Source of the DNA: Macrostomum lignano
Lineage: Eukaryota
Length of the DNA stretch: 64,000 bases
Direction: 5' to 3'
Assembly (NCBI GenBank): GCA_002269645.1
Contig: NIVC01000373.1
Location: forward strand, 73,641 to 137,640
Shown: positions 1-64,000 of the stretch, one piece after another
Position numbering within the stretch: the first letter of the stretch is position 1
How the letters are laid out: every line of letters begins with the position of its first letter
Made by a program: the position numbers and the translations under genes
The notes under the pieces: generated by a model
What the model saw: only the letters and a program-made list of their open reading frames with translations
What the model was told of the DNA's origin: nothing
Databases searched by the model: none

Positions 1-26
1 ACTAAATTTAAACGAAGCAAAGCAAC

Positions 27-2567
27 ATGTACGGTTTTGGTTGCTTATATAACTGCAGCCTACCTCTTCCTATGCCAGTAAAAGCAGCACATTCGTCTTC
101 AATAACGCTACTGTACAATGGATCAAAGTTTAAGGGGACTCAGAAAAGCAAAGGGAGCAGTTACGATGTTGAAGTTACCATATTAGTAAGTTTTATTGAT
201 ATTAATATACTAGCTGTGCAGCTTGTGCTATGCAAACTTAACATTTGGCTTTATAAGTACATTTGTTAATATAATTAGGGCCTATATACTTGCACTAATA
301 TTAAATATTAGTAGGACTTATTTATACTTAAACACTTGCATTGCTGGCCAATGATTTGGTATAAGCAAATTAGGTAAAAAGAGTAGTAACTTTTTTATAC
401 TTTTATATTATTATATTAACCTAAATATCAATGATATGAAATATTCAACTAAAAAATCTGAATGAATTATAGATCAAATTATAACAAAAACTATTATTGG
501 CATAAATTTGAGTTGGAAATTTTATATTGGCATGTTGCTAACTGCTAGGGTTGATAGGATTTTGTCTGCTAGGGCCTAATACAAAGTCATTTTGTTTACT
601 AATTTGGTCATTTTGTCTGCTATGCCCATAGAATATTTTAGGCCTATAAGCTACATATTAAGTTGTAGCACTCAGAACTCTGAATAAAGAGTTTCAGTCT
701 CAGTGAGACCCTTACCAAAAAATTAATCTTTAGACATGCTTGAAAAATTTGTTTTATCTATAGTAGACAAAAAGGTGATAGATGATATCATTGCATACCA
801 TTGCTAGTATAGCAGCTATTACTACTACCATTGACACAGTGTTTTTTTAAATACAAAGATAGGAGAAAGTTTAGTATAAACTAGTCTAGAATTGCAAGGC
901 TATGGAGAGAACTTATATTTAAATCTTTAGCTAAACATAAGCATTTAATATGAAATAAGCAAGTGCTGACACCACTAGATTAAATACACTACACCACCAA
1001 TTTTACTGGTTTCATATATAGACATTTCCATATCTTTCTAACAATTTCAGTTAATTTTTGGAAAAAAATTTGATGCTGGAAAAAGGACACCACAGACATT
1101 TGAGGCTGTATAACATTAGTACTGACCTTCCCTCACATTCCCTGGTATAACTCTAACTGAAACCAGATAGAAAGGAAATTCAAATGACAGTTTTTTGTTG
1201 CAAAATTATCTTTAGTTTGACACATAAAACATAAAAATTGGTCAAGGTACTCATGCTTGGGCGCAACCTAGGGATTCACCCGGCCTTTTCTATTGGCAAC
1301 ACAGACATGTAAGTCGCTATTGGACGGGATAGTAGTCACGTGACTGTTCTCAGCCAATAGCGACTTACATGTCTGTGTTGCCAATAGAAACGGCCGAGTG
1401 ATTCCCAAGGTTGCACATGTATGAAGGTACTGAGCTAGAGCAAACATTCCTGGAACTTTTGGGACACCCCTAGTAGTTTTATATAATAAATTAAATTAAT
1501 TAGTCAAGTTGCTGAGAAATCATTGTAAAAAGTGTATATGCCATCAATTTTAATCCAGACTACACTGCACTTTCGACCCAACAGAATGCTAATCTGGAGT
1601 CGCACAGGCTCTGTGGCCAGCTGTCCCTCCAGGGCCCCAGCATGGACTTGGCGATGACCACCTACTTTGAGGGCGAGCTGGTGGGCCAGCGGCACTCGTT
1701 CCTCACCCGCAAGTGGGACGTTGATGATGAGGTGGACAGGCGGCACTGGAGCAAGTTCCCCGCCTTCGCCGAGCACCTGCAGTCTGCCTTCGAGGCCGAC
1801 ACGCTGGACTACGCGGCCCTCGAGGACTCTGACTTTGTCTTCATGCGCTGGAAAGAGCGCTTCTCCATCAGCAACTGCTCCGCCAGCAATGTCTCCTTTG
1901 CCGGCTTCTACTACATCTGCTTCCAGAAGTCCACCGGCCACATCGATGGCTACTACTATCACCGCGGCAGCGAGATGTGAGCAGGGGTATAGGGCAGTGA
2001 GCAGGAATATGGGGCAGTCAGCAGGGGCATGGGGCAGTGAGCAGGGGTATGGGGCAGTGAGCAGGGGCATGGGGCAGTGAGCAGGGGTATGGGGCAGTGA
2101 GCAGGGGCATTGAGCAGGGGCATGGGGTATGGGACAGTGAGCAGGGGTATGGGGCAGTGAGCAGGGGTATGGGGCAGTGAGCAGGGGTATGGGGCAGTGA
2201 GCAGGGGAATGGGGCAGTGAGCAGGGGTATGGGGCAGTGAGCAGGGGAATGGGGCAGTGAGCAGGGGTATGGGGCAGTGAGCAGGGGTATGGGGCAGTGA
2301 GCAGGGTTATGGGGCAGTGAGCAGGGGTATGGGGCAGTGAGCAGGGGTATGGGGCAGTGAGCAGGGGAATGGGGCAGTGAGCAGGGGAATGGGGCAGTGA
2401 GCAGGGGTATGGGGCAGGGGTATGGGACAGTGGGCAAGGTATGGGCAGTCAACAGCGGCATGGGGCGGATCCATTTACCGTGCTGTCACCCGCCGCACCG
2501 CAGGTTCCAGACGCTGTCCTTGAACCACGTCAGTCTCCGAAGCAGCGGCATCTACGAGCCCATGTGA
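27..2567 (+). CDS. GID4: GID complex subunit 4 (Vid24 homologue); exons 27..185, 1585..1976, 2504..2567 (204 aa)
   Basis: Exon 1 encodes LLYNGSKFKGTQKSKGSSYDVEV; exon 2 LCGQL..TTYFEGE..FLTRKWD..FMRWKE..SFAGFYYICF..GYYYH; exon 3 FQTLSLNHV..IYE. GT/AG sites, phases join, total 615 nt. Start could be ATG 27 or 72. Confidence 0.92.
1252..1423. mobile_element. Palindromic MITE, hAT-like (8-bp TSD)
   Basis: AAGGTACT direct repeat at 1244..1251 and 1424..1431; CAT...ATG termini; long near-perfect inverted arms (TTTCTATTGGCAACACAGACATGTAAGTCGCTATTGG and its reverse complement) around AGTCACGTGACT. Confidence 0.75.
1977..2458 (+). repeat. 20-bp minisatellite GTGAGCAGGGGTATGGGGCA filling GID4 intron 2
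   Basis: Over 20 tandem units starting at the splice donor. Confidence 0.95.
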
Positions 2568-2823
2568 TGGGGTGGCCACTCAGCCCGAACAACTTGCTAA
2601 TCAAATGACTGATTATGACTGTTCATAAGCGGTATTTAACATTTTTGTTTCAGATGTGTAAATAATGCTAATTGTAAATACATGTGAAAGTGAACTGTTT
2701 AGATTTTCATCTAACCTGCAGGATAAACAATAACAAGCAAACGAGGTGTTTTTATTTTTGTTGTTTTTCACAAAGAGAGCAAACAAACGCAGCCAGTTGA
2801 AATGCAGAGTTGAAATGCGGAAT

Positions 2824-5800
2824 TCAGAAATCGTAGCTCTGCAGCTGGTAGAGGCGAGGCCCCTTCTGCAGCAGGAAGCCCTGACTGTTCAACGCCTGCA
2901 GCAGGGCGGTGGCGTCCGTGGAGACGCCGAGGGAGCGCACGTGCTGCATGAGCTCCTCGGAGCTGAACAGCCGGTTCTGCCGCTGCTCGGCCGCCCGCTG
3001 CAGCCGTTGGAGGAGCCGCTTGGCCGCCGAGCGGCAGGAGACGCCACTGGAGCGGCTGACGTCCACGGCGCCGGTGTCGTCGGAGAGGAGGTCGCGGACG
3101 CAGTCGCGGGTCAGCTGGATGGCGCAGCGGGCGTCCTCGGCGGTGCACAGTTCGCGCAGTTCGGCGCGGGCCCGGGCCTCGGTGAGGCGGACCAGCGACT
3201 CGAGCTGGCGGGTGGTCACCGGGCAGGCGTCCCGGCAGCGCAGGCCGGCGCGCAGCTCCAAGTAGAATTTCTGCAGCTCGGCGGCAGCCTCCCTGGTCAG
3301 GCGCGGCTGCACGTACTTGCGGGCGTACGCGATGTACTTGCGCATGAGCGCGTGCGGCACCGGGTTGCCTGCGGGGAGCGCGGAAACTGCCATGAGCATG
3401 GCTTTACATTTTCGAGGTCTTGCAAGCTAGGTTCAAACATTAAGAATTGGAGTATGTGTTCCCATGCATTTACACATGTAGTACTGGAAATTTGATATCC
3501 CCGTAAGCACCCACAATATTTTCCCCATTTCATGGAATCTCCCCAGCTGCCCACCTCCGGCGGCGGCGGCCATGGCAGCAGAGACTCCGCCAACGCTGCT
3601 GCCAGCAGAGCTGCCTGCGCGAGAGTGCAGCGACATGACGTGCTCGGACAGCAGGCCGTCCAGCCGGCGGTCCGGCCGGTCCACCAGGATGAAGGCCAGG
3701 TCGAAGCGGCTGAGCAGCGCGGCGCTCATCCGCAGATTCTCGCCGACGGTGCGCGCCCGGTCGAAGTGGCCGCTGACTGGGTTGGCGGCTGCCACCACGG
3801 AGCAGCGGGCCGGCAGGCTGCAGACGACGCCAGCCTTGGCGATGCTGACGCTCTGCTGCTCCATAGCCTCCAGCAGCGCGGCGTGCTGCTTGGCCATCTT
3901 GTCAAACTCGTCGATGCAGCAGACGCCGCGGTCCGCCAGCACCAGGGCTCCGGCCTCCAGGCCCGACTCGTTGGAGCCGCGGTCCTTCGACAGTGAGATG
4001 GTCAAGCCTGGGGGAGTGCAGTGCACACAGGGTCTGACAGGGCATGATTGAGCTGACTGAATTCCCCGAACTGACAGGACATGATTGAGCTGACTGAATT
4101 CCCCGAACTGACAGGACATGATTGAGCTGACTGAATTCCCCGAACTGACAGCACATGATTGAGCAGACAGAAATCCCCAAACAGAAGGCGCACCCACCCG
4201 CCGTGCTGGAGGTGTTGCCGCACACGTAGACGCTGCGCGGGGCGACGCTGGCCACGGCCTGCAGCATCTGGCTCTTGCCCAGGCCGGGGTCGCCCACCAC
4301 CAGCACATGGCTCTCGCTGCGGACGCCCAACTCGCCGCCGCGCTGCGAGCCGCCGAACAGGGCCAACAGAAGGCCGGACTTGACGCTCTCGTGACCGAAG
4401 ATGGCCGGGCACAGCGAGGCCACCAGGGTGCTGAATACATTCGGCAGCGAATGCATCGCCTCGATGGCGTACAGCTCCTTCACGGTGAACTCCGAGTCCA
4501 CCATTGCGTCGCCGGGAGCGGAGCGGCGCTGCTGGTCGCTGTGCAGGGCGCACACGCGGAGCATCACGTTCAGCACGCAGCGGTCCTCGGCGGCGGCCCG
4601 GGCGGCCACCACGCCAGTGACCGTCACCGTGTCGCCGGGGGCGCACGAGTCCACGAGATCGTGGGACACCTCGCACTCCAGGGTGCGCGGCACGCGGCCC
4701 TGTCGGCGGGTGGACCAAAGTCTGGCGTGATTTCGGTTGATGCCTCTGTCTGCGCTGCTCCCCGATTCACCCGCCCCTCCAGTCCGCTGCTCCCCGATTC
4801 ACCCGCCCCTCCAGTCCGCTGCTTCCCCGCCCCTCCAGTTGCATTCACGCCCCTCCAGTCCAGTCTGCTCCCTGATTCACCCGCCCCTCTAGCCCGCCAT
4901 TTAAAACCGCCACCATCCCAATGACCCGCCATTTAAAACCGCCACCATCCCAATGACCCGCCATTTAAAACCGCCACCATCCCAATGACCCGCTATTCAA
5001 AACCGCCAAGAGCCTGATGACCCGCCACCAGCCCAATGACCCGCCATTGAAATCCGCCACCAACCCAATGACCCGCCGATCGGCTGTTCACTCGCCTGAT
5101 CATCCACGGTGGTCTCCTGCAGCCTCAGGGTCTGCGCGTCGGCCGTCTGAGTGAGCGGCGAGGCGCGCACGGGGCGGAAGGTCCGAGAGCGACAGCCGCC
5201 GGAGCACTGGGCTGGCGCGGCGAAGCGGCCGCTCTCGTCCAGCGCGAGCACGCAGACGGTGGCGCAGGCTTCGCACTGGAAGGCCAGTCGGCGACAGACG
5301 GCACGGACGGCGCCAACGCGAATGACGGTGCCGCGCACGCTGACCAGACGGCCCAGCATGCGGGCCTTCAGGTCCTGCATCTGGGTGAGCTCGGGTAGGC
5401 TGCCGATCCGGCAGTGCAGCAGCGGCACGCTCGGTGGCGACTGCTGCGAAGGAAGCAGATTGAGGAGGGTCTGGAGGCGCTGGTCTGGGTGGTCCGGGCA
5501 ATTCTATTGGTCAGTTCAGGAGGATTCTCTGGGGCTTTTAAAAAAGAAGTTCAGGTGCGATTCTTGGGTAGCTCAGGAGCGGTTTCAGAGTAGTTCAGGA
5601 GCTGTTTTCAGGGTAGTTTAGGAGCGATCCTCAGGGTAGTTCAGAAGCGATTTTAAGGGTAGTTCAGGAGCGATTTTAAAGGTAGTTTAGGAGCTATTCT
5701 CAAAGTAGTTCAGGAGCGATTCTCAGGGCAATTCCCAGGAGCGATCCTCGGGGTAGTTCAGAAGCAATTATGGGTAGTTCAGGGGCGGTTTTCAGGGCAG

Positions 5801-6538
5801 TTCAGGGGCGGTTTTCAGGGTAGTTCAGAGCGATCCTCTGGGAAGTTCAGGAGCGATCCTCAGGGCAGTTCAGAGCGATTCTCAGGGTAGTTCAGGGGCG
5901 TATTATGGGGGCTCATAAACATCATTCTGATTGGCTAGAGTGTGAGTTGCAGTTCATGTTATTCAGCTCTCCAAGCCGAGCCCCAGGCTCACCTGAGCAG
6001 CAGCCCGGTGTCGGCACACCAGCGAGTGCAGCGCCAGGTGCAAGCAGGCCAGGTAGGTGTCCGGCTGCGCCACCAGATCCTCGGCAAAGTTGGCTACTTC
6101 GGCCTGCGGCTCCGGCGCCTCCAGCAGCTGCTGGCTGGGCACCGAAAGGCCGCCAGCGTCCTGCACGGCTTCCAGGGAGACGCCGCACTCGTCAACGTAG
6201 CGGCCCAGGAAAGCGAGGAAGGCCCGCGTCAGGCGCACCTGAGCCAGCCCGGCCTGGTAGCGCAGCCTTGGAAAGTACAGGCTCCAGCCCGGGAACTCCA
6301 CGCCTGCGGGCGCCTCCAGCACCAGGCCGCTGGACTGCTGCTGCTGAGACTGCTGCTGCGGCACTTCGTCCTCCTCCATGCCCGCCGCTCCCATCACGCT
6401 GTGGAAGCCGCCGCCTGCGCCACCTCTGCCGCGGGTGCCGCCGCGGTTGCCTCCACGGAAGCCGCCGCGCCACGAATTGCGAAAGAATCGGCGGCCGCCG
6501 CCACCACGGCCGCCTCGGTGCGGAGTGAAGGAGGCCAT
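2824..6538 (-). CDS. MCM8: MCM8 helicase; exons 6538..5993, 5443..5096, 4699..4198, 4007..3555, 3368..2824 (797 aa)
   Basis: RGG-rich N-terminus, [13 protein letters not shown], CxxC zinc motif, [11 protein letters not shown], Walker [12 protein letters not shown], Walker [28 protein letters not shown]. Exons sum to 2394 nt. Intron 2 needs a GC donor. Confidence 0.93.
4042..4165. repeat. 37-bp minisatellite in MCM8 intron 3
   Basis: GACATGATTGAGCTGACTGAATTCCCCGAACTGACAG, about 3 copies. Confidence 0.9.
4752..5076. repeat. Two adjacent ~30-32-bp arrays in MCM8 intron 2
   Basis: CTGCTCCCCGATTCACCCGCCCCTCCAGTC-type units followed by GACCCGCCATTTAAAACCGCCACCATCCCAAT units. Confidence 0.85.
5555..5900. 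repeat. Degenerate ~22-23-bp array in MCM8 intron 1
   Basis: Repeated GGTAGTTCAGGAGCGATT core. Confidence 0.85.
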
Positions 6539-7232
6539 GCGCTGGGCTGCTGGCTGAAAGTGGCAGCTGTCTGACTAAACTTCTACACGCACACATTGGC
6601 CTTGACTTTGACTGCACCAGTTTTCACAGAGATTCCACAGTGTCTAATCTGCATGCTACAATTTATGCTCTATCACAGAATTTAATGTGAATATTTTATA
6701 CTTCTCTGATTTTAGCTTATAGATTTTAATAAACAATTTAAAAAATCAAACTTAGTCATTCATTGCCTTAATGAAATTTGTGGCTATGTTAACTGTTAGA
6801 TATAATTAGACCACTATCTACTCTGATCAAGCTAGATGAGTAGGTTTGGCAAGTATATTTTTTGTTTAGAAGTGAAATTGGAATATTTGGCTTTGGTATC
6901 CTTAGCCAATCAAAGTTTTAAGATTTTATAGGTTCTAAAACCCCAAAAATAAGAATTTAAATTAATATAGAACATATTTTATTTAATAGTAAGTATGTAA
7001 ATGTAAACAGGTCTATTATTAATCTATAATAAGAAAAATTAAACAGAAATTAAAATTTACTAAATTCAATTTTTTCTCATTGTTATAGCATAATATAACA
7101 GATACTAAGGTAAAAAATAGTATAAAGAATATAATTAGTATTTAATAGACTTTAGAAAGTTTTTAAACACTTTCTAAAATCTTTTAAATAGGCATAAGCT
7201 AGCCAAATAATAATTCCATTAATTTTTAAGAG

Positions 7233-7502
7233 CATACATGTGCAACCTCCAAAATTTGGTTGGCTGTGCAACTTAGTTTTTACAAAAATGCGACATAGTT
7301 TTTGGCCAAAACGTGAGTTACATGAAAAGAAACCCTATAGCAAAATTAACACAAATTTGGGTAAACGGCAAGAGTAACTATGACTGTCTTATTAAGGCAA
7401 AATGCCTCACCATCTACTTAGTATTACTTAAGTTTTTTTTTGGGTGGGCATTTTTGCAACTGACCTTGGTTGGCCACCAAATCCAACTGTTGCGCATGTA
7501 TG
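7233..7502. mobile_element. MITE with CATACATGTGCAAC-type TIRs (same end family as 1252..1423)
   Basis: Starts CATACATGTGCAACC and ends GTTGCGCATGTATG; 8-bp flanks TTTAAGAG / TGTAAGAA (6/8 match, decayed TSD). Confidence 0.65.
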
Positions 7503-10500
7503 TGTAAGAATACAAGCTTGCATGTTGCAAGCCTAATTATTTTTATTAATTATTAATAACCTCTCTTAGTATAATTATAAATCTTATATCCAAATGTTAA
7601 AAATTCTTCTATTTGTCTAAGACTCAATAATAAAAAATAGATCCAGGCAATAAAAAGCAAAAACATTAGAAATCAAGACAATGCAAATTATAATAAATTT
7701 AAGATACATATATTAAGATATATTGTATCTTATCTTATTATTATCTTATATAATATACAATATATTGTATATATTGTATATTACAAGTTAAGATATACTG
7801 CTATACAGGTATAGCAGTAAAGTACTGAGTCCGCTTCTTATTCCCACCATCACAATTCACATCCTTGGTATGGGTTCTTGGCACATTTCTGTAGAAAAGT
7901 TTCTATTTCTATAGAAAAAAAATTCTATTTAATGAGCATTAGTCATTAGATGTCAAAAGTTGCTGGTTTTTTGTCCTTTTTTAGGCCTCCAAACAGTATA
8001 TTTACATGTATACTATAATCGCCAAATATTATGAGCAATCCTTTTACTTGATATTTTTCATTGACAGATTAATGCATGCATATCTATTGCATTTTGGACA
8101 AACCATTGTTTGGCATAAAAGCCATACAGTACCTGTTTTTATAACTCTCTTCTTAATTACCTGTCATTCTGTTGTTTGTTCATATAGTTTGTAAAAACTG
8201 CAAAAAAATCCTATATGCTCTTTCAAATATTATATTTTATACAATTTTGTTATCACCTGATTAATATCTATATAACTTATTTTTATAACCTATGGGCTAA
8301 ACTTTTTTGTGCAATATCACCAACTACATACATAAATTTCACGGAATACTTTTTTAACTCCTTGCTTTTTCTTTCACCTCATTAGTCGTCCAAAGTTTCG
8401 TCAACAAAATTTATATGTTCTTTCAAATACCATATTGCAAAACTCGTACTTGTAATTGTAGTAAATAACTAATGCTAAAATATTGCCTTCTGTTCCTGAA
8501 GTAATCTTAAAATACACAGAAATATATTGGCCAAACAGGCTTCTTGCCTAAGCCAACTTACTACTACTTTTATATAATTTTAGTCAGATAGGCCCTATAA
8601 ATCAATGATTTGTAATTGAAGATAGCACTAAAAATTATATCATAGACTACTTATAAAGTTAAACATGAGAGTTCCATTCATATATAGTTCACAAATATTA
8701 TTTTTAAACAATATCAATAAACTCCTAAAATATCTAGTATGAGATATGAATACTTATAAAAATATTTATTGAATGACAAATAAAAAAATCTATTATACAA
8801 TAAAAAAATCAAAACATGGCTATATAAACTAAATAGCTAAATTTAGTTAGCTAAATATATATAAGGGATTATAAGCTAGGCTATATAAACTAAAATTTCC
8901 AAAATCCATATTGTATTGTGATACTAGGCCTAGCACTTTTACTGAATGTCTAACATTTTGCATCAAAAATTGCAAAAAATATCAATGATCTTGATGAGGA
9001 TGTCTACAAAAAGTCAGATACAAAAATTGACAACAAACTGAGCTAAAATCAAAATGTTCTAATTAAACAATAAGACAATTCAATCCATTCAGTCCACAGC
9101 TTAGGTAAATTTAAAAGATTAGAATCTTCATACCGTTCAAGGGTGGTATGCCAAGGAACTAAAAGGTACAAACGGCCAGTCAGCTAGCTACCAGACTCCA
9201 GAGCAGCTAAACTCGCACTCGCTAACTTGCCAATAAGCGTGCTCAGACTGATAGTAGTGATTTTAAAGGGCCCGTCTGTCTTGTGGGGAAAATCTAAATT
9301 CGTGCGTAAAATTTCGTAATTATAATAAACAAGTTTTCCAGACAAAGAAATTTCAAGAATTTTCTCTGAACCTAGCTCGTATTTTACTCTGATGGATCCC
9401 TGAAACTGATAGTCTGGTGGCTACTAATAGCTTTGAATAATTGAAATCACAGGGGCGGACTCACGGGGTCGGGGGCCTGCATGCCCCCCTCAGCCGTTGG
9501 CCAAAAAATTGGGCAATACATTTTTTGGCCTGTAACTACATGTACGCTCGTGTGCATGTAGATTTTCTTATATTGGGTTGTTGTAGTTCCTTGTTATAGC
9601 TTGTCCCCCCCACAAAAATATTTTTGAGTTCACCCCTGGATTAAAAATATTTTCAATTTATACTATTACTACCTAGCTTTGACTCTATATCTGTAACCGC
9701 TCTTAATCTGTAAAAAATCTGCGCAAAAAGACCTGAAGACTGTTAGATAGTCGACGCTGAAGCACAAATTAAAGCTTCTGATTCATTTTTCATTATTCAT
9801 TTTGTAAACGAGGATTTTTTTACCAATTACATATGTATATGTCGATACTGGACTATTATTCCAAGTACCCAACAAATACAGTACGAGATCCCACAAAAGT
9901 ACATGCACAAGTATATGCTGCTCGAAGGTCATATTTCAAGGCCCATCCGAAGAAGTAACTGTGCCATGCAGATTCGCACTGCTGCCAGTGTGTCATTAAC
10001 GACGAGGCAAACATTAAACATATCGTGCGACAGTGCTTCTGGCTTGGCTAGCTGCATGCAGCACTTGCCGGTGATGCAGCACTGCAGCTGACACAGACCA
10101 GATACATAATTTTTTCCACCTAAATCCGCCCCTGACCCACTAAATGAGTGGGTCATTTTGAGTGGATGAGTGGATGAGTGGATGAGTGGACTAAATGAGT
10201 GGATTGTCTCAAGGCTTTCATTATAGTTTCTGATAAGTCACTTTGAAATGTTTAATGACACGTTATTATAAGTTCTGCTTGATATAAGCTAAAGTGTAAG
10301 CTCCATCTGCTAACGAAACGCTGGAATTCAGTACGTGCTACACAATGCGTCAACCAGGAACACGTCTACCAGTCTCACTGTGCTATTTTTAGCTCAGCGG
10401 TCAGAGCCGGTTAGGGAGTGACTTGGCGGAGAGTACTGGCAGCAAGACGAAAAGCACTGCATGACACTAAAAATAGAACTGCACGGCTCAGGGTTGCACA

Positions 10501-10638
10501 AGACTGATTCATTTTAGATAAAAAATTTAGTATACACGCTCGTAGCAATGTGTAGATAAAACAGAGAAGCAATTAACAGGGTGGAGAACTCACGAAACAC
10601 TCAACAGGATTTAAAGAGACCCGATCAGCACAAGTAAA

Positions 10639-13600
10639 ATGTCAGAGTGGATCAAGTGTGAGTCTTCTAAGAGCCTGGACTTGCTCAGCTCGTCCGTCTT
10701 CGTCAGCGTGTCGGGCTGGCTGGCGGACTCCGCCTACTCGCTGACGTACGAGAACCGTACGAAGGAGACTCTGAACGACGTGCGCTTCGTGTTCCCAGTG
10801 GACGACTCGTCGACGGTGTACCGCCTGCAGGCGGAGCTGAACGGCCGCACCATCGAATGCGAGTGCAGGGAGAAGTCGGAGGCGGAGTCGGCGTACCGGA
10901 CCGCCGTGGACCAGGGGCTGTCGGCGGCGTTCGCGGCCGAGTCGGACGACACGTCGGACCTGATGAACTTCTACCTGGGCAACGTGTCACCGGGCGGTCA
11001 GGTGAACATCCGCATGCGGTCGCTGGTAGCGCTGGAGTCTCCGGAGCGTTGGGTGGCGTCGCTGACGATTCCGCGGGTGCTGGTGCCGCGGTATCGGCCG
11101 GAGAACAGCGGTGGCGACAAACCATCGAAGCGAGCGAAGGCAGCTGCAACCGCCGGGGTTGGAGAGCCGTGGCTCTCGGAGCTTCAGCTGCGCGGCTGCG
11201 TCTCCGACGACGGCTCCGCTCAGCTGCGGCGGCTCCGGTGCAGCCAGGGTCAGTTGCTATGGCAACCAGGTCAGACCGAGTTCTCGGTGACGAAGCTCAA
11301 GCCCGACTGCGACATCGAGCTGACTGTCGAGTTCGAGGCTCCGCCGTCGGGCGCGTCAGTGTTGCGAGAGGCTGGCGAAGACGGAGACGCCGAGCTGTTC
11401 CGTCATGAGGCGGTCGCGCTGACGGCCTTCTTCGACGACTCGCAGCTGCAGAGCGCGACCGAGAAGCCCAAGGAGTTCGTCATCGTGGTGGACCGCAGCG
11501 GCTCCATGGGCGGCGACAAAATCACCGCAGCCAAGGAGGCGCTGCTGCTGTTCCTCAAGTCTCTGCCGCGCGGCTGCCACTTCAACGTCGTCAGCTTCGG
11601 CTCGAGCTTCGACAAGCTGTTCTCCTCGAGCCAGCCGTACAGCGAGTCCAAGCTGAAGGAGGCGCTCAGACTGCAGGAGCGAATGGGAGCCGACATGGGA
11701 GGCACGGAGATCCTCAAGCCGCTGCAGTGGGTGTTCGACAACCGGTCCAAGCAGTGCCACACCCAAGTGATTCTGCTCACGGACGGCGAGGTGAGCAACG
11801 TCGACCAGGTGAAGGACCTCGTGCTGAAGTGCTGCAGCGACGGCAGCGGCAGTCGCGCCTTCGCCATCGGCATCGGGCAGGGAGCCTCGACCAGCCTGGT
11901 GAAGGGCGTCGCTCGCGTCGGTCGCGGTCGTGCCGACTTTGTCCGGGGCGGCGACTCCGGACAGTTGAGAAGGTCGGTGATCGGCCTGCTGAAGGCTGCT
12001 CAGCTGCCGTGCGTCGAGGACCTGCAGCTGAGCGCGTGCACTCCCGACGGAGCCTCCGTGCTTCTGGGCACCGTGCCGAGCGACCTGAAGACCGCGCCGA
12101 TGACTCCGTTGAGCGCCTTCCTGCTGCTCCGGCCGGAGGCCACCGATCAGTCGGTGGTCATCACCGTCCGAGCCACCGTCGGGGGTCGCGACGTGACGAT
12201 CGTGTGCGACGCGGAGCCACCGATCCAACCGGAGAAGTGCAGTGCGGCGGCACCAGAGGAGGCGGAGTCAGCGACACCAGAGATCGCTTCGAAGACGGAG
12301 GCACGCGTTGCAGCCGATGAGGCTCGCGCAGACTCCCTGCTGGTGCACAGGGCGGCCGCCCGGCTGCAGCTGAAGGAGTGGGCCGACGAGAACTCGGTCG
12401 GGCAGCAGACGCGCAACATCGTGGCGCTGAGTCTCGCCGCCAACCTCGTCTCCAGCTGCACGGCCTTCGTCGGCATCGACAGGGAGTCTGAGAATCCCGA
12501 AGGGGTGTTCATCGTGCCTATAAAGGAGGAAGAAGTTAGGAATTACTGCTTGGCCAGCTGCGTAAGTCATTTGAGTGCTTTTGAATTTGTTTCCTTTTCG
12601 TAAAAAACTCGGCACTCGCCTTGGCAGGGCTTGGCGGACGGCGGCGGTTTTTTCATGCCCAGTTGTAGCAGCCCCAGGGCTTTCAAATCCGCGGCCCCGA
12701 CTCGGTCAAAGTCGTTTTTTAACTTCCGCCTGCCGTCCTTTAACCTGTTTGGCCGGAAGAGCAAAAAGACCTCTAACAGTGAGTGCCGCCCTGCTCTTGC
12801 TCCAGTGCCTGAGTAGAGGAAAGCTCAGCCGTTCCGAATATCCGTTTCAGTGAAGCGCAGTACCACGACTGACAGCTCGGCCGGCGCCAGCAGCTCGAGG
12901 GCGACAGGCGACTCGAAGTCGTGCAGTGTCGGCGACGCCGTCCTGAGAATCGCTGACAACCAGCAGTTCGACGGCCGCTGGAAGCTCAGCAGCGAGCTGC
13001 TGGGCCTGCTGAGTCTGGCCAAATCCGATGTGGAAGCCGCGAAACCTGATGGAGTTGTGAGTTTGAAGCTGGGAGGATCTGCCATCTATCTGCCATCTAT
13101 CTTCCATCTTCCTTCCATCTACCTTCCATCTGTCTTCCATCTATCTGCAGTCTATCTGCAATCTATCTGCCATCTAGCTGCCGTCTATCTGCCGTCTATC
13201 TGTTATCTATCTTCCATCTATCTTCCATCTATCTTCCATCTATCTTCAATCTATCTTCCATCTACCTTATATTTACCTTCCATCTGTCTTCCATCTATCT
13301 GCCATCTACCTTCCATCTGCATATATCTGCCACCTATCTACCATCTATCTACCATCTATCTGCCTTCAGCAACTCTCACTAAAACAGCTGCAGTTCCTGA
13401 GCCAGCATGCATCTATTGCACATCTGGGGCTTCAAAGCACTTTCTGCACCGCCCACTCCTCTATCCCAGCCTCTGGACGCCTGGTTCACTGCTCTGGTCT
13501 GCGCCCACCTGAAATCGCGGATGCAGAACCGGCGCACCGAGTGGGAGTTCCTGGTTGCCAAGGCTACGGAGTACCTGAAGTCCAGCTGCAGCTCCGATGT

Positions 13601-13670
13601 CGACCAGCTGATGACGAAGGCCAACTCGCTGATAGATGGAAATTCGGCCGCGTCTGCTTCGGGCAATTGA
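10639..13670 (+). CDS. VWA5A: VIT + vWA domain protein (VWA5A-like); exons 10639..12561, 12628..12778, 12851..13056, 13470..13670
   Basis: VIT-like N-terminus (LTYEN..FVFPVDDSSTVY..LGNV), MIDAS DRSGSMGG, LLTDGEV; C-terminal AWFTALV..EWEFLVAKA..YL; GT/AG junctions in frame. Confidence 0.85.
13079..13365. repeat. Degenerate CCATCTATCT (~10-bp) repeat in VWA5A-like intron 3
   Basis: Low-complexity C/T/A repeat between donor 13057 and acceptor 13469. Confidence 0.85.
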
Positions 13671-13717
13671 AAGTCGCGGACAAACAAATGCCTGTTTTGA
13701 GGCGTCTTTGAACAGCA

Positions 13718-14425
13718 TGTTTTGAGAACTCTTCTGAGTAGGTTTTGAAAACTCTTCTGAGTAGGTTTTGAGAACTCTTCTGAGTAAGTTTTGAAAACTC
13801 TTCTGAGTAGGTTTTGAGAACTCTTCTGAGCAGGTTTTAAGAACTCTTCTGAGCAGGTTTTGAGAACTCTTCTGAGCAGGTTTTGTGAACTCTTCTGAGC
13901 AGCAGGTTTTGTGAACTCTTCTGAGCAGGTTTTGTGAACTCTTCTGAGCAGGTTTTGTGAACTCTTCTGAGCAGGTTTTAAGAACTCTTCTGAGCAGCAG
14001 GTTTTGTGAACTCTTCTGAGCAGGTTTTAAGAACTCTTCTGAGCAGGTTTTGAGAACTCTTCTGAGTAGGTTTTGAGAACTCTTCTGAGCAGGTTGTGAG
14101 AACTCTTCTGAGTAGGTTTTGAGAACTCTTCTGAGCAGGTTTTGAGAACTCTTCTGAGTAGGTTTTGAGAACTCTTCTGAGTAGATTTTGAGAACTCTTC
14201 TGAGCAGGTTTTGAGAACTCTTCTGAGTAGATTTTGAGAACTCTTCTGAGCAGGTTTTGAGAACTCTTCTGAGTAGGTTTTAAGAACTCTTCTGAGTAGG
14301 TTTTGAGAACTCTTCTGAGCAGGTTTTGAGAACTCTTCTGAGCAGGTTGTGAGAACTCTTCTGAGTAGGTTGTGAGAACTCTTCTGAGCAGGTTGTGAGA
14401 ACTCTTCTGAGTAGGTTTTGAGAAG
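13718..14425. repeat. 23-bp minisatellite GGTTTTGAGAACTCTTCTGAGTA/CA
   Basis: About 30 tandem units just 3' of the VWA5A-like stop. Confidence 0.95.
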
Positions 14426-14883
14426 CGGTCAAACAGGATTCCTTCGTTTTTGAGAAAGTGAAGTCACTGTTGTCATCGTGTTGTATAGTCACACTTTTGT
14501 CTGTCTGCCTTTGCTTTGCCGATAATCATCATTTTTTGTTAATGTGATTTACATAGGAATATTTTAAGTGGATGCTACGCTCGTAAATGTGAAAAATAGT
14601 TTAGACCTGATCCTTTTATTGTAACTGTTATCAACCTAAAAAGAAGAATTTTGGCTGCTTTATGACAGCTTACTTCTATTCCAGCTTTTCTGGGCCTTAA
14701 GACATGCCTGTTTAGTGAAGCTCATTGAAAGCAAACTCTCTTTTTTTCATCTCAAACGTGTGTCAATTCTAGAAGCAGCTTTGTATTCAAATATATATGG
14801 GGAATTATCGTGCAAAGTTGTGCCAGATCTGTCTGGCCGTTCACTGTTGTGGCATAACATATTGTTAAATATTTTTGATTATC

Positions 14884-15530
14884 ACTACTGCCAGTAGCAT
14901 CCCTCCGCCCATAGACAACACTACTGCCAGTAGCATCCCTCCGCCCATAGACATCACTACTGCCGGTAGCATCCGTCACGCCCATAGACATCACTACTGC
15001 CAGCAGCATCCTTCACGCCCACAGACATAACTACTGCTAGTAGCATCCCCCCGCCCATAGACATCACTACTGCCAGTACTGTCAGTAGCATCCCCCCGCC
15101 CATAGACATCACTACTGCCAGTACTGTCAGTAGCATCCCCCCGCCCATAGACATCACTACTGCTAGTAGCATCCCCCCGCCCACAGACATAACTACTGCT
15201 AGTAGCATCCCCCCGCCCATAGACATCACTACTGCCAGTACTGTCAGTAGCATCCCCCCGCCCATAGACATCACTACTGCCAGTACTGTCAGTAGCATCC
15301 CCCCGCCCATAGACATCACTACTGCCAGTACTGTCAGTAGCATCCCCCCGCCCATAGACATCCCTACTGCCAGTACTGTCAGTAGCATCCCCCCGCCCAT
15401 AGACATCACTACTACCGGTAGCATCCGTCACGCCCATAGACATCACTACTGCCAGTAGCATCCCTCCGCCCACAGACATAACTACTGCTAGTAGCATCCC
15501 CCCGCCCATAGACATCACTACTGCCAGTAC
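14884..15530. repeat. 36/45-bp minisatellite (AGTAGCATCCCCCCGCCCATAGACATCACTACTGCC core)
   Basis: Tandem units with or without an AGTACTGTC insert. Confidence 0.92.
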
Positions 15531-16075
15531 CATCCATACTTGGGAAGTACTTGCACTAGCACTTGGGAAGTCGATAATAAACCAGCAGATTTGCACTCTA
15601 GAGAGCGCTGACAATCACTGGCATTCCCTCGTCTGCCAGAGAGTGGCGGCTGCTTCAGACAAAGGCAGCAGGGATCGGGGGGGGGGGGTCTGAGAGGGCT
15701 CAGTAAAAAAAAGCTGCTGCATACATGGAAATCAGCAGAGCGAAACGCGAAAGGGGGATTTCGATCTCGTCCTGTCCCCTCCCTCTGCCCAGCATCGACA
15801 CAGAAGAGCGTGCCCCCCCCCACGGCCCCGCAGTCTCTTGCTAAAGTTCCCAGCCCCCGCAGCGAGTCTGCTCAGGTTTGTTTGGAGGTAAAGACGGCAC
15901 CGCAGCTTACTGAGAGTCTGGGCTCACCGGCTGGGTGGAAGGCCATGGCAACGGGATGAGGCAGCCAAGCACCGAGACCGCAGGTATAAGCAGCTCCCGC
16001 CCCCGTGCGATCAGAGCTGCGCACCGCCTGAGTCGGGCTCGCTGAGTAAAAATTGTTAAAGCTGAGAAGCCGAGG

Positions 16076-17508
16076 ATGCTGCTGGCTCTGCTGCTGCTCT
16101 GGGCCCAGCCAGTCAGGAGACCGTCTTCGAGGTGATCAAGTCGGCCAGCGCCACGGTTCCCGGAACAGCTGACTCGGTGCCGGGCTACAGCGCCGTGGAC
16201 TGCTCGATGAAGTGCGCCCGGGCTGGCTGCTGCATTGGATTTGCCTGGGGGCGCAGCCCCTGCCGGCTCTTCAGCCTGGGCGTCTTTGGGGCCGCCTGGA
16301 CCGCCTCGGATACCAGCGACATCTTCATCCGGACTGGTGAGGCTGGGTCGCTCAAAGACCACAAGAAGCTACTTCTAAAACTTCTAGTGGTCCTTGAGGC
16401 CGCTAGCTATCAGTGTAATTGATGGATGCAGCACCTGATGGTGTGACTGATGGATGCAGCACCTGATGGTGTGACTGATGGATGCAGCACGTGATGGTGT
16501 GACTGATGGATACAGCACCTGATGGTGTGACTGATGGATGCAGCACGTGATGGTGTGACTGATGGATACAGCACCTGATGGTGTGACTGATGGATGCAGC
16601 ACGTGATGGTGTGACTGATGGATACAGCACCTGATGGTGTGACTGATGGATACAGCACCTGATGGTGTGACTGATGGATACAGCACCTGATGGTGTGACT
16701 GATGGATGCAGCACCTGATGGTGTGATGGGTAGATACAGCACTTGATGGTGATGGGTAGATACAGCACTTGATGGTGATGGGTAGATACAGCACCTAATG
16801 GTAATGGGTAGATACAGCACCTGGTGGTAATGCGTAGATACAGCACCTGATGGTGATGGGTAGATACAGCACCTGATGGTGATGGGTAGATACAGCACCT
16901 GATGGTGATGGGTAGATACAGCACCTGATGGTGATGGGTAGATACAGCACCTGATGGTGATGGGTAGATACAGCACCTGATGGTGATGGGTAGATACAGC
17001 ACCTGATGGTGATGGGTAGATACAACATTTCATGCTAGGATGCAGATAGCAGGCTGACAGACGATGGACGAATATCACGAACTGCTCAATCGCGCCATCC
17101 TCAGATCTGAAGCGGTTCCTGGGCATCGCTGGCTGCAACCAGAGCTCCCTGTCTACGGCCCAGGGCTCGGGCGGCGTCTGCAGCTTCGCTATAGATGGAG
17201 ACCGAAAGCACAAGATGAACTCCTGCAGCAACACCCAGTCCGCACCCAACCAGTGGGTGGAGGTGCAGCTGAGCCGGCCGATCTTCGTCATGCTCGTCAC
17301 CCTCTACAACAACGACAACTGCTGCCCGGAGTCCCTCAACGCGTTCTCGCTGCAGGTGGACGGCGTCGAGTGCAACCGGGTGATTCGACAGACGCCGTTC
17401 ATGGTGGCCAATTTCACCTGCAGGGCCTACGGCAGCCGGGTTCGGGTGCTCAGCCTGCTGAACATGAACCTGGCCCTGTGCGAGCTGGAGCTCTACGGGC
17501 ACCAGTGA
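16076..17508 (+). CDS. Secreted PAN/apple-like + F5/8-type C (F-type lectin-like) protein; exons 16076..16336, 17105..17508; one -1 frameshift near 16097-16100
   Basis: MLLALLLL signal-like start; Cys pattern CSMKCARAGCCIGFAWGRSPCRL; exon 2 has QSS..AIDGD..CSNT..QWVEVQL..NNDNCCPESL..LALCELELYG. One missing base is needed to join the signal peptide to the rest. Confidence 0.7.
16421..17027. repeat. 28-bp array grading into a 26-bp array in the lectin intron
   Basis: GATGGATGCAGCACCTGATGGTGTGACT followed by GATGGGTAGATACAGCACCTGATGGT. Confidence 0.93.
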
Positions 17509-18516
17509 GCACCGAAGTGGAGCATATGGACAGACGGACGCCGCAACTAAAAACAATTCTCGCTGATGTCTGAAGTACTTCTCAGAGGCTTATGGAGGGC
17601 TCTTCAACGAAAGCTGAAGATTCAAATAAATCTTAAAAATTATACAACTTTAGCAAGAGGGACGCGTCCGACTTCGGATTTAAAAGCGACCCTCTTGCTC
17701 TTTATTTATCTTTAGCTCTCTGCCTCTATATCATGTTTCCCGTCGGTGCCCCACGCATCTCATAAAGCTGGCTTTCTTAGTAGAAACTGGTAGGAACGGC
17801 CGTCTGCTGCCCAGCCAATCAGAAACAAGTGGTACCCTGATTGGCTGACCTTTTACTCTCGTCCCTTATTGGCACGCTGATTGGCTGTCTTTTTACTCTC
17901 GTCCCTTATTAGCACGCTGATTGGCTGGCTCGTCCCTATACTTTTGTAGTTTAGTTGAGACTTTCCTTCATACGAAAAAATCTGAAAATTAATTTTTTAA
18001 TAAGCTACTCATAACTGAATCCTTTGACGCGGTTTTTAGTCTCTATCTATTTGACAACAATATAATCTGTACAATGCTATGCAATACTTAAGCACGCAGT
18101 TCTAAACTTTATATATAGGATTCTTATTGAATAAAAAAAGCTATCTAAAAGCTATCTAACTCTCTAATATGACTTAAAAATTTACCTCAAAGTCTATGTG
18201 AATTAAATAAGTTTAAATTTGTGATACAGCTGCAAACATGAAGATCACTATTTTAACTTTAACTCTAAATTTCTGCTATCAATTATGCATCCAGCTCTGG
18301 GAACTCAATGCTTATTATCAGCTCCACTGTTTTCTGCCAATTTTTCCGATACATTTGAAGCGGAGTTATAAGCTCTCTGGATTTAAGGCAGGACTAATCC
18401 GTACGCTTCCTGAGGTCAAACAGGGATTTCTCCAGCGACAAATCCGCCAAAACCGGAACTGCTGGCCATCAAGATACCTCAGTGGGTTGAATGCAGGATT
18501 GGAAATGAAGTTGAGA

Positions 18517-19022
18517 GACTGGCACAGGTATGGCACAGGTGTGTCTGATGAGAGACTGGCACAGGTGTGTCTGATGAGAGACTGGCACAGGTGTGGCACA
18601 GGTGTGGCACATGTGTGTCTGATGAGAGACTGGCACAGGTGTGTCTGATGAGAGACTGGCACAGGTGTGTCTGATGAGAGACTGGCACAGGTGTGTCTGA
18701 TGAGAGACTGGCACAGGTGTGTCTGATGAGAGACTGGGTGTGTCTGATGAGAGACTGGCACAGGTGTGTCTGATGAGAGACTGGCACAGGTGTGTCTGAT
18801 GAGAGACTGGCACAGGTGTGTCTGATGAGAGACTGGCACAGGTGTGTCTGATGAGAGACTGGCACAGGTGTGTCTGATGAGAGACTGGCACAGGTGTGTC
18901 TGATGAGAGACTGGCACAGGTGTGTCTGATGAGAGACTGGCACAGGTGTGACACAGGTGTGTCTGATGACATACTGGCACAGGAGGGTCTGAGAAGATAC
19001 TGGCACAGGTGTGGCACAGGTG
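18517..19022. repeat. 26-bp minisatellite CTGATGAGAGACTGGCACAGGTGTGT
   Basis: About 17 tandem units. Confidence 0.95.
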
Positions 19023-19814
19023 TGCCTGATTATAAGTTTGGACAATGAGAAGTACAGAGGGGCTCAGTCAAGACCCGTACTGATGCGGCAGATACCCGGA
19101 CAGCCGCCACAGCCGCAGAGCAGGCGGATTCAGGTTGCCTCAAGCAGCTGACTAATTACTGGGCATGGGAGCGGCGGCCCGCACAGTCCCACTATTAGAT
19201 GAGCAAAAGAAGACAGAGGCCGCCCGGCCGCAGCCTTGGCACAGGAAATTCGCAACACAATATTGCTTGAGAGAAGGGCAAAGGAAGAAAAGACGGGGTG
19301 GAGGGGCGGAGCGCGGCAGTCACAGCCTCGCTCAGGTGCTCCCATAGTCAGAGAGGAGAAAACTTGTATGGGAAAGCAAAAAGTGAAAATTTGTAGCAGA
19401 ATCCCGCACAGCCTCCGCCGTGCTCCATCATCTGCTGCCGCTCGAGCTCGAGGGGCTTCCCGTCCTGCCATCCGCCGAGCTCCGCGGCAGGTCTCAGCTG
19501 CGCTTCCCCTGCCTTCCCGCTGCTCCCATGCTCATTTGTATCCGGGGCGCAAAACTCGGCACCTGCTACGCGAGTGGGAGATCCCGCAGTCCCGCTTTGC
19601 TCACGGGAGACTTGGCGCGGCAGGTGATGCTCCCGAAACAATATCAAATGCAAAATTAGGAGCATAAAATGAGAGGTAAACAGGTCGCATGTGAGCTCGC
19701 AGGGAGAGGATGAAGCCTCACGTTTAAACTCGTAGGAAACGGTTGTTCTGACCAGAGCTTTATTTACCAGAAGTGCGAGCCCAGAGCATGGAAATTTCAG
19801 TTTCAGGCGAAGCG

Positions 19815-20402
19815 TCAGAAGAAAGTCGTCGTTGCCGCGCGCTGCGACTGCAGGTCGGCGAAGTCGCAGCCGAGACTGTCGCCGACGCCAAATCCGCAGC
19901 CGCTGTGGTTCGGCGTCAAACAGCTGCTGCCGCCGCCTCCGCCGCCTCCGCCGCCTCCGACGCCGCCGCTGCCGCCGCCGCCGCCTCCGCCAAGCGGCTT
20001 CTTGCGGAAGGCGCGCATGGCCATGGAAATCCCGGCTGCAGTGCTGCCGCCCGTGCGGCCGCTCCCGCCGCCGCTGCTGCCGACCCCGCCGCCGCCACCG
20101 CCGCCGCCGCCGCCGCTGCCAACACCGCCGCCGCCGCCGCTGCTGCCCCCGCCTCCGCTGATGACGCAGCGGTCCTGCTGCTGTAGCCGGCGAAGGTGGC
20201 GTCGGGGATGGCAGACGGCGGCAGACACCGGGTCGTGCCAGCGGCCCTGCTTCCGGCGAGCGTGGTGCCTGGCGAAGGAGAAGACAAGGAAGGCCACGAA
20301 CAGGAGGCCGATGGTCAGGTGGATGGCCCACACCGGCGGAGGGGACAGGCTGCTGAGCGGCTCCGTCGGGGTTGTCGTCTCTGGCGTCGGAGCTGTCGGC
20401 AT
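19815..20402 (-). CDS. Orphan single-pass membrane protein with poly-Gly cytoplasmic tail (195 aa)
   Basis: ATG at 20402; Pro/Thr/Ser-rich N-terminus, hydrophobic VWAIHLTIGLLFVAFLVFSFA followed by basic RHHARRKQGR (positive-inside), two poly-Gly tracts. No family recognised. Confidence 0.55.
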   Translation of the reverse strand: MPTAPTPETTTPTEPLSSLSPPPVWAIHLTIGLLFVAFLVFSFARHHARRKQGRWHDPVSAAVCHPRRHLRRLQQQDRCVISGGGGSSGGGGGVGSGGGGGGGGGGVGSSGGGSGRTGGSTAAGISMAMRAFRKKPLGGGGGGGSGGVGGGGGGGGGGSSCLTPNHSGCGFGVGDSLGCDFADLQSQRAATTTFF

Positions 20403-21142
20403 GTTGTTTCGGTGCGGCCTGGCAAAGGAGCTCCGCAATGCCCGGCTTGCTAAATACCCTCTCCATTTCCACCTGCAGCGGCATTGGCTGAGCAGGGGAG
20501 GGCTGCCTGCGCACAAAATGTTGAGACTAACTTGAGCCTGAACAGCGAGTGTGTCATACGCGGAGAGAAAGGCCGGCTTGAGTCCGATTCGCTCCGTCAG
20601 CCGCTCTCTGAGGCCACCTGTTTGAGCTGCTTTGCGCTGCATGACGACTGCGCGGATCAGATGCGGTGAAGGCTCCAGCTGTGTTGCTTAGTTGCACTCT
20701 GATCTGCGCCTGATTCAGTGCTGCTTCCCTTGAGCTGTGCGGTAACTCGGGTACCCGGAGCTCTTTTGCGCAAGCGGACCAGGCTCGATTCCAAGTGCAG
20801 TCGCATTCAGTAGGAATCCCAAGCCATTTTTCACCCGTCGAATTGACCATTTTTGAACAGGAACAGGAAATTCAAGAACACGGACTACGGCTGGTAACCT
20901 ACTCAAACAGTAATCATGTCGCCAGCTCTCTCGTGCAAGAAAGAGTGCGGTATGGTTATAAAATTTCTATGGGATTAGTTAAATAAACCTTCTGGACCTT
21001 CAACAGATGGCACCAGGTGACTATGGACACCCTGTTGTGAATTTCTCTAGTTTAGCTGATCAAGACCGAACAGTGCGCAAAACTCAACTGTTGGACGACC
21101 TCAGCTAATCTCTTAAGCATTCCGTCATCACGTCATTGTCAT

Positions 21143-21733
21143 AGCTGGTTGAGCCACCCTGAGGGTCAGTACCCGAGCTGGTTGGGCCACCCTGAGGGTC
21201 AGTACCCGAGCTGGTTGAGCCACCCTGAGGGTCAGTACCCGAGCTGGTTGAGCCACCCTGAGGGTCAGTACCTGAGCTGGTTGAGCCACCCCGAGGGTCA
21301 GTACCCGAGCTGGTTGAGCCACCCTGAGGGTCAGTACCCGAGCTGGTTGAGCCACCCTGAGGGTCAGTACCCGAGCTGGTTGGCCACCCTGAGGGTCAGT
21401 ACCCGAGCTGGTTGAGCCACCCTGAGGGTCAGTACCCGAGCTGGTTGAGCCACCCTGAGGGTCAGTACCCGAGCTGGTTGGGCCACCCTGAGGGTCAGTA
21501 CCCGAGCTGGTTGAGCCACCCTGAGGGTCAGTACCCGAGCTGGTTGAGCCACCCTGAGGGTCAGTACCCGAGCTGGTTGAGCCACCCTGAGGGTCAGTAC
21601 CCGAGCTGGTTGAGCCACCCCGAGGGTCAGTACCCGAGCTGGTTGAGCCACCCCGAGGGTCAGTACCCGAGCTGGTTGAGCCACCCCGAGGGTCAGTACC
21701 TGAGCTGGTTGGGCCACCCCGAGGGTCAGTACC
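21143..21733. repeat. 33-bp minisatellite GAGCTGGTTGAGCCACCCTGAGGGTCAGTACCC
   Basis: About 18 units. Confidence 0.95.
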
Positions 21734-22022
21734 GACCGAGCCCGGGTCAGGAGGGACGCCTGGGGAGGGGACTCTCTTCTCAAGGTTTGCAAGACAAAAA
21801 TCTGGCAAAAAATTGCCCAATTCCGTAACAGAAAGGAAGTTTTATTTTATTAATCAGAATTCGCACGAGCGAAGTTGTAAGTCGGAGTAAGTCGCTTGAG
21901 ACGGCAGGTGAAAAATAGTTTGTGGCCTGGCAAGTCTCCTAAGCGCCGCTGATCTCAGACCAGGGCGCATAGTTACAGTGAATACAGGCAAAGGCAAGTG
22001 CTGCGATCTCCTTGTCGCAGCT

Positions 22023-25000
22023 TCAGGTCTTCTCTTCCTTAGCCAGCAGGTCCGCACCTGCGGCCCCAGCCTCCTCAGCTTCAACGGCTTCCAGTCTGCG
22101 GGAACGAATTGAAAAAAATGGACTATGATTTTAAACGAAATGTGTAGTAGGAGTGCAGTGAGTTGCGCTCACGGGCGTACCTGTTCGTGTTGATGAGGTC
22201 CTCGACCGAGTCGGGGATGGCGACGCCCCGGGTCTCCGGCACGGCGAAGGAAATCGCGGCGGCCAGGAAGGAGCTGCCGGCGAACACCGCGTAGGAGACG
22301 AGCGGCCCGAACTCGCCCGGGATGAAGTCGCGCTGAGGGCGGCGGATTGCCAAACATGTTTGCGATTTGCGACAGCCGCAACAGACTACTGACAACTGAC
22401 AGCGAGTAGTAGTGCAAGTGGGGCATGAACTCACAATATTGCCGAGCAGCGGAGCGAACAGAGTGCCGAACCGGGCGCACATGGAGCTGGTGGACAGGCC
22501 GGAGCTGCGCATGTTGGTGGCGTACAGCTCCCCGGTCCAGATGTAGATGATGGCGAAGGCGGTGGAGTTGAGCATCTTGCCCAACAGAGACAACGCGATG
22601 ACCAGCCAGGTGAGATCTGCAATGGCCACGCGGCTAGCAGTCAGATAAATTAAAAACAATGCAGGTGTTCGCCAGTGGCAGTGAGCTGTGGTGCTGCCCC
22701 CCCCCCGTGATTGTCAGGTCGCTGCTCAGGCAATTTAGGCAGGAACCAGCAGGGATTCTGGGGAACACCCGCCAGCAACACAGACAGCGGCCGCCTACCC
22801 TTGGCCAGGTGGTTGGCGATCGCGAGGCCGACCAGCGCCAGGCCGGAGCCTCCGATGGCCCCGATGAAGGTGGTCTTCCGGCCCAGGCGGTCCGCGGCCA
22901 GGTGCATGATCAGGTAGGACGGCAAATCCACGATGCCGATGAGGCAGGAGGTCACGAAGATGCTGCCCGGCAGGTTCTTGGCGCCCATTGAGATTCCGTA
23001 GTAGATTGCGGCCACCAGGAACCTGGGTGGGATTCCGGAGGCAGATGTTCTTGACATGGGGACTGAATCAGAGTCCCCTCTGCTCCGCTCCGACTCACCA
23101 GTCGATGCCGATGATGCCGTACCTCAGCAGCAGCCGGGGGCTCCTGGCCAGCAGCCCCAGCGACCGCCGCATCGAGTGCCGACCGTCCGACGCCGCTGTT
23201 TTGCCGTCGTCCTCCTCAGCGCCGCTGCCGCCGAGCAGCTCCTTGACGGCGGCGCTGGCCTGCTCGCCGGTTCGCCCGTTGTCCAGCAGCATCTGGCGGA
23301 CGATGCGGCCAGCGGCGCGTTTCCGGCCGCGCGACAGCAGCCAGCGCGGAGTCTCCGGCGCCATGCAGGGCAGGTGCACCAGCAGCAGCAGCGCGACGGT
23401 CGGCACCAGCGAGGCAATGGCATAGTTGCGCCAGGACCTGCGGAGCCGAGGGAGCAGCGGTTCAGTGCACTCTTGGGTGAACTGCTCAGCAGTGCAGTGT
23501 GGCTTGACAGGGCTTAAGGCAAATATTCATTGTTTAAGCAGTGACAGACCGCTTGCATTGCTGCTTGAGAAGCGAATTCTTTTGTCTGTTTTGATTTGTT
23601 TCACTAAAAGCAAAGCGCCAATGCCCATTGTTTTCCGTTGTTGCCATCTGTTTGCAGACGGCGGCTCAGCAACTACGAGAGGGATTCCCTATGGAAAAGA
23701 TTTATTTCGCGCCCGAATTCTTAATCAGTGAGCCCTCCTCCATGGCTTGATCAGTGAGCCCTCCCTTCCCCATAGCTTGATCAGTGAGTGAGCCCTCCCT
23801 CATGGCTTGATCAGTGAGCCCTCCCTTCCCCATAGCTTGATCAGTGAGTGAGCCCTCCCTCATGGCTTGATTAGTGAGCCCTCCCTTCCCCATGGCTTGA
23901 TCAGTGAGCCCTCCCTCATGGCTTGATCAGTGAGCCCTCCCTTCCCCATGGCTTGATCAGTGAGCCCTCACCCATGGCTTGATCAGTGAGCCCTCACCCA
24001 TGGCTTGATCAGTGAGCCCTCCCTTCCCCATGGCTTGATCAGTGAGCCCTCCCTTCCCCATGGCTTGATCAGTGAGCCCTCCCTTCCCCATGGCTTGATC
24101 AGTGAGCCCTCCCTTCCCCATGGCTTGATCAGTGAGCCCTCCCTTCCCCATGGCTTGATCAGTGAGCCCTCCCTTCCCCATGGCTTGATCAGTGAGCCCT
24201 CACCCATGGCTTGATCAGTGAGCCCTCCCTTCCCCATGGCTTGATCAGTGAGCCCTCCCCCATGGGCCCTTCCCCATGGCTTGATCAGTGAGCCCTCCCT
24301 TCCCCATGGCTTGATCAGTGAGCCCTCCCTTCCCCATGGCTTGATCAGTGAGCCCTCCCTTCCCCATGGCTTGATCAGTGAGCCCTCCCTTCCCCATGGC
24401 TTGATCAGTGAGCCCTCCCTTCCCCATGGCTTGATCAGTGAGCCCTCCCTTCCCCATGGCTTGATCAGTGAGCCCTCACCCATGGCTTGATCAGTGAGCC
24501 CTCCCTTCCCCATGGCTTGATCAGTGAGCCCTCCCTTCCCCATGGCTTGATCAGTGAGCCCTCCCTTCCCCATGGCTTGATCAGTGAGCCCTCCCTTCCC
24601 CATGGCTTGATCAGTGAGCCCTCCCTTCCCCATGGCTTGATCAGTGAGCCCTCCCTTCCCCATGGCTTGATCAGTGAGCCCTCCCTTCCCCATGGCTTGA
24701 TCAGTGAGCCCTCCCTTCCCCATGGCTTGATCAGTGAGCCCTCCCTTCCCCATGGCTTGATCAGTGAGCCCTCCCTTCCCCATGGCTTGATCAGTGAGCC
24801 CTCCCTTCCTCATGGCTTGATCAGTGAGCCCTCCCCCATGCAAGCTTAAGAGAAGGCTGGCTGGCTGCGTGCTCTGAACACTTGTGCTGTGCTGAGTCTG
24901 GAGTCCTGAGCCTCCCTGCTCAGAGCTGGTTCGAGTGGGACTTACAAATACTGCTAAAACTGCACAAATTGTTTCCAAGAGAACTGGGTCTCACCGGGTC

Positions 25001-27429
25001 AGGTAGGCCACCAGAGCCACAATGGCAGTGCCGACCGACCAGCCGTAGCCGAAAGCCGCAGTCACGTGGTGCCGCGCCCTGGACCCCACCAACTCGAGGA
25101 TCATGACGTACACGACGGTGGATGATGACAGCGCGCCCAAGCCGACGAAGAAGCGGACGGCGGCGGTGTAGGCGACGGAGACGGCGAACAGGCCGGCCAG
25201 CTGCGCCCCCGTCAGCAGCCACATCGTGACGATGAGGGTGACGCGCCGCCCCAGCCTGAGGATCGGGTCAGCAAGGCTTTGGATTGTCAACGTAGTCAGA
25301 AATTGAGGGCCGTGAAGCGGCTTATCAGCGTCGCCAAGGCGGCAAGGGCTGCTGAGCTCCTAGATAATTCTGTACTTTAAAAAATTGGCTCGCCAACGCG
25401 GTTGTCAGGAATGCGACTGGTGCGATTAGTGACATAAAAGGCTGCGCAAGTTGCGTAACGATAGGTAAAATTCTCTTAGATTGCTATGGCAACACGGATA
25501 TCTAATAAAACTGCACAAAAACCCCGCCCAGTGGGCGCCGGAGCCCGACACTTTCAGTTAAACAGAAGCCGGCCCAGAAACTCGAGAAGGGCCGGACTGA
25601 CTAAAGGCTTCAGTAAGCCCCAGAAACTCGGGAAGGGCCGGACTGACTAAAGGCTTCAGTAAGCCCCAGAAACTCGGGAAGGGCCGGACTGACTAAAGGC
25701 TTCAGTAAGCCCCAGAAACTCGGGAAGGGCCGGACTGACTAAAGGCTTCAGTAAGCCTCGGACTTGAAGGGGCCAGCGGGTCGGCTCTCACCAGTCAGCC
25801 AGGAGGCCGGACAGCACGATTCCCACCAGGATGCCGGCGAAGCTGCAGGTTGAGATGACGGTTGCCCAGTGGCTGTTGTCGCAGACCAGGCCGAGCTGAA
25901 AATGATATAAAAAGAACGCAAAATTAGGACTTGAGGACACACACAGGCTCCAATTTTCCAGCTCTCGTGCGCTCTCTCGAGCATTGCTGCACGGCTGCTG
26001 AACTGGAGGCACCGCCAGGATTGCAGACACCTCAAGCCTCTGCCGGACTCACCTCGGTGACCAGCGTGCTGTCGAACTCTTCCGTGTCGAAGACCCAGTC
26101 TGAGCAGGCCTGGAGGCTGTCGTTGACTCGAATGAAGCAGCGATGCTGTCGCAGATTCGTGTCGTTTGCGTCCAGCTCCGGCTGGAACTGCAGGATGCTG
26201 GCGTTGTGCTCGGAGCTCTGCGCCAGCAGGCTGTCGTTGGCGTGCCAGCCGGAGTCCTCGGGCAGGCGGCACCTGCGAAGCAGGGAGGATGAGCGATATT
26301 TTAAATCCAAGACCGACAGTCTAATCTGAGACCGACAGTCTAAATCCGAGACCGACAGTCTAAATCCGAGACCGACAGTCTAAATCTGAGACCGACAGTC
26401 TAAATCTGAGACCGACAGTCTAAATCTGAGACCGACAGTCTAAATCTGAGACCGACAGTCTTAATCTGAGACCGACAGTCTAAATCTGAGACCGACAGTC
26501 TAAATCTGAGACCGACAGTCTAAATCTGAGACCGACAGTCTAAATCTGAGACCGACAGTCTAAATCTGAAACCGACAGTCTAAATCTGAGACCGACAGTC
26601 TAAATAGACCGACAGTCTAAATCTGAGACCGACAGTCTAAATCTGAGACCGACAGTCTAAATCTGAGACCGACAGTCTAAATCTGAGACCGACAGTCTAA
26701 ATCTGAGACCGACAGTCTAAATCTGAGACCGACAGTCTAAATCTGAGACCGACAGTCTAAATCTGAGACCGACAGTCTAAGTCTGAGACCGACAGTCTAA
26801 GTCTGAGACCGACAGTCTTAATCTGAGACCGACAGTCTAAATCTGAGACCGACAGTCTAAATCTGAGACCGACAGTCTAAATCTGAGACCGACAGTCTAA
26901 ATCTGAGACCGACAGTCTAATCTGAGACCGACAGTCTAAATCTGAGACCGACAGTCTACATGTAAATCTGAGACCGACAGTCTAAGTCTGAGACCGACAG
27001 TCTAAATCTGAGACCGAAACCAAGAGGTTACTAAAAATGCTTAGTTAACTTGCGAAGGGCTCAGGGTGCTGGGTGAGCAGTGGTGCACAATGCTACTGAC
27101 ATCTAAGCAAGCACTCGCACACGGATGCGTACGCCGGCACAGGCTCACACAGGGTAAACTTGCTGTGCAATTGAAGGTCGGCTCTCAAGAACCGCACGAC
27201 AAGCTGCAGGCCAAGTTTTGCGCGCATCTCGCTGCGACCCCCCCTTCCCTAAGCGACAAAGCCGACCCTGAGGCGCAACTCAGCCTGACCTGAACTGCGG
27301 CGGGTCGTACAGCACGTAGATGGGAGCCAGGATGTGGAAGGCGGCCAGCAGCGAGATGAGCACCGCAACGGCGGTCACCTTCAGCTGGAAGCGGCCGAAG
27401 TGGCTGTTCTGCTGAAACACTCGCTCCAT
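22023..27429 (-). CDS. SLC22-family (organic cation/anion) MFS transporter, copy A; exons 27429..27290, 26272..26053, 25895..25792, 25255..24995, 23437..23099, 23022..22799, 22616..22435, 22332..22181, 22095..22023
   Basis: FGRFQ N-terminus, large Cys-containing loop ending STLVTE-LGLVC, LADWLGRR, ELVGSRAR, PETPRWL, DRLGRK, IWTGELYATNMRS, VPETRG; all junctions GT/AG and in phase. Confidence 0.9.
23724..24840. repeat. 30-bp minisatellite AGTGAGCCCTCCCTTCCCCATGGCTTGATC in SLC22-A intron 4
   Basis: About 37 units. Confidence 0.97.
25573..25757. repeat. 46-bp minisatellite in SLC22-A intron 3
   Basis: CCCAGAAACTCGGGAAGGGCCGGACTGACTAAAGGCTTCAGTAAGC x4. Confidence 0.93.
26309..27017. repeat. 20-bp minisatellite GAGACCGACAGTCTAAATCT in SLC22-A intron 1
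   Basis: About 35 units. Confidence 0.97.
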
Positions 27430-28641
27430 GGCCAGCGAAGGCGATCAGGGGGCTTAGAGGGCGAGGCAGAGAAGAGAAACGAAAGAAAAAAGCGAAATAG
27501 CAGCCAGCCGCACTACTTATGCGATGAAAGGCCGGCATTGTTCGCCACCGGCTTTTCTCTGTCCCGCCGCCCAAACCCGCAGACAGCAGCAGGCTCGGTG
27601 ATGCCAAACCCAAGTGCTACAATTTTACCATTGTGAGGCCGTCTCTCCTGTCGCGCTCTGCATTCTCTCCAGGGCCCGCTGCGTCACCCTCCCCATCACA
27701 TCTACCCAGCCTCCTAGCAGATCTTGCAGCATGCGTTGGCTCCAATCCTGACTTTCCTCCGGACCATTTCTCAGTCTCAGCCCTCTGTCCCCTCCCTGAC
27801 TGTCTCCAGGAGATCCTTCTCGTCCCTCAGCGCAATCGGCCGAGGCCTTGTCGTGCGATTCGCACCCTTGGGGGCCAACCCGAAGGCACAGAGAGTGTAC
27901 ATGTCGCACACAATTAGAAGGTCAGGGCCGCTGCGCACGCCTATCCGCGCGCTTGTGTGCTCATGCCGGTCAGCGCAGTCGGCAGAACTGCCTTAGCGCT
28001 GGTTGCGGGATGATGGCGCCGAAATCGCTGCAAAATTACTAGAATTCTCTGTTCCCAGCCATAAAGCCAAGTTGAAAAGCAGTCAAGCAGGTGGTGCAGC
28101 CCTGCGTTTGCTGTGGGTCAGCCGTGCCGGCGCCACTTTGGACATTGTGGCGCTTTATTGTTGATGGTGGCCACGTCACGGGGCGGTGCACTTAAAAACT
28201 CTCAACAGGCAAGAGAACTCGGGCTGTTCTCAAGCCGAGCGTGCGGGCGCCTCATCTGCACTCGTCGTATCCACCTTTTCTCTTTCCTCTCTTTAGTTTA
28301 AGCGGGCAGCTTACAAGGCAAGTCTACTCGCAAATGAAGCCGCTCGCACCTGAATAATGTTAGCCTCAGCTGCAATCGTGTAACAAGTGCGCGTCGGTAG
28401 TGAGTCCAAATAGACATTGTTCTGCTTTGATCTTTTTAATTGGAGCATGAGAATTTTCAAGCTTGATTTTGCAATCAGGAGCGGCTCCATGCAAGGGGCC
28501 GATTTAACTGCGAGGGCCGACAGTCAATCAGCTGGGCCTGAAAACAGGTATTCCGGTATTTCTGCCTGTAGAAGATCAGAACCAAGAACGAATTAACAGC
28601 ACAGAACGTTGTACACTAGCAAAGGATGGCACAGATACGTT

Positions 28642-29434
28642 CTTTAATCTCTGCCTCGCGCTGGCTGACTCGGCGGGGGCCGCATGTGATTGGCTGGCAT
28701 CAATGGGCCCCCTCTTATCTGTCCTTAATCTCTGCCTCGCGCTGGCTGACTCGGCGGGGGCCGCATGTGATTGGCTGGCATCAATGGGCCCCCTCTCCTT
28801 ATCTGTCCTTAATCTCTGCCTCGCGCTGGCTGACTCGGCGGGGGCCGCATGTGATTGGCTGGGCTACCGGACATTTGCCCTCCGGCATTTGCCCTCCGGA
28901 CATTTGCCCTCCGGCATTTCCCCTCCGGACATTTGCCCTCCGGACGTTTGCCCTCCGGACATTTGCCCTCGGGGACATTTGCCCTCGGGGACATTTCCCC
29001 TCCGGACATTTGCCCTCCGGACATTTCCCCTCTGGAAAAGTACAGGTAAGGCTGGGGATAGGGTAGGGCGCGGGTATATATTGCTTACTAGAAAAGGATG
29101 AGTTGTTGGCTGGAGAAGAACCTGATGGATGTAAGAGGCGGGAGGATGAGGTTGGTGCTGGAGGAACGACGGGTGGGTACAGGAGGAGGTGAGGTGAGTA
29201 ATGTGCGAGGGGGTAAATTTGCAGAGGGCAAATGTGCGGAGGGGAAATGTCCGGAGGGCAAATGTCCGGAGGGCAAATGTCCGGAGGGCAAATGTCCGGA
29301 GGGGAAATGTCCCGGAGGGCAAATGTCCGGAGGGCAAACGCCGCCGAGGGGAAGTGCCGGAGGGCAAGTGCCGGAGGGGAAGTGCCGGAGGGCAAATGTC
29401 CGGAAGCGGATTGGCTGGCATCAATGGGCCCCCT
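28642..29434. repeat. ~85-bp tandem repeat (3 units), third unit split by a foldback element
   Basis: TTAATCTCTGCCTCGCGCTGGCTGACTCGGCGGGGGCCGCATGTGATTGGCTGGCATCAATGGGCCCC recurs; the third copy resumes at 29409. Confidence 0.85.
28862..29408. mobile_element. Non-autonomous foldback/Mutator-like element (547 bp) with modular TIRs and 9-bp TSD
   Basis: TSD GATTGGCTG at 28853..28861 and 29409..29417; ends GGCTACCGGACATTTGCCC / GGGCAAATGTCCGGAAGCG (17/19 complementary); arms built of CGGACATTTGCCCTC-type units. Confidence 0.8.
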
Positions 29435-29924
29435 CAACTACAAGTGCGCCATCTTTCGGAGTTACAAGCGCCATCCGGTATGAGAAGACTCAAAAGAATT
29501 TAAACACTTTAACAACCAATTCAACAGAGTTCTGGGTCGGCACCAGAGCCTCTAGACAGCACAATACGTAACCAATTCTGTAATTTTATCGCGGATCATA
29601 CACTAACACGGAGGCACTGGATAGCAATGGATAGCAAAGCAGAAGTCAGAGGAACACAAGAAAGAAGCTGCACAATGGGGTGCAGTAAAAAGTTACAAGA
29701 GAAATTGAGCAACACAAGAAGACGCATTGGAGCCCGACTGAGTTCCCTCGGTCCGAGTTTCGAGTCCGCCGCCTGTCAGTCAGGCCTCCTCCGCCTTGGC
29801 CTTCGCCAGTAGCTGCCGGCCAGCGGCCTCCGCCACCCTGATCTCGTCCGTCTTCGGACTGCGGGGATATGCGGGGATATGCGGGGATAGAAAACCATTG
29901 GCATTAATGACGGCTTCCAATGCC

Positions 29925-30188
29925 CAACCTGCAACCTGCAACCTGCAACCTGCAATCTGCAACCTGCAATCTGCAACCTGCAATCTGCAACCTGCAACCT
30001 GCAACTTGCAACCTGCAACCTGCAACCTGCAACCTGCAACCTGCAACCTGCAACCTGCAACCTGCAACCTGCAACCTGCAACCTGCAACCTGCAACCTGC
30101 AACCTGCAACCTGCAACCTGCAAACTGCAACCTGCAACCTGCAATCTACAACCTGCAGCCTGCAACCTACAACCTGCAACCTGCAACC
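29925..30188. repeat. 7-bp repeat (CAACCTG)n
   Basis: About 37 units in the last intron of SLC22-B. Confidence 0.97.
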
Positions 30189-30864
30189 TAATCTGCAATA
30201 TTTTAGACTGAATCAGAGCTGCCACCAGGAAACCTTCAGACCTGCTCTACTCGCATTCGGAAACCAAGGACCACTAGAAGTTGCTGAGATGGGAATCTGA
30301 AACTGCGAAGACTAACTGTCGGATATGAACTCATTGTGGAGAGAGGCCGCCATCTACAGTTCAGGTACCAGTATACAGCGGTAACTGCTGGTAGTCCTTG
30401 TCTGACACCAGGGCACCAAAACTCCCATCGTAGGCCACGTTTGGCCCCATTGAGGGACCTCGCTGGGCCTCACCAGTCGAAGCAGACGATGCCGTACCGC
30501 AGCAGCAGCCGGAGGCTCCTGGCCAGCAGCCCCAGCGACCGCCGCATCGAGTGCCGACCGTCCGACGCCGTCGTTTTTCCGTCGTCCTTCTCGTCACCAC
30601 TGTCGCCGAGCAACTCCTTGACGGCGGCTCTGGCCTGCTCGCCGGTTCGCCCGTTGTCCAGCAGCATCTGGTGGACGATGCGGCCGGCGGCGCGTTTCCG
30701 GCCGCGCGACAGCAGCCAGCGCGGAGTCTCCGGCGCCATGCAGGGCAGGTGCACCAGCAGCAGCAGCGCGACGGTCGGCACCAGCGAGGCGATGGCATAG
30801 TTGCGCCAGGACCTGCGGAGCCGAGGGAGCAGCGGGTCTTTGATCAACGGTTTATGGGTCACTG

Positions 30865-30999
30865 GGTCAGCAGGGGTCACCAACTGGCAATGACAGGACA
30901 GTCACCTGGTCAGCAGGGGTCACCAACAAGCAATGGCAGGACAGTCACCTGGTCAGCAGGGGTCACCATCTGGCAATGACAGGACAGTCACCTGGTCAG
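30865..30999. repeat. ~43-44-bp repeat x3 containing the exon 4 donor of SLC22-B
   Basis: On the minus strand each unit carries CTGACCAG|GTGACTGTCC. Confidence 0.85.
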
Positions 31000-31332
31000 G
31001 TAGGCCATCAGCGCGACCGCCGCGGTGCCGAGTGACCAGCTGTAGCCGAACACCGCAGCCACATGGTGCCGCGCCTTCGGTCCAACGAACTCGAAGATCA
31101 TGACGTACGCCACCGAATACGATGACAGCGCGCCCAGGCCGATCAGGAAGCGGACGGCGGCGGTGAAGGTGACGGAGACGGCGAACAGGCCGGCCAGCTG
31201 CGCCGCGACCAGCACCCAAATGGTGACGATGAGGCTGACCCGCCTGCCCAGCCTGCCAGGTGGTCAGGAGGGTTCGGTTTGCGTTGGACGGGTTTTGGAG
31301 CCGCGCCGAGTGATGATGCTGTCCGTGAGGCT

Positions 31333-31822
31333 TCAGGTCTCAGTCTCAAGGGTCAGGTCTCAGTCTCAGGAGTCAGGTCTCAGTCTCAAGGGTCAGGTCT
31401 CAGTCTCAGGGGTCAGGTCTCAGTCTCAGGAGTCAGGTCTCAGTCTCAGGGGTCAGGTCTCAGTCTCAGGAGTCAGGTCTCAGTCTCAGGGGTCAGGTCT
31501 CAGTCTCAGGGGTCAGGTCTCAGTCTCAGGGGTCAGGTCACAGTCTCAGGGGTCAGGTCTCAGTCTCAGGGGTCAGGTCTCAGTCTCAAGGGTCAGGTCT
31601 CAGTCTCAGGAGTCAGGTCTCAGTCTCAGGGGTCAGGTCTCAGTCTCAGGGGTCAGGTCTCAGTCTCAGGGGTCAGGTCTTAGTCTCAGGGGTCAGGTCT
31701 CAGTCTCAGGGGTCAGGTCTCAGTCTCAGGGGTCAGGTCTTAGTCTCAGGGGTCAGGTCTCAGTCTCAGGGGTCAGGTCTCAGTCTCAGGGGTCAGGTCT
31801 CAGTCTCAGGGGTCAGGTCTCA
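31333..31822. repeat. 20-bp minisatellite GGTCTCAGTCTCAGGGGTCA in SLC22-B intron 3
   Basis: About 24 units abutting the donor at 31823. Confidence 0.97.
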
Positions 31823-32840
31823 CCAGTCAGCCAAGAAACCGGACAGCATGATTCCCCCCAGGATGCCGGCGAAGCTGCAGGTTGCGATGACGGTTGCCCA
31901 GTGGCGCTTCCGGCAGACAAGGCCGAGCTGCAGGGATTCAGGGCAGCAAGAAGGTGAAACAAGACTGCTCAAAGGCTTGAGTTGTCAAGGCTCACGTGAG
32001 AAAATGCTGTGATTTTAAGGCCCTAGGGAATAGCTGAAATGCTGTGGCTCATGGGGTTGATTTAAAGCTCAAAGGGGATCTGATATCATAGGCTAGCTCG
32101 TAAACAGCTGGCTTTCAGGGGATGCTTTTTGCTTTTAAATATAAATTTTCAGTATAATGGATTTTCCTTAAGAGATAAACTCCAGTGCAGAACCGGCGCA
32201 GGCCGCTACCGGACTCACCTCGGTGACCAGCGTGCTGTCGAACTCTTCCGTGTCGAAGACTCAGTCTGAGCAGGCCTGGAGGCTGTCGTTGACTCGGATG
32301 AAGCAGCGATGCTGTCGCAGGTTCGTGTCGTTTGCGTCCAGCTCCGGCTGGAACTGCAGGATGCTGGCGTTGTGCTCGGAGCTCTGCGCCAGCAGGCTGT
32401 CGTTGGCGTGCCAGCCGGAGTCCTCGGGCAGGCGGCACCTGGGATGCGGGAAAGGATCACGGAGTTGCAGAGTGAGCACTTAACACAAGGACAACTAAAG
32501 CAACGTACGCTCGTATATACAGGACGCGACACTCGAAATCTATGGAAAATGTTTTGAGATTTTGGGGAGAAACTATCAGTGAGCACTTGTAGGAAGTACT
32601 GTGAGGCTTACGAGGCTCATAATCTCAGTTGAGTTTCATATTAGTATCCCAAACTGCCGTCACAGTCTATCTCTGAGCAAGTGCTCCTCTGTCTGTTTGT
32701 CTCTCTTACCCATAATGCTGTAGATGTGGCATGTATAGTAAACTTAATTACATCCGAAATTAACTTGAGAGCCCCAGCTCTACATATAGATTTACGACTA
32801 CTTAGAATTTTATATAAATGGTGAATTTCCTTGTCTACAC

Positions 32841-33303
32841 AGAACTTGTTTACTCTACATATCGGCAACTTGACCCCAGTGAACTTGTTTACTCTACATA
32901 TCGGCAACTTGACCCCAGTGAACTTGTTTACTCTACATATCGGCAACTTGACCCCACAGAACTTGTTTACTCTACATATCGGCAACTTGACCCCAGTGAA
33001 CTTGTTTACTCTACATATCGGCAACTTGACCCCACAGAACTTGTTTACTCTACATATCGGCAACTTGACCCCAGTGAACTTGTTTACTCTACATATCGGC
33101 AACTTGACCCCAGTGAACTTGTTTACTCTACATATCGGCAACTTGACCCCAGTGAACTTGTTTACTCTACATATCGGCAACTTGACCCCAGTGAACTTGT
33201 TTACTCTACATATCGGCAACTTGACCCCAGTGAACTTGTTTACTCTACATATCGGCAACATGACTCCACAGAATTTGTTTACTCTACATATCGGCAACCT
33301 GAC
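32841..33303. repeat. 39-bp minisatellite GAACTTGTTTACTCTACATATCGGCAACTTGACCCCAGT
   Basis: About 12 units in SLC22-B intron 1. Confidence 0.96.
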
Positions 33304-34313
33304 TCTGTTGTAATTGATGCTTCAACTTGTGGATCAATCTTATGAGCAAACATAGATTAAAAGAAAAAACCGAATTTTGATGCGCTCTACTACTAAAAGC
33401 ATTGTGTGTGGGTGTAGAGATCACGAACCAGTTTGATTCAGTCATAAATGCGTCTGTAGACACGGTGGCAAAATGACCCGCTCCCCGGCCAATCTACACA
33501 GAATTGCAGGAGTCTGTCTGCACTTTCCTCGACAGAGAACAAGCTGGTACTCCAGCCAGCCTTTCTGCCACAGAGAAATGAAACTGTAAGCTCAGTGGCG
33601 TAGCATAATAAGTACTCAGAGCCGAACTACTCAAATGGCAGGAAAAGTTTTGCTCTCTGCAGCTGGGCATTGTGCCGCCACCGGCTGGCAGCCCCCGGCC
33701 CCACCGTCCACCGCGCCGCTTAGTTTTGCGTCTTTGAGCTGGAGGGAATTCCCCGGATGGATGTGAAGGTAGGCAATGGATGTTGGAAGGAAATTTCCAT
33801 AGTATTCAAGGGGTTTCGCTGCACTTGCGCGCTCAGCACAGCTTCATGCCGCCACCTGTTGCTGCAGTGCCCCTCATCCAAATAGTTGAAAACTGCGTGA
33901 CGGCCCGTCACGAATGAATTAACTGATTTTGACCTTCAGAGCGTTCTTAGAGTGCATGCTCCCCACGAGCAGTTGAAAGGATTAAAGTTGCTTTGTGCAT
34001 AGAGCAGTCCATTCACACAGCTGCACCAAGGACTTCTTTGATAAATTTTTATCCTACGTAATGCCCTGTGTACAAAGCGCGATAAAAAGATTCATAAAAT
34101 GAGGGAGGGAGTCAAACTGTGTAATTTTAATGATTTTTAGTCACAGGACATGGAATTGAAGTAAGATGTTAAAGCAACATAGAATCCTACCAATCTCAAA
34201 TATAGTTCTTGAGTTGCATAAGCAGCAGGTGTTAGCGCCTAATTATGCATGCAGTTTGAGCACAGCCAGTGCTCAGTAGCGGCTCACCTGTGCGGCGGGT
34301 CGTAGAGCACATA

Positions 34314-35607
34314 CGAGGGGCATTCAAAAAGTTTTGGCAACTGCATATGCAGATATACTTTGGCTCAAGCAAAACACACTAAATTTTAGGGACATTTTTA
34401 GTAACATGCCTGAGACCACCATATAAATTTTCAGCTCAATGGCTTCACCCAATATTGCACAATTCACACCTAACCATACCTACGTTTCAGCTTCTGACAA
34501 ATTATGGAAAATATCAGCTCAGAAAACGCGCTTCTACATCTTCATGCGCGCACAACTTGGAGAAAACGCCACCAAAATCCATGCCGACTTAGCACAGGTG
34601 ATAGGGGATCAAGCTCCATCTTATCGCACCGTTGCGCGATGGATTGAGGCTTTTGGCGCCGGCAGGAGCAGCCTCAGTGACGACCCTCGATCTGGGAGGC
34701 CGAGCACAGCCGTGACCAAGAGCAACATTGACGCTGTGCAATCGCTGGTGGCTGAGGACCCAAACATTTCTGTTGCCATGCTGAGCCAGACACTTGACAT
34801 ATCTGAGGGCAGCGTTTTAACCATCCTGCATGAGCAGCTGGGGCTCAGGAAGATCACAGCTCGTTGGGTGCCACATCAGCTCACTGAGGAGCAGCGCCAG
34901 GAGCGGGTTCGCTGCAGTCAGGAGTTCTTGCGCTGCTTCACTTCTGGCGGCACCAAGCGCCTCTCTGACATTGTCACCGGTGACGAGAAGTGGTTTTACT
35001 ACTTCCAGGTGCCCAACAAGAGCCAGAACAAGGTTTGGATTGGCGCAGATGAAGAGCGTCCAACAGTTCTGCGATCAGGATTTCGCTCACGCAAGCAGAT
35101 GTTCGTTGTGTTCTTCAGCATCTGTGGCCCAGTAGCTGTTGTCATGGTGCCCAAAGGCCAGAATGTGAACGCCAGCTTCTACACCAGCACTGCCCTGCCA
35201 GCTGTGGAGTCAGGTCGCATCCACCTTCACCATGACAATGCGTCAAGCCATTCTGCGGCGATGACTTCAGCATTTCTGGAGGAGAACCGGCTGAAAACCA
35301 TTCGCCACCCGCCCTACAGCCCGGACTTGGCTCCGTGCGACTTCTGGGCCTTCCCGAAACTGACCGAGAGGCTGGCTGGGCGCCAATTTCAGAGGCCGCA
35401 AGACCTGGCGCGCGCTATCAATTCAGAGTTGAGGGCATTCACTGAATCGGAGTACCGCGGCGCCTTTGATTCGTGGCTACGGAGGCATCAGAAGTGCATA
35501 GAGCGCGGCGGAGACTACATAGAAGGACTGTAAACCCTTACTTTTAGAATAATGAGCTTGCACTAGATTTTAGTAGCCTGTTGCCAAAACTTTTTGAATA
35601 CCCCTCG
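34314..35607 (+). mobile_element. Full-length mariner transposon (1294 bp), 28-bp TIRs, TA TSD
   Basis: TA|CGAGGGGCATTCAAAAAGTTTTGGCAAC ... GTTGCCAAAACTTTTTGAATACCCCTCG|TA (1 mismatch); encloses the transposase ORF. Confidence 0.97.
34439..35533 (+). CDS. Mariner DD34D transposase
   Basis: WVPHQL, IVTGDEKW, HHDNA, YSPDLAPCDF; 34 residues between the second and third Asp (counted). Confidence 0.95.
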   Translation: MASPNIAQFTPNHTYVSASDKLWKISAQKTRFYIFMRAQLGENATKIHADLAQVIGDQAPSYRTVARWIEAFGAGRSSLSDDPRSGRPSTAVTKSNIDAVQSLVAEDPNISVAMLSQTLDISEGSVLTILHEQLGLRKITARWVPHQLTEEQRQERVRCSQEFLRCFTSGGTKRLSDIVTGDEKWFYYFQVPNKSQNKVWIGADEERPTVLRSGFRSRKQMFVVFFSICGPVAVVMVPKGQNVNASFYTSTALPAVESGRIHLHHDNASSHSAAMTSAFLEENRLKTIRHPPYSPDLAPCDFWAFPKLTERLAGRQFQRPQDLARAINSELRAFTESEYRGAFDSWLRRHQKCIERGGDYIEGL

Positions 35608-36092
35608 TATATCGGCGCCATGGTGTGGAAGGCGGACATGAAGGACACCAGCAGCGGCAGGCTGCACACCCGCCAGTGGAAGCGGCCAACTGGCCACCCT
35701 GGCTGAGAATCTTCTCCATCACTGACAGGCGAGCACTCAGCGAGGCTCTGGGTCACACGCGAGCTGCAGCCAGCGTTCAAATAAAAGCATCCCAGCTGCG
35801 CGCCACCCCGGGCACTGCCGCCATTGTGTGGAGCCGGTTCGCTCCAGTCAGCCTTTGATGCTCTCTGGCATTTTCCACTCGGAAAAAAAGCTGCTAGATA
35901 CTACTGCCGCCTGAGCAGCTGGAGCACCCCAGCCATTTTCCACTCTGTTCACCGGTTTTCCACTGGCAATTGAAGCCACTACAAATCCACGATGGACTTT
36001 GAGTTTATCGCCAGCGCATGCGGGACCTTCAACTCGATAAACTGGTACTTGAATTCTGCTTTGTTGGTTGAAATCATCGGGGAAACCCCGTG

Positions 36093-36650
36093 CCAGTCAG
36101 GGGAATCCCCGGTGGCCAGCGACAGGGATTGCCAGTCAGGGGAGCCCCGGTGGCCAGCGACAGGGATTGCCAGTAGGGGAATCCCTGGTGGCCAGCGACA
36201 GGGATTGCCAGTCAGGGGAGCCCCGGTGGCCAGCGACAGGGATTGCCAGTAGGGGAATCCCCGGTGGCCAGCGACAGGGATTGCCAGTCAGGGGAGCCCC
36301 GGTGGCCAGCGACAGGGATTGCCAGTCAGGGGAATCCCCGGTGGTCAGCGACAGGGATTGCCAGTCAGGGGAATCCCCGGTGGCCAGCGACAGGGATTGC
36401 AGTCAGGGGAGCCCCTGTGGCCAGCGACAGGGATTGCCGGTCAGGGGAGCCCCGGTGGCCAGCGACAGGGATTGCCAGTCAGGGGATTCCCCGGTGGCCA
36501 GCGGCAGGGATTGCCAGTCAGGGGAATCCTCGGTGACCAGCGGCAGGGAGTTCCAGTCAGGGGAATCCCCGGTGGCCAGCGGCAGGGAGTTCCAGTCAGG
36601 GGAATCCCCGGTGGCCAGCGGCAGGGATTGCCAGTCGGGAATCCCCGGTG
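36093..36650. repeat. 38-39-bp minisatellite GGGGAATCCCCGGTGGCCAGCGACAGGGATTGCCAGTCA
   Basis: About 14 units. Confidence 0.95.
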
Positions 36651-37028
36651 CCACTGCTGGCCTGCAGCAGGTACATGTAAAGACTCAAAACAAAAACTCT
36701 TTTATTTTGAATTTTCAATAAAAAAGCCGCAGAACTTCGCAGCCCGCAGAGGCCGCTCTCTGATGTATTTAAGTAGCAAATGCAACACAAACGCGAATGC
36801 ACAACAGCAAAATGGCATACATTTAGGAATTCCGCCGACAGTCAAATAGAACTCATTCACGTAGAAGCAGGCAGGTCAAAGCTTTTAAATAATTGAAGAT
36901 AAGCGAGATGCGCATCACCTTTGCTATGGAATAAGGGGAATCAAATGATGAGAATGGGGAACACCATTTGCTATGAAACAGGACATTTTACTGTTAGGGA
37001 ACAGGGGAATCCGCTTTTATAAAACATG

Positions 37029-37232
37029 GGAAATCCCGCTGCTATGGCACGTGGGAAATCCCATTGCTATGGAACGTCGGAAATCCCGTTGCTATGGAAC
37101 GTGGGAATCTTCCGTTGCTATGGAACGTGGGAAATCCCGTTGCTATGGAACGTGGGAATCTCCCGTTGCTACGGAACGTGGGAAATCCTGTCGCTATAGA
37201 ACGTGGGAAATCCCGTCGTTATGGAACAGGGG
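37029..37232. repeat. ~25-bp minisatellite GGAACGTGGGAAATCCCGTTGCTAT
   Basis: About 8 degenerate units 3' of MED27. Confidence 0.9.
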
Positions 37233-37289
37233 AATCCCCTTAGACCAGACAAAATGTACACTTTAAAATGCAGGCCAGAAGCGCTGGAA

Positions 37290-38552
37290 TCAGGCGGCGC
37301 ACACGGCACTCTTGCAGGCCAGGTGATAGACTGGCCGGTCGTCCTTGCGAAAATCGAACCAGGTGGGCGGCAGCTGGTCCCGCAGGATGCGGTCGCAGCG
37401 GGCGCAGCGCTGCATGAAGAGGTTGCGAAAGGCGCAGAGCCACTTGATGAGCAGCTGCAGCAGGCTGGTGCCGCCGCCGCTCTGCCTGCCGGCCACCAGC
37501 AGCTGCAGCAGGCCGGCCGTCAGCTGGCGGAAACAGCGAAAATGGGAGCTCGGCCAGGCCTGGTTGGGCCGGGGCAGCGGCTCGCCGAGGCCCAGCACCT
37601 GCGGGCAGGGGAGAACCCGAAATGCACATGTATATTGCAGGTATACAGCTGAGCACGAATACGGAGCCAGGGGGGGGGATGGATGGGAAAACTCAAGAGG
37701 GGATCAAAGTCTCACCTGAGCCAGGGGGAGCGGGATGAATGGGAAAACTCAACAGGGGATCAAAGCCTCACCTGAGCCAGGGGGAGCGGGATGAATGGGA
37801 AAACTCAACAGGGGATCAAAGCCTCACCTGAGCCAGGGGGAGCGGGATGGATGGGAAAACTCAACAGGGGATCAAAGCCTCACCTGAGCCATCTCAATAA
37901 CCAGGCCCCTTGTGAACAGCAGCACGTGGAAGCAGTCGGTGGTGACGACGGCCAGATTGGTGCAGGGCGACGCGGGCTCTACGGAGACGCTGAGCTGGCG
38001 GTCCGAGTCGCGGTGGTGCCGTTCGCACTGGGTCCGGTAGCTGCGGCTCAGCTCCCGCTCCAGGAAGTTCCGCATCTGCTGCGACTGCGTGGCCAATTCA
38101 CTCTGGCGCCCTCCACCCGACCGGGAGGCGGCGGCGGAGGCGGTGGCAGCGGCGGCGGCCGGGGCGCGGGCGCGGGCGTGCAGGAGGGCGCGGGTGGCCA
38201 GGCCGTCGCGCACCAGGCCGCAGACGTCGGCGCGCCAGCGTTCGCCGAACAACGCCTGGGTTGTGGCGGCGTGCCGCTCCGGGTCGGCGTCAGCCAGCAG
38301 GATGTTGGGGTACAAACTGAGCTGGTCGGGCGGGACCGCCTGCTGGTACTGCTGCCTGGCAACCAGCGCCATCTTCTCGGCCAGCTGGTCCAGGCTCTGC
38401 ACGCTCTCGGCCAGCTTGCGGGCGGTGGCGGCCAGCTGCTCGAAGCCGGACGACCCGGAACCGTCGCTGGCCGGCTGGTGCAGCTGCAGCAGCTCGCCGC
38501 GAAGCTCGCGCACGTGCAGCAGGCTCTGGATGGACAGGTGGCTCAGGCTCTC
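37290..38552 (-). CDS. MED27: Mediator subunit 27; exons 38552..37884, 37598..37290; no genomic ATG identified
   Basis: C-terminal WLCAFRNLF..RCARCDRILRDQLPPTWFDFR..YHLAC zinc site and FHVLLFTRGLVIE region resemble MED27. The frame opens at acceptor CCCGCAG|GAG AGC CTG. Confidence 0.82.
37665..37890. repeat. 56-bp minisatellite in the MED27 intron; each unit contains GCTCAG|GTGAG on the minus strand
   Basis: CTCACCTGAGCC at 37711, 37767, 37823, 37879. Confidence 0.93.
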
Positions 38553-38631
38553 CTGCGGGATGGCGCACAGATTGCCACACAGTGGGGTTCTGATGCTAAT
38601 GCTTGGGACTAAGAATGTGCTACATGGGATT

Positions 38632-39205
38632 CAAGATACTGCTGAGATCCCAGGTGAGTGAGACAGGTATCCTACAGGATGAAGCTGTGAGATACTGCTG
38701 AGATCCCAGGTAAGTGGGATAGGTATCCCACAGGATGAAGATGTGAGATACTGCTAAGATCCCAGGTAAGTGGGATAGGTATCCTACAGAATGAAGCTGT
38801 GAGATACTGCTGAGATCCCAGGTGGGTGGGACAGGTATCCTACAGAATGAAGCTGTGAGATACTGCTGAGATCCCAGGTGGGTGGGACAGGTATCCTACA
38901 TGATGAAGCTGTGAGATACTGCTGAGATCCCAAGTGGGTGGGACAGGTATCCTACAGAATGAAGCTGTGAGATACTGCTGAGATCCCAGGTGGGTGGGAC
39001 AGGTATCCTACATGATAAAGATGTGAGATACTGCTGAGATCCCAGGTGAGTGGGACAGGTATCCTACAGGATGAAGATGTGAGATACTGCTGAGATCCCA
39101 GGTGAGTGGGACAGGTATCCTACAGGATGAAGATGAGATACTGCTGAGATCCCAGGTGAGTGGGACAGGTATCCTACAGGATGATGTGAGATACTGCTGA
39201 GATCC
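38632..39205. repeat. 56-bp minisatellite between TBL3 and MED27
   Basis: GAGATACTGCTGAGATCCCAGGTGAGTGGGACAGGTATCCTACAGGATGAAGATGT, about 10 units. Confidence 0.95.
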
Positions 39206-39338
39206 CGGTAGGATCCGGAACAGCGGAGGCCTGAGCCAGACTAAGAGCCCTAAGCTATCTGCAGAACAAACAAAAGACTTGGCCAAAATTGGACCAGAAT
39301 TCGCGCCCGAATGAATTCAAATCGGGTCAAAAATGCAG

Positions 39339-39344
39339 TTTATT
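39339..39344 (-). promoter_or_regulatory. Candidate poly(A) signal AATAAA for TBL3
   Basis: TTTATT on the plus strand, about 57 nt downstream of the TBL3 stop. Confidence 0.5.
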
Positions 39345-39400
39345 TCATTCGCAGGGTCGCAACTCATGATAAAAGCAAGCAGGCACAGGTAGTGGCATTC

Positions 39401-42400
39401 TCAGGCAGCGGGGTCAGCAGCCAGCAGGCGGATCAGGTGCCGACACGCTGCCAGCTGCTGCGCCCGCCTTTCGTGCCGCTCGGTGAAAGCGAGGAGGGCG
39501 GGCAGGTGGCGCCGCACGGAGGGCCAGGCCAGCAGCTGCTGCGGCGTCCGCACTAGCAGGAGGGCGTGCAGGGCGCACTGCGCCTCGTGGCAGGTGCGCG
39601 AGTTCGAATTCCAGCCGGCGCTGAACTCCAGCAGGCGCTGCTGCAGCGGCTCGTCCAGGCCGCGCACGAGCTCCGGGTCCAGGCGGCCGCAGCCGGAGGC
39701 CGCCACCAAGTCGGCCACGATGCCGCGCGCCCGCGATGGCTGGGCAAGGCTCAGCGCCAGGGCGAGGGCCTCGGCGAGGCGGCCGGAACCAAGCAGATTC
39801 TGAAGGCGCTGCTCGCGCGCCAAAGCGTCAGCGCGGGCTTCAGCGCGCTCGGCAACGGCCTCGGCGGTGGCATCTCGCCAAAGCAGCAGCCGGCCGTCCT
39901 CGCCGCCGGTGAGCCAGTGACCGCCAGAGCCGCTGGTGCCTTCGTCGGTGGCGTCAGCGGCCGGGGCGGCGTCTCCTAGCGAGGCGATGCACCAGGCGCG
40001 GCCGTTGTGGCCCTCCCGGGTGGCCACCGGGGCGCGGTCCCGCACCGACCAGACGCGAACAAGGCCGGACTGCGGGGCGGGGTGGGAGTGGCCGAGGTGA
40101 CAGGGGCGGAGGTGACGGGCGGAGGCGGATGCAGAGGTGGTGACAGGGGCGGAGGCGGATGCAGAGGTGGTGACAGGGGCGGAGGTGGATGCAGAGGTGG
40201 TGACAGGGGCGGAGGCGGATGCAGAGGAGGTGACAGGGGCGGAGGTGGATGCAGAGGTGGTGACAGGGGCGGAGGCGGATGCAGAGGTGGTGACAGGGGC
40301 GGAGGTGGATGCAGAGGTGGTGACAGGGGCGGAGGTGGATGCAGAGGTGGTGACAGGGGCGGAGGCGGATGCAGAGGAGGTGACAGGGGCGGAGGTGGAT
40401 GCAGAGGTGGTGACAGGGGCGGAGGCGGATGCAGAGGTGGTGACAGGGGCGGAGGTGGATGCAGAGGTGGTGACAGGGGCGGAGGTGGATGCAGAGGTGG
40501 TGACAGGGGCGGAGGCGGATGCAGAGGAGGTGACAGGGGCGGAGGCGGATGCAGAGGAGGTGACAGGGGCGGAGGCGGATGCAGAGGTGACAGGGGCGGA
40601 GGTGGATGCAGAGGTGGTGACAGGGGCGGAGGTGGATGCAGAGGTGGTGAAAGGAGCGGAGGTGGCAGGGACGGAGGCGGATGCAGGCGGGTGGCAGGGC
40701 GAATATTCAAACACAGGCAGGCTTGGCGACAAGCTGCACCCAAACTCGCACCTGATCCACTGTGACAAGGTGCTGTGAGCCCAGCCAGTCGAGGTCGTAC
40801 AGCGGGTGGTCACCCTGCAGGCAGCGGTGGCAGCTGAGGTCGCGCAAGTCCCAAACTCTGGCACAGCAGTCGGCGGAGACGCTGGCCAGCAGCTGCTGGT
40901 GCCGGCTGAATTTGACGCTCCAGACGCCCCGCTTGTGGCCGGAGAGCCGCCCGATGGGACGCAGCTTGGGCAGCGACCAGAGCGACACGGACTTGTCCCG
41001 GCTGCCTGCGGCCAGCAGGGTGTCGTTAGGCGACACCGCCAGGCAGTTGACGGCCTTCTCGTGCGGCCTGGTCACCATGGCAACCACGGTCGGCCCGGAG
41101 TCGGTGACGCGGAAGGCTTTGATAACGGGCGTCTCGCAGGCGGAGGCGGCCATATTGCCGTCGGCAGTAGCGGCCAGGGCGGTCACGTGACCCTCGTGGC
41201 CGGGCTCCAGGTCGCCAATGTGGACGGCGCGCACGCCGGCGAGGCTCTGGCCGGCGACCTCGAGGCGGTGAAGGCGGACCCGGCCGCCCTTGGCAGCGGT
41301 GAGAAGGCGGTTGCCGGGCAGCAGCGAGCAGCAGATCAGCGAGTCCAGCTCGCCGTGCAGCTGCAGGGAACGGCAGCGCCAATCAGCGGAGTCGCCCGGC
41401 CGCCACAGGAAGACGCGAAGGAAGGGGCCGGAGTCCGTGGCCAGCAGCAGCCGGGTAGCCGAGGCATCGCCAATTGGCGGGCCCGCCAGCACGCAGGTGA
41501 CCTCGCCGAGGGCGCCGCACCACTCGGCCTCGAGGCGGCCGCTGCCACTGTACAGCTCGACGGAGCCCGCCTGCCTGGCGACCAGCAGGCCGTCGCCCAG
41601 CGTTAGGGCGCACTGCACGCTGCCGGGGGAGTACTCCGCGCTCTCCCCGCCGCCTCCGCCGCCGCCGCTCTGGCCGCCGTCGCCGCGGCTGAGCTCCAGC
41701 AGGCAGCGGCGCCGGCTGCTGCTGAGGTCCCAGAACTTGAGCCGGCCGGACTGGCCGCCAGTCAGCACCAGCCCGCCGGCGACGGCTCCGAGTCCCAGCG
41801 ACTCCGCCAGGCCTGCCGGGGCGCGGATGCAGCACTCCAGACTCTCGTCGGTGGGTACCGTTGCTAGGCGAGAATAATTGCTCAGCTGCCAGACAATTAG
41901 CACCTAAAATGCGAGAAATAGCGACCTTGGACTTAAATTTAGCATACTACTCTTATCTAATAGGTGTAGAATCCTATCCCTGACACCCTAAAACTGATCC
42001 CTGACACCCTAAAACTGATCCCTGACACCCTAACACCTGATCCCTGACACCCTAACACCTGATCCCTGACACCCTAACACCTGATCCCTGACACCCTGAC
42101 ACCTGATCCCTGACACCCTAACAACTGATCCCTGATACCCTGACACCTGATCCCTGACACCCTAACACCTGATCCCTGACACCCTAACACCTGATCCCTG
42201 ACACCCTAACACCTGATCCCTGACACCCTAACACCTGATCCCTGACATCCTAACACCTGATCCCTGACACCCTAACACCTGATCCCTGACACCCTAACAC
42301 CTGATCCCTGACATCCTAACACCTGATCCCTGACACCCTGACACTTGATCCCTGACACCCTAACACCTGATCCCTGACACCCTAACACCTGATCCCTGAC

Positions 42401-43081
42401 ATCCTGAAATCCGATCCCGGACACCAAAACCGGCCTCACCTGATCCCTGCCGCTGGTGACGGCCCAGCCCTCGTCCATCAGGCACAGGCCGGTGACGGCG
42501 CTCTGGTGGCCTTCCAGCGCTCCACTCAGCTCGGCAGAGGTGGCGGACCAAACGCGCACCCGATAGTCATGCCCGTCAGCTGAGAACAGTTGGCCCGCAG
42601 CGAGGCGCAGGAGGCTGAGCAGGCCGGAGTGCCCCCTGCAGGGCCGGGTGTCGCCGTTTCCCCGATCCCACAGCCGCACGGCGCCGTCCGAGCTGCCACT
42701 GGCCAGCCGTCGACCGTCCTCGCTGACGGCCAGCAGGGTGATGGGGCTGCGGTGGAAGCTGCGCCAGGTGCTGCCTGTCTCGCCAGTCTGCCAGTCCCAG
42801 CGGCGCAGCAGCAGCTCCTTGTTGGCCGTGTAGACGGCCGAGTCCGCCGGCGACACCGCGACTGCCGTGACCTTCTCCGTCTGGCCGACGAGCTCCCGAT
42901 GGATGCCGCAGTCTGTGGTGTCCACCACGAACAGCGAGGAGCCGTCCGAGGTGTTGCGCTGGCAGATGACGTGGCGCCCGTCGTGTCCAGCGTGAATCGC
43001 CGACCCCGGCGAGTGGAACGGGCGCAGCTCGGACACCTGACGGAGCTCCACCTCGTCGGGCGGCGAAGATGCTGAAGTCAT
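39401..43081 (-). CDS. TBL3: Transducin beta-like 3 / UTP13 WD40 protein; exons 43081..42440, 41903..40752, 40069..39401 (820 aa)
   Basis: Multiple WD repeats (LASGSSDGAVRLWD, HEKAVNCLAVSPND..SRDKSVSLW, GHKRGVWSVKFS) and a Utp13 C-terminal domain (EQRLQNLL..WNSNSRTCHEAQ..LLAFTERH); exons sum to 2463 nt. Confidence 0.92.
40090..40685. repeat. 30-bp minisatellite GAGGTGGTGACAGGGGCGGAGGCGGATGCA in TBL3 intron 2
   Basis: About 19 units. Confidence 0.96.
41985..42420. repeat. 22-bp minisatellite CTAACACCTGATCCCTGACACC in TBL3 intron 1
   Basis: About 19 units; the minus strand repeats CAGGGATCAG|GTG, the exon 1 donor junction. Confidence 0.95.
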
Positions 43082-43172
43082 GCCGGGCTGATGCTGCATA
43101 AAATAGAAAGCCGGCTGCGTATTGTGGCCGCTCCTCTGCCTGCTCAAAGTGTGAAAATCAGCTGTTGATACT

Positions 43173-43723
43173 GGCTCATAGAGTGGCAATCGGCTACTCC
43201 TACCTGCTCATAGAGTGGCAATCGGCTACTCCTACCTGCTCATAGAGTGGCAATCGGCTACTCCTACCTGCTCATAGAGTGGTAATCGGCTACTCCTACC
43301 TGCTCATAGAGTGGCAATCGGCTACTCCTACCTGCTCATAGAGTGGCAATCGGCTACTCCTACCTGCTCATAGAGTGGCAATCGGCTACTCCTACCTGCT
43401 CATAGAGTGGCAATCGGCTACTCCTACCTGCTCATGGAGTGGCAATCGGCTACTTCTACCTGCTCATAGAGTGACAATCGGCTACTCCTACCTGCTCATA
43501 GAGTGACAATCAGCTACTCCTACCTGCTCATGGAGTGACAATAGGCTACTCCTACCTGCTCATAGAGTGACAATCGGCTACTCCTACCTGCTCATAGAGT
43601 GACAATCAGCTACTCCTACCTGCTCATAGAGTGAAAATCGGCTACTCCTACCTGCTCATAGAGTGACAATCAGCTACTCCTACCTGCTCATAGTGACAAT
43701 AGGCTACTCCTACCTGCTCATAG
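43173..43723. repeat. 32-bp minisatellite CTCATAGAGTGGCAATCGGCTACTCCTACCTG between CDK5 and TBL3
   Basis: About 17 units. Confidence 0.96.
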
Positions 43724-44327
43724 AATGACACAAGGACGCGAACGGTGAATAAGTGTGTGGGCCAGCGGTGCCACCCAGTAGGCATATATGGAAATCGCAT
43801 ATATTTTATATTTAGTAATTCGCAGCATCACGAATCGGTGACCAGCCAAGCTCTGAGAGCGGATCACAGAGTACGCGGGAGGGGGGAGGGCAGGCCGGGC
43901 AAATCGGGCATTCGGATTATGCAATCATTTTGAGAACCTCAGCTGACCTGGCGAGTTGATCCGACAAGGCCAGACAGAGGCAGTGGAACATACCAGAATT
44001 AGTAGCACAACACACGACACCGAATGACTAGAAGCGGTAATTGCAGCAGCAATAGCGCAGTACACTAGCAGCTAAGCCTAGGAGTCAACAGGCTAAACAG
44101 GCATGGCAAAATTCCGTGCAAATCAAAGAAAGGATCTGAAAACAAAGAGCGCATCAATAACCGCGATTTCTCAATTAAAAACAGAATTGCACATTTGTTC
44201 TATACACTCTACTCATAGTAGGCTGAATCAGACAGTAGCAAACTTGCACAATTCGCGATGACTGGAGCATCAATAATGAGCTGGACGGGCCGCGCCAGCA
44301 GAGCCAGGGGGAGCAGAGACCGGAGGC

Positions 44328-46578
44328 TCAGGCGGCGGGCTCGGAGAAGTACGGGTGCTGCAGCGCCTGGTCCGCGTGCAGGCGGTACTGCGGGTTGCAG
44401 ACCAGCAGGCGGGAGAGCAGGTCCCGGCCTTTGCTGCTCATCCTGGGCACCACCTGCTGCAGGCTGGAGCTGCCAGGGTAAAGCGGGAACGACTTGTAGT
44501 CCGGCAGCTGCGTGACTCCCGGCCAGCTGTCCTCGGTTGGCGTGCCCAGCAGCCTGCGGGTGGCGGGGCGATTCCTTGTGGCTTATGGGCGATTCTTTGT
44601 GGCTTATGGGCGATTCCTTGTGGCTTATGGGCGATTCCTTGTGGCTTATGGGCGATTCCTTGTGGCTTATGGGCGATTCCTTGTGGCTTATGGCGATTCC
44701 TTGTGGCTTATGGGCGATTCCTTGTGGCTTATGGGCGATTCCTTGTGGCTTATGGGCGATTCCTTGTGGCTTATGGCGATTCCTTGTGGCTTATGGCGAT
44801 TCCTTGTGGCTTATGGGCGATTCCTTGTGGCTTATGGGCGATTCCTTATGGCTTATGCCCGATTCCACAGTTCCTTAGGGGTGTTTCCCAGTTTCTTAGA
44901 GGCGATTTCCACAATTTCTCAGGGGTGATTCCTAGTTGCTCAGGGGCGATTTCCACAATTCCTCAGGGGTGATTTCAACAATTCCTCAGGGGCGATTTCC
45001 ACAGTTCCTCAGGGGCGATTTCCACAGTTCCTCAGGGGCGATTTCCACAGTTCCTCAGGGGCGATTTTCACAATTACTCAGGGGGATTTCCACAATTCCT
45101 CAGGGGCGATTTCCACAATTCATCAGGGGCAATTCCTGCAGCAGTTCAGGGACCAATTCGAAGGCCGCGCATTCATCAGGAGATTTCGATTCCGTGACCG
45201 AGGAGGTCGGAGTGGCTCACTTGAATATCCGCTTCAGCTGGTCGTCCACGTCGTTGCCGGGGAAGAGCGGCCGGCCGGCGTTGGACAGCTCGGCGAAGAT
45301 GCAGCCGGCCGACCAGGTGTCCACAGAAGTGGAGTAGAGCTTGGCCCCGAACAAGATGTCCGGCGGCCGGTACCACAGGGTGACCACTTCGGCTGAGTAG
45401 CAGCGCACCGGGATGCCGTAGGCGCGGGCGAGCCCGAAGTCGGCCAGTTTGAGCTCACCGTTCTTGTTGATGAGCAGGTTCTGCGGCTTCAGGTCCCTGC
45501 GGGAATTGAGGGTGAAGCTGACACCTGCTGACCAGGGAACTGTGCAGGTTGCAGTCACATCTAACTGATGGGTATGTCTGTTAGCGTAGGGGGTAAACTC
45601 TAGTTGGTGGTTGTCGGGTAGTCGCAATGTTTGGAGCCTGGTAGAGTTATGGAAAGGTGTCTGGTAGTTTATGTGAAGGTGTCTGGTAGTCTTTGAGAAG
45701 GTGTCTGGTAGTTTATGGGAAGGTGTCTAGTAGTTTTTGGGAAGGTGTCTGGTAGTTTATGGGAAGATGTCTGGCAGTTTATGCGAAGGTGTCTGGTAGT
45801 TTATGGGAAGGTGTCTGGCAGTTTATAGGAAGGTGTCTGGTAGTTTATGGGAAGGTGTCTGGCAGTTTATAGGAAGGTGTCTGGTAGTTTATGGGAAGGT
45901 GTCTGGCAGTTTATAGGAAGGTGTCTGGTAGTTTATGGGAAGGTGTCTGGTAGTCTTTGGGAAGATGTCTGGCAGTTTATGCGAAGGTGTCTGGCAGTTT
46001 ATAGGAAGGTGTCTGGGAGTTTATGGGAAGGTGTCTGGTAGTTTATGGGAAGGTGTCTGGTAGTTTATAGGAAGGTGTCTGGTAGTTTATAGGAAGGTGT
46101 CTGGTAGTTTATGGTAAGGTGTCTGGTAGTTTATGGGAAGGTGTCTGGAAGAGTTTATGCGTAGTTTAAATGTTGGGAGCCTGGTACAGCTTGCGGTGGG
46201 TTACCTGTGCAGCACGCTGTTCTTGTGGCAGTACTCGAGCCCCTTGAGCAGCTGATGAAAGAACGATTTGACAAGGTCGGCCTCGACCTCGCCGTTGCAG
46301 GAGTCGAAGTACTTCTTGAGGTCCTGGTCGCAGAACTCGAACACCATGGTGAGCTTGTGGTCAGAGTGCAGCACGTCCTGCAGGCGGACAACGTTCTTGT
46401 GCTTCAGCTCCTTGAGCAGGCAGAGCTCGCGCAGCGCCGAGCTCGGGACGCCCTCGTCGTCCTCGTCCAGGCGGACCCGCTTGAGGGCAACGATCTCGCC
46501 CGTCTCCTTATTCTTTGCCTTGAACACCGTGCCGTAGGTGCCTTCGCCGATCTTCTCCAGCTTCTCGAACTTCTGCAT
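44328..46578 (-). CDS. CDK5: Cyclin-dependent kinase 5; exons 46578..46205, 45496..45221, 44553..44328 (291 aa)
   Basis: GEGTYG, PSSALRE (CDK5 signature), [36 protein letters not shown]; exons sum to 876 nt. Confidence 0.97.
44567..45130. repeat. 21-bp array (GGGCGATTCCTTGTGGCTTAT) abutting a 23-bp array (GGGGCGATTTCCACAGTTCCTCA) in CDK5 intron 2
   Basis: Two related arrays sharing GGCGATT(T)CC. Confidence 0.93.
45652..46150. repeat. 22-bp minisatellite GAAGGTGTCTGGTAGTTTATGG in CDK5 intron 1
   Basis: About 22 units. Confidence 0.95.
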
Positions 46579-46929
46579 CTTGTCGCCGAAGAGGGGCGGG
46601 ACTGGCTGGCTGGGGGTCACGTGACTCTGCTTGCGGCTCTGGAGTCGGGCTGTTGCTGAAAGAGGCCCGGCGGCGTTGAGCACGACTTCTCAGAGAGCTT
46701 GCGATATGAGCAAAATTTAAGCAGAAATAAAGTTCGCGAGGTTTCCCATGATCGATGAAAGTTGCCGCTTTGACTTTTAAAGGCTACTGCATGATCTTTT
46801 TCATAATAGTGCGTTCTTATTTACATTCTAGCCTATGACCATTCACTTCGTAGCGTATGACCACTAAAATTTTTATTGAATAAGTATTCCCGTTCTACTG
46901 TATGACCAATATATATTTCTAGTCCATGA

Positions 46930-47270
46930 CCATTCCCATTCCAATCTATCACTATTCCACTCTAATCTATGACCACTCTCATTCTAATCTGACCACTTCC
47001 ATTCTAATCTATGGCCACCCTCATTCCAATCTATGACCACTCTCATTCTAATTTATGACCACTTCCATTCTAATCTATGGCCACTCCCATTATAATCTAT
47101 GGTCACTCCCATTATAATCTATGGTCACTCCCATTATAATCAATGGTCACTCCCATTATAATCTATGGTCACTCCCATTATAATCTATGGTCACTCCCAT
47201 TATAATCTATGGTCACTCCCATTCTAATCTATGACCCCTCCACTGTAGTACATGACCACTTTTATTATAA
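46930..47270. repeat. Degenerate 22-bp array CTATGGTCACTCCCATTATAAT
   Basis: Progressively more homogeneous toward 47100-47220. Confidence 0.88.
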
Positions 47271-47842
47271 TCTATTGACAAGTTCCACCCCAGGCTGGTC
47301 ATTCCTATTATAGCATATGCTAATTCCAAGAGTTCGCCCTATAAATAAACTGGACTAAAAAGATAACGAAATTACGTAAGAATAAATATTCGATGACACA
47401 TTGCAAGGCCACAGCAAGCCTTTTGACGCCAGTGGAAAATCGGGCGATAATTAAAAGGCAAATTAAAGTTGAGAGCGCAGCAGTGACCAGCGCCCCCTAA
47501 GCACAGAAGAGCACAGCTAAGGAAATGTCGTTCGATCGAATTAAATGGAATTTCAGCGCCTGGCGCGATGGCAGAGGGGGCACCGGGGGGGGGACGCTGA
47601 TACGGCAGCACGGCACAGAGCAGAGGTTAACTGAGTGAGCGCTCACTAAATGCACTTAGCAGCTCTATATCAGGCCTGCGCAAAACAGCCGCAGTGATTA
47701 ACAGAGCTGTCTACAGTGCAGCAAATACTTTGATGCTGAACACATGTAAATTCACACCACAGTCTATGACTATCTCTATGAATCCAATAAGGATATGTCT
47801 GTTTCTATATATTTATCTATGACCGCTTTATAAGCCCAAGTC

Positions 47843-48080
47843 TATGACCATGCCTGCACTGGTGTATGACCATCCCTGCACTTGGGTATGACCATGCCTG
47901 CATTGGGGTATGACCATCCCTGCACTGGTGTGTGACCATCCCTGCACTGGTGTATGACCATCCTTGCACTGGAGTATGACCATCTCTGCACTGGAGTATG
48001 ACAATCCCTGCACTGGAGTATGACCATCCCTGCACTGGAGTATGACCATCCCTGCACTGGAGTATGACCATCCCTGCACC
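47843..48080. repeat. 22-bp array TATGACCATCCCTGCACTGGAG
   Basis: About 10 units. Confidence 0.92.
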
Positions 48081-48772
48081 GGTTTATGACTACACTGAAT
48101 CGCCGAGAAAGAATCGCAAGCCGCAGACAGGCGGGTCGGTGAGCTAATTGCTGTATATTTGGCTCCGTAGACAGGTGGAGGGCAGGGGCGGGGGCAGGGA
48201 CAGGTGGGCAAAGCGCAGAATAAAGCAAGATGAGGCAACATGGGAGTCTGGCACAGACAATAAAAATAGCATAATCCATAATTAAGTCAGAGATGTACAA
48301 GTTGACTGATTATAAAAGGCAATGATTCAAAGGTAAAAAGCGGAAAAGCAGAGCACAGGATTTGGCATTTGAATCGGTGATTTCTAGAGAGAGAGAGAGA
48401 GAGGAAGACGCGCTGGTTCCGCCTGGAGACCAGAATTAGCAGCGCAAAATCGCTTTAGCTCGTACCAATATGCGCAGAATTCGCACTGGAAATATGGTTT
48501 ATACATCTAGCACGTACCGCAGAAAATTAAATACTTAAAAATTTACTTGAAAGGCATCACAATGAGCTTTAGATGAGAACAGCCTTGCAATTTAAAACCA
48601 GCTTCATATAAAAGTGCATTATAATTAGAATACGCAATATAAGCCCGCATGTCAAAGCCAACGTGGGATTTGCAAGTGTGTACAGTTAGAGTGAATTTCA
48701 TGTAACAACAAATAATTGCATTAATCATGTACTATTGAGCCTGCAACACCCCAGCAGCCCTTACCAGTTCCT

Positions 48773-49118
48773 GCGACTGTCACAGCTGACTGGTCACTGC
48801 CACTGTCACAGCTGACTGGTCACTGCCACTGTCACATCTGACTGGTCACTGCCCACTGTCACAGCTGACTGGTCACTGCCCACTGTCACAACTGACTGGT
48901 CACTGCCACTGTCACAGCTGACTGGTCACTGCCCACTGTCACAGCTGACTGGTAACTGCCCACTGTCACAGCTGACTGGTAACTGCCCACTGTCACAGCT
49001 GACTGGTCACTGCCCACTGTCACAGCTGACTGGTAACTGCCCACTGTCACAGCTGACTGGTCACTGCCACTGTCACATCTGACTGGTCACTGCCACTGTC
49101 ACCGCTGACTGGTCACAT
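48773..49118. repeat. 26-27-bp array CACTGTCACAGCTGACTGGTCACTGC(C)
   Basis: About 13 units 3' of EEPD1. Confidence 0.93.
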
Positions 49119-49312
49119 GTGCCCTAGCACCTACACACTCGTTCTTTCCGTACTGGTATCTCACAGCATACTGGTCACAGCTCATATCGTTGTCACTGAC
49201 TGCCCACTGCTCATAACTGACTGCTCACAGTCCCCAGTCTACTGCTCATAACTGACTGCTCACAGTCCCCAGCCTACTGCTCATAACTGACTGCTCACAG
49301 CCCCCAGCCTGG

Positions 49313-51250
49313 CTACTCAGCATCAGAGTAGAACTCGGCGTACACCGGGCAGTGGTCGCTGACGGGGCCGCCGAAGCTCCAGTTGGCGGGGATGAGCGGG
49401 TGAAAAAGGCCGTTGCGGACCACGGCAGCCTGGCCGGTGAAGAGCCGCTTGCACAGCGGACTGGCCCACAGGTTGTCATAGGAGCGGCTGCCGGCCGGGC
49501 ACTCGCGGCTGATGTTGGTTGGCTCGTCAGCGGCCAGCAGACCGGAGTAACCCATCAGGCGGAGCGGCTCGAAAGCGGCGTGGTCGGGCGCCAGGTTGAA
49601 GTCGCCGAGAAGCAGGCAGCGGGCGTCGGAGCCGGCGACGGAGGCGAGGGCGTCGGCGAGGTCGGGCAGGAAGTCGGCCTCGGACTCGGTGCGAGCGGTG
49701 CCGGCGGAGTCGCCGCCAAGCGTCGTCGCCTTCAAATGCAGGCTGGCAGCCAGGAGGCGGCAGCCGCCGATGGACAGCTGCGCAACAAACGGACTGCGCG
49801 TGAATGCGCGACCGCCAGCGCCGGGCTTCTCCAGCGGGGCGGCCTGGCGGAACCGCAGCTGCGGGCCGGCGCGCCAGAGAAATCCGCCGAATTCGGCAGC
49901 CTGGAAGGCCCGGCCGACGGGCGCCTCGGAGACGCAGGCGGTCCAGTGGCCGCGGTCGCCGCCGCGCCAGCGCAACACAGCGGGGAGGCTGGGCTGGTTG
50001 AGCTCGTCGCAGATGCGCTGCAGAGCGGCCGGCTCCGTGAGCTCCTGTACAGCCAGCACTGAGATGGCGTTCTCCAGCAGGGTGCAGCAGATCACCTGGC
50101 GGGAAGGTCAGGACAGTATAAGACTTTTGTAAAATTTTCTTTTATTTGGACAAATTGGCAGCCCCACAAACCTCCATAACGCCCGGGTTGGAGGCCTTCT
50201 CCAGATTGAGCCGGTTGAGATTCCAGGCGGCGATCCGCACGGTAGGCCGCCCGGCCAGCAGGCCGTCGAAGGCGGCGCAGGTCGGCGGCCGCGCGTACGG
50301 CCGATCGAAGATGCGGCACTCGGCCAGCAGGCAGAGCTGCGACTCGCTGAACCGCCCGATGCCGCCAGCGGGCAGGTCGCTGGCCGGCTCCTCCTCGGGG
50401 CGTCCAGGCAGAGGCGGCCACGAAGGCCGGCCAGGAGGCCCCAGCCAACGCCGTGGAGGGCGGCGACCTCGTCAAGGGAGCGAAAGCCGCCGCGCCGCTG
50501 CCGCTCGCCGATGATGGACTCGGCGGTGGACTGGGAGACTCCCGGCAGGCGCATCAGCTGGAACAGGTTCGCCGAGTTCAGCGCAAGCGGCTTTGCGCCG
50601 CCGTTTGCTGAGGTTGGCGACGCAGCGGACTGAGGAGAGGGCGAGCCGGCGCGGACGCAGACCTCCGGGCGCAGCAGTCGCAGCTTGTCGCCGCCGATGC
50701 CGGGCACCAGCGCCAGGTCCTCGACGCGGCGAAAGGCGCCAATTTGGCGTCGATAGGCCACGATGTTGCCGGCGGTGGTCCGGTTGACCCCGGGCAGGGT
50801 CATAAACTGCTCCTCGCTGGCCGAGTTCAGCTCAAGCAGCTCGAACTTCGGCAGCCGCTGCCGCTGAGGATCGTCAGGGTCGTCCGGGCTGGAGATCTGC
50901 GAGAAGGCGGCGCTGAGGTTGCGCCGGTGCGACTTGCCGGACTTGCCGCCGAAGGATTCCCGCAGAGACCAGCGACTTGGCCGGGCGGGCAGCGACTCTG
51001 TCGGTTGCGACGGCGGCGGCTGCTGAAGGTCGCCGAAGACGGCAGATGCGTCGGACTCGGCAGCGGCTGGAGCAGCTTCGCCCGCGTCAACACGAAGTGG
51101 AGTGCCGGGGGTCTTGGCCGCGGCTCCATTTTTGCACTGCAGGGAGGACGGCGGCAGCGGTCGGGGCGGCCGGCGCCAATGCAGGTGATTCTCCGGCGTG
51201 TCGGACGGGTGCCGGCAGCGGCCGATGCACAGGCTGTTCACGCCGCCCAT
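49313..51250 (-). CDS. EEPD1: Endonuclease/exonuclease/phosphatase domain protein 1; exons 51250..50172 (-1 frameshift at ~50397-50400), 50095..49313
   Basis: MG..C N-terminus, two HhH repeats (LNSASEEQFMTLPGV..LALVPGIG; LNSAN..LPGV), then in a shifted frame RIAAWNLNRLNLEKASNPGVME|VICCTLLEN..AVQE, LLLGDFN, YDNLW, SDHCPVYAEF. Confidence 0.88.
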
Positions 51251-52496
51251 GGCTGCGGGCTACCGCTGGCTGGGATTCGAGTGGCTGGCCCGGGAGCAGC
51301 CCTGCAACAGAGGCACCAGCAGAGTGGCGGCGGCTACTGGCACTGGCTGGAATCGAAGCAGCGCATACAGGCGTTAGAATCATGAAATACGTTCAATATA
51401 GCGCAGGAAAGGGGCGGGGGTTGGCGGGCGAAGCAGATAGGCGGTGGGCAGACAGGCAATAAGACGGGCGGCTCGCCACTTCGCCTGGCTGGAGGGACAC
51501 GGGGAGGAGGAATGCCCGGGTGGGAGGGGGTTGCTCGCAGTTTTGTTGCAGATATCGCAGCCTGTCAGCTATTGGAATACCCGATCTGCACTGGCTGGGC
51601 CGGACAGTCGCCATTCTTCCTCAAGCGCCGTCTTCCCCATACTTTTATTACACTGGCGCCGTCTGTCTGCAAGCGTGCAGTCTGAGTGCCAGCTCTGCTC
51701 AGCATTTCCCCATTAGGTGAAAGCAAAACACCGAGCTGGAGAAGACAAGGGGAAGGCTGGGGGGGGGGGCTATCAGGCAAAATATTAGCCTATGCCGCCC
51801 GAACTAAACAAAAACAGTCCCTATTGACATCACATTGCACTGGCATTAAGGCGGCACACTATTTTATTTACCACGCGCTTATTAGCGAACTGGCGTCACA
51901 GAGCAGCGCAGCCTGGCACAGGGAGGCCGCTGCTATCTGGGACGGAGGGACTGCCGCACTCTGGGGTGCGCGCGCAGCTTGGGGCGAACTTTGACCGCGG
52001 AGGGGGGGGGGCAGGGGCAGTTATCAGCACGGCCGCAGGCGCGCCTTGCAGTCGTGTAAGCCAGCGATATCAGAGCCAGCGCATCAGCCAGCGGTCAACT
52101 GAACTAACTTGAGAGCCTACAGTTGCACCGGAGAAACTCGAAAAAGGACTGCCAAAACATTTGGAAACACTTGGAACGCTATTCAAAACCCAATAAGTTG
52201 TCTATAGGAATGAAATAGGACATTATAAATAATACTAGCTCATATTAAAGTCACAGAAAAAAATTGCTGGCCTATCATTTATAAATTAACTGTTCTGAAT
52301 ATACTACTCTTTCTTTAGAGCATAAGTAGCACATCAGAGATTTTCAAATCATGCAATGAAGCTCATTTTAATATTCCCCAGAAAAAATGCATAATCTGAT
52401 TTGATAAATAATTTCTGCATCTTAAATTAAACTAACTTATAACTTATCTGGCTTATAAGATTAACAAAAACATGTATTATCTGTCCACATAGAAAA

Positions 52497-52935
52497 AACA
52501 TGAGTATGAGTTGGGCACAGATAAGGAGGGGTAGAGTATGAGTTGGGCATAGACAAGGAAGGGTAGAGTATAAGTTGGGCACAGATAAGGAAGGGAAGAG
52601 TATGAGTTGGGAACAGATAAGGAGGGGTAGAGTATGAGTTGGGCACAGATAAGGAGGGGTAGAGTATGAGTTGGGCATAGACAAGGAAGGGTAGAGTATA
52701 AGTTGGGCACAGATAAGGAAGGGAAGAGTATGAGTTGGGAACAGATAAGGAGGGGTAGAGTATGAGTTGGGAACAGATAAGGAAGGGAAGAGTATGAGTT
52801 GGGAACAGATAAGGAGGGGTAGAGTATGAGTTGGGCACAGATAAGGAAGGGAAGAGTATGAGTTAGGAACAGATAAGGAGGGGTAGAGTATGAGTTGGCA
52901 TGGATAAGGAAGGGAAGAGTATGAGTTTGGCATAG
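52497..52935. repeat. 32-bp minisatellite GAGTATGAGTTGGGCACAGATAAGGAGGGGTA
   Basis: About 13 units. Confidence 0.94.
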
Positions 52936-54235
52936 AAAAGGATAGGTAGAATATATTATTATTGAAAGAGATAAGCTAAAAAGCCAATAAGAATTAAGCA
53001 AGAAGGAGAAAGAGATATAAGAAGAACCAGATTAATCTATATTTAGAGAAAAGTAAATAAAAATATGATAGCAGATGAAGAGATTAATCAAATGACAAAG
53101 TCCGAACACTATATGATGAATTTCTTAAAGGACTTTGGCTTATACAATATTCTAAATAGAAGTCTATATAGCTATTTGACTGTCTATTTCCTTGCTATTT
53201 TGATTTCTAGGTCTAACTTAAAACTTTATTGGCTATTAACTAAGTCATCTATACTATTTCTTGATTGAATATACATAATAATAATATATGTATTATATTC
53301 CTATTATGTTTATACAAAAACACAAAACTATTATACAATATTTTGTTTGCCATTGAATACCAAAAAATTTGCCCCTCCTGGAAATCTCTAAAGAGCTTTC
53401 ATGTACCTAATACAAATTTGCAATATACTCATATTATTACCTTAAATGATATTATCTTATTATAAAAATAAGCTTTATAATAAATAATATATAATGGCTA
53501 TAAAAGTGCTTAACGCTCTATATATAAAATTGCATAAACCAATTCTAAACAAGCAACTTGCCAATCATGGTGCCAGTGCCTTTCTTAGAGTAATCTAGGT
53601 GTACACTTGTGCATATATATATGCAAATCTCTCTATCTTCATTGCAATTCTATGAGTGCTCTGCTGGAGTGTGCAGTCTACTGTTAATTTTTATATATTT
53701 TCTGACTTTCATCAACCTATTTTTGTCTAAATTGCTAAATATAAATAAATAAACATATAAATCATAACTAAATTTTAAGAGCCTGACAATGCCTCACACA
53801 AGGCAAAACATGTTGCATAACAAAAAATAATAATGCTCATGTTTTTAATTTTTTACTTATTTTGTTAAGAATATTTTCTACATTTCCAAAAATTATCAAT
53901 ATAATATATATAAAAAATCAAACTGCTATATTGTTTTGTTTTTATGCAGATTATTTTGAATTTATAGGTTATACTGGAATATTTAAACACATAAATATAG
54001 AGAATCCTATTCATGAAATACCCAATGAGAAAAGCATAGAAAAACATTCAATAAATTTGAAAAATACAAATATGAAAGATTGCAGTTCTATAATAATAAC
54101 CAAACAAAATTGAATAAAACAACATTTTACCATTATAGCAAACCTCTTAAATTTTAGAATGCTGGTAGAGTTGCTCGCTTGGCGAGAAGAATAAATAGAA
54201 AGCTTAATATCAACATTTGAATATGATTGCAATTT

Positions 54236-54289
54236 CTAACAACTTCAACGCGTTTCGCACGCCATGGTGCATTGTCAGGATTTTATTAG
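54236..54289 (-). ncRNA. Minimal type I hammerhead ribozyme, arm A (G8>A lesion)
   Basis: Minus strand: CTAATAAAATC-CTGACAA-T-GCAC-CATGGC-GTGC-GAAAC-GC-GTT-GAAGTTGTTAG; helix I CTAATAA/TTGTTAG plus TC/GA. Confidence 0.75.
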
Positions 54290-55129
54290 AACGATTTGAG
54301 AAATTGAGAGTGAAAGCGATTGATTAAATATTGGTTTTTGCAACGTACACTGGTAAGTAGGGTAAGATTGAAAACAATTGATTACAACTTGGCTTTAACA
54401 ACATACATAGGTATAGTAGGTAGGAGAGAGAATTATAGATTGAGATTGAAAGTTAAACCAAATGTACACAATTCTTGTCCAGTGGTCAAAAGGCAGAATC
54501 AGGGGCGGTAGCTAGCTTAGGTAATTGAACGTCAAGCTAAGTGTACACAGCGTGCACGACTGTGTCACTCACTGTTCAGAAAACGCGGAGAACGTGACCT
54601 GCACCACTATGTTGTAATTGTGTGTTGAGATTCGAGGTCTGAGCTTTTATGTGCAGGGCCTCGAGAATTCTAAGTTTGGCGTCAGTATGGCTTTGGTCAA
54701 TGATTTTAAAGTGTTCTTCTGGTTTGCAGTCATTGCAGTTAGTGCATTCAAGGAGGTGAGTTTGTATAGCAGATGGTTTGAGCCAGTGTTCCCTGATCCT
54801 CGTGTGTAGGTGTCTTTTGGTTTTCCCCACGTAGGAGACACTCTGGTCCACAGAGCAGTTAAATTGGTAGACAACACCTGCACGCAGAGTACAAGGAACA
54901 CGCGACTTTAATCTGCTAACAAAGTTCCCAATCTTGTTCGTGTGGAAGATGACCCGGATGTTACGATTGAAAGAGGCAAAGAATAACCTACGCATTCTGT
55001 TCTTAAAGGCTAGAGATGGAGGTCTGAGGAAGGGGAGACGCAGAATGGGTTCAAATTCTTCAGTGGTAACAGATTGCTCAGGTTTTTGTTTGGTGATTTT
55101 GTCCGAGATGAACTTGTTGATGATTTTTT

Positions 55130-56501
55130 TTTAGTTCGTACTGCCGAATATGAAGTTGCCAAGTACCTGGATTCTCTTATCAAGCCCTGCATTCCTTCCA
55201 ATTTCATGTCCAAATCCAACAAAGACTTCCTCAATGACCTTCAAAAGTTCAACCCTATGCTCAACAGATTCGACTCCGACAGATGTAGTTTTGATGTTGT
55301 TTCTCTCTTCACCAACATCCCCCTTGATCTGGCCATTGACTATGCCACTGAGTTGGTGTACAACACGAACCCTCCCACCATGGCCAAGTTGTCCTTTAGA
55401 AAACTCCTGGGCTTTGCTACCTCTGGAATCTTTATGTTTGACAATAAATACTATAGGCAAGTTGATGGCTGTGCCATGGGAAGCCCCTTGGCCCCCACTC
55501 TGGCGAACGTCTGCTTGGCCCATTGGGAAACCGAAAACTGGATGTCTCTCAACTGTGCCCCCAAATTCTACAGGCGCTACGTCGACGATACATTTGCCAT
55601 CTTTGATCAGGAGCAAAAAATTAAACAGTTCCTCCATGCTCTCAACTCCACTCATAAGAACATAAAATTCACGGTTGAACATGCTGTTGACCAAAGACTC
55701 CTCTTCCTGGACATTGACATTGACTAAAGTAAGGAAACCCTCTCCACAAAAGTCTTCCATAAGAAAAGCTTTACCAATCTCATTCTCAACTTCCAAGCCA
55801 CTTGCCCCAGACAATGGAAAACTGGGCTCATGAGGTGTTTGCTCCATAGAGCTTTCACTACCTGAAACACCTGGATCAACTTTGACCGGGAGGTGCAGTT
55901 CCTCACCAGACTGTTCCAACAAAATGACTACCCCGTTTGTCTGGTCCAAAAAATCATCAACAAGTTCATCTTGGACAAAATCACCAAACAAAAACCTGAG
56001 CAATCTGTTACCACTGAAGAATTTGAACCCATTCCGCGTCTCCCCTTCCTCAGACCTCCATCTCTAGCTTTTAAGAACAGAATGCGTAGGTTATTCTTTG
56101 CCTCTTTCAATCGTAACATCCGGGTCATCTTCCATACGAACAAGATTGGGAACTTTGTTAGCAGATTAAAGTCGCATGTTCTTTGTACTCTGCGTGCAGG
56201 TGTTGTCTACCAATTTAACTGCTCTGTGGACCAGAGCGTCTCCTACATGGGGAAAACCAAAAGACACCTACACACGAGGATCAGGGAACACTGGCTCAAA
56301 CCATCTGCTATACAAACTCACCTCCTTGAATGCACTAACTGCAATGACTGCAAACCAGAAGAACACTTTAAAATCATTGACCAAAGCCATACTGACGCCA
56401 AACTTAGAATTCTCGAGGCCCTGCACATAAAAGCTCAGACCTCGAATCTCAACACACAATTACAACATAGTGGTGCAGGTCACGTTCTCCGCGTTTTCTG
56501 A
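55130..56501 (+). pseudogene. Disrupted Penelope RT-EN ORF
   Basis: RT frame stops at 55725..55727 with a frameshift; TGA at 55863..55865; the EN portion is open to the stop at 56501. Confidence 0.88.
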
Positions 56502-56787
56502 ACAGTGAGTGACACAGTCGTGCACGCTGTGTACACTTAGCTTGACGTTCAATTACCTAAGCTAGCTACCGCCCCTGATTCTGCCTTTTGACCACTGGAC
56601 AAGAATTGTGTACATTTGGTTTAACTTTCAATCTCAATCTATAATTCTCTCTCCTACCTACTATACCTATGTATGTTGTTAAAGCCAAGTTGTAATCAAT
56701 TGTTTTCAATCTTACCCTACTTACCTGTGTACGTTGCAAAAACCAATATTTAATCAATCGCTTTCACTCTCAATTTCTCAAATCGTT

Positions 56788-56841
56788 CTAATAAAATCCT
56801 GACGATGCACCATGGCATGCAAAACGCGTTGAAGTTGTTAG
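56788..56841 (+). ncRNA. Minimal type I hammerhead ribozyme, arm B (G12>A and helix II lesions)
   Basis: CTAATAAAATC-CTGACGA-T-GCAC-CATGGC-ATGC-AAAAC-GC-GTT-GAAGTTGTTAG. Confidence 0.75.
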
Positions 56842-57849
56842 AAATTGCAATCATATTCAAATGTTGATATTAAGCTTTCTTAAATTTTAGTTTTTATATC
56901 ACTTAAGATTGGCAAGATAATTTTATATAAAACCACAATGGCTGTAACCAAAAGGGTCTTTTTATTATAACCAAAACAACAATCACCAAAACATCTTATC
57001 AGAAAAATGATTATAATCTAGAGAAATATATTAAAAAGGCAAGTCCTAAAAAAGTTAAAAAATGAAGGCTTAAAAATGTTTGCTTTAAATAATCCTATTA
57101 AAATCCATAGTTTGGAAGGCAACATTTATGTCAAGATTTCCTGGCATACAACTTACAAGGGTATTTGCCATTTTTAGCATACATTAGCATAAATCCCAGC
57201 ACACATAACATAGGGGGAAATTTTTGGCTTGCATCTATGGTATGTTTGCATATATGTTAGGATCAATTGAAGTAACTTTGTCTTTATGTAAAATACTCTG
57301 TAGGCCTATGCAATACCATCAATATAGAACATGCCATAGTCCAGAAGGTGGCCTTTATGCCAAAAAATTCTAGTATATTTTTGCTTTCGCTAACAATCTT
57401 GGATAACATTTGGCATATAGAATTTTTAGGTTCAACATGAAGTATATACAGTTGGGGCCTTGCCATGTCAAGGCTAATGTAATTGTGTAGTTAATAGGCC
57501 TATCAACCAGTTAAAGCTCTTTTAAAAATGATTCGAAACTAAAAAAATATTTATAAAATTTAATAAATACATTAGCATAAATTTTAAAAAAGATGAATTT
57601 TGATTCTGGCATATACCTGCCATGATCTAAACTATGGAGAACATGGAGTAATGAAAAAAATTAAACTTTATACTCAGAAGCTTATTTTTTTCCTTATTTT
57701 TAGCAAAGAAAAATTATTTAAAATACCTCTTTTTATAATTGTCTTTTTTCAATACACTTGCAAAAGCACTATATTTTTAAGTTTGTTACTCTATACAAAT
57801 ACAAGGACCATTGGACCATAGCATTGATATCCACTTATATACTTTGTAT

Positions 57850-58576
57850 GAATCCAGTCCATTTCAGTGACAAACCATTTTGGCAAAACCTATTTCGGCG
57901 ACAGGTCAATTTGGCAACAACCATTTTGGCGACAATTCTTAAATAGGATTTTGAATGTACTATGTATTTTTATCTCAAAGCAACAAAAAATTTCAGAACT
58001 TACACAAATTTACAACCTTTGTTTAAATGTTGTTAAAACAAGTTATACATTAAATTTTACAAGCTTTGTTAAAATTATGTTAAAACAATTTTTAAATGTA
58101 AAAATTAATCAATGCGTTGACAGTATTAAACCTGGACACTGATGGACGCTTGGACACCAAAAGTATGGTAAAACAAATGAATTACAATAAGAAATTAATG
58201 TTCTTAAGAAAACATGAGAAAAAAAGCTTTAAAGAGGACTTTAAACATTAGTCCATTTGAATTACAATTCTTGTACGATGTTTACTCTTCCACGGGGGCA
58301 TTCATGCCATTGCATGCAAGCAGCAATGCCTCAAGAGTTATGGTGCCAGCTTTGTACTCCACCCAGAGGTGGAAGAAAGGCTTCCTGCCTTGCACGTACT
58401 GCTGGCCTCGTTTCCCGAATGGGGGGGGTCATGTCAGCTGGGGGTTCACTGTTCACTGTACCATGGATACTTGTAATTTTTCTATCATATTTGTGGCCAA
58501 AATGGTTGTTACCGAATTGACCTGTCGCCAAAATGGGTGTTGCCAAAATGGTTTGTCGCTGAAATGGACAGGTACC
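57850..58576. mobile_element. Non-autonomous TIR element (727 bp) with ~85-bp modular TIRs and 8-bp TSD
   Basis: CTTTGTAT at 57842..57849 and 58577..58584; arms GTCCATTTCAGTGACAAACCATTTTGGC..GACAGGTCAATT..ACAACCATTTTGGC and reverse complement. Confidence 0.8.
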
Positions 58577-60462
58577 CTTTGTATAAGCCTATATTATATA
58601 CTTTGAAAAAAGAATTTATTAGATTATTAGGTTTATAGAACAAGAAAAAAGGCTCAAAAGTTGTTATGGCAATTAAAATCTAGAATACAAATTTAAAATA
58701 GTATAGTACCTATAAACCTAATAATGAAGTAAAAAATATTAAGTTTTATAAATAAATTTTAGTGAATAACACATTTTAAAATGAATCATTTTCGATGAAC
58801 GAGCCATGGGCCAGTTGCCTAGTTGCAATATGAACTTCTATTGCTTAGCTTAGCTTCTTTTTCAAGGCTGAACCAGTTTTATGACAATTTAACCATACAT
58901 CACTCTGAGCAGCCAGCTGTAAGCTTTCCTCGCAGTGGCTGTCTCTCTTCATTTTTAAAGAACCCACTGATCAGCAAAACAGAGTGACTTCTGTCAATCA
59001 ATCAAAACCCGATCATTCCTAGGATCCATTTGGGATTTGTTGTAGGGGGGTGGGTTATGACTCGACGTGTATGAATTTCGAATTTTTCTTATTGAAAAGC
59101 TAGGGATACGCGACCGTCGGTAGTCGGAGTAAATACAGTTTAAATCGACCGCGATAATAGAACTGCTTCTTAGATTTGTTCTTATTATATATTACAAAGT
59201 TCTTACAAAGAAAAAAGAAAGGAGATAGATAAATAAGTAAAGATAGTTTATTTAGTAAAGACAACTTTAAGTCCCAAAGGCCAAGCTAGAATTTGTTTTA
59301 AAATATAGATGCTGATAACGAAGTAAAAAGTGTGGTAAACACTTCCATTTCGGCGACATTAGCGAAATTTTCCATTTTAAACGAATCTTAATGATTCTCT
59401 CTCTCGCTCTCTATGTATCTATCGTTTAAAAGTACATTACATATTGCACGAAAAGTTAATGCCCACGTGACGTACGCTTTGTAAACAAATTTGTAATGAT
59501 TCTCTCCCTCGTTTTTTCTTTCCTTGGGTTTTCTTAACATTAAAAAGCTTTTGATACTCTTTTTCTACAATTATTGTGGACTGATGATGGCTATCTTACT
59601 CGGTATGTCGCCGAAATATATCGGATTCCTGACAACCTATTTTGGTTAATGCGTCGAATATTTTCAATTTAGACATATTTAGACGTTTAGAGCTATTTAC
59701 TTTTAATGCCATCGATTATTGCCGTATTGAGAATTTATAATAGACATCGAACAAGAACTACGCTTAATAAACCAATTTAAACGGAAGCTACCAGAGGCTT
59801 AAAAAACTGGTATTAACATTTTTGCTGCATGAACTTTTTCGCTGCTCCTCAATTGAAGTTAGAGTCGAGCAGGAAAGAGTTGTGTAGTTACAGGCCGAAC
59901 ACCTAAAATACTTATGGTTGCTGCAGTATTTATGTAAGCTTCAACTACTTTTGTGGCCTCCATATCGAAAATGCAAATTAACGATCAGACTTTGCTTCAC
60001 AGCAGAAATAAAACAAATAAAATTGAGTAACAACAAAGAAGAAATATTCACAGTTCATCAGTGGATTTCACAGAAACATTCAGATGATAGTAACTGTATT
60101 GTAAATAAAAGCAAATTACAGCACAATGGTTGCATAATAAGACAATTCAAAAACACGTTAGACAGAATTGCGCGCTTACTTGGTGCGAACTAAGCCGAAA
60201 AAGTCACAATGTTATTCACAAAGTGGAAAATTAAGGACATAAGTAAGTTCAGAATGGGATGCAGTTTTTGAACTATAAACGGTTACGATCCATTTTATAG
60301 AGAAATATGAAGCTGCAGAAAGCAATCGAAGAGACACTAAAATGTAAACAGTATTTAAGTTAGAAGAGCATAGAAGAAAAGTACTTCAGTTTATAAACTA
60401 ATAGATAATACCTTGTCAGCTGATTCTGTTTGGGACAACATGAGCACAGACTCAAAAGAAGT

Positions 60463-63400
60463 TTATCGCTGTCGTCTGACGCCCCCGCCTCCTTGCGCGA
60501 AGTAGCCCGGCGGGTAGGGCATCGTGCCCGACTGCTCCGCCCCGCCTGGGATGCCGCGGCCGCCACCCTGCGGCAGGGCGAATAGCTGGGCGGTCGCCGC
60601 AGCACCCGCCTGACGCCCGGCCGCCGTAGTCACAAAGTTGGTGGTCGCCCCGGCAGTTGCGGGTGCCGAGGGCGGCAAGACGCGAAGCACGCGGAAGGCC
60701 TCGGCGAGGTCGGCCGACGTCGGGTTCAAGGGGTCGCAGCCGGGGTAGAGCGGCTCCATCAGGCGGACGTCGCACGATGGCACGAAGATCAGACCTCGCG
60801 ACTCGATCTCTCTCTGCATCTCCGCCTCGCTGCGCGGCTCCTGCGGCTCCGTCGTTGGCGTCGGCGTTGGCGTTGGCGTCGGCTCAGTTCTCACCGAAGT
60901 CACCTGCGGTTGCAGCTCGGGCGGCTGCGGCTCCTCAGACGCCGGGGCAGGCGGCTCTTGGTGAGACCCGCCGCCCTCCGGCAGCGGCGGCGATGCCTGT
61001 CGAGCGGGTGCCGCGGCAGTTGCGGCAGCGGATGCGGGCGCGATAGAAGCAGCCGCCTCGGAAGTGGCGGCTGCTGAAACGGAAGCGGCCTGCGGCACCG
61101 GCTGCGGGAAGCAAAGGCAAAAAGTGATTAGCTGTCAGGATAGGCCGGCAAGCAGCACAGCCAGAGCAATCACTCACCTCAATGCGCATCAGCTTGGCGG
61201 TCCGGCCGCTAAGCCGGGGCATCGGCATCAGGTCGGGCGGCACGCCGGCATGGTCGATGCGCCGATGCGCCTTGGCCAGGTCAAGCGAGGACATGCGCAT
61301 GTGCGAGCACAGCGGGCAGGCCAGGGTGAGCTGGTCGGCCCCTGCCGCCGAGTGACAGCGCAGCAGATGGCCGACCGCCTCTTCCAGCTGGCAGACTTTG
61401 CTGAAATTGCAGCCGGGGGCGTCGCAGACAGCTTGGCCGCAGTCGACGGCTGCGGCAGCCACGCTCGCATCGGTGGAGTGCGCCTCCTTTAGGTGGGCCT
61501 CGGCCTGCTCGCGCAGAACAAACCAGGTGCGGGGCAGACCGGGCAGCCGAATGGCGGCTTTGCCTGCGGGTGCTCGGCGGCCCAGTGCTGCGCCACGGTC
61601 ATCGCCGACTCCACAGACACGCCGCACAGCTTGCAGCTGAACGAGCCGACCGCTTCAGCCGGGCTGTTCGGCCGGTTCGGCAGGCGGATCGGCACCGCCA
61701 GCTGGCCGCCCTCCTGCTCCAGCGCGAGCGGTACCGAGCCGTCTTTCACCTGCGGGCAACGTTGCGGAACTACTGCAATCCAGACTCTCCAATTCAACTA
61801 GCAATTCCTATCCACGCCCTCTAATCAAGGCTCCGATCCAGGCCATAGCAATTCCTATCCACGCCTCTAATCAAGGCTCCGATCCAGGCCACTAGCAATT
61901 CCTATCCACGCCCTCTAATCAAGGCTTCGATCCAGGCCACTAGCAATTCCTATCCACGCCCTCTAATCAAGGCTCCGATCCAGGCCACTAGCAATTCCTA
62001 TCCACGCCCTCTAATCAAGGCTCCGATCCAGGCCACTAGCAATTCCTATCCACGCCCTCTAATCAAGGCTCCGATCCAGGCCACTAGCAATTCCTATCCA
62101 CGCCCTCTAATCAAGGCTTCGATCCAGGCCACTAGCAATTCCTATCCACGCCCTCTAATCAAGGCCGATCCAGGCCACTAGCAATTCCTATCCACGCCCT
62201 CTAATCAAGGCTCCGATCCAGGCCACTAGCAATTCCTATCCACGCCCTCTAATCAAGGCTCCGATCCAGGTCACTAGCAATTCCTATCCACGCCCTCTAA
62301 TCAAGGCTCCGATCCAGGCCACTAGCAATTCCTATCCACGCCCTCTAATCAAGGCTCCGATCCAGGCCACTAGCAATTCCTATCCACGCCCTCCGATCCA
62401 GGCCACTAGCAATTCCTATCAACGCCCTCCGATCTAGGCCACTAGCAATTCCTATCAACGCCCTCCGATCCAGGCCACTAGCAATTCCTATCAATGCCCT
62501 CCGATCCAGGGCACTAGCAATTCCTATCAACGCCCTCTAATCAAGGCTCCGATCCAGGCCACTAGCAATTCCAATCAATGCCCTCTAATCAAGGCTCTGA
62601 TCCAGGCCACCAGCCACTGCAACCCCAAACTCACCAGCGGTAGCAGAGTGGGTGCTCGCTATGCAGGTGAGCTTGCAGCGATGAGCAGCCGGCGCAGATG
62701 AGGAACTCGCAGACAGGACAGCGGACGTGGGCGAATCGCTGCTGGTGCAGGGCCTCGCTGTGCAGCAGCACAACCAGCACGGAGTCGCCGGTGAACTGCC
62801 AGCAGATGCCGCAGACGAAGCGTTTCCGGTTCGCATCGGCCAAGTGGGCGGCGGAGGCGGCCTCGAGCTCCCTCTGGGAGTGCACACCGTAGGAGAAGTC
62901 CAGGTGTCGGCGATACTCACTGTCTGTGAAGCGGCGGCCGCATCAGCGATGGGGCAGCGGTAGGCCAGCGCCTCTGGGTGGCTGTCCTTCACGTGGTACT
63001 CCACGTTGAACACCGAGTAGGTCTTGCGCCGGCACTTGGCGCAATGGTAGCGCAACTCCTGGCTGTCAGTTCGGACTGGCGCAGAGGCCGGGCAGCGATT
63101 TCCGCAGGCGGCCGGCGCTGCCGCTGCTGCTGGGTGTGGACGACAGGCGCTGGCTGGCAGCGGGGTCCTGCCGAAGAGGAGGGGTGGGGCGGAAAGCTAA
63201 CGGAATGACCGGCCTTCCTAATCACAGTAAGTCTTTATGAGGAAACCGGAGCTGCACTCTCACCTGCTGCGTCTTGTACCGGTTGTGCAGGGTCTGGCCC
63301 AGGTTGGGCGGTCGGCACACGTCCACCACGCTGCCGTCGGAGGCGAACACCGTGGTGACGCTGACGGGCCGGAAGAAGTTGGACTCCTCAACCAGGAATA

Positions 63401-63880
63401 CCGGGACCACATGCTTGCCCGGGTGGCTGCGCTGGATGTGGGTGGTGGTGAGCACCTCGGAGGAGAAGCGGTGGCAGCACTTGGGGCAGGCGAACAGGGG
63501 CACCAGGCGGTGCTTCTTCAGCAGGTGGTTGGACAGGGCGAACAGCTTGGAGAAGGAGTCGATGTCGGGAAACGAGGTGTCGCAGAGGCGGCACTGCCAG
63601 TTGCAGCGGGAGGGGCGGAACAGATCGGTGGAGGCCTGCCTCTGCATGGCGCCATTGGCAGGTGCAGATGCTGGGTGGGCACGAGCTGCAGGGAGTGGTG
63701 CTTGGCCTGCATGAAGGCGGCCACCTCCTTGTCCGAGTAGCAGGCGGACGCGTTCGCTGACATTCTTGGCCAGGTGGAGCAGCTGCTCGCAGTAGCCGCA
63801 GTTGCGGCCGGGGTCGCGCGGGTCGCCGGGCTCCGTGTTCTCCACGCGGGCGCACACCGGGCAGACGCCGGTGAAAGTTC
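60463..63880 (-). CDS. Multi-C2H2 zinc-finger protein, 5'-partial; exons about ..63264, 63167..62635, 61749..61178, 61101..60463; several -1 frameshifts
   Basis: CRLC..HLLKKH, CPKC..HIQRSH, CAKC..HVKDSH, CGIC..HSEALH, CPVC..HLHSEH, CKLC..HWAAEH, CPLC..HRRIDH; GT/AG junctions; frames join only if single bases are restored. Confidence 0.7.
61797..62605. repeat. 48-bp minisatellite CTAGCAATTCCTATCCACGCCCTCTAATCAAGGCTCCGATCCAGGCCA in the zinc-finger gene intron
   Basis: About 17 units, some internally deleted. Confidence 0.96.
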
Positions 63881-64000
63881 ACTAGGTGCGAGTGAATGGC
63901 CTCCTGTGGGGCGGCAGGCGTCGGGCAGCTTGAAAGTGGGAATATCAGTACTGCGGCTGCCTTTTAAATCGAACCACCTATTCCCCACCCTGCTGCCCCT

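What the first reader, a model, noticed from the sequence alone, without database searches (positions are those of the whole stretch)
38400..39400. MED27 has no visible genomic start codon: candidate for a spliced-leader-donated AUG
Seen: the frame begins exactly at a pyrimidine-rich acceptor in phase 0 (CGCCATCCCGCAG|GAG AGC CTG AGC CAC). In the 848 bp up to the TBL3 stop, the ATGs I found are followed at once or soon by stops (ATG TAG, ATG AAA TAA), and I saw no ATG exon with a phase-0 donor. The first in-frame Met is ~55 codons in. Established: flatworm spliced leaders end in AUG, and in Schistosoma this AUG can act as initiator Met. Inference: trans-splicing at 38552 gives MESLSHLSIQSLLHVRELR.., making the gene obligately dependent on the SL for translation.
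Basis: partly seen in the sequence, partly recalled or inferred. Interest (0 to 1): 0.72.

Follow-up and report, generated by a model that had tools for sequence, protein, structure and literature searches.

The report
MED27 start codon supplied by spliced leader
In the flatworm Macrostomum lignano the MED27 gene has no start codon of its own at its 5' end and almost certainly borrows the AUG at the end of the trans-spliced leader, a mechanism already well documented in flatworms, so this is a clean example and not a new phenomenon.

Summary
On the minus strand, a MED27 reading frame opens in phase 0 directly after the acceptor ...CGCCATCCCGCAG| at 38552. An in-frame stop lies 27 codons upstream with no ATG between. 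The first genomic in-frame ATG is codon 61 (38372-38370).

The window is identical to Macrostomum lignano scaffold NIVC01000373.1. The M. lignano 35-nt spliced leader ends in ATG. The GenBank annotation, whose transcript ends were cut at sites where SL-bearing reads map, gives MED27 as a 325-aa "partial" protein starting exactly at ESLSH.

TBL3 and MED27 fit the published operon criterion. They lie on the same strand with an 848-nt gap, 275 nt after removing a tandem repeat.

The first 60 codons look coding (GC3 0.97). They align to the conserved N-terminal helices of MED27 orthologues, none of which start at the downstream Met.

"Obligate" applies to the full-length protein only. Codon-61 AUG has a stronger Kozak context and could yield a truncated product.

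SL-AUG initiation is established in flatworms (Cheng et al. 2006), so this is a new member of a known kind and of low to moderate interest.

The parts
38553..38571 (-). 3' splice (trans-splice) acceptor: pyrimidine-rich tract CTGTGCGCCATCCCGCAG, with the AG at 38554-38553
   Evidence: The 120 nt upstream of the junction, acceptor included, are identical in two genomic copies (L001, L002). The third copy (L003) keeps the acceptor and shows two substitutions further upstream. CCGCAG matches the CAG core of the published [T/C]TNCAG trans-acceptor motif but has C in place of T at -5.
37884..38552 (-). MED27 exon 1 (669 nt, phase 0 at both ends). It begins GAG AGC CTG (ESLSH...) and ends CAG|GTGAGG.
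   Evidence: GenBank PAA82563.1/PAA84467.1 (325 aa, 'partial') starts exactly here. GC3 of the first 60 codons is 0.967.
38370..38372 (-). First genomic AUG of the mRNA (codon 61, in frame, context GAGAAGAUGG). Possible leaky-scanning start for an N-terminally truncated product.
   Evidence: the only ATGs in exon 1 are at 38372, 38075 and 37892, all in frame; the position falls inside predicted helix 38-70.
37599..37883 (-). Intron 1 of MED27. It contains a 56-bp x4 tandem repeat that reiterates the exon end plus the 5' splice site.
37290..37598 (-). MED27 exon 2 with the Med27 C-terminal Cys/His motif and stop codon TGA (37292-37290).
   Evidence: Invariant C288, C291, H315 and C318.
38634..39206 (.). 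56-bp x10 tandem repeat filling two thirds of the TBL3-MED27 intergenic/outron region.
   Evidence: Subtracting it leaves 275 nt, within the <1 kb repeat-adjusted operon criterion of PMC8629364.
39339..39344 (-). AATAAA, the likely poly(A) signal of TBL3, 57 nt after its stop.
   Evidence: sequence only; the poly(A) site itself was not verified.
39401..43093 (-). Upstream gene TBL3/Utp13 (824 aa). Its annotated CDS also begins at the first base after an acceptor (TTTTATGCAG|CAT CAG CCC GGC ATG).
39387..39398 (-). Formal alternative: ATG CCA CTA CCT followed by GTGCCT (phase-0 GT). Judged non-functional.
   Evidence: It starts 3 nt after the TBL3 stop, the donor is weak, and it is not used in the annotation.
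38584..38596 (-). Alternative acceptor GCATCAG|AACCCC (first exon base 38589), used by the chimeric TBL3-MED27 model A0A1I8FAL8. An SL-ATG joined here would be out of frame.

Best explanation
This is the Macrostomum lignano MED27 gene. It is the last gene of a same-strand, operon-like cluster: CDK5-like kinase, then TBL3, then MED27.

The proposed mechanism has three steps:
1. The pre-mRNA is processed by spliced-leader trans-splicing at the acceptor ending at 38553. This removes the repeat-rich outron and places the 35-nt SL in front of GAGAGC.
2. The SL ends in AUG and the acceptor is in phase 0, so the mature mRNA reads ...UUAUUGCAUG|GAG AGC CUG....
3. The SL AUG is 33 nt from the cap and is the first AUG on the mRNA. 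It starts translation of a 326-aa protein, M-ESLSHLSIQSLLHVRELR....

The genome itself encodes no initiator for the full-length protein.

Shown: the gene structure, the phase, the absence of a genomic AUG, the species, the SL sequence (literature), the annotated 5' end at this base, and the coding character and homology of the first 60 codons.

Inferred: that SL reads really map here, and that ribosomes start at the SL AUG.
For: - Species and SL: the window is identical to L002 from GCA_002269645.1. The SL sequence ending in ATG comes from PMC8629364. PMC10468722 calls the Macrostomum SL ATG the 'translation start codon'.
- Annotated 5' end: P0004 (PAA82563.1/PAA84467.1) is 325 aa, 'partial', and begins ESLSH. 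The annotation pipeline cut transcripts at SL-read peaks and then ran TransDecoder.
- Phase: of all AG sites from 38900 down to the start of the exon, only 38552 puts the SL ATG in the MED27 frame.
- Operon context: the gap is 848 nt, or 275 nt after subtracting the 573-nt repeat. The TBL3 CDS also starts right after an acceptor, whereas the kinase and the MFS gene have their own ATGs and do not start after AG.
- Coding signal before codon 61: GC3 0.967, GC1 0.75, GC2 0.417. The rest of the exon shows the same periodicity.
- Homology and structure: the conserved N-terminal helix aligns from residue ~7, and orthologue N-termini lie 0-11 residues before E1. A phmmer alignment to aphid MED27 spans query 11-318 against target 10-300. 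AlphaFold predicts helices 2-29 and 38-70, and the top Foldseek hits are human MED27 chains over ~300 columns.
- Precedent: SL-AUG initiation in Schistosoma and Echinococcus (Cheng et al. 2006, as cited in PMC9851317 and PMC3510090).
Against: - No SL-junction read, cDNA or peptide was available. The exact sequence M+P0004 is not in the 15-billion-protein collection, and no transcript-derived member exists in the cluster.
- The acceptor CCGCAG does not fully match the [T/C]TNCAG trans-acceptor motif. That motif covers only ~44% of sites.
- The SL AUG has U at -3 (weak context). Codon-61 AUG has A at -3 and G at +4.
- N-terminal homology on its own is weak. An HMM of orthologue N-termini ranks this ORF first of 1053, but at E = 0.23. 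pLDDT of the N-terminal helices is only 56-76.
- 'Partial' CDSs in this annotation are not always SL-related. The kinase (L007) and the MFS gene (L003) start 5'-open without an AG.
Confidence: 0.78

Rival explanations
1. Translation starts mainly at the first genomic AUG (codon 61, 38372-38370) and gives a 265-aa MED27. The 60 upstream codons would be 5' UTR, or the SL AUG would be bypassed by leaky scanning.
For: Codon-61 AUG is the first AUG in the genomic part of the mRNA and has a strong context (A-3, G+4). The SL AUG has U-3 (and the SL sequence). Older models of this locus start even further downstream (P0001 246 aa, P0005 166 aa).
Against: GC3 of 0.967 with clear three-base periodicity in the 60 upstream codons. 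Those codons align to the conserved N-terminal helix of all 16 orthologues, none of which starts at the equivalent of M61. M61 falls inside predicted helix 38-70. P0001 is a fragment and P0005 results from a 1-bp indel in the L003 copy.
Confidence: 0.1
2. A cis-spliced upstream exon provides the AUG. This could be the mini-exon ATG CCA CTA CCT|GT at 39398-39387, or an exon lying further upstream.
For: The formal candidate exists in phase 0. Orthologues carry up to 11 residues N-terminal to the position of E1, so a few more residues would be tolerable.
Against: The candidate begins 3 nt after the TBL3 stop, inside the presumed TBL3 3' UTR and upstream of its AATAAA, and has a weak donor (GTGCCT against GT[G/A]AG). 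The other five ATGs are followed by stops or lack a compatible donor. The annotated transcript/CDS starts at 38552.
Confidence: 0.05
3. MED27 is made as a TBL3-MED27 read-through fusion. A donor in the last TBL3 exon (...CTGGCAGC|GTGTCGG, about 39446) would be cis-spliced to the acceptor at 38589, as in UniProt A0A1I8FAL8.
For: Such a 533-aa model exists for the older ML2 assembly and keeps the frame. Polycistronic precursors are documented in M. lignano, and shared cis/trans acceptors are reported in parasitic flatworms.
Against: The model looks like a predictor's workaround for a missing ATG. It also carries frameshifted stretches in the MED27 part. The newer evidence-based annotation separates the two genes, with the TBL3 stop at 39401 and the MED27 start at 38552. 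A 12-residue linker TPLCGNLCAIPQ has no counterpart in orthologues.
Confidence: 0.03
4. The mRNA is not trans-spliced, and translation starts at a near-cognate codon in the 26 open codons upstream of the acceptor (for example the in-frame CTGs).
For: The frame is open for 26 codons upstream and contains in-frame CTG codons.
Against: GC content and GC3 drop upstream of the acceptor. The annotated 5' end is at the acceptor. No promoter or TSS evidence was found. Non-AUG starts are rare.
Confidence: 0.02

Closest known systems
SL-AUG-initiated mRNAs of flatworms (Cheng, Cohen, Ndegwa & Davis 2006, J Biol Chem 281:733; Schistosoma; also Echinococcus granulosus, PMC3510090)
   Same: An SL ending in AUG is joined in phase 0 to an ORF that lacks its own initiator. 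The N-terminus matches conserved orthologues only if the SL AUG is used. This is the same logic applied to the E. granulosus cDNAs and to the '>40 cDNAs' in S. mansoni.
   Different: The species is different: a free-living, early-branching macrostomid. Usage is inferred here from genome and annotation, not shown by cDNA or translation assays. The next AUG is unusually far downstream (60 codons), so the dependence is clear-cut.
M. lignano operons resolved by SL trans-splicing (Ustyantsev & Berezikov 2021, PMC8629364; Wudarski et al. 2017, PMC5730564)
   Same: Neighbours on the same strand, a first gene that is not trans-spliced, downstream genes that start at acceptors, and a repeat-inflated intergenic spacer that falls below 1 kb once repeats are removed.
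   Different: Those papers do not discuss the reading-frame relation of the SL ATG to the ORFs. This locus was not singled out.
slORFs in nematodes, Oikopleura and trypanosomes (slORFfinder, PMC9851317)
   Same: Start codons are contributed by the spliced leader.
   Different: Those cases mostly use near-cognate NUG codons inside the SL and often create alternative ORFs. Here a canonical terminal AUG starts the main conserved ORF.
Metazoan MED27 (human MED27 in PDB 7EMF/7LBM)
   Same: Two N-terminal helices followed by a C-terminal beta/alpha domain with a C-x2-C...H-x2-C motif. The profile matches human MED27 residues 10-311 at E 2e-121.
   Different: Low identity (15-23% to the 16 aligned orthologues; 18-19% in the Foldseek match to human MED27), an Ala-rich insert (residues ~127-150), and a genomic copy without a start codon.

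Membership tests
Flatworm mRNAs that use the SL 3'-terminal AUG as initiator | The organism has an SL RNA whose leader ends in AUG immediately before the GU donor | tested here: met
   The window is M. lignano. The SL CGGTCTCTTACTGCGAAGACTCAATTTATTGCATG followed by GTAAG is reported in PMC8629364. No SL gene lies in this window, so this rests on the literature.
Flatworm mRNAs that use the SL 3'-terminal AUG as initiator | The mRNA is SL trans-spliced at the acceptor in question | tested here: inconclusive
   Indirect but specific. The GenBank CDS (P0004, 'partial') starts at the first base after the AG, and the pipeline cut 5' ends at SL-read peaks. The operon context fits. No SL-junction read or cDNA could be inspected.
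Flatworm mRNAs that use the SL 3'-terminal AUG as initiator | [quoted passage not shown] | tested here: met
   Joining in silico gives MESLSH... through exon 1. 38552 is the only AG site upstream of or at the exon start that does so.
Flatworm mRNAs that use the SL 3'-terminal AUG as initiator | No genomic AUG can give an N-terminus corresponding to conserved orthologues | tested here: met
   No in-frame ATG lies between the upstream stop and codon 61. The orthologue alignment and the structure model place conserved helices in codons 2-70.
Flatworm mRNAs that use the SL 3'-terminal AUG as initiator | Ribosomes actually initiate at the SL AUG (protein N-terminus Met-Glu-Ser...) | not testable with these tools
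   Needs proteomics, Ribo-seq or a reporter assay.
MED27 (Pfam PF11571) | C-terminal Med27 domain with conserved Cys/His and overall MED27 architecture | tested here: met
   PF11571 at 50.7 bits against a cut-off of 25. Invariant C288, C291, H315 and C318. Profile hit to human MED27 at 2e-121. Foldseek top five hits are MED27 chains.
M. lignano SL-resolved operon (criterion of PMC8629364) | Adjacent same-strand genes, the downstream one trans-spliced, repeat-adjusted intergenic distance <1 kb | tested here: met
   TBL3 stop 39401 to MED27 start 38552 is 848 nt; subtracting the 573-nt repeat leaves 275 nt. Both genes are on the minus strand. The trans-splicing status carries the caveat given above.

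The most novel reading that the evidence does not exclude
Both downstream genes of this cluster (TBL3 and MED27) have their acceptors in phase 0 with the SL AUG. This could mean M. lignano holds a sizeable class of conserved housekeeping and neoblast-enriched genes that have lost, or never needed, a genomic initiator.

If so, synthesis of the full-length protein would be strictly gated by trans-splicing. For MED27, the weak context of the SL AUG would allow a regulated mix of full-length protein and a form lacking the N-terminal 60 residues, which could not join the Mediator tail normally.
Probability: 0.15. Interest if true: 0.5.

Novelty: new member of a known kind. Interest (0 to 1): 0.25.

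Why it matters
For annotators, genes like this are systematically mis-modelled. The same locus appears in databases in five forms:
- a 246-aa fragment;
- a 250-aa frameshifted model;
- a 166-aa truncation;
- a 533-aa TBL3-MED27 chimera;
- a 325-aa 'partial' protein.

Adding the SL Met gives the correct 326-aa protein.

For biology, the locus is an unusually clear case for testing SL-AUG initiation, because the next AUG is 60 codons away and lies inside a conserved helix. M. lignano is also the one flatworm with stable transgenesis, so the test is feasible there. It does not change what is known about the mechanism.

Tried and rejected
- Rfam scan of the window: no hits.
- SL sequence in the window at up to 3 mismatches: none, so there is no SL RNA gene here.
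- Homologue search with the N-terminal 126 aa alone: nothing, probably because the word index holds only cluster representatives.
- Exact look-up of M+ESLSH... (326 aa) and of the codon-61 version (265 aa), each in two allelic forms: none is in the collection, so no transcript-derived ORF is available.
- Comparison of the three genomic copies (L001-L003): too similar to be informative. There is one synonymous change in the first 384 nt of exon 1, two changes in the 120 nt upstream, and a 1-bp indel in L003.
- Supplement search for Mlig032149 and MED27 in PMC5816591: nothing.
- Cheng et al. 2006: not held in the library, so it is cited through papers that quote it.
- Logan cDNA contigs of two unnamed MED27 orthologues (L004, L005): ordinary 5' UTRs with their own ATG, organism unknown, uninformative about flatworms.
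- HMM of orthologue N-termini: best hit at the right place but E = 0.23, so it counts as supportive only.
- I considered and rejected that the ORF's openness alone proves coding, because several other frames are open in this GC-rich DNA. GC3 periodicity was used instead.

Full report
**What is there**

The finding concerns the minus strand. Read 5'->3' on that strand, the region 39403-37290 contains the following:
- The end of a TBL3/Utp13 gene, with stop TGA at 39403-39401.
- An AATAAA at 39344-39339.
- A 56-bp x10 tandem repeat at 39206-38634.
- About 80 nt of unique sequence ending in the pyrimidine-rich acceptor CTGTGCGCCATCCCGCAG (AG at 38554-38553).
- A GC-rich open frame beginning GAG AGC CTG AGC CAC at 38552.

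The frame runs 223 codons to CAG|GTGAGG, so exon 1 is 38552-37884. It resumes after a 285-nt intron at 37598 and stops at 37292-37290. The 325-aa product has a Pfam Med27 domain (PF11571, E 2.3e-13).

**Checking the observation**

- In frame, a stop lies 27 codons upstream of the acceptor, with no ATG between.
- The 848 nt back to the TBL3 stop contain six ATGs. Two open 16-17-codon ORFs.
It begins 3 nt after the TBL3 stop, lies upstream of the TBL3 poly(A) signal, and has a poor donor.
- The first genomic in-frame Met is codon 61 (38372-38370), not about 55.
- Six ATGs in 848 nt is within expectation.

**Which organism**

A protein search returned only Macrostomum lignano entries. The window is base-for-base identical to 13,263 nt of scaffold NIVC01000373.1 of assembly GCA_002269645.1. 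Two further near-identical copies exist (L001, L003), as expected for this partly duplicated genome.

According to the literature:
- M. lignano trans-splices about 30% of its genes to one 35-nt leader, CGGTCTCTTACTGCGAAGACTCAATTTATTGCATG (PMC8629364).
- About 15% of its genes lie in operons, defined there by a repeat-adjusted intergenic distance below 1 kb (PMC8629364).
- A later Macrostomum genome paper explicitly calls the terminal ATG of the leader the 'translation start codon' (PMC10468722).

**The strongest evidence: the deposited annotation**

An exact-sequence look-up showed that GenBank proteins PAA82563.1 and PAA84467.1 ('BOX15_Mlig032149g6, partial') are 325 aa and begin ESLSHLSIQ....

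That annotation was built by cutting transcriptional units at peaks of mapped SL-containing reads (TBONE) and then calling ORFs with TransDecoder (PMC5730564). A 5'-open ORF beginning at this exact codon means the transcript model begins at 38552-38554. If it began upstream, the ORF would have extended up to 26 more codons. This is indirect evidence, but it derives from experimental data.

'Partial' alone does not prove an SL site. The neighbouring kinase and an MFS gene have 5'-open CDSs that do not follow an AG.

**Context**

Annotated neighbours on the same strand are:
- A CDK5-like kinase (46644-44328), with its own ATG and no AG boundary.
- TBL3 (43093-39401), whose CDS starts right after TTTTATGCAG| as CAT CAG CCC GGC ATG.
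- MED27 (38552-37290).

The TBL3-MED27 gap is 848 nt, or 275 nt after removing the repeat. The kinase-TBL3 gap is 1,235 nt, including a 551-nt repeat. Both satisfy the operon criterion.

Joining the SL in silico to every AG from 38900 down to the start of the exon shows that only 38552 places the SL ATG in the MED27 frame. The acceptor at 38589, used by the chimeric UniProt model A0A1I8FAL8, would be out of frame.

**Are the 60 codons before the first genomic AUG really coding?**

- GC3 is 0.967, GC1 0.75 and GC2 0.417. The rest of the exon shows the same periodicity (0.896, 0.712, 0.528). GC falls to about 0.5 upstream of the acceptor.
- A full HMMER scan of 1.8 billion representatives found 43 MED27 relatives beyond the three M. 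lignano entries. The aphid protein aligns 10-300 to query 11-318.
- In a 17-sequence alignment, the conserved N-terminal helix (consensus L..L....LR..V..VF..L.DG) aligns to SIQSLLHVRELRGELLQLHQPASDG. Orthologue N-termini lie 0-11 residues before E1, and none starts at the equivalent of M61. Named members include Myzus, Lingula, Stegodyphus, tardigrades, Montipora and Mactra.
- An HMM built only from the orthologues' N-termini ranks this ORF first among 1,053 window ORFs in the correct register, but only at E = 0.23.
- AlphaFold2 predicts helices 2-29 and 38-70 (pLDDT 56-76), so a start at M61 would delete helix 1 and cut helix 2.
- The model's best PDB matches are human MED27 chains over about 300 columns. 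The profile matches human MED27 residues 10-311 at E 2e-121.

**Mechanism and its limits**

The best-supported reading is this. The polycistronic or outron-bearing precursor is trans-spliced at 38552. The SL provides the cap, a 32-nt 5' UTR and the AUG. Translation yields a 326-aa protein, MESLSH....

This is the mechanism described for Schistosoma by Cheng et al. (2006). That paper is cited here through PMC9851317 (SL AUG in frame in 28% of trans-spliced transcripts, more than 40 cDNAs requiring it) and PMC3510090 (Echinococcus).

'Obligately dependent' should be restricted to the full-length protein. The SL AUG has U at -3. Codon-61 AUG is the next AUG on the mRNA in any frame and has A-3/G+4, so some leaky scanning to a truncated product cannot be excluded (inference).

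**Novelty**

The phenomenon is established in flatworms and anticipated for Macrostomum. The specific gene is not discussed in the papers found here, and public databases carry five discordant models of it: 246 aa, 250 aa, 166 aa, a 533-aa TBL3-MED27 chimera, and a 325-aa 'partial'. I rate it a new member of a known kind. It is useful as a clean test case in a transgenesis-competent flatworm and as an annotation lesson, but it would not surprise a specialist.

**What could not be done**

No RNA-seq reads, cDNAs or peptides of M. lignano were reachable with the tools. Attempts through exact protein look-up, N-terminal homology search and paper supplements found nothing. Cheng et al. 2006 itself is not in the library.

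Noticed in passing
window 43093 (minus strand; = L002:1460): The annotated TBL3/Utp13 CDS (824 aa) also begins at the first base after an acceptor (ttctattttatgcag|CAT CAG CCC GGC ATG ACT). The SL ATG would be in frame there too (M-HQPG-MTSAS...), but a genomic ATG follows after four codons. So both downstream genes of the cluster have phase-0 acceptors.
   Followed up: partly
window 46644-37290, minus strand: CDK5-like kinase ([16 protein letters not shown]..., own ATG), TBL3 and MED27 form a same-strand cluster. Their repeat-adjusted spacers are under 1 kb, which fits the published M. lignano operon definition with a first gene that is not trans-spliced. The next annotated gene (an MFS transporter, start 27429) is about 10 kb away.
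   Followed up: partly
window 37664-37891: A 56-bp x4 tandem repeat straddles the exon 1/intron 1 boundary of MED27 and reiterates the exon end plus the 5' splice site (GGCTCAG|GTGAGGC). The intron therefore carries extra tandem copies of the donor. In the L001 copy the gene span is 338 nt longer (1,601 against 1,263 nt) although exon 1 is identical.
   Followed up: no
window 38634-39206: The intergenic 56-bp x10 repeat carries AG acceptors on the gene strand in almost every unit (CTCAG|CAG; CTGTAG| in most units) and CAG|GTGAGT-like donors on the opposite strand. An SL joined at these acceptors would give only short ORFs of 10-92 codons.
   Followed up: partly
P0002 (UniProt A0A1I8FAL8), P0003, P0001, P0005; L003:5525-6671: Public models of this gene disagree. 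There is a 533-aa TBL3-MED27 chimera joined by a predicted intron (about 39446 to 38589), a frameshifted 250-aa model named 'Chromosome 11 open reading frame 82', a 246-aa fragment, and a 166-aa model in the L003 copy. The L003 copy has a 1-bp indel near codon 129 of exon 1, which could be an assembly error or a decaying paralogue.
   Followed up: partly
window 36091-36650, 37023-37238, 40117-40665, 41976-42425, 43174-43724: Dense, highly regular tandem repeats (periods 39/76, 25, 30, 22 and 32 bp; 85-95% matches) occupy the region downstream of the MED27 stop, stretches inside the TBL3 gene span, and the kinase-TBL3 spacer. They are long enough to leave spurious open frames in several reading frames.
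   Followed up: no
L001, L002, L003 (GCA_002269645.1 scaffolds NIVC01000462.1, NIVC01000373.1, NIVC01000195.1): Three near-identical copies of the kinase-TBL3-MED27 locus are present in the assembly. In the L001 copy the TBL3 model is only 356 aa, against 824 aa in the other two copies.
   Followed up: no
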